Assembly (NCBI GenBank): GCA_022846635.1
Contig: AP025685.1
Span: 4,229,304-4,261,303, forward strand
DNA: 32,000 nucleotides
Direction: 5' to 3'
Source: Salmonella enterica subsp. enterica serovar Choleraesuis
GTDB taxonomy: Bacteria > Pseudomonadota > Gammaproteobacteria > Enterobacterales > Enterobacteriaceae
Below are positions 1 through 32,000 of the stretch, one piece after another; position 1 is the stretch's first letter; every line of letters starts with the position of its first letter. The position numbers and the translations under genes were made by a program. Below the pieces are notes generated by a model. The model made no database searches, was not told the DNA's origin, and saw nothing but the letters and a program-made list of their open reading frames with translations.

Positions 1-1497
1 ATTGAGCAGTTCAAGGTTGTGAGTGAAGCTCACAACGAAGGTACTATTGTTTCTGTAAGCGACGGTATCATCCGCATTCACGGTCTGGCTGACGTGATGC
101 AGGGGGAGATGATCTCTCTGCCGGGTAACCGTTACGCTATCGCACTTAACCTCGAGCGCGACTCTGTCGGTGCCGTAGTTATGGGCCCATATGCTGACCT
201 CGCGGAAGGCATGAAAGTTAAATGTACTGGCCGTATCCTCGAAGTTCCAGTTGGCCGTGGCCTGCTGGGGCGTGTGGTTAACACCCTGGGTGAACCAATC
301 GATGGTAAAGGCTCTCTGGACAACGATGGCTTCTCTCCTGTAGAGATGATTGCGCCAGGCGTTATCGACCGTCAGTCGGTCGACCAGCCAGTACAGACCG
401 GTTATAAGTCTGTCGATGCCATGATCCCAATCGGTCGTGGTCAGCGTGAACTTATCATCGGTGACCGTCAGACCGGTAAAACCGCACTGGCCGTTGATGC
501 CATCATCAACCAGCGCGACTCCGGTATTAAATGTATCTACGTTGCTATCGGCCAGAAAGCGTCCACCATCTCTAACGTGGTGCGTAAACTGGAAGAGCAC
601 GGCGCGCTGGCTAACACCATCGTTGTTGTAGCAACCGCTTCTGAATCCGCAGCGCTGCAATACCTGGCTCCGTATGCTGGTTGCGCTATGGGTGAATACT
701 TCCGTGACCGCGGTGAAGACGCGCTCATTATTTATGATGACCTGTCTAAACAAGCGGTTGCTTACCGTCAGATCTCCCTGCTGCTTCGTCGTCCACCGGG
801 CCGTGAAGCATTCCCAGGCGACGTATTCTACCTCCACTCCCGTCTGCTGGAGCGTGCTGCGCGTGTTAACGCCGAATACGTTGAAAACTTCACTAAAGGT
901 GAAGTTAAGGGCCAGACTGGCTCTCTGACGGCGCTGCCTATCATCGAAACTCAGGCTGGTGACGTTTCCGCGTTCGTTCCGACCAACGTAATTTCCATTA
1001 CCGATGGTCAGATCTTCCTGGAAACCAACCTGTTTAACTCAGGTATCCGTCCTGCGGTTAACCCGGGTATTTCGGTATCCCGTGTTGGTGGTGCAGCTCA
1101 GACCAAGATCATGAAGAAACTGTCCGGTGGTATCCGTACCGCTCTGGCGCAGTATCGTGAACTGGCGGCGTTCTCTCAGTTTGCATCCGACCTTGATGAT
1201 GCAACTCGCAAACAGCTGAACCACGGTCAGAAAGTGACCGAGCTTCTGAAACAGAAACAGTATGCGCCGATGTCCGTTGCGCAGCAGTCTCTGGTACTGT
1301 TTGCCGCTGAACGTGGTTACCTGGAAGATGTAGAAATCTCCAAGGTTGGCAGCTTCGAAGCCGCTCTGCTGGCTTACGCTGACCGTGACCACGCTGCCCT
1401 GATGCAAGATATCAACCAGACTGGCGGTTACAACGATGAGATCGAAGGCAAGCTGAAAGGCGTCCTCGATAACTTCAAAGCAACCCAGTCCTGGTAA
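1..1497 (+). CDS. atpA: ATP synthase F1 alpha subunit, 5' end truncated by the window edge
   Basis: The reading frame stays open back to base 1 (IEQFKVV precedes the GTG listed at 19). The translation is near-identical to E. coli AtpA as I recall it, including Walker A GDRQTGKT. It is followed by atpG/atpD/atpC in canonical order. Confidence 0.97.
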
Positions 1498-1501
1498 TAG
1501 C

Positions 1502-1531
1502 CTGGCGGCCCGCTTCACAGCAGGCCGCCAG
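1502..1531 (+). promoter_or_regulatory. atpA-atpG intercistronic stem-loop
   Basis: ctggcggcc (1502-1510) is the reverse complement of ggccgccag (1523-1531), with a 12-nt loop. It lies between the atpA stop and the atpG SD (gaggag). Confidence 0.4.
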
Positions 1532-1548
1532 TCTTTGAGGAGAAGCTC

Positions 1549-2412
1549 ATGGCCGGCGCAAAAGAGATACGTAGTAAGATAGCAAGCGTCCAGAACACGC
1601 AGAAGATCACTAAAGCGATGGAAATGGTCGCCGCCTCCAAGATGCGTAAATCCCAGGAACGCATGGCGGCCAGCCGTCCTTATGCAGATACCATGCGCAA
1701 AGTGATTGGTCACCTTGCTAACGGTAATCTGGAATATAAGCATCCTTACCTGGAAGAACGCGACGTTAAGCGCGTGGGCTACCTGGTAGTGTCTACCGAC
1801 CGTGGTCTGTGCGGCGGTCTGAACATTAACCTGTTCAAGAAGCTGCTGGCAGATATGAAGGTATGGAGCGATAAAGGCGTTCAGAGCGATCTGGCACTTA
1901 TCGGTTCTAAAGGCGTTTCCTTCTTCAATTCGGTAGGCGGCAACGTTGTTGCACAGGTGACCGGTATGGGGGATAACCCTTCCCTGTCCGAGCTCATCGG
2001 GCCGGTTAAAGTGATGCTGCAGGCTTATGATGAAGGCCGTCTCGACAAGCTTTACATCGTAAGTAACAAATTTATCAACACCATGTCCCAGGAGCCGACC
2101 CTCGTTCAGCTGCTGCCGCTTCCGGCATCAGATGATGGCGACCTGAAGCGTAAAGCCTGGGATTACCTGTATGAGCCAGATCCTAAGTCGCTGCTGGATA
2201 CCCTGCTGCGTCGTTATGTGGAATCTCAGGTTTATCAGGGCGTGGTGGAAAACCTGGCCTCTGAACAGGCTGCACGTATGGTGGCTATGAAAGCGGCGAC
2301 CGACAACGGCGGTAATCTGATTAAAGACCTGCAGTTGGTATACAACAAAGCTCGTCAGGCCAGCATTACTCAGGAACTCACCGAGATTGTCTCGGGGGCC
2401 GCTGCGGTTTAA
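1549..2412 (+). CDS. atpG: ATP synthase F1 gamma subunit
   Basis: 287-aa ORF. The N-terminus [34 protein letters not shown] matches E. coli AtpG from memory. A gaggag SD lies upstream, and the gene sits in operon position. Confidence 0.97.
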
Positions 2413-2424
2413 CCAGGTTTATGA

Positions 2425-3825
<1,401 letters not shown>

Positions 3826-3844
3826 TGCCTAATCGGAGGTTGCT

Positions 3845-4264
3845 ATGGCAATGACTTACCATCTGGATGTCGTCAGCGCAGAACTGCAAATGTTCAGCGG
3901 TCTGGTCGAGAAGATCCAGGTGACCGGTAGCGAAGGTGAGCTGGGGATTTATCCTGGTCACGCCCCGCTGCTGACAGCCATTAAGCCTGGTATGATCCGC
4001 ATAGTTAAGCAGCACGGAAAAGAAGAGTTCATCTATCTTTCTGGTGGCATTCTGGAAGTGCAGCCGGGCAACGTAACCGTACTGGCAGATACCGCTATTC
4101 GCGGCCAGGATCTCGACGAAGCGCGAGCCCTGGAGTCGAAACGCAAAGCCGAAGAGCACATCCGTAGCTCTCATGGCGATGTGGACTATGCTCAGGCTTC
4201 TGCTGAGCTGTCGAAGGCTATCGCTAAACTGCGTGTTATCGAGCTGACTAAAAAAGCGATGTAA
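3845..4264 (+). CDS. atpC: ATP synthase F1 epsilon subunit
   Basis: 139 aa starting [14 protein letters not shown] ggaggt SD lies upstream. It is the last gene of the atp operon. Confidence 0.97.
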
Positions 4265-4282
4265 TACCGGTCTGAAATATAA

Positions 4283-4310
4283 ATGCCAGCCTCAGGGCTG
4301 GCATTTTTTT
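4283..4310 (+). terminator. Rho-independent terminator of the atp operon
   Basis: atgccagcc (4283-4291) pairs with ggctggcat (4295-4303) and is followed by T7 (4304-4310). Confidence 0.85.
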
Positions 4311-4553
4311 GCCTCTATTACGCTTTATTCAGAGCTAAAAAAAAGCTTCCCCTCCCAGTTATCATTCTTACCATTTGTTTTATATGGTTTTTTTATTTGC
4401 TGAATGGATTCATAAAACATTCTGGCTTTTCTGTGCTCATATTTAGTCGGTAAAGCAGTCGGATTAAGTACACTACATTTTGCCCTAAAAAATATGTAGC
4501 ATTCCCGCTATCAAATCGCTTTACTCTTCATACTATTTCGAGGCAGGACGCAT

Positions 4554-5927
4554 ATGTCTGACAGCGCAATGAGCGTGGTAATCCTTGCAGCCGGCAAGGG
4601 AACACGCATGTATTCCGATCTTCCCAAAGTTCTTCACACTCTTGCGGGCAAGCCAATGGTTTCCCACGTGATAGATGCTGCCACTCAACTTGGCGCTCGT
4701 CAGGTTCACCTGGTATATGGCCACGGCGGTGACTTGCTCAAACAAGCACTGCATAACGATCGCCTTAATTGGGTACTGCAGGCAGAACAGTTAGGTACCG
4801 GGCATGCGATGCAGCAGGCGGCACCTTTCTTTGGGGATGACGAAGATATTTTGATGCTTTACGGCGATGTTCCGCTGATTGGCCTCGATACCCTTAAGCG
4901 CCTGTGTGCGGCAAAGCCTGCGGGTGGCATTGGCCTGCTGACGGTGAATCTGGAAGATCCGACAGGTTATGGCCGTATCACGCGCGATAACGGCAAAGTA
5001 TCCGGGATCGTTGAACACAAAGATGCCAGCGCCGAACAGCTGACCATTACTGAAATTAACACCGGCATTCTGGTTGCCAATGGCAAAGACCTGAAACGCT
5101 GGCTGGCTCAGCTCGATAACAATAATGCTCAGGGTGAATATTACATCACCGACATTATTAGCATGGCTTACGCCGAAGGGCGTGAAATTGCCGCCGTTCA
5201 TCCGGCTCGTCTAAGTGAAGTTGAAGGCGTTAATAACCGTCTGCAGCTTTCCCGGCTGGAGCGTGTATATCAGAGCGAACAGGCAGAATCTTTACTGCTG
5301 GCGGGCGTTATGTTGCGCGATCCTGCACGTTTTGATTTACGCGGTGTCCTGAGCCACGGGCGTGATGTTGAGATAGATACTAATGTGATCATTGAAGGTC
5401 AGGTCACTTTAGGAAATAGAGTCAAAATCGGTACAGGATGCGTAATTAAAAACAGCGTGATTGGCGATGATTGCGTTATCAGCCCTTATACCGTTATTGA
5501 AGATGCAGAGCTGGCGGTTGATTGTACCGTAGGGCCATTTGCACGCTTGCGTCCAGGCAGTGAGCTGGCTGAAGGCGCTCATGTCGGCAATTTCGTTGAG
5601 ATGAAAAAGGCCCGCCTGGGTAAAGGCTCTAAAGCTGGCCATCTTAGCTATCTTGGTGATGCGGAAATTGGCGCTAACGTGAATATCGGCGCGGGAACTA
5701 TTACCTGCAACTACGATGGCGCTAACAAGTTTAAAACTGTTATTGGCGATGACGTTTTTGTTGGTTCCGATACCCAGCTGGTGGCTCCGGTTACCGTTGG
5801 TCGCGGTGTCACTATTGCTGCCGGTACTACGGTGACCAAAGATGTCGCCGATAATGGACTGGTGCTGAGCCGCGTGCCGCAGGTACATAAACCAGAATGG
5901 CAACGTTCAGTTAAGCAGAAAAAATAA
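4554..5927 (+). CDS. glmU: Bifunctional GlcNAc-1-P uridyltransferase / GlcN-1-P acetyltransferase
   Basis: 457 aa. It has the N-terminal LAAGKGTRM nucleotidyltransferase motif and a C-terminal hexapeptide-repeat (left-handed beta-helix) region. It is syntenic with glmS. Confidence 0.97.
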
Positions 5928-6174
5928 TCAATCCAGATGGTTCCAGGTTCCGTCACCATTCTGGTAAGGCATATTTATTGCCGAAAACAGAAGTCATTGC
6001 CTGCACCGCGAGGTGCAGGTTGGGAAGATGGCCACTTATAAAGGCCACGCCCGTCTCTCGTAAGAGAACAAAATAATAGCCCCAACTCTCTACAAGGCTC
6101 GGGGTACCGGTAAATCCGGAACAACAGATCGACGGCAACGCAGGCGGAAACGCCTTATATGGGAATTTAAAAAT

Positions 6175-8004
6175 ATGTGTGGAATCGTAGGTGCAGTCGC
6201 CCAGCGCGACGTGGCTGAAATCCTGCTGGAAGGACTTCGTCGTCTTGAATATCGTGGTTATGACTCTGCCGGTCTGGCAGTCGTTGATGCCGGGGGACAC
6301 ATGACGCGTTTGCGTCGTCTGGGTAAAGTTCAGGTACTGGCTCAGGCCGCAGAGGAGCATCCTCTTCACGGTGGAACCGGGATTGCTCATACTCGTTGGG
6401 CAACTCATGGTGAGCCTTCTGAGACTAACGCTCATCCCCACGTATCAGGCCCGATTGTCGTTGTTCACAACGGGATTATCGAAAACTACGAGCCGCTGCG
6501 TGAGCAGATGAAGGCCCGTGGCTACGAATTCATTTCTGAAACCGATACCGAAGTTATCGCTCATCTGGTTCATTTTGAACTGAGCCAGGGAGGAACCCTG
6601 CGTGAAGCCGTGCTGCGCGTTATTCCTCAGCTGCGCGGTGCGTATGGCACGGTTATCGTTGATACCCGTAACCCGGACGTTCTGCTAGCCGCTCGCTCCG
6701 GCAGCCCGCTGGTTATCGGCCTGGGTGTGGGTGAAAACTTCATCGCTTCCGATCAGCTGGCTCTGTTGCCGGTAACCCGTAACTTTATCTTCCTGGAAGA
6801 AGGCGATATTGCCGAAGTTACCCGTCAGAAAGTGGATATTTTTGACCGTAACGGTACTGTGGTGAAGCGTGAAGCCCACGAATCTAATCTCAAATATGAT
6901 GCAGGCGAGAAAGGTATTTATCGCCACTACATGCAAAAAGAGATTTTCGAGCAGCCGGATGCCATTAAAAGCACCCTGTCTGGCCGTATCAGCCATGGCG
7001 CCGTGGATTTTAGCGAATTAGGGCCAGATGCCGATCGTCTGCTATCTGAAGTCGAACATATTCAGATCGTAGCCTGTGGTACTTCGTATAATTCCGGTTT
7101 CGTATCTCGTTACTGGTTTGAAGCGCTGGCAGGTGTGCCTTGCGATGTAGAGATTGCATCCGAGTTTCGTTATCGCAAATCAGCGGTACGCCGTAACAGT
7201 CTGATGATAACGCTGTCTCAGTCCGGTGAAACGGCAGATACTCTGGCCGCTCTGCGCCTGTCTAAAGAGCTGGGTTACCTCGGTTCTCTGGCTATCTGTA
7301 ACGTGGCAGGCTCCTCGCTGGTACGCGAATCTGACCTGGCGCTTATGACCAAAGCCGGGACTGAAATCGGCGTAGCGTCGACTAAAGCCTTCACTACTCA
7401 GCTTACCGTGTTGCTAATGCTGGTGGCGCGCGTTGCGAAGCTTAAAGGTGCTAAACCAGAGCTGGAGCACGAGATTGTTCATGCGCTACAGGCTCTGCCA
7501 AACCGCATTGAGCAGATGCTGGCTCAGGATAAACGCATTGCGGCACTGGCAGAGGATTTCACAGATAAGAACCATGCGCTGTTCCTGGGTCGTGGCGATC
7601 AGTACCCTATCGCCATGGAAGGGGCGCTGAAACTTAAAGAGATCTCCTACATTCATGCTGAAGCGTACGCCGCCGGCGAGCTGAAGCATGGCCCTCTGGC
7701 GCTTATTGATGAAGATATGCCGGTTATTGTGGTCGCGCCAAATAACGATCTGCTGGAAAAACTGAAGTCGAATATCGAAGAGGTTCGCGCTCGCGGTGGT
7801 CATCTTTATGTGTTTGCGGCAGAAGAGGCTGGCTTTACCAATACCGAAACCATGCACGTAATCCAGATGCCGCACGTAGAAGAGGTTATTGCGCCTATCT
7901 TCTACACCGTGCCGCTTCAGATGCTCTCTTATCATGTCGCGCTGATTAAAGGCACCGACGTCGATCAGCCGCGTAACCTGGCTAAATCAGTTACCGTGGA
8001 ATAA
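6175..8004 (+). CDS. glmS: Glutamine--fructose-6-phosphate aminotransferase
   Basis: 609 aa. It begins MCGIVG (Cys nucleophile after Met removal), has tandem SIS-type domains, and ends [13 protein letters not shown] as in E. coli GlmS. Confidence 0.98.
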
Positions 8005-8028
8005 TAGTGGTCTGACGTAATATCAACC

Positions 8029-8056
8029 AAAGGGGGCGCAAGCCCCCTTTGTTATT
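8029..8056. terminator. Bidirectional hairpin terminator between glmS and the convergent coiled-coil gene
   Basis: aaagggggc (8029-8037), gcaa loop, gcccccttt (8042-8050), then gttattt. The reverse strand also reads stem + tttggtt. Confidence 0.8.
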
Positions 8057-8068
8057 TAATAAACCCGA

Positions 8069-8512
8069 TCACTTAATTTGGCTGCTCAGGCTGTCCAGCT
8101 TGCTGTTAGCAGAATTCAGGCTGCTGCTTAGGGATTTGTTCTCGCTACTTAGCGAATCAACCTGGCGGCTTAACTCCTGGTTTTGGCGCTCCAGAGCATC
8201 CAGACGTTTATTCACATCAGACAGGCTCGAGCTGCCTTTGTTTTCCAGCTGGCTCTGCATCGAGGTCATATCGCTGCGAACCTTAGTTATCTCCTGGCTA
8301 AGGGAGTTAATATCATCGCGATTTTTTCCAATATCCTCTCCACTATAGCTGGAGGCACTAATAACATAATTCTCAGAGCCCTGGTTGGAAATTGAGGCAA
8401 GGTAAGGCCCGCTCAAGGCTACCATTCCTGAGTAAGAAACTTTTGGTTCTGCATGTGCAGATAGACTCACCAAACCGGCGCTCACAATCAGTACTGTCAT
8501 AAATTTATTCAT
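8069..8512 (-). CDS. Secreted Ser-rich coiled-coil protein with Lpp-like heptads, unknown function
   Basis: The ORF track starts it at GTG 8521. ATG 8512 (MNKFMTVLIVSAGLVSLSAHA/EP) has a ggtgag SD about 5 nt upstream and gives a canonical SPase-I signal peptide. The C-terminal approx 85 aa are heptad-like (SRQVDSLSSENKSLSSSLNSANSKLDSLSSQIK). Confidence 0.75.
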   Translation of the reverse strand: MNKFMTVLIVSAGLVSLSAHAEPKVSYSGMVALSGPYLASISNQGSENYVISASSYSGEDIGKNRDDINSLSQEITKVRSDMTSMQSQLENKGSSSLSDVNKRLDALERQNQELSRQVDSLSSENKSLSSSLNSANSKLDSLSSQIK

Positions 8513-8607
8513 TTTACTCACCGTTATTTCACAGAGGACAAAGTTAACCTACTGAAAAACAATGGAGAAAATGTGAGCGAAAAGTGGAGGATAATGCATC
8601 ATTCAGG

Positions 8608-8647
8608 CTGTCACAAAAATGTCATATTTCATACATCCAGGTGTCAC
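8608..8647 (+). promoter_or_regulatory. Tandem Pho boxes (PhoB binding sites) of the pstS promoter
   Basis: ctgtcacaaaaatgtcat (8608-8625) fits CTGTCAT-N4-CTGTCAT. The second box, catacatccaggtgtcac (8630-8647), aligns base-for-base in spacing with the E. coli pstS promoter as I recall it. A candidate -10, tattgt, lies at 8658-8663. Confidence 0.8.
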
Positions 8648-8713
8648 TAAACTGACCTATTGTTAATCCTGTAGGCAAAACAACCGATTAAGTTTACCTC
8701 CGCAGGAGACATT

Positions 8714-9754
8714 ATGAACGTTATGCGTACCACCGTCGCCACAGTTGTTACCGCGACGCTCGCTATGAGTGCCTTCTCCGTCAGCGCTGCCGCCAGCCTG
8801 ACTGGTGCGGGAGCAACCTTTCCGGCTCCGGTGTATGCCAAATGGGCAGACTCCTACCAGAAAGCCACCGGCAATAAAGTTAACTACCAGGGCATTGGTT
8901 CTTCTGGCGGCGTGAAGCAGATAACGGCAAACACCGTTGATTTTGGTGCATCGGATGCTCCTCTTAATGATGAAAAACTTTCTCAGGAAGGTTTATTCCA
9001 GTTCCCAACCGTTATTGGCGGCGTAGTGCTGGCGGTAAACGTTCAGGGCCTGAAATCTGGGGAACTGGTACTGGATGGCAAAACGCTGGGTGATATCTAC
9101 CTTGGCAAAATTAAGAAGTGGGATGATCCTGCGATTGCCAAACTCAACCCAGGCGTGAAGCTGCCGCAGCAAAATATTGCGGTCGTGCGCCGCGCCGATG
9201 GTTCCGGTACTTCTTATGTCTTCACCAGCTATCTGGCGAAAGTTAATCCGGAATGGAAATCCAGCGTCGGTACCGGCTCCACGGTTAAATGGCCAACCGG
9301 CCTTGGCGGTAAAGGCAACGATGGCGTAGCCGCTTTTGTTCAGCGCCTGCCGGGTGCCATTGGCTATGTAGAATATGCCTACGCCAAGCAAAACAACCTT
9401 ACCTATACCAAACTGGTTTCTGCCGATGGCAAGCCGGTAGCACCATCTGAAGAGAGCTTCTCAAACTCTGCCAAAGGTGCTGACTGGAGCAAAAGCTTTG
9501 CTCAGGATCTGACAAACCAGAAAGGTGATGATGTGTGGCCAATTTCGTCTACCACTTTCATCCTGGTACACCAGAAATATGCTAAAGCGGAGCAGGGCAG
9601 CGAAGTGCTGAAATTCTTCGACTGGGCTTATAAGAATGGCTCTGCTGAAGCTACGGCGCTGGATTACGCTCCGCTGCCGGATAGCGTTGTTGAGCAGGTG
9701 CGCGCGGCCTGGAAGACCAGCGTAAAAGACGCTAACGGAAAAGCGTTGTACTAA
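8714..9754 (+). CDS. pstS: Periplasmic phosphate-binding protein
   Basis: 346 aa with a signal peptide, then [19 protein letters not shown], near-identical to E. coli PstS. The SD is caggaga. Confidence 0.98.
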
Positions 9755-9763
9755 TTAGCCTTA

Positions 9764-9787
9764 GCTCTGCGCCTTACGGCGCAGAGC
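9764..9787 (+). promoter_or_regulatory. pstS-pstC intercistronic stem-loop (mRNA stabiliser/attenuator candidate)
   Basis: gctctgcgcc (9764-9773), ttac loop, ggcgcagagc (9778-9787): a perfect 10-bp GC-rich stem right after the pstS stop. Confidence 0.5.
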
Positions 9788-9804
9788 GCTATCAGTAAGA
9801 GTGA

Positions 9805-11657
<1,853 letters not shown>

Positions 11658-11675
11658 TGACACGGCGTCGCATAG

Positions 11676-12479
<804 letters not shown>

Positions 12480-12544
12480 TACGCCTTTGCTGATTTGGCT
12501 CGCGACGCCTGGGCGTCGTCATAGCAGGCCATGTGGAGATAAAG

Positions 12545-13270
12545 ATGGACAACCTTAACCTCAATAAACATATTTCCGGCCAGTTTAATGCCGAGCTGGA
12601 GCACATCCGCACTCAGGTGATGACCATGGGCGGGCTGGTGGAGCAGCAGCTCTCTGACGCGATTACCGCCATGCATAATCAGGACGGCGAACTGGCCCAG
12701 CGGGTTATCGATGGCGATAAAAAAGTGAATATGATGGAGGTGGAGATTGACGAGGCGTGCGTTCGTATCATCGCCAAACGTCAGCCTACCGCCAGCGATT
12801 TGCGCCTGGTGATGGCGATTATCAAAACCATCAGTGAGCTGGAACGCATCGGCGATGTCGCGGATAAAATCTGCCGCACGGCGCTGGAGAAGTTCTCTCA
12901 GCAGCATCAGCCGCTGCTCGTTAGCCTGGAATCACTGGGCCGTCATACTGTGCAGATGCTGCATGATGTTCTGGATGCCTTCGCGCGTATGGATCTTGAT
13001 GAGGCAGTGCGGATTTATCGAGAAGATAAGAAGGTCGATCAGGAATATGAAGGGATCGTCCGTCAGTTAATGACATACATGATGGAAGATACTCGCACCA
13101 TTCCAAGCGTACTGACAGCGCTGTTCTGCGCCCGCTCTATCGAGCGTATCGGTGACCGCTGCCAAAACATCTGCGAATTTATCTTCTACTTTGTTAAAGG
13201 ACAGGACTTCCGCCACGTAGGCGGCGATGAGCTGGATAAGCTGCTGGCCGGTCGTGACCCTAAAGATTAA
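12545..13270 (+). CDS. phoU: Phosphate signalling regulator PhoU
   Basis: [25 protein letters not shown] matches the E. coli PhoU N-terminus. GGAG lies 6 nt upstream of ATG 12545. The track start GTG 12533 would add 4 aa. Confidence 0.95.
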
Positions 13271-13278
13271 GTTTCGCT

Positions 13279-14418
13279 TTAATGTTCAAAGGATTGCGCG
13301 CTAAGCTGGCGCGCATCTTCCGCTCTGGCCGATAGCGCCAGCGCATCGAAGCTTTCCGCACTGTAACAGCCATCAGGTTTAGGCAGGCGCGCCATATGAT
13401 TTCCCACACACAGCTTCAGCCGGGCCAGATCGGTGAACTTTCTGCCATAAAGCTCGTGAGGTAATGTCAGGCGCAGCGGCGACAGTGTTTCTCCCGGTAC
13501 CGGGGTCGGTAATCGGTCATCATTTGTTTGATAGTTACGTTTCAATACCAGAAATTTATCCGGCACCGCCCGATGGCTATCCCACCAGCGGCCATCCAGC
13601 ATATCGAGCTGAAAGCGGGTCAATGCTGCGGGTACCCCACCAAGCCTGACAAGCGCTTCGGGAATGATGCGGGTCATGGCGATGTTGTAATCGGTCGTTG
13701 AGGCTCCATGGCCGTCGAGCAGCAGGCTCACTGCAAGCCGAACGCCCAGCAGATTTGAGTACAGATCCTCAGGGGAAAAGGCGGATATATCTTCAGGGAA
13801 CTCAGGCACCGAATGGTAGCCATACCACTGGGCTATTTCATGCCATGCCGCCAGCTGAAATGCCAGCCACCCGGCGAGCCAGGCATCCAGGGTATAAGCT
13901 TCGGCTGCGTTTTCCGGCGCGGTAAAATCATTGGTAACTACTTCACGGTGCGTCAGTTCATCACTGAGCGTCAGAGCAAATCTCTGGCCGCGGTGAGCAC
14001 GCAGATGACTGAACAGATAAAAGGTCATATCCGCACTATCGCGCACGTGGGCAATATCGATAAATCCACCGCGCCGGGTATAGATAATGCCGTCGTTTTC
14101 ACGACTCAAGCCACTCAGATTAAGCAATGCACCCAGCAGACGGTCGTTATATTCGTGCTCCCCAAGATTCCCCTCCTCAACAATGTTATTCAGCCGATAC
14201 AGAGGTACAGGAATCCCCAGAAGTTTGGCTCGCAGGTTATAACCAAACGCACAGCAGGGACGTAATCCATCCGGGGATGGAAGGGGAGCTGTGACTGGCC
14301 AGGCTCTGGTAGCCTGCTTCTCTGACTGAGTGCTTAGGTCTACCGGAACCGGCAGCGCCCATGCAGTGTTAAGCATGAAGGCTAATATTGCTGCTGCAAA
14401 CTTCCCGACTGTCGTCAA
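13279..14418 (-). CDS. Exported 379-aa protein of unknown function (third gene of the envelope operon)
   Basis: Signal peptide MTTVGKFAAAILAFMLNTAWA/LP. The TTG start has GGAG 7 nt upstream and overlaps the upstream stop (TTGA). There are no TM segments after the signal peptide, four Cys residues, and motifs GGFIDIAHVRD and WHEIAQWYGYH. Confidence 0.8.
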   Translation of the reverse strand: MTTVGKFAAAILAFMLNTAWALPVPVDLSTQSEKQATRAWPVTAPLPSPDGLRPCCAFGYNLRAKLLGIPVPLYRLNNIVEEGNLGEHEYNDRLLGALLNLSGLSRENDGIIYTRRGGFIDIAHVRDSADMTFYLFSHLRAHRGQRFALTLSDELTHREVVTNDFTAPENAAEAYTLDAWLAGWLAFQLAAWHEIAQWYGYHSVPEFPEDISAFSPEDLYSNLLGVRLAVSLLLDGHGASTTDYNIAMTRIIPEALVRLGGVPAALTRFQLDMLDGRWWDSHRAVPDKFLVLKRNYQTNDDRLPTPVPGETLSPLRLTLPHELYGRKFTDLARLKLCVGNHMARLPKPDGCYSAESFDALALSARAEDARQLSAQSFEH

Positions 14419-15548
14419 AATGCTTCTCCAACCTGAAAGTAGAATCCACTGCTACGCCGGCCTAAGCCGTAATCTAGCCGCACATTTATGCCGGGCTTAA
14501 AAGCAAAGCGATATCCGGCACCTGCCGTGGGCAGCCAGCGCCCTTCTCCCAGAGTATGAAAATGCCGACTCATCGTGCCAGCTCCCAGCCAGCCGACAAT
14601 ACCGTGACGCCAGCTCAGTTTTTGGCGGTATTCAATTTGCGTGCTGAAGGTATTTCTATCGCGATACCGCCCTTCATAATAGCCGCGCATCCGGTTACTG
14701 CTGCCGAGGCTGGGCATTTCATTCCAGGGAACCCGCCCCTGAGTGAATACGCCGTTAGCCTCCCACGCCAGAACACGCTTATCATCCAAAGAGCGGTAGT
14801 AGCCGAGCTGTGAATCGATGCGATCAAAACGGGTATCGCCGCCGGTATCCGGGGAGTAGTGGGTATAACCCAGCCCGGCGTTGACCCCGCGTCGGGGATT
14901 GGGAACAAAATCCCGCGTGTCATAGCTTAGGATCACTCCCGGCCCGCTACTGAAAACCGATGGCCCGTCTTTAGTATTTGCCAGCGTTTGTTTATGCCGG
15001 TTTTGTATACGCTCAGCGCTCATTGAAGATAAAGACCAGTTCAAACCCAGATAGGTATCCGGGGCGACTTTGCGCATTAGCTGCGGATTAACAGAAAACT
15101 CGCGGGCGGTATATTGCTGGCGATTATGCCCATGACGACCGGCATCAAACCCTTCTCCCCAGAAATAGGTGGGCGTGTTGGCCGCCCGTCCTTTGAGGTA
15201 AAAGCGCCAGTTATCATTATCATAGAAACCGTAGTTCTCTACGCTGGCTCCAAAAGCCCCGGTCGCGCTGCCGTAACCGCTGATAGTGATGGTAGAGTTC
15301 TGGCTGACCTTGTCGCTCTCGTCGGGGCGATAAACGCCGGCGATAGCGGCACCAATACCAGGCCCTAGTTCAGGCGTGTAAAAGGGCCCCGGCATCACTC
15401 CCCAGTCGATGCCTTTACGGGCATCGAACTGGCCATCGGCACCAAGGTTATCTAACCAGTTATCTATTTGATTTCGGTCAGGCAGCGGGCTTGCGCTGGC
15501 AGAAATCGCCGCCAGCGTAAGCATCAGTGCGGTTATGAAGCGGAACAT
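14415..15548 (-). CDS. Omp85 / bacterial-surface-antigen family outer-membrane beta-barrel without POTRA domains
   Basis: Signal peptide MFRFITALMLTLAAISASA/SP. It has the loop-6-type RMRGY motif, and the C-terminus RLDYGLGRRSSGFYFQVGEAF is typical of the family. At 377 aa total there is no room for POTRA repeats. Confidence 0.85.
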   Translation of the reverse strand: MFRFITALMLTLAAISASASPLPDRNQIDNWLDNLGADGQFDARKGIDWGVMPGPFYTPELGPGIGAAIAGVYRPDESDKVSQNSTITISGYGSATGAFGASVENYGFYDNDNWRFYLKGRAANTPTYFWGEGFDAGRHGHNRQQYTAREFSVNPQLMRKVAPDTYLGLNWSLSSMSAERIQNRHKQTLANTKDGPSVFSSGPGVILSYDTRDFVPNPRRGVNAGLGYTHYSPDTGGDTRFDRIDSQLGYYRSLDDKRVLAWEANGVFTQGRVPWNEMPSLGSSNRMRGYYEGRYRDRNTFSTQIEYRQKLSWRHGIVGWLGAGTMSRHFHTLGEGRWLPTAGAGYRFAFKPGINVRLDYGLGRRSSGFYFQVGEAF

Positions 15549-16609
15549 CAGAAGCGGAATTCGCCGGATACCAGGAGACTGTTACGCTTAGCGAATCCAA
15601 CTTCGGTCATAACGGCAAAGTTGCGGGTAATTTCATACTGCGCACCTACCAGCATATTCCACGGTGACTCCAGATGCTGTTTCACATCGAAGCGCCCCTG
15701 GCCTTTTTTATTGGCCAGAGTCATCAGGCTTTGCAGCTCGGCAGGCATATTAAGATCGCGCAGGCTTCCTTTAAATTCCTGCTGGACGTTTTGATACATC
15801 GTGCCGACCCAGACATTCAGTTTACCTGCAGGCAGATAGATTGAGCCTACGCTCGGAGTCTGGAAGCTGTAGCCAACCCGTGGCGAGAGAGTAAAGGCAT
15901 CAATGCTGCCATCAAGAATATCAAAGCGGGTTTGGGTGTAGTTAAAATCGATTAAGCCAAACCAGTTTTTATAACCACCGGTTAGAACCGTACCGGCTCC
16001 ATAGGTATTGCCTTTAAAATTTAATTTAAAGTCCAAATCGCGAAGTTTACCGGACTCATTCATGCCGTGAATAACTCCGGCAATAATTTTGTCCATTCCG
16101 GAGTAATTAGCAGGGTCGGAATCTACCGATACTTTTGACAGCGAATGTCCTCGGGTTTTGCCAACGATCCCATAAACATTCCAGAATGGCAGTATCCACG
16201 CGTCTAACTTGATGGTTCGGGTTTTGCTTTTTTGCCGGGTTTTAGCGACATCAATGTTAAATAAATCTGAAGATATAGGAAATAAACCCAGTGCATTTAG
16301 ATTTTTAAATTTAATGCTTTCGACATCAATGTTCTGCCTGATATTCATGTAATTTATATTAATACCGAAGGGTTCGGGAAGATCGTAACCCTGGGCCCGG
16401 GCTTCTTTACCCCATATCGGAAGCACATCGGTATGCCAGAAGGCGGGTGGCCGCTGCTGCTGTGTTGGGCTGGACTCTGAGGGCTGTGCAGTATAATGAA
16501 GGTCAGAAGGGATGTTTTCGCCAGACTTATCAGTAATGATATCGGCGGCAAAAGAGGTAAAACTTATCATCCCTGATGACAAGCAGGCAGCTAATAATAT
16601 TTTTTTCAT
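15548..16609 (-). CDS. Outer-membrane beta-barrel protein, family not recognised (first gene of the envelope operon)
   Basis: Signal peptide MKKILLAACLSSGMISFTSFA/AD. The sequence has amphipathic alternating-strand patterns and a terminal beta-signal LLVSGEFRF. Its TGA overlaps the next ATG (TGATG). Confidence 0.8.
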   Translation of the reverse strand: MKKILLAACLSSGMISFTSFAADIITDKSGENIPSDLHYTAQPSESSPTQQQRPPAFWHTDVLPIWGKEARAQGYDLPEPFGININYMNIRQNIDVESIKFKNLNALGLFPISSDLFNIDVAKTRQKSKTRTIKLDAWILPFWNVYGIVGKTRGHSLSKVSVDSDPANYSGMDKIIAGVIHGMNESGKLRDLDFKLNFKGNTYGAGTVLTGGYKNWFGLIDFNYTQTRFDILDGSIDAFTLSPRVGYSFQTPSVGSIYLPAGKLNVWVGTMYQNVQQEFKGSLRDLNMPAELQSLMTLANKKGQGRFDVKQHLESPWNMLVGAQYEITRNFAVMTEVGFAKRNSLLVSGEFRF

Positions 16610-16673
16610 AAATATAAGTATGCTTTATATAACGGTGGGTTTGGTTTTCGTGCCATATTCCTTAAGGCGCGCG

Positions 16674-16682
16674 ATTATAACA
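16674..16682 (-). promoter_or_regulatory. Candidate extended -10 promoter element for the envelope operon
   Basis: The - strand reads tgtTATAAT (+ strand attataaca at 16674-16682), about 65 nt upstream of ATG 16609. There is no good -35, which fits an extended -10 type. Confidence 0.3.
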
Positions 16683-16773
16683 GGGGATGTGACGATTTAT
16701 ATGTGCTGTGGAATGCGTATTAACTCAAAATTATAATATTTTCTGTTTTTAGCCGGATTTGTTTACTTTAATA

Positions 16774-16808
16774 AATATACCGCTGCATATAATCAGCAGC
16801 GGTATATT
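16774..16808 (-). terminator. Hairpin terminator downstream of yieH
   Basis: aatataccgctgc (16774-16786) is the exact reverse complement of gcagcggtatatt (16796-16808), with a 9-nt loop. A/T-rich tracts lie on both sides. Confidence 0.6.
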
Positions 16809-16815
16809 TTTATGG

Positions 16816-17475
16816 TCAATCTTTGGTCAGGTTCCAGCCGCGCTGACGCCACAGCGCAGGTAGCTCGCTAAGTGACGTAAAGGATATCACGTTAGGATGC
16901 GTGATTGGCGGGTTATGGTCATCGGCGCAAAAATAGTAAACCTGCATGCCGGCGGCAATACCCGCCTCGGCTCCGGCCCTGGAATCATCAACCAGAATCG
17001 CGCGCGTAACGTCTACGCCCATGTTGGCCGCCGCATGGAACATAATGTCCGGTTCGGGTTTCCAGCACTGAATATCATAGCCGCTAAACAGTTTACCTGT
17101 GAAATGAGCCAGCATGCCGGTATTTCCCAGTGAGTGTTCCATTTTGCTTACCGGGCCGTTGGAAACGATACACATCGGTACACTTACGCGCTCAACCAGT
17201 TCCTGTGCGCCGGGAATGGCAGTGAGTTCAGACTCGAATAGCCGGGCGACCTCGGCGCGATAGTTGGGCTCCAGGTCTTCGCGCTGAAGGTGGGTACCAT
17301 GCTCCTGGTTGATAATATCAATGATTTCATAAAGCTTTACGCCTTTGAAACGCTTGAATACTTCATCGGTATCAAGCTCGATACCCGCTTCGGCAAACAT
17401 GTAAACGTAGGCGCGGGAGCACAGCATTTCGCTATCAACCAGCGTTCCGTCACAGTCAAAAAAAATCGCATCCAT
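16816..17475 (-). CDS. yieH: HAD-superfamily phosphatase (6-phosphogluconate phosphatase YieH-like)
   Basis: AIFFDCDGTLVDSE (HAD motif I DxDGT), then KRFKGVKLYEIIDI and VSNGP, collinear with E. coli YieH from memory. I place the start at ATG 17475; the track start at 17508 would add 11 aa. Confidence 0.9.
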   Translation of the reverse strand: MDAIFFDCDGTLVDSEMLCSRAYVYMFAEAGIELDTDEVFKRFKGVKLYEIIDIINQEHGTHLQREDLEPNYRAEVARLFESELTAIPGAQELVERVSVPMCIVSNGPVSKMEHSLGNTGMLAHFTGKLFSGYDIQCWKPEPDIMFHAAANMGVDVTRAILVDDSRAGAEAGIAAGMQVYYFCADDHNPPITHPNVISFTSLSELPALWRQRGWNLTKD

Positions 17476-17646
17476 CTCAATACCTTTTCCATCAATCACA
17501 CAGAACACCTACTTTAAGCGGTTTGGCGTACGCAATCGATGCCGTGATCAAAAATGGTGGCAAAAAAATGCATTTTTAGCAGTCTATGCGGCACTTTTTG
17601 TTATAGGATAGCCCGGCATTTTTTTCTCCTGTTCTGGAAACCAATA

Positions 17647-18984
17647 ATGAGCCAACCATACTCACCCCAGGCTGCTCGTCTGGGTTTGCTGGAGCGCGTT
17701 TTTAAGTTACGTGAGCACGGCACGACGGCCCGAACCGAAGTTATCGCCGGGTTTACCACTTTTCTTACCATGGTTTATATCGTGTTCGTGAATCCGCAAA
17801 TTCTCGGCGCGGCCGGTATGGATACTCATGCGGTATTTGTGACAACCTGTCTTATTGCCGCATTTGGCAGCATCCTGATGGGGCTGATTGCCAATCTACC
17901 GGTAGCTCTGGCTCCGGCGATGGGGTTGAATGCATTCTTCGCATTTGTCGTGGTTGGTGCCATGGGATTATCCTGGCAAGTCGGGATGGGAGCTATCTTC
18001 TGGGGCGCTGTTGGGCTGTTTCTGCTGACCATTTTCCGTATTCGTTACTGGATGATAGCTAATATCCCGATGGGGCTGCGGGTGGGTATCACCAGCGGTA
18101 TTGGTCTATTTATCGGCATGATGGGGCTTAAAAATGCTGGCATCATTGTGGCTAATAAAGACACCCTGGTGGCTATTGGCGATCTGACCTCCCACAGCGT
18201 TCTGCTGGGTGCGTTGGGTTTCTTTATCATCGCTATTTTGGCATCACGTAATATCCACGCCGCAGTACTTATTTCGATGGTTGTGACTACGGTTCTGGGT
18301 CTGGCCTTGGGGGATGTGCATTACACCGGTATTGTCTCTGCGCCTCCAAGCATCATGAGCGTGGTTGGGCATGTCGATCTTGCTGGCTCTCTGAACCTTG
18401 GCCTGGCCGGGATTATCTTCTCCTTTATGCTGGTTAACCTTTTTGACTCCTCCGGTACCCTGATTGGGGTCACTGATAAAGCCGGGCTGACGGATGCCAA
18501 AGGTAAATTCCCGAGAATGCAGCAGGCTCTGTTTGTAGACAGCGTATCGTCGGTGACGGGATCTCTGGCGGGGACTTCCTCGGTAACGGCTTATATCGAA
18601 TCCACTTCCGGGGTTTCGGTGGGCGGCCGTACCGGCCTGACGGCCATCGTGGTCGGCTTGCTATTTATGCTGGTGATATTCCTGTCGCCTCTGGCGGGTA
18701 TGGTGCCAGGTTATGCCGCAGCCGGTGCGCTGATTTATGTCGGGGTTTTGATGACCTCAAGTCTGGCGCGAGTTAAGTGGGACGATCTGACTGAAGCGGT
18801 GCCCGCGTTTATTACTGCGGTAATGATGCCATTCAGTTTCTCTATTACCGAAGGTATTGCCCTGGGCTTTATCTCTTACTGCGTGATGAAGATTGGTACC
18901 GGCCGTCTGCGTGAGCTAAGCCCGTGTGTGGTTATTGTCGCTTTGCTGTTTGTCCTGAAAATCGTCTTTGTTGACGGACATTAA
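17647..18984 (+). CDS. adeP: Adenine permease (NCS2/AzgA-like)
   Basis: LERVFKLREHGTTARTEVIAGFTTFLTMVYIVFVNPQILG is near-identical to E. coli AdeP (YieG/PurP). I place the start at ATG 17647 (MSQPYS...). The 31-aa track extension looks non-coding. Confidence 0.93.
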   Translation: MSQPYSPQAARLGLLERVFKLREHGTTARTEVIAGFTTFLTMVYIVFVNPQILGAAGMDTHAVFVTTCLIAAFGSILMGLIANLPVALAPAMGLNAFFAFVVVGAMGLSWQVGMGAIFWGAVGLFLLTIFRIRYWMIANIPMGLRVGITSGIGLFIGMMGLKNAGIIVANKDTLVAIGDLTSHSVLLGALGFFIIAILASRNIHAAVLISMVVTTVLGLALGDVHYTGIVSAPPSIMSVVGHVDLAGSLNLGLAGIIFSFMLVNLFDSSGTLIGVTDKAGLTDAKGKFPRMQQALFVDSVSSVTGSLAGTSSVTAYIESTSGVSVGGRTGLTAIVVGLLFMLVIFLSPLAGMVPGYAAAGALIYVGVLMTSSLARVKWDDLTEAVPAFITAVMMPFSFSITEGIALGFISYCVMKIGTGRLRELSPCVVIVALLFVLKIVFVDGH

Positions 18985-18985
18985 T

Positions 18986-19016
18986 AAAAAAACCGGCCAT
19001 TGAATGGCCGGTTTAT
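18986..19016. terminator. Bidirectional terminator between adeP and yieF
   Basis: aaccggccat (18991-19000), tga loop, atggccggtt (19004-19013). It is flanked by A8 on the left (a T-run for the - strand yieF transcript) and by tatcgtt on the right. Confidence 0.85.
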
Positions 19017-19019
19017 CGT

Positions 19020-19586
19020 TTAGACAGCGACCCGCCGGATGTAATCTCCAAAAGCGGTGAGCTGGCCGGTCAGGTGGTCGAGCGTTGATTGATCGACCAC
19101 TTCGCCAGTCTGCACATCGACTTTATTCTGAATTGCCCCGCCCATAAATTCAGGCTTATTCATCACCTGAGCATCCAGGAACACCAGAATCTGGCGCAGG
19201 TGATACTGGCAGCGTGCACCGCCAATCATCCCCATGGAGCTGGTTTGAATAAGCACTGGCTTACCGGCCAGCGGCTGTTCCGGCATACGCGACAGCCAAT
19301 CGATGGCGTTTTTCAGGCCACCCGGTACTGAGTAGTTATATTCCGGGGTAACGATTACAACGCCGTCAGCGGCGCGGATTTGTTCGGCCAGAGCCTCTAC
19401 TGCCGCAGGGAATCCAGACTCCTCTTGCAGGTCCGCATCGTAAAGCGGGATTTCAGCGATAGATGGCAGTGCCTGAACTTTCATGCCAGCCGGGGCTATT
19501 TTAGGTAGCGTATTGGCGACCATACCGTTGAATGACGCTTTGCGCAGGCTGCCCAGTAATGTGACAACATTTAATGCATCTGACAT
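19020..19586 (-). CDS. yieF: NAD(P)H-dependent FMN reductase / quinone-chromate reductase
   Basis: 188 aa. LGSLRKASFNGMVA and VTPEYNYSVPGGLKNAIDWLS are near-identical to E. coli YieF (ChrR). It has a strong aaggag SD. Confidence 0.93.
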   Translation of the reverse strand: MSDALNVVTLLGSLRKASFNGMVANTLPKIAPAGMKVQALPSIAEIPLYDADLQEESGFPAAVEALAEQIRAADGVVIVTPEYNYSVPGGLKNAIDWLSRMPEQPLAGKPVLIQTSSMGMIGGARCQYHLRQILVFLDAQVMNKPEFMGGAIQNKVDVQTGEVVDQSTLDHLTGQLTAFGDYIRRVAV

Positions 19587-19625
19587 GCTGACTCCTTAGC
19601 TTAGTGAAAAATAACACCGCTTAGC

Positions 19626-20372
19626 TTAGTGAAAACTCATGACATTTTCACAAGGCATACTGGTAAAGCGCATGATTCGGTCACGGGGGCCGTGATTTTC
19701 TGGGGTTATTTCTGCCATTCCGCGCCAGCCGTTCTCATTACTGAACTCCCATAGCCGCAGATGTTCAATTTGCGGGCTGGCTGCAATAGCCCATACCAGC
19801 ACATCCTCGATATCACATAGCGCTTCAATATTTGGGGCCTGGGTCGCCCTCAGCCGTCCGGCACCGGGCAATAGCTGGATCTGGCTATCGTCAAAATTAC
19901 GCTGTCCGCTCAGCTTGGCGATGCTGGTTCGCAAAGTGACTAACTGGGCGCGCGCTTCAAAGGCGTTATTTTGGTTATTAATCCAGGTAATTTCGTTACG
20001 GGTGAACTGCGGTACTTTCTCAGCTGCTAATCGGGAAAGTGCCAGCGGGTTGTGCGGCAGCGCCATGCTTAGCCCACACTCTCCATCGGTGCAGAGCGCA
20101 ATTCCCACCATATTGCCGACATAAGAGATAGAGAAACCGGGCAGAGATGGGTCGGTAAACTCCGGGCGACCGGTTGGGCTGGTGGTTATCGCCGGGAGAT
20201 TCGGATAGCCATACAGCATGTACATCATCTCAGCCAGCAGCATACGCGAGGCGTGAAACCTTACCCGACGGTGTTCAGGGGTTTGATTTAGCTGCTTTAA
20301 GCAATCTGGGGATAGTTTGGGTGATTGGGTAATGCGTGGAGAAATAATGCTCCTTGCAAAGTGTGTCGCCAT
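19626..20372 (-). CDS. yieE: 4'-phosphopantetheinyl-transferase-superfamily protein YieE
   Basis: MATHFAR...FSISYVGNMVGIAL...EARAQLVTLR is collinear with E. coli YieE from memory. I place the start at ATG 20372; the track start at 20414 would add 14 aa. Confidence 0.88.
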   Translation of the reverse strand: MATHFARSIISPRITQSPKLSPDCLKQLNQTPEHRRVRFHASRMLLAEMMYMLYGYPNLPAITTSPTGRPEFTDPSLPGFSISYVGNMVGIALCTDGECGLSMALPHNPLALSRLAAEKVPQFTRNEITWINNQNNAFEARAQLVTLRTSIAKLSGQRNFDDSQIQLLPGAGRLRATQAPNIEALCDIEDVLVWAIAASPQIEHLRLWEFSNENGWRGMAEITPENHGPRDRIMRFTSMPCENVMSFH

Positions 20373-20806
20373 TTGTCGCTCCGTGATAATGGTCTCAGGG
20401 AGGCATTGTAACACTACAGGTGGCGCTATTTTGTACTTTGCGCATCGGCATGCGTCACAAAATACTAAACAAATCCTGGCATTTTTAACCCGGAGCGCGA
20501 TTTTTCCGGGCAGCCTTGGTTATTCCGTCTACGTTTATTCTGAGCATGTCCCGCTGATCCGGGATATGTACACAATTATGTGAAATTCCCTGTAAAATAT
20601 AATGACTTATAGTAACTGTTAGGTTATATGTTGATGTGTTTGTTTCTCGATTTGTTTCTCGAGGTAACAAACCTGATTATCAGGTCTCCTGTTGAGTGGC
20701 ATGCTCATTAGCGCTGGCGGAATAAATAATAGTCAAGTCAGCGCGTTATCAGGGTAGTAACAATAGTGATTTTTATTTTTCTAATTAAACCAAGCAGGTA
20801 ATCATT

Positions 20807-21085
20807 ATGAAGAAAATTCTAATCTCCTCTGCATTACTGGCGTCTATGACTGTGTTTGGTGCATCAGCGGCAGACCTTATCTCCAAGCAGGAAGCCGATC
20901 ATTTTAAAGCAACTTACATCGGTAACATTCATGTCAGCGAGTCTGGCGGCAAAATCGCTTCTCCATCCGATCTGCACTCAAAGCTGTCCGAACTGGCAGA
21001 TAAGAAAGGCGGCAAGTACTACGTCATCATCGCGGCGCGTGAGCATGGCCCGAACTTTGATGCCGTAGCTGAAGTGTACAAATAA
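20807..21085 (+). CDS. Small periplasmic YdgH/BhsA/McbA-like (DUF1471) stress protein
   Basis: 92 aa. A signal peptide (…VFGASA/AD) is followed by the family-typical IGNIHVSESGG..SPSDL...LADKKGGKYYVII....AEVYK ending. Confidence 0.85.
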   Translation: MKKILISSALLASMTVFGASAADLISKQEADHFKATYIGNIHVSESGGKIASPSDLHSKLSELADKKGGKYYVIIAAREHGPNFDAVAEVYK

Positions 21086-21092
21086 TGTGTAT

Positions 21093-21116
21093 GAGGGCGC
21101 TCATCCGGGCGCCCTC
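21093..21116. terminator. Hairpin between the convergent DUF1471 gene and channel gene
   Basis: gagggcgc (21093-21100) pairs with gcgccctc (21109-21116), with an 8-nt loop. There is no strong T-run on either strand. Confidence 0.55.
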
Positions 21117-21138
21117 TGCGACTCTCCTCACATCCTGC

Positions 21139-22029
21139 TTATGACTTGTCACCAGGCTTCTTAGCCGCTTCATTTTTCTTCTCTGCTTCCGAATAGGGTT
21201 CTCCACAGTTAGCGCAAAAGCGTGCGACCATATTTTCAGTCACATACTCGCAGTGCGGGCAGCGCCGATGATGACGTCTACTCTGCACGATTTGCGTCAT
21301 ATAAGCGCTAAGTACCCCGGTTGGGATGGCTATGATTGTGTAGCCAATGAGAATCAGCAGTGAGGTGATAATGCGCCCCAGCGGAGTATGTGGAGTTATA
21401 TCGCCATATCCTACGGTGGTCAGCGTAACTACTGCCCAATAAATAGAGACCGGCAGGCTGACAAACCCGTGCTGCGGCCCCTCAACCACATACATTGCTC
21501 CGGCGAATAAGCAAATGATAATTCCAATAATGAAAAAGAAGACCAGCAATTTTTTATATGAGGCAACTAATGCGGACCATAGGTCGTTAGCTGAGCTCAT
21601 ATAGCGCATTAGCTTTATCATTCTTAATATGCGCATGACGCGAAGCATCCTAAATAACATGGTATAGGACCCTGCGGCACCGGGAACCATCAGCATAATG
21701 TAAATCGGTAATAAAGTTATTAAATCAATGATACCGAAAAAGCTGGTTGGGTAATGCTGAGCGCGTGGGGTTGTAAGCAGGCGTAGCAAATATTCAATAG
21801 TAAAAAATATTGTCAGTGCTATTTCGAGCCATGCATAGCAAGCAGCAGCATGAGGCGCTGCGGGGCCTTGCGGCGGATAGGTCGACTCAAACATAACCAG
21901 AATAACGCTGAACAGAGTAACGCCAACTAAAGCAAACTCAACCCATCTTCCGCTGCGAGTGTTTATGTCAAATAAGTTACGATAGACGATACTTTTCAAA
22001 CTGTTATTGGGGGGTGAGCTAGGCTTCAT
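21139..22029 (-). CDS. Voltage-sensor-containing 6-TM K+ channel with C-terminal zinc ribbon
   Basis: K+ selectivity filter TLTTVGYGD. The S4-like helix FRMLRVMRILRMIKLMR has a basic residue at every third position. The C-terminus carries CPHC-x11-CANC. There is no RCK/TrkA domain. Confidence 0.85.
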   Translation of the reverse strand: MKPSSPPNNSLKSIVYRNLFDINTRSGRWVEFALVGVTLFSVILVMFESTYPPQGPAAPHAAACYAWLEIALTIFFTIEYLLRLLTTPRAQHYPTSFFGIIDLITLLPIYIMLMVPGAAGSYTMLFRMLRVMRILRMIKLMRYMSSANDLWSALVASYKKLLVFFFIIGIIICLFAGAMYVVEGPQHGFVSLPVSIYWAVVTLTTVGYGDITPHTPLGRIITSLLILIGYTIIAIPTGVLSAYMTQIVQSRRHHRRCPHCEYVTENMVARFCANCGEPYSEAEKKNEAAKKPGDKS

Positions 22030-22338
22030 TACGGAATGACCAGGAGTTAAATTTATCTTTTACATACTACTTCACGCCTAAAGAAATGAGGTATGCGATA
22101 AATGGCATGAGTCATTTATATCTGAACCATTCATTAACGAGTGAAGTTTTTATTTTTAAAATAATGAATTTCATATGGCGTTTATAAAATTATCAAACGT
22201 TTATTAAAACATGGCGAAATGTTTTATTTTATATGTTGCGGGGTTTGGTTTATTTTTTGATTTTATATTAAAAACAAAGAGGAAAGCGTGGTTTATATTT
22301 TTTTGTGCGATTATTTCTTAATAACTCTCTGCATTAAG

Positions 22339-22366
22339 ATACCGTTCGGCCCTGGCCGAACGGTAT
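22339..22366 (-). terminator. Hairpin just downstream of the reductase gene (end of the oxidative operon)
   Basis: ataccgttcggc (22339-22350), cctg loop, gccgaacggtat (22355-22366): a perfect 12-bp stem 5 nt after the stop. There is no clear U-tract. Confidence 0.55.
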
Positions 22367-22370
22367 GCAG

Positions 22371-23327
22371 TTATAGATCCAGTACCAGCTTGCCGCTTTT
22401 GCACCCAGAAACACAGACCATCATCGAGCGATTTGCCTCCCGCTCACTCTTGCTGAGGATGCTATCACGATGATCGACCATCCCATCTATTACGACGGTT
22501 TCACACGAGCCGCAAACGCCTTCCCGGCAGCTGCAGTCTACCTGGCAGCCAGAAGCAAGCAATGCGTCTAGCAGTGATTGCCCGGCAGAGACCTCCAGCG
22601 TTTTTCCGCTTCTCTTAAGCTCAACCTGATAGCTCTGAGAGACTTCTTGAGTTTCAGCCATCGGGCGAGCGGCAAACCGTTCGATATGCACATTGTCATA
22701 GCCCAGCGCCTGGCAGGTATCTTCAAAAGCATTGAGCATTGCACCCGGGCCACAGCAGTAAAAGTGGCTGCCTGCTGGCTTATCTTTTAAGTATTGCGTC
22801 AAATCAGGCGGCGTTTGCTGCTCATCATCAAAATGCCAGGTTACATGGGAGTTCAATTGTTCGATTTGTTCGATAAATGCGGCTTCCAGACGGTTGCGAG
22901 CGCAATAGATAAGTTCTGCCGGCCGCGCATTTTCAACCAGGTTACTCAACATGCACAGAATAGGGGTAATGCCGATACCGCCAGCAACCAGTACCGAGTG
23001 CGCAGGCTCTTCAGATAGAGCAAAGTTGTTGCGCGGGGCGCTAATCGGCAGCAAAGTTCCCACCCGCAATTGCTCATGGATCCACGCCGAGCCGCCGCGG
23101 CTTTGCCTGTCGCGCAGAACCCCAACCACATATCCCGCCTGTTTCCCGTACTGGCTTAGCAGTGAGTAACTGCGAATTAAGCCATTAGGCAAATGGAGAT
23201 CGATATGGCTACCTGGCGCGTACTCCGGGAGCGGTGAGCCATCGGGTGAGCGTAGCTCTATGCTTAAAACGCCCTGAGCTTCATAACGAATGGTATGTAC
23301 GCGCGCGGTTAGTAAGTTATCAGACAT
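22371..23327 (-). CDS. PDR/VanB-type oxygenase reductase (FMN + NAD(P)H + C-terminal plant-type 2Fe-2S)
   Basis: RSYS (flavin), GGIGITP (NAD) and C-terminal CSCREGVCGSC...C (2Fe-2S), in the domain order typical of phthalate dioxygenase reductase. GGAG SD lies 6 nt upstream. Confidence 0.9.
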   Translation of the reverse strand: MSDNLLTARVHTIRYEAQGVLSIELRSPDGSPLPEYAPGSHIDLHLPNGLIRSYSLLSQYGKQAGYVVGVLRDRQSRGGSAWIHEQLRVGTLLPISAPRNNFALSEEPAHSVLVAGGIGITPILCMLSNLVENARPAELIYCARNRLEAAFIEQIEQLNSHVTWHFDDEQQTPPDLTQYLKDKPAGSHFYCCGPGAMLNAFEDTCQALGYDNVHIERFAARPMAETQEVSQSYQVELKRSGKTLEVSAGQSLLDALLASGCQVDCSCREGVCGSCETVVIDGMVDHRDSILSKSEREANRSMMVCVSGCKSGKLVLDL

Positions 23328-23341
23328 CTTGCGCTCCAGAG

Positions 23342-23767
23342 TTACAGAGTAGACAGATCGATATCGAGCCGGGCGCTGGCTTCAATCTCAACCCGCAGGT
23401 CAGGAAAAACCAGCTCCTTCACGCCCACAAGCGTCGAGGTAGGAAAGGTGCGCTGGCCGGAGAAAAAATCGCGTCGGGCTCTCCCGACCTCATCTTTATC
23501 GGCAATATCGGTGACATAAACCGTTAGCCGATAAATATTCCCAATGTGTCCACCGGCTGCCTCAACCAGCGCCTTGCACTTATTGAGCACAATAATTGTC
23601 TGGTCGTATACGCTGAGTGGGCGCAACTCTTTGGCTGCGCGCTCGGTAAAAGGGTGAGGCGTCATGCCGGAGAGCACTATCTCATTGCCAATACGCAAAG
23701 CATTGGACCAGGTTGCAGTGCTAAGTTCCGGCACTTCCGGGCTAGTGATTTTGGCTACCTGGCTCAT
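23342..23767 (-). CDS. YjgF/RidA-superfamily protein lacking the catalytic Arg
   Basis: 141 aa. The C-terminal TFPTSTLVGV...RVEIEA aligns by hand to E. coli RidA TFPARSCVEV...KIEIEA, with Ser in place of Arg105. Its ATGA overlaps the Rieske gene stop. Confidence 0.85.
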   Translation of the reverse strand: MSQVAKITSPEVPELSTATWSNALRIGNEIVLSGMTPHPFTERAAKELRPLSVYDQTIIVLNKCKALVEAAGGHIGNIYRLTVYVTDIADKDEVGRARRDFFSGQRTFPTSTLVGVKELVFPDLRVEIEASARLDIDLSTL

Positions 23768-24792
23768 GGCTGCCGCTCCAGTTGGGCCTGCGCTTTATTC
23801 TTCAGATAACGGCGCAGGCGGACCAGGCCAATATCGTGCTGGTATAGGTTTTCCCGCTGATTGGCTAGCGGCTCCATATTTTCCAGGGCATTGCGATCCT
23901 GCTCCAGCACAGCCCAGTGACGGGCTTCCAGCCGGTTGCGATACAGGAAGCGCCAGGTACTACGTTGCCAGTCCTGAACCGGGCGGCAGCGCCAGTGGAA
24001 AACACAGCTCACGCCGGGAGCTCCCGGAGTAAAACTGCCGATGATGGTGAAGTTCCCTCCCGGCCCGCCGGTGCGTGGATAAGGAATGGCCAGGCGCATC
24101 CAGTGGCAGCCATTATCAATGAATTCACTCCAGTCAAAGTTAACGCCGCGCTGGCCTTCTTTTTCAAAGAAGAATCCCTGGTCGGTATCGCGAATCACAA
24201 AGCGAGCGCTGTTTTCCCCTTCACTCATAGAGTGCGAGATTTTATGCAGATAAGCGCCGTGCATAGGATCCATCACATTATCGAGAATATAGCGGTAGTC
24301 GGTGCGCCATTCGGTGTAACACAGAAAATAGCTCCAGTCAGGAGAACTTAACTGCTCCGGCAGCACTAATTCCGGGGGCGCTTCCAGCGTTGGATTGGTA
24401 GCGTTATAAACAAAAAGGGTATCTGCGGCTTCGCGTACGTGGAAGGTGCGGGCAGCGTGGCTTCCTTCCAGTTTACAGCCAGGGCTTCCTGGTACTTTTG
24501 TTACCATGCCATCGCAACGAACTTCAACGCCGTGATACGGGCATTGCAGCCTGTCGCCAAGTACCGCCCCCATCGAGAGTGGTGCACCGCGATGCGGACA
24601 GTGATCTTCCAGGGCATGGGCTTTACCATCCTGATCGCGCCATAGCACGATTTTGTATCCCAGCCGACGTAGCGATAGCGGTTTATTGCTCAGCATTCGC
24701 GCTGGAAGAATGGGAAACCACTGGTCTTTAAGGCCATTGGCCAGGATGTTTTCAATCAGAACATCATTACTATTCACCGTCATATTGCTCAT
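23764..24792 (-). CDS. VanA/phthalate-family Rieske non-heme-iron oxygenase (alpha-only type)
   Basis: Rieske CPHRG-x16-CPYHG. The mononuclear Fe motif is DNVMDPMHGAYLH (compare VanA DNLMDLTHETYVH). The start is uncertain: ATG 24792 is preferred, ATG 24783 or TTG 24813 are possible. Confidence 0.88.
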   Translation of the reverse strand: MSNMTVNSNDVLIENILANGLKDQWFPILPARMLSNKPLSLRRLGYKIVLWRDQDGKAHALEDHCPHRGAPLSMGAVLGDRLQCPYHGVEVRCDGMVTKVPGSPGCKLEGSHAARTFHVREAADTLFVYNATNPTLEAPPELVLPEQLSSPDWSYFLCYTEWRTDYRYILDNVMDPMHGAYLHKISHSMSEGENSARFVIRDTDQGFFFEKEGQRGVNFDWSEFIDNGCHWMRLAIPYPRTGGPGGNFTIIGSFTPGAPGVSCVFHWRCRPVQDWQRSTWRFLYRNRLEARHWAVLEQDRNALENMEPLANQRENLYQHDIGLVRLRRYLKNKAQAQLERQP

Positions 24793-24802
24793 CCTATGTA
24801 CC

Positions 24803-25024
24803 TTAATAACCAAGCTTATTCATTAATTGTTGATAGGCATCCTGGGTCCATTCGCCGTTAGTCAGCGGACACGGCGGGCCGGATTTATTGAGGCGCGCAA
24901 CCACCCCTTCCAGTGTTTCGATGCCAGAAGCAAAGGCGCTTTCGATAGCATCGCCCAGCAGATCTTCAAAGGCGGTAGCGGGCGCATCACGGTTTTGGTG
25001 GGTTTCGTTATAGAGTTCGTTCAC
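24803..25024 (-). CDS. 73-aa protein of unknown function (recombinase-domain-like helix motif)
   Basis: The GTG start has GGAGG 9 nt upstream, inside the preceding gene. It lies 2 nt after the upstream stop. VVARLNKSGPPCPLTNGEWTQDAYQQLMNKLGY resembles the IA..LN..G.PTP.G..W....V..IL.N..Y pattern of large-serine-recombinase 'recombinase' domains. Confidence 0.65.
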   Translation of the reverse strand: MNELYNETHQNRDAPATAFEDLLGDAIESAFASGIETLEGVVARLNKSGPPCPLTNGEWTQDAYQQLMNKLGY

Positions 25025-25026
25025 TT

Positions 25027-25356
25027 TTACTGGCCTCCGTTACGGACGCGTTCGCGAATACGTTCACGAACCGGAATAAAGTCATAGGTTGGGTAACATT
25101 CGGTGCGGAAAACGCCCCAGGCAGATCGCTCCAGCTCCACATTGATTTGTGGGAGCAGGGCGGGGGGCAGGCGCAGGGTCACAATCTGACCAAGCCCCAT
25201 GGCTACTGTCCATGAAACCAGCTCGACGCCGGGAACCGGGAAGCGCTCCCACCACTCCATGGTTTTCATATGGCTTTGGATGTCTTCCAGGTTTTTCGAC
25301 TGATCGTGCTTCAAAATTACGGTCAGTAGCAGGGTGTCAGGCTGATGTTCATTCAT
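25027..25356 (-). CDS. 109-aa protein of unknown function
   Basis: Its ATG overlaps the dioxygenase stop (ATGA), and GGAGA lies 7 nt upstream. It has no signal peptide or TM segment and belongs to no family I can name. Confidence 0.7.
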   Translation of the reverse strand: MNEHQPDTLLLTVILKHDQSKNLEDIQSHMKTMEWWERFPVPGVELVSWTVAMGLGQIVTLRLPPALLPQINVELERSAWGVFRTECYPTYDFIPVRERIRERVRNGGQ

Positions 25357-26330
25357 GATTTGTTCTCCGGTGATTTAGCGGTAATAAAAGCACCTGCGGG
25401 TTTAGCTGCCTGGTGCTGGCGGCGGGTTACGCCGTCGATGCCTCCGGCAATAGCCCATTCAGCGAAGACCGTAGGACCGGGTTCAAAGCTGCGGGGCTGC
25501 CATTCACCGGTGAGCTCATCTTCATCTGCGTAATACTCCACCAGTGCGCCGGCCGGATTTTTGAAATACCAGAAAAAGGCGGAAGAGACCGGGTGACGCC
25601 CAGGCCCTAATTCGGTCTCCCATCCGCAGCGTGATATGTGCATACCGCCGCCAAAGACTTCATGAATATCCCGAACCGTAAAGGCGACGTGATTGAGACC
25701 AACGCCGCGCTCCGGCAGTTGGAGAAAGAAGATATCGTGGTGGCCACCCTCTTCAGCGGTGCGTAAAAAAGCCCCCTTTTTGGGGTAGCTGTCGGATAAC
25801 GCAAAACCAAATGATTCGCGATAAAAACGCTCACAGGCTTCAACGTCGGTGACGAAAAACACCACATGGCCAACTTCAATTGGCGTGGCGCGTTGGTAAA
25901 TAGGGCTGGGGGTATTAATGCGCCCTTTATGATTCCAGGTGTTATGGCTGGCGCAAACGTCCAGCACTACCTCGCGCTTGCGCTGATGCTGAAAGCCGAT
26001 AGCCAAGCCGTTAGGATCGAGACAACCCACCCGATCTTCGGTGCGGTAAAATTCTGGGCAATGCTCAGTTTTGGCCGCGTAATCATTTAGAGAATCGCTG
26101 GAATCGACGCCCCAGATAACTTCGCGCACCGTAGAGCCAGGCTCAATAGCCGGTGGCAGGCTTGGATCGTTGCTATTTGCCAGGATCACCCGGCAGCCAT
26201 TGAGAGTCTCGAAAACGACCCGATGCTGACTGTCGGAGATTAAGCTCAGGCCCCAATCCAGAAAAAATGACCGGCATTTGTCGATATCCTCGACACCCCA
26301 CGTAATTTCATCAATTCCTCTGACGCTCAT
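25353..26330 (-). CDS. Two-domain VOC-superfamily (type I extradiol dioxygenase-like) protein
   Basis: 325 aa. Candidate 2-His-1-carboxylate ligands lie in GHVVFF, NHVAFT and LVEYYADE, in the usual order and spacing. GGAG SD lies 5 nt upstream. Confidence 0.85.
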   Translation of the reverse strand: MSVRGIDEITWGVEDIDKCRSFFLDWGLSLISDSQHRVVFETLNGCRVILANSNDPSLPPAIEPGSTVREVIWGVDSSDSLNDYAAKTEHCPEFYRTEDRVGCLDPNGLAIGFQHQRKREVVLDVCASHNTWNHKGRINTPSPIYQRATPIEVGHVVFFVTDVEACERFYRESFGFALSDSYPKKGAFLRTAEEGGHHDIFFLQLPERGVGLNHVAFTVRDIHEVFGGGMHISRCGWETELGPGRHPVSSAFFWYFKNPAGALVEYYADEDELTGEWQPRSFEPGPTVFAEWAIAGGIDGVTRRQHQAAKPAGAFITAKSPENKS

Positions 26331-26343
26331 AATGACTCCAGAA

Positions 26344-27615
26344 TTAGTAACGTTTGACTATTGGCAGCAGGATGAAGGCCCCGACCGCGGAGATAGCCAC
26401 TAAGAACATCAGCCCATAATCCATGTTGTGGGTGAGGGCAATGAGCGCCCCCATCACAACCGGTGCCAGCGCTCCGGCGAAGTTGCCGATGCCGTTAAAG
26501 ATCCCGCCCGCCGTTGCGCTAACTTCCGCGCGGGTTACTTTCGCCAGCAAGGCGATAAGGTTGGGAGAGGCGGCTCCCCACATAAAGGTACTGAATGACA
26601 TAGCGCTTATAACCAGTAACGGGCTGCTGACTTGCATTACCCAGACCAGCCCGGCCGCTGCGCCGAGCAGAGCAACCAGACAGATCCCCGCCCGGCGGTC
26701 GAGTTTGTCTGATAGCAATGCGCCCAGAATTTCGCCCAGCAACATGGCAATAAAGGGCAGAGAAGAGAGGTATCCGGCATCGGAAAGGTGAATGTTTTTA
26801 CCATCGATAAGATAGCTGGGCAGCCAGCCATTCATGCCCCAGAGATAGGTCATAAAGGCAATATTAAACAGGCAAATAAGCCAGAAGCTGGGGTTCTTAT
26901 ATAACTCGCTTCGGTGGCTTTTACGTTCCTGTGATGAAGATTTTGGTCGCGCCGGACGAGAGCCATTAGCGGCTGACTGGGTCAGATACTGGCGCATTCC
27001 ATAGAGCACCAGCAGCATGACCGGCAAGGTAAGCAGGGTCATAAAGTAGAAAGTAGCCTGCCAGCCGAAGTGGCCGAGAATGTAGAGCGTGGCAGGAAAG
27101 CCAAGCGCCGCGCCCAACGGGGTGCCAAGTAGCCACATCATATTGGCCCGTGCCTGCAGGTGGGCCGGGAAGGTCTGGCGGATAATGGTATAAGAGATAG
27201 CGACCAGCGGCCCTTCGCTAATCCCCAGCAAAATACGTAATACAATCATTGCCTGCCAGGAGTGACATAGCCCCATCAAGGCCATTAGCACACTCCAGCT
27301 CAGCATCATCCCCAGCAGCACTTTGACCGGATTGATACGATCGCCAATGCCGCTAATAAACAGGGAGGACAGACCATAAGCAACTAAGAAAGCGCTCATC
27401 AGCAATCCGGATAGTGCGGTATTGCTACCTATCCCCTGGGCTTCGAGAAATGCATGATCGGAAAACAGCGCTGCAATGCTGATTTTGTCGAAGAAGGCCA
27501 GTAATACGCAGGCAAACAGTGCGATGGGTACGGGCCAGCTAATTTTCTGCGGGGCCGAATAATCCATGGCTCCATCAACAAGCGTTTTCGGTGAATCTAC
27601 GTCCTGAGTCGTCAT
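26344..27615 (-). CDS. MFS transporter (organic-anion / aromatic-acid type)
   Basis: Approx 12 hydrophobic helices. I place the start at ATG 27615 (MTTQDVDSPK...). The 64-aa track extension up to 27807 is Cys/Arg-rich and looks non-coding. Confidence 0.85.
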   Translation of the reverse strand: MTTQDVDSPKTLVDGAMDYSAPQKISWPVPIALFACVLLAFFDKISIAALFSDHAFLEAQGIGSNTALSGLLMSAFLVAYGLSSLFISGIGDRINPVKVLLGMMLSWSVLMALMGLCHSWQAMIVLRILLGISEGPLVAISYTIIRQTFPAHLQARANMMWLLGTPLGAALGFPATLYILGHFGWQATFYFMTLLTLPVMLLVLYGMRQYLTQSAANGSRPARPKSSSQERKSHRSELYKNPSFWLICLFNIAFMTYLWGMNGWLPSYLIDGKNIHLSDAGYLSSLPFIAMLLGEILGALLSDKLDRRAGICLVALLGAAAGLVWVMQVSSPLLVISAMSFSTFMWGAASPNLIALLAKVTRAEVSATAGGIFNGIGNFAGALAPVVMGALIALTHNMDYGLMFLVAISAVGAFILLPIVKRY

Positions 27616-28174
27616 ACCGGATACCTGTGTTCGCCTGAGAACCTGCCGGAGCAGAGTTTTCAGAATTAAGCGTGTGATCTCATGGCAGAGATCGAACCGA
27701 CGCTCCTTCGTCACCAGCTTTCCACGGATACAGCACTGAAGATGTCGTCCAGACCAGGGCAAAAAATTTGCGCAATAGAAGCCCGTGCTTATGGAAACCA
27801 TAAACAAACGGCGAACAATATTTTGTGTTAACTAATTGTTTATTTTGGTAATGGCCAGAGCTCATTTCCGAATATGCGGTTAACGAACCCAGGTCTTTTT
27901 ACCATTTATTTTCCCTGCACCTGTTTTATGTAAGTGTTTCATATATAAAACAAAGTTTCTTAAGTGAACCAATGATTCGATTCTAATCAGAGGCGGGTGA
28001 CTGTCAATAAAACGGTCATATATTCTGGTGATGAATACGTCATTTTTGTTTGAAATATGTTAAATGTCACAAACGTGAACAATAGTCGTGAGGTTATTTC
28101 AGGATGAAGAGGGGAGGGAAAGGATTTATTGGGGAAATAACGGCTATCCGCAGACAGCCATTATTATTGGGCTA

Positions 28175-29539
28175 TTACTTACCGATGCAAAAGCTGGAGA
28201 AGATGCGGCCTAGCAAATCATCAGAAGTAAACTCTCCGGTTATCTCACATAACGCCTGTTGTGCCAGACGCAATTCTTCAGCCAGTAGTTCACCAGCCAT
28301 GGCGCCCAGCAGCTGATCTTTACCTTGTTCCAGGTGGGTAGCTGCCAGCTCTAAAGCCTGAAGATGGCGACGGCGGGCCATAAAGCCGCCTTCCATTGTG
28401 GTGTCGAAACCCATGCTCTGTTTGAGATGGTTACGCAGCAGCGCGATGCCATCACCGGAGCGTGCCGACAGGCGAATAAGCGTATGGCCTGCTTTTTCTT
28501 CAATACCCGGCTGCTCGGCCGTGATATCGGCTTTATTGCGCACCACGGTTACCGGTAAACGTTCCGGCAGACGCGCCATAAAGTCAGGCCAGATAGCGGC
28601 GGGATCGACGGCATCGGTAGTGGTGCCATCGACCATAAACAGCACCCGGTCGGCTTGTTCTATTTCCTGCCATGCGCGCTCAATACCAATACGTTCAACT
28701 TCGTCGCTGGCTTCGCGCAAACCGGCGGTATCGATAATATGCAGCGGCATGCCGTCGATATTAATCTGCTCGCGCAATACGTCGCGAGTAGTACCAGCAA
28801 TATCGGTCACAATAGCCGCTTCCCGGCCTGCCAGCGCATTAAGCAGGCTCGACTTCCCGGCGTTAGGACGTCCGGCAATCACCACCTTCATCCCTTCGCG
28901 CAGCAGGCTTCCCTGGTGCGCTTCCTGACGTACGGAATCCAGTGAGTCGATAACTTCATTAAGCTGAGCCTCGATTTTACCGTCGGAGAGGAAATCTATC
29001 TCTTCATCAGGGAAGTCGATGGCGGCTTCAACGAAGATACGCAGATGAGTTAGCGATTCAACCAGGTGGTTAACCCGGGTAGAGAAAGCACCCTGAAGCG
29101 AACCAAGGGCCGAACGCGCCGCCTGTTCGGAGCTGGCGTCAATCAGATCGGCAATAGCCTCAGCCTGAGCCAGATCGAGCTTGTCATTTAAAAACGCGCG
29201 CTCTGAAAACTCGCCCGGTCGGGCAATACGCAGCCCTGGCACCGCCAGAATGCGATTAAGGAGCATATCGAGAATAACCGGCCCGCCGTGGCCCTGAAGT
29301 TCCAGCACATCCTCCCCGGTAAAGGAGTTCGGGCCGGGAAACCACAGCGCAATGCCCTGATCGAGCACCTGCTGGTTTGCGTCTAAAAATGGCAGATAGT
29401 CGGCATAGCGAGGCTTTGGGAGTTTCCCAAGCACGGCCTGCGCCACATCGCGGGCATGAAGACCGGAAATGCGCAGAATACCAACACCACCGCGTCCCGG
29501 TGGGGTTGCCTGGGCGACGATAGTGTCGTTATGGCTCAT
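28175..29539 (-). CDS. mnmE: tRNA U34 5-carboxymethylaminomethyl modification GTPase
   Basis: 454 aa. [27 protein letters not shown]1 GRPNAGKSS and the C-terminal FCIGK are near-identical to E. coli MnmE. Confidence 0.97.
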
Positions 29540-29561
29540 GGTTAGTCTCTATTTGGGCAAT

Positions 29562-29587
29562 AAAAAAGGCGGTCATTCGACCGCCTT
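29562..29587 (-). terminator. Rho-independent terminator after yidC
   Basis: The - strand reads aaggcggtc-gaat-gaccgcctt followed by T6 (+ strand A-run 29562-29567; stem arms 29566-29574 and 29579-29587). Confidence 0.8.
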
Positions 29588-29612
29588 CCATTTTAGCGCT
29601 TACAGCATCGAA

Positions 29613-31259
29613 TCAGGATTTTTTCTTGTCGCGGCTATGCAGGCCACGCTTCTCCAGACCACGATAAATAAGCTGCTGCTGAATAATGGTTACCAGGTTG
29701 CTGACGATATAGTACAGCACCAGACCGGATGGGAACCACAGGAAGAAGACCGTAAAAATGACCGGCATAAAGGTCATGATCTTCTGCTGCATCGGGTCGG
29801 TTACCGTGGTTGGCGACATCTTCTGAATGAAGAACATCGTCAGACCCATCAGAATCGGCAGGATGTAGTACGGGTCTTGCGCCGACAGGTCATGGATCCA
29901 CAAGGCAAACGGCTGGTGACGCAGCTCAACGGAGCCCATCAGCATGTAATACAGTGCCAGGAAGATAGGCATCTGGATAATCAGCGGGAAGCAGCCACCC
30001 AGCGGGTTAACCTTCTCGGCTTTATACAACGCCATCATTTCCTGGCTCTGACGCTGCTTATCATCGCCCAGACGCTCACGCATAGCCTGAATTTTCGGCT
30101 GCAGCATACGCATCTTCGCCATGGAGGTGTACTGCGCTTTAGTCAGCGGGTACATGATGCCACGAACGATAAAGGTGATAACGATGATGGAGAAGCCCCA
30201 GTTGCCCACGAAGCTCTGGATAAATTTCAGCAGCTTAAACAGCGGCTGAGAGATGAACCACAGCCAGCCGTAATCTACGGTCAGGTCGAGATGTGGCGCA
30301 ACGGCAGCCATCTTGTCCTGAATTTCCGGGCCGACCCACAGGGTGCTGTTGATAGTTGCATTCTGGCCTGGCTGAACCAGAACCGGAGCGGCTTTAAAGC
30401 CGATAGCGGCAACGCCGTTACCCAGGTCAGAGGTGTAGAAATGGTTTTGACCATTACCCTGAGGGATCCATGCGGTAGCGAAGTACTGCTGCAACATTGC
30501 GACCCAACCGCCTTTCGAATCAACACTCAGGTTGTCGTTATCGGTGATTTTGTCGAATTTGTATTTTTCGTATTTAGCATCGCTGGTGGAGTACGCCGCG
30601 CCGCGGAAAGTATGCAGTGCGAAGTTGCTGCTACCGGTATCGCGATGTTTTGGCAGGTCTGCGGTCTGTTTCAGCTGGCCAAACTCAGAGAGCTCCAGCG
30701 GTTTCTGACCGGCGTTTTTCACGTCATAACTTACACCAACGGCATATTCACCGCGTTTTAAGGTGAAGTTTTTGGTGAACGTGTTGCCTGCGCTATCGGT
30801 ATAGCTTAATGGAATCGTCAACGCATTCTGACCGTCAGCCAGAACATAGCTGTCCTGCGCTGCGGTATACAGAGGACGAGGGCCATTTGCCGGGTTATCC
30901 GGGCCGTCACGACCAGTCAGGCCGCTTTGTGCCTGATAGAGGAAATCTGGCTTAGTTTCCAGCAACTGGAAAGGCTCGGAAGATTTCAGCTCTTTTGGAT
31001 AGGTCAGTAACAGCGCCTGTTCAACGTCACCACCACGGGTGTTGATGGTCATTTTCAAGACGTCAGTTTGAACAGTAATCAGTTTTCCCTGGCCACTGGC
31101 TGGTACGCTCTGGTCTGCGGCGCTACCCGCTGCTGTGGTCGTAGTCTGCGTGGTCTGTTGGGGCTGAGGCTGTGGATTTTTATCCTGCTCCCAGGCCTGC
31201 CAGATCATGAAAGACACGAACAACAAAGCGATGATAAGGAGATTGCGTTGCGAATCCAT
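29613..31259 (-). CDS. yidC: Membrane protein insertase
   Basis: 548 aa. [27 protein letters not shown], a large periplasmic domain and the conserved C-terminal 5-TM core are collinear with E. coli YidC. Confidence 0.97.
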
Positions 31260-31261
31260 CG

Positions 31262-31519
31262 TTAGTGTTCTCTGGTATCAAAGGGTCCAGGCGGTACAGG
31301 GTCGTCCCCGCCGGGGTTCAAAGGGTGGCATTTTAATACGCGTTTCACCGTCAACCAACTGCCTTTTATCACTCCAAACCTGCGCAAGGCCTCAATTCCG
31401 TAGTGAGAACAGGTTGGAGTGAACCGACAATGCGGTCCAAGAAGCGGACTAATCAGGCGCTGATAGACCCTGATAAAGGCTATCAGGACTCGCGAGCCAG
31501 GCGACAATGGCGGCGCCAT
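31262..31519 (-). CDS. yidD: Membrane protein insertion efficiency factor
   Basis: 85 aa. [38 protein letters not shown] is near-identical to E. coli YidD. It overlaps the rnpA 3' end by 37 nt, as in K-12. Confidence 0.92.
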
Positions 31520-31842
31520 AATTTTTCCAATGCTTCCGAAAGAGCACGATTATCGAGGTCAGCAATCCCTCTTTTCGCCACCACCACGAAATCCATAGAT
31601 GGAAGTTCATGCTGGCGTAAACGGAAGCTTTCACGCGTCAGACGTTTAATCCGATTGCGTTCATGGGCGCGTTTAACGTTTTTCTTGGCGACAGTAAGAC
31701 CGATGCGGGGATGCCCCAGCGAATTCTGGCGGCCGAGGATAGTGATTTGCGGCGTGCCAGCGCGAAGCGGCTGCTGGAAGACAAATGTGAAATGAGTGGG
31801 AGTTAACAAGCGTAACTCCCTGGGAAAAGCGAGCTTAACCAC
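31483..31842 (-). CDS. rnpA: RNase P protein component
   Basis: 119 aa with a GTG start. [15 protein letters not shown]...[11 protein letters not shown] is near-identical to E. coli RnpA. Confidence 0.96.
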
Positions 31843-31859
31843 TCAGGGGTTAGCTTTTA

Positions 31860-32000
<141 letters not shown>

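Follow-up and report, generated by a model that had tools for sequence, protein, structure and literature searches.

Two-partner and type Vd secretion both use Omp85 barrels as their transporters. In two-partner secretion (TpsB/FhaC with TpsA), an operon encodes an Omp85-family barrel and its Sec-exported partner, and in type Vd proteins (PlpD/FplA) a patatin passenger is joined to a POTRA domain and an Omp85-type barrel. Within the Omp85/TpsB superfamily, a 'noNterm' subfamily (Heinz & Lithgow 2014, PMC4104836) possesses a 16-stranded barrel with a loop-6 RGY, no periplasmic domain and no assigned function; its Leptospira members LIC12252/12254/12258 (PMC11358297) are encoded next to adhesin-like lipoproteins. 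DUF4056 has been assigned to the Lipocone superfamily, which comprises lipid head-group phosphoester enzymes, within its CapCone branch (Burroughs et al., eLife 2025, PMC12419801). The census in that paper recorded, in 131 contexts, 151 instances of an OMP barrel upstream of DUF4056, making 'OMP-beta-barrel' the dominant upstream neighbour, in addition to rare OMP-barrel fusions at either DUF4056 end and tandem DUF4056 copies, but its text does not discuss the DUF4056 context.

Here we analysed a 32,000-nucleotide stretch of Salmonella enterica serovar Choleraesuis (contig AP025685.1), termed the window, in which three consecutive genes encode an outer-membrane β-barrel (ORF1, or A1), a POTRA-less Omp85 (ORF2) and a DUF4056 protein (ORF3). 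No experimental work on this trio was found in the literature. Its features are as follows, in the direction of transcription.

16779..16800, minus strand: terminator-like hairpin following the yieH-like HAD gene that lies upstream, separating that gene from the trio
16674..16724, minus strand: probable trio promoter, GTTAATACGCAT (16724-16713), 33 nt, then an extended -10 TGtTATAAT (16682-16674)
15548..16609, minus strand: ORF1, 353 aa
16358..16423, minus strand: ORF1 pre-barrel motif LPIWGKEARAQGYDLPEPFGIN, residues 63-84, with invariant P64, G67, A70, G74, Y75, P78 and G82
15546..15550, minus strand: ORF1/ORF2 junction TGATG, ORF1 stop TGA and ORF2 start ATG overlapping by 1 nt
14415..15548, minus strand: ORF2, 377 aa
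14679..14693, minus strand: ORF2 loop-6 motif RMRGY, residues 286-290
14415..14429, minus strand: ORF2/ORF3 junction, GGAG, 7-nt spacer and TTGA with a 4-nt overlap
13279..14418, minus strand: ORF3, 379 aa, TTG start
13714..14121, minus strand: ORF3 Lipocone catalytic core, about residues 100-235

As a sequence-only reading of the window had described, the three minus-strand frames leave no intergenic space (overlaps of 1 and 4 nt), and each of the proteins carries a signal-peptide-like N-terminus (MKKILLAACLSSGMISFTSFAA, MFRFITALMLTLAAISASA and MTTVGKFAAAILAFMLNTAWA); ORF1 and ORF2 end in ...GEFRF and ...QVGEAF, respectively. The TTG of ORF3 overlaps the TGA of ORF2 at 14418-14415, and GGAG (14429-14426) lies 7 nt 5' of it. 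The public record starts ORF3 at codon 15 (365 aa) rather than at this TTG, which is nevertheless supported because homologues measure ~365-390 aa and possess signal peptides. Across 47 distinct A1-Omp85 junction sequences the offsets were -1 (36), -4 (6) and +2 (5), and across 50 distinct Omp85-DUF4056 junctions -4 (22), -1 (23) and 0 (5), so that all 50 of the latter show an overlap or a 0-nt gap. With hundreds of homologues per protein and the same order and overlapping junctions in dozens of loci, the trio is not a chance arrangement. The upstream element GTTAATACGCAT is also conserved: CGCA(C/T), often preceded by GTTAAT, recurs 29-33 nt 5' of TATAxT at trio loci of many genera and unrelated chromosomal sites.

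ORF2 is a real Omp85 of the BamA/TamA type that belongs, by its lack of POTRA, with the 'noNterm' proteins, which bears out the earlier assignment. It scored 37.1 bits against PF01103 (cut-off 24) and partially matched NF047779, and Pfam searches found no POTRA or other extra domain even at E<=1. In the AF2 model (pLDDT 86.8, pTM 0.82) the signal peptide (residues 1-20) is followed by a short helix (25-34) that is conserved, and then by a barrel of 16 strands (47-373); strand 1 begins at residue 47, ~26 residues after the signal peptide. RMRGY belongs to a long loop (272-298) that joins strands 11 and 12, its R288, G289 and Y290 being invariant in 30 homologues, and the C-terminal strand is modelled at low confidence, reminiscent of a lateral seam. 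Structural similarity search using Foldseek placed the insertase-type barrels TamA, BamA and Sam50 closest (E~1e-11; TamA barrel 4n74, TMq 0.56), with no TpsB among the 50 matches listed, and the sole match of the sequence profile was F. nucleatum BamA. Compared to TamA and BamA, ORF2 lacks POTRA, no gene for a TamB/AsmA-like partner or a Bam lipoprotein lies nearby, and its module is accessory and plasmid-borne. Compared to the 'noNterm' and Leptospira proteins, the enterobacterial ones have no DUF5982 match, have a barrel as their fixed partner, together with a Lipocone enzyme, instead of adhesin-like lipoproteins, and exist as two paralogues, A and B, of 23% identity.

ORF1 is likewise an outer-membrane β-barrel, as had been read from its sequence, and represents an unannotated family. 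Its signal peptide (~1-22) leads into a linker (~23-60) that is disordered and variable, followed by the conserved pre-barrel motif and a tall barrel (81-353) of ~10 strands in the AF2 model (pLDDT 79.4). Its only Pfam match is a weak one to OMP_b-brl (E 0.02), and all Foldseek matches are outer-membrane barrels (Pla, FapF, FadL and autotransporter β-domains), at low TM. A profile search collected 1022 clusters at 50% identity, none of which has a Pfam family, and the motif LPxxGxxAxxxGYxLPxPFG extends to distant members from other phyla and classes. Three distant lipoprotein members bear N-terminal extensions that weakly match SYLF/Ysc84, below the Pfam threshold; SYLF/Ysc84 is independently established as a lipid-binding domain.

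ORF3 matches PF13265 (DUF4056) over residues 44-308 with an E value of 6e-117, and Pfam detected no other domain, including the TPS domain. The core contains three motifs: GGFIDIAHVRDSAD (residues 117-130), in which G118 is at -6 from H124; WHEIAQWYG (192-200); and SAFSPEDLYSN (212-222), an SxxSxxD with D218, F214-S215 and S221-N222. Residues Y113, T114, G117, G118, D121, H124, R126, D130, H193, E194, S212, D218 and G225 are invariant in diverse DUF4056 members. The motifs agree with the clade signatures in PMC12419801, and every CapCone/Lipocone signature residue is intact. We therefore predict from these signatures that ORF3, a full-length CapCone-DUF4056 member, is a soluble, Sec-exported hydrolase or transferase acting on lipid head-group phosphoesters. 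The earlier view of an exported 379-aa protein thus stands as to export, but the protein is not anonymous. Nor does it fall in a well-characterised enzyme family: DUF4056/CapCone-Lipocone is without experimental characterisation, and the characterised Lipocone relative is the lipid II phosphatase TelC.

Both the gene order of the trio and its overlapping junctions are retained across Enterobacterales as well as in Photobacterium; the order recurs in 14 of 16 species-representative genome loci, and the trio is seen in Providencia, Salmonella, Xenorhabdus, Edwardsiella, Serratia and Proteus. It recurs in many gut- and insect-associated bacteria, with host-associated genera enriched. Its chromosomal sites vary (phoU-yieH, yidA-torS, zntA-tusA and beside CRISPR), and it is also plasmid-borne, on a conjugative plasmid of Serratia and, flanked by IS66, on an IncF plasmid of E. 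coli. The trio is thus an accessory, mobile unit, in keeping with the earlier proposal, and in E. coli, too, variable accessory content occupies the phoU-yieH interval. No conserved fourth gene accompanies it across these differing sites, and the trio is therefore self-contained; the co-occurrence and adjacency expected for it hold in many genera. It is, however, not indivisible. ORF1 and Omp85 occur without DUF4056 in K. pneumoniae, whose Omp85 falls in a cluster with 6,811 member sequences, as well as in Cupriavidus. ORF1 and DUF4056 occur without Omp85 in K. variicola and on at least 8 E. coli/E. fergusonii plasmids. Among 33 dereplicated DUF4056-anchored loci, 31 have an ORF1-type gene directly upstream (one a fragment only), 29 have an upstream Omp85, and 2 of the 33 clusters are solo DUF4056 genes. 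Since ORF1 pairs with either partner in the absence of the other, it, and not the Omp85, is the constant hub of the module.

Further genes also join the module. Some loci have a second, divergent POTRA-less Omp85 upstream, and a number of Klebsiella-like loci show a decaying Omp85-B; together with the solo genes, this decay indicates that the barrel dependence of DUF4056 is not absolute. In Photobacterium, a lipoprotein patatin phospholipase overlaps the end of the trio as a fourth gene, and in Vibrio alfacsensis an ORF1-like barrel lies between Omp85 genes and a lipoprotein patatin. The barrel pair is thus repeatedly linked to two unrelated kinds of lipid-acting enzyme, DUF4056 and patatin. 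Newly added here to the census are the identity of its barrels as a POTRA-less Omp85 and a distinct barrel family, the variants and the patatin link.

On the E. coli/E. fergusonii IncF plasmids, ORF1 and DUF4056 directly follow deacetylase-GT4-DUF535(VirK) genes, an order shared with the operon shf-rfbU-virK-msbB2 of Shigella/EAEC plasmids, though this shf/rfbU/virK-like context is one of adjacency only. In the PhoP-regulated LPS-modification operon of Shigella, the lipid A acyltransferase gene msbB2 follows virK (PMC5775216, PMC7355660); msbB2 is absent from the IncF plasmids, and the Salmonella trio has none of the shf-rfbU-virK neighbours.

Our tentative proposal is that the module serves as a platform in the outer membrane, bringing lipid-acting enzymes to that membrane and editing the cell's own envelope lipids. 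The intact signature residues of ORF3, the patatin links, the LPS-type plasmid context and the weak SYLF matches speak for lipid editing. Against it stand the 'Biological conflict' tag that the census gives CapCone-DUF4056, and PlpD, the best-known case of a lipid enzyme paired with Omp85, which serves secretion rather than editing in cis; moreover, an enzyme of the periplasmic leaflet would not obviously need two barrels.

The main alternative, somewhat less probable, is a split type V-like export, in which Omp85 and/or ORF1 would pass Sec-exported ORF3 across the outer membrane, the Photobacterium/Vibrio lipoprotein patatin taking the same route; once displayed on the surface or released, the enzyme would be an effector of conflict or virulence, attacking lipids of competing bacteria or the host. 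The passenger that PlpD exports is a patatin lipase, and like type Vd systems the trio ties a lipid-acting enzyme genetically to an Omp85-type barrel. However, its enzyme and barrel are separate polypeptides without POTRA, the main enzyme is a Lipocone rather than a patatin, the linked patatins are lipoproteins, and a second, ~10-stranded barrel is always present. The operon also resembles two-partner secretion, but the defining features of that parallel, drawn in the earlier reading, are missing: POTRA and the TPS domain are absent, the ORF2 barrel is nearest BamA/TamA/Sam50 and not TpsB, and the order is barrel-barrel-enzyme. Export would fit the conflict tag, the fusions and tandem copies in the census, the toxin tips of sister CapCone families, a DUF4056 ORF proposed as a candidate effector in a Salmonella T6SS island, and the accessory, mobile distribution favouring host-associated genera. 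The single conserved cysteine pair of ORF3, the adjacent C55-C56, is compatible with unfolded translocation, and the ORF1 matches include the secretion barrels FapF and autotransporter β-domains; yet the omptin-like ORF1 model is too narrow for a polypeptide pore. In addition, ORF3 is not hypervariable, immunity genes are lacking even though the producer's own periplasm is where the enzyme first arrives, and on E. coli plasmids ORF1 and DUF4056 sit within an envelope-modification gene set without a dedicated Omp85.

It is improbable that ORF1 is a channel or surface protein with a private Omp85 insertase, and DUF4056 a barrel-independent periplasmic enzyme merely co-transcribed with them. The DUF4056-less pairs and solo DUF4056 genes would agree with this, as would mitochondrial Sam50, which still assembles barrels when its POTRA domain is missing (cited in PMC4104836), but the near-constant upstream ORF1-type barrel, its retention where Omp85 is missing, the 50 of 50 tight junctions and the upstream barrels and direct fusions of the census argue otherwise. 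Least probable is a toxin-immunity or polymorphic-toxin cassette with DUF4056 as the toxin and one barrel protecting the producer or delivering the toxin. The conflict tag and the relatives CapCone-1 and CapCone-2, which are polymorphic-toxin tips with BamE-like immunity proteins (PMC12419801), point that way; by contrast, the loci compared have no small variable immunity-type gene, no RHS, PAAR, T6SS or CDI delivery domains occur in or beside the trio, PADLOC gave no matches, and divergence is similar and moderate for all three proteins, with DUF4056 as conserved (mean column identity 61%) as the barrels (66% and 55%).

In the envelope-lipid platform that we tentatively favour, ORF1 and ORF2 would form a two-barrel unit as the core of a self-contained, horizontally mobile outer-membrane module. 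The overlapping stop and start codons would keep ORF2 in fixed proportion to ORF1, of which it is most likely the dedicated insertase or a standing membrane partner; the assembly or gating of ORF1 suggested in the earlier reading is likewise a candidate role. After Sec export, ORF3 would be recruited by this unit, in a putative complex with one or other barrel, to the outer membrane, where it may hydrolyse or transfer, from the periplasmic side or at the surface, phosphoester-linked head groups of envelope lipids, the candidate substrates being lipid A/LPS, phospholipid or a polyprenyl-phosphate-linked glycan.

The Omp85-centred envelope module of the window consists of three minus-strand open reading frames that follow one another without intergenic space:

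15548-16609, minus strand: ORF1, the upstream barrel gene, 353 aa
14415-15548, minus strand: ORF2, the Omp85 gene, 377 aa
13279-14418, minus strand: ORF3, the DUF4056 gene, 379 aa, TTG start

The overlap of ORF1 and ORF2 reads TGATG at 15550-15546, with one base common to stop and start, whereas ORF2 and ORF3 overlap by the 4-nt TTGA at 14418-14415. The TTG codon of ORF3 is preceded by GGAG (14429-14426) with a spacer of 7 nt. Each of the three N-termini resembles a Sec signal peptide, the C-termini of ORF1 and ORF2 are GEFRF and QVGEAF, respectively, and ORF2 carries RMRGY at residues 286-290. In all these details the sequence-only reading, which had proposed a translationally coupled envelope trio, agrees with our ORF calls, and the overlapping junctions indicate that the trio would be expressed in a coupled manner.

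Public annotations give shorter forms of two of the proteins. In the public record, ORF3 starts at codon 15 (365 aa) and would lose its signal peptide; in the annotation of an identical genome, ORF1 is a 340-aa “lipoprotein” whose start cuts into the signal peptide. The family alignments support the longer forms, namely ORF1 from the ATG at 16609 and ORF3 from the TTG at 14418, the latter because the lengths and signal peptides of the homologues fit this start. The lipoprotein label of ORF1 was rejected, as its LAAC (residues 6-9) lies too near the N-terminus and lacks conservation.

Upstream of ORF1, a conserved element (T)GTTAAT-N-CGCA(C/T) was found at 16713-16724 on the minus strand, and a -10-like TATAxT follows it at a fixed distance of 29-33 nt (16674-16682 in the window). 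It also precedes ORF1 homologues in different genera, where the trio lies at chromosomal sites unrelated to one another (loci L001, L004, L005, L020, L023, L028, L032, L033, L036, L037, L052, L064 and others), and Providencia and Xenorhabdus have related but differing versions. Comparison by eye with PmrA, PhoP, CRP, LacI-type, ArcA, RcsB and MarA boxes gave no convincing fit. Rfam search of positions 12000-18000 yielded no RNA family, and PADLOC no defence family.

HMM search assigned ORF2 to PF01103 with 37.1 bits (Pfam cut-off 24) and an E-value of 3.4e-9 over residues 142-377, which bears out the Omp85 barrel first recognized from its motifs, and the AlphaFold2 fold agrees. Built with 30 homologues, the model (pLDDT 86.8, pTM 0.82) has 16 strands within residues 47-373. 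Residues 21-46 alone precede the first strand, including one short conserved helix (25-34), so that a POTRA domain cannot fit, as had been argued earlier; neither PF07244 (POTRA) nor any other domain was detected in Pfam/NCBIfam searches, even at E<=1. The RMRGY motif is located in a long loop (272-298), and its residues R288, G289 and Y290 are invariant in the 30 homologues, in line with the loop-6 signature (V/I)RG(F/Y). Structural similarity search of the PDB using Foldseek revealed TamA, BamA, Sam50 and Toc75, with E-values of 1e-11 to 1e-9 and a probability of 1.0, and TpsB is absent among the 50 matches listed. The PF01103 match, the missing POTRA, the model and the Foldseek matches therefore define ORF2 as a POTRA-less Omp85 of the BamA/TamA type. 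It has all the tested features of the superfamily and of its noNterm class, which was catalogued in 2014 without an assigned function (Heinz & Lithgow 2014, PMC4104836).

ORF1 represents an unnamed barrel family, with a weak OMP_b-brl match (E 0.02) as its sole Pfam/NCBIfam hit. In its model (pLDDT 79.4), the signal peptide is followed by a disordered linker of variable length, a conserved motif LPIWGxEARxxGYDLPEPFG and about ten long strands of ~20 residues each, in addition to two loops with helices; topology counting places both termini in the periplasm. The homologues share an invariant C-terminal E-x-R-F. Every significant Foldseek match of ORF1 is an outer-membrane barrel, with low TM scores; the best superposition is the 10-stranded omptin Pla, and further matches include FapF, FadL and autotransporter β-domains. 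PDB sequence searches gave no relative. The signal peptide, the even strand number of the model, the aromatic β-signal and the structural likeness together predict an outer-membrane β-barrel. A truncated Omp85 was also considered and rejected, as hhalign gave a probability of 0.3% against ORF2, indicating no detectable kinship.

Profile search of 1.84 billion representative proteins retrieved 1,022 clusters of the ORF1 family at E<=1e-3, 716 of them at E<=1e-10. Distant members have kept the motif in front of the barrel and an aromatic residue at the C-terminus, and ten long members that were scanned all stayed below the family cut-offs of Pfam. Four distant members (P0476, P0483, P0498 and P0501) are lipoproteins with N-terminal extensions of ~200 aa, three of which weakly match Ysc84 (SYLF) at E 0.002-0.06, below the curated cut-off. 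The SYLF domain binds lipids.

ORF3 matches PF13265 over the full length of the model (positions 2-266 of 266) with 390 bits and an E-value of 6.4e-117. DUF4056 has been classified as “CapCone-DUF4056” in the Lipocone superfamily (Wnt/TelC/PTDSS), the CapCone clade of which is predicted to be soluble, and the characterised Lipocone members, namely TelC, a lipid II phosphatase, and the phosphatidylserine synthases, act on phosphoester bonds in the head groups of lipids (Burroughs et al., eLife 2025, PMC12419801). All signatures listed for DUF4056 in this census (PMC12419801) are present in ORF3: a Gly six residues before the H2 His (G118...H124), an xD before the same His (I120-D121), S/GxxSxx before the H4 Asp (S212-A-F-S215-P-E-D218), Phe-Ser at -4/-3 of that Asp (F214-S215), and a small residue plus Asn at +3/+4 (S221-N222). 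The active-site residues are thus intact. Alignment with very diverse DUF4056 domains, taken from the data file of PMC12419801, showed that Y113, T114, G117, G118, D121, H124, R126, D130, H193, E194, S212, D218 and G225 are invariant. By analogy with TelC and PTDSS1/2, ORF3 is predicted to act on lipid head-group phosphoester bonds; PDB sequence search found no relative with a solved structure. In its independent count, the census lists 151 occurrences of an “OMP-beta-barrel” upstream of DUF4056 within 131 contexts, a ratio that points to more than a single barrel per locus, and it records rare fusions too; the barrels are not identified there, and the text leaves the context of DUF4056 undiscussed (PMC12419801).

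The three genes are inherited together. Genome scanning with ORF2 gave 16 species-level loci, in 14 of which ORF1, ORF2 and ORF3 occur in this order; the other two are a contig of 3 kb and a locus under decay in an Arsenophonus symbiont. The adjacency and co-occurrence expected from the sequence-only reading were thereby confirmed, with named carriers in Providencia, Salmonella, Xenorhabdus, Edwardsiella, Serratia and Proteus. The offset between ORF1 and the Omp85 gene is -1, -4 or +2 nt (47 distinct junctions), and that between the Omp85 and DUF4056 genes is -4, -1 or 0 nt (50 distinct junctions). Since each of the three proteins has hundreds of homologues and the same order and overlapping junctions recur widely, the arrangement is far from chance. 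Some lineages appear to be losing the module by pseudogenisation: among the 14, Providencia stuartii NCTC11800 has its ORF1 homologue split into two ORFs (L011, 5050-5947), and in Ca. Arsenophonus nilaparvatae the Omp85 homologue is split and the partner genes are absent (L016, 5908-7073).

The flanks of the trio vary: phoU-yieH in the window, yidA-torS in Salmonella, zntA-tusA in Serratia and Edwardsiella, and a CRISPR-Cas neighbour in Xenorhabdus. No conserved fourth gene was found across the loci compared, and the trio is carried by plasmids as well, namely a conjugative one of Serratia and an IncF one of E. coli, where IS66 flanks it. From the conserved order and junctions, the variable flanks, the lack of a fourth gene and the plasmid copies, we therefore regard the trio as a self-contained mobile unit. 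The trio, which fills the phoU-yieH interval, had been considered accessory; E. coli K-12 lacks it, and other accessory genes occupy this slot in E. coli chromosomes. In E. coli WL297 (L105, 10003-14795) the slot holds a pseudogene of a type III effector and genes for a pentapeptide-repeat protein and a hypothetical protein of 800 aa, which confirms that integration occurs preferentially here.

The trio proteins share only 73-76% identity with their closest relatives, and among about 15 billion proteins no other falls into the 90%-identity cluster of the window's GlmS (6175-8004). These two observations make the species label of the source record look doubtful; the 100%-identical public proteins BDH47782.1 and BDH47791.1 are labelled Salmonella enterica serovar Choleraesuis TUM12370.

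The module exists in several versions. A diverse DUF4056 alignment was used as query for metagenomes, and the retained set of the 80 nearest loci, which have identities of 47% or more and do not extend to other phyla, was dereplicated into 33 clusters with sufficient upstream sequence. Fourteen clusters have ORF1-Omp85-DUF4056, ten have Omp85B-ORF1-Omp85-DUF4056 and five have Omp85B-ORF1-DUF4056, in addition to two with ORF1 (intact or fragmentary) and DUF4056 and two with DUF4056 alone. Omp85B is a second, divergent POTRA-less Omp85 of ~383 aa, which matches PF01103, is 23% identical to ORF2 and ends in VYFNVGSGL. Encoded upstream of an ORF1-type barrel in L044 (2676-3827), L058 (3725-4879) and about 30 other metagenomic loci, and apparently frameshifted in L039-L041, it gives rise to four-gene or alternative three-gene versions of the module.

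ORF1 and the Omp85 occur without DUF4056 in Cupriavidus, a betaproteobacterium, and in K. pneumoniae, whose Omp85 belongs to a cluster of 6,811 member sequences; ORF1 and DUF4056 occur without the Omp85 in K. variicola and on at least eight IncF plasmids of E. coli and E. fergusonii. This makes ORF1 the hub, whose partner can be the Omp85, DUF4056 or the two together. In Klebsiella-type genomes, the system seems to be divided between two loci: one has an ORF1 (ORF1a) and an Omp85 of the ORF2 type (L001, K. pneumoniae, yidA-dgoR), and the other has an optional Omp85B, a second ORF1 (ORF1b) and DUF4056. At the same site, the latter (L101, K. variicola, tenA-gfo; L048 versus L058) may be complete, lack Omp85B or consist of DUF4056 alone.

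The more distant contexts came from tblastn searches of plasmids and chromids. On the IncF plasmids of E. coli and E. fergusonii (L106 and L109, about 2459-9889), genes for an AraC-type regulator, a polysaccharide deacetylase, a GT4 glycosyltransferase and a DUF535/VirK protein are followed by an ORF1-type barrel, an 83-aa ORF, DUF4056, a 292-aa β-rich exported protein without family and an AraC-type regulator. The first three enzymes mirror shf-rfbU-virK of the PhoP-regulated Shigella LPS modification cluster shf-rfbU-virK-msbB2, and the barrel and DUF4056 take the place of the lipid A acyltransferase gene msbB2 (PMC5775216, PMC7355660). In Photobacterium (Vibrionaceae), the intact trio is followed by an overlapping gene for a lipoprotein patatin-like phospholipase, and a Vibrio alfacsensis plasmid carries a TamA-like gene, an ORF1-like barrel and a lipoprotein patatin in this order, with an Omp85 of POTRA-less size nearby:

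L107, 8220-9182: lipoprotein patatin of Photobacterium sp. DA100, lipobox LYGC, directly after the trio
L113, 6133-7314: lipoprotein patatin of the Vibrio alfacsensis plasmid, lipobox ITAC, directly after the ORF1-like barrel

Two unrelated families of lipid-acting enzymes hence recur behind the barrels.

Compared to known systems, the module shares parts with several and is a member of none, but its mode of action may resemble type Vd or two-partner secretion, or that of an outer-membrane enzyme platform. The sequence-only reading had suggested a stripped-down two-partner-like arrangement. Its POTRA-less Omp85 and co-inherited accessory trio hold, but the defining features of two-partner secretion are missing: ORF2 lacks the two POTRA domains of a TpsB transporter and no N-terminal TPS (haemagglutination activity) domain is present, ORF3 having only DUF4056 and ORF1 only the weak OMP_b-brl. 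Type Vd proteins such as PlpD combine patatin, POTRA and barrel in a single polypeptide, whereas ORF2 has neither patatin nor POTRA; the patatins of Photobacterium and Vibrio recall this type, though only as separate lipoprotein genes. BamA has five POTRA domains and TamA three, but ORF2 has none, and neither TamB nor Bam lipoproteins neighbour it in the loci examined. RHS, PAAR, CDI and T6SS/T7SS domains and a cognate immunity gene, which mark polymorphic toxin cassettes, were not found at the trio; ORF3 ends 8 nt from the convergent phoU. The parts of the module had been catalogued before, but the system as such had not been described, and a literature search (DUF4056, noNterm, POTRA-less Omp85) found no experimental study of it.

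We propose that ORF1 and ORF2 would form a two-barrel unit, in which the BamA/TamA-like ORF2 may serve as the private insertase or standing partner of ORF1. This unit would bring the Sec-exported Lipocone enzyme ORF3 to the outer membrane, where it could hydrolyse or transfer phosphoester-linked lipid head groups. We tentatively favour action on the envelope of the producer itself, because there is no immunity gene and DUF4056 is conserved as much as the barrels, because ORF1 looks too narrow for a protein pore and ORF2 is insertase-like rather than TpsB-like, and because the plasmid context in E. coli is envelope modification. The main rival, which we hold to be somewhat unlikely, is that the enzyme is exported as an effector by a split, type V-like route; in its favour are the precedent of PlpD (type Vd) with its patatin, the “Biological conflict” tag and the barrel fusions of the census (PMC12419801), the toxin role of sister CapCone families, and the mobility and host-associated distribution of the module. 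That the barrels and DUF4056 are functionally independent appears improbable. A toxin-immunity cassette is more improbable still, since no immunity gene or delivery domain is adjacent in the loci compared or in the Pfam search.

A further and rather unlikely idea is that the POTRA-less Omp85 is half of an outer-membrane lipid-editing machine rather than a protein transporter, its BamA-like seam and the ORF1 barrel giving DUF4056 or the lipoprotein patatin access to lipid head groups. If true, this would provide the first function for the noNterm Omp85 class and for a barrel family of ~1,000 clusters, and a new plasmid-spread route of surface remodelling in Enterobacterales. The POTRA-less Omp85 is now found in tractable and clinically important Klebsiella, Salmonella, Serratia, Proteus and Providencia and on E. 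coli plasmids, and its two fixed partners suggest what to measure, so that the question of its function becomes testable. Two unstudied families, the ORF1 barrels and the DUF4056 branch of the Lipocone superfamily, are brought forward as well. Should the module edit LPS or other surface lipids, or export an enzyme that attacks lipids, it would be relevant to resistance against antimicrobial peptides, to the interaction with the host and to fitness traits carried by plasmids.
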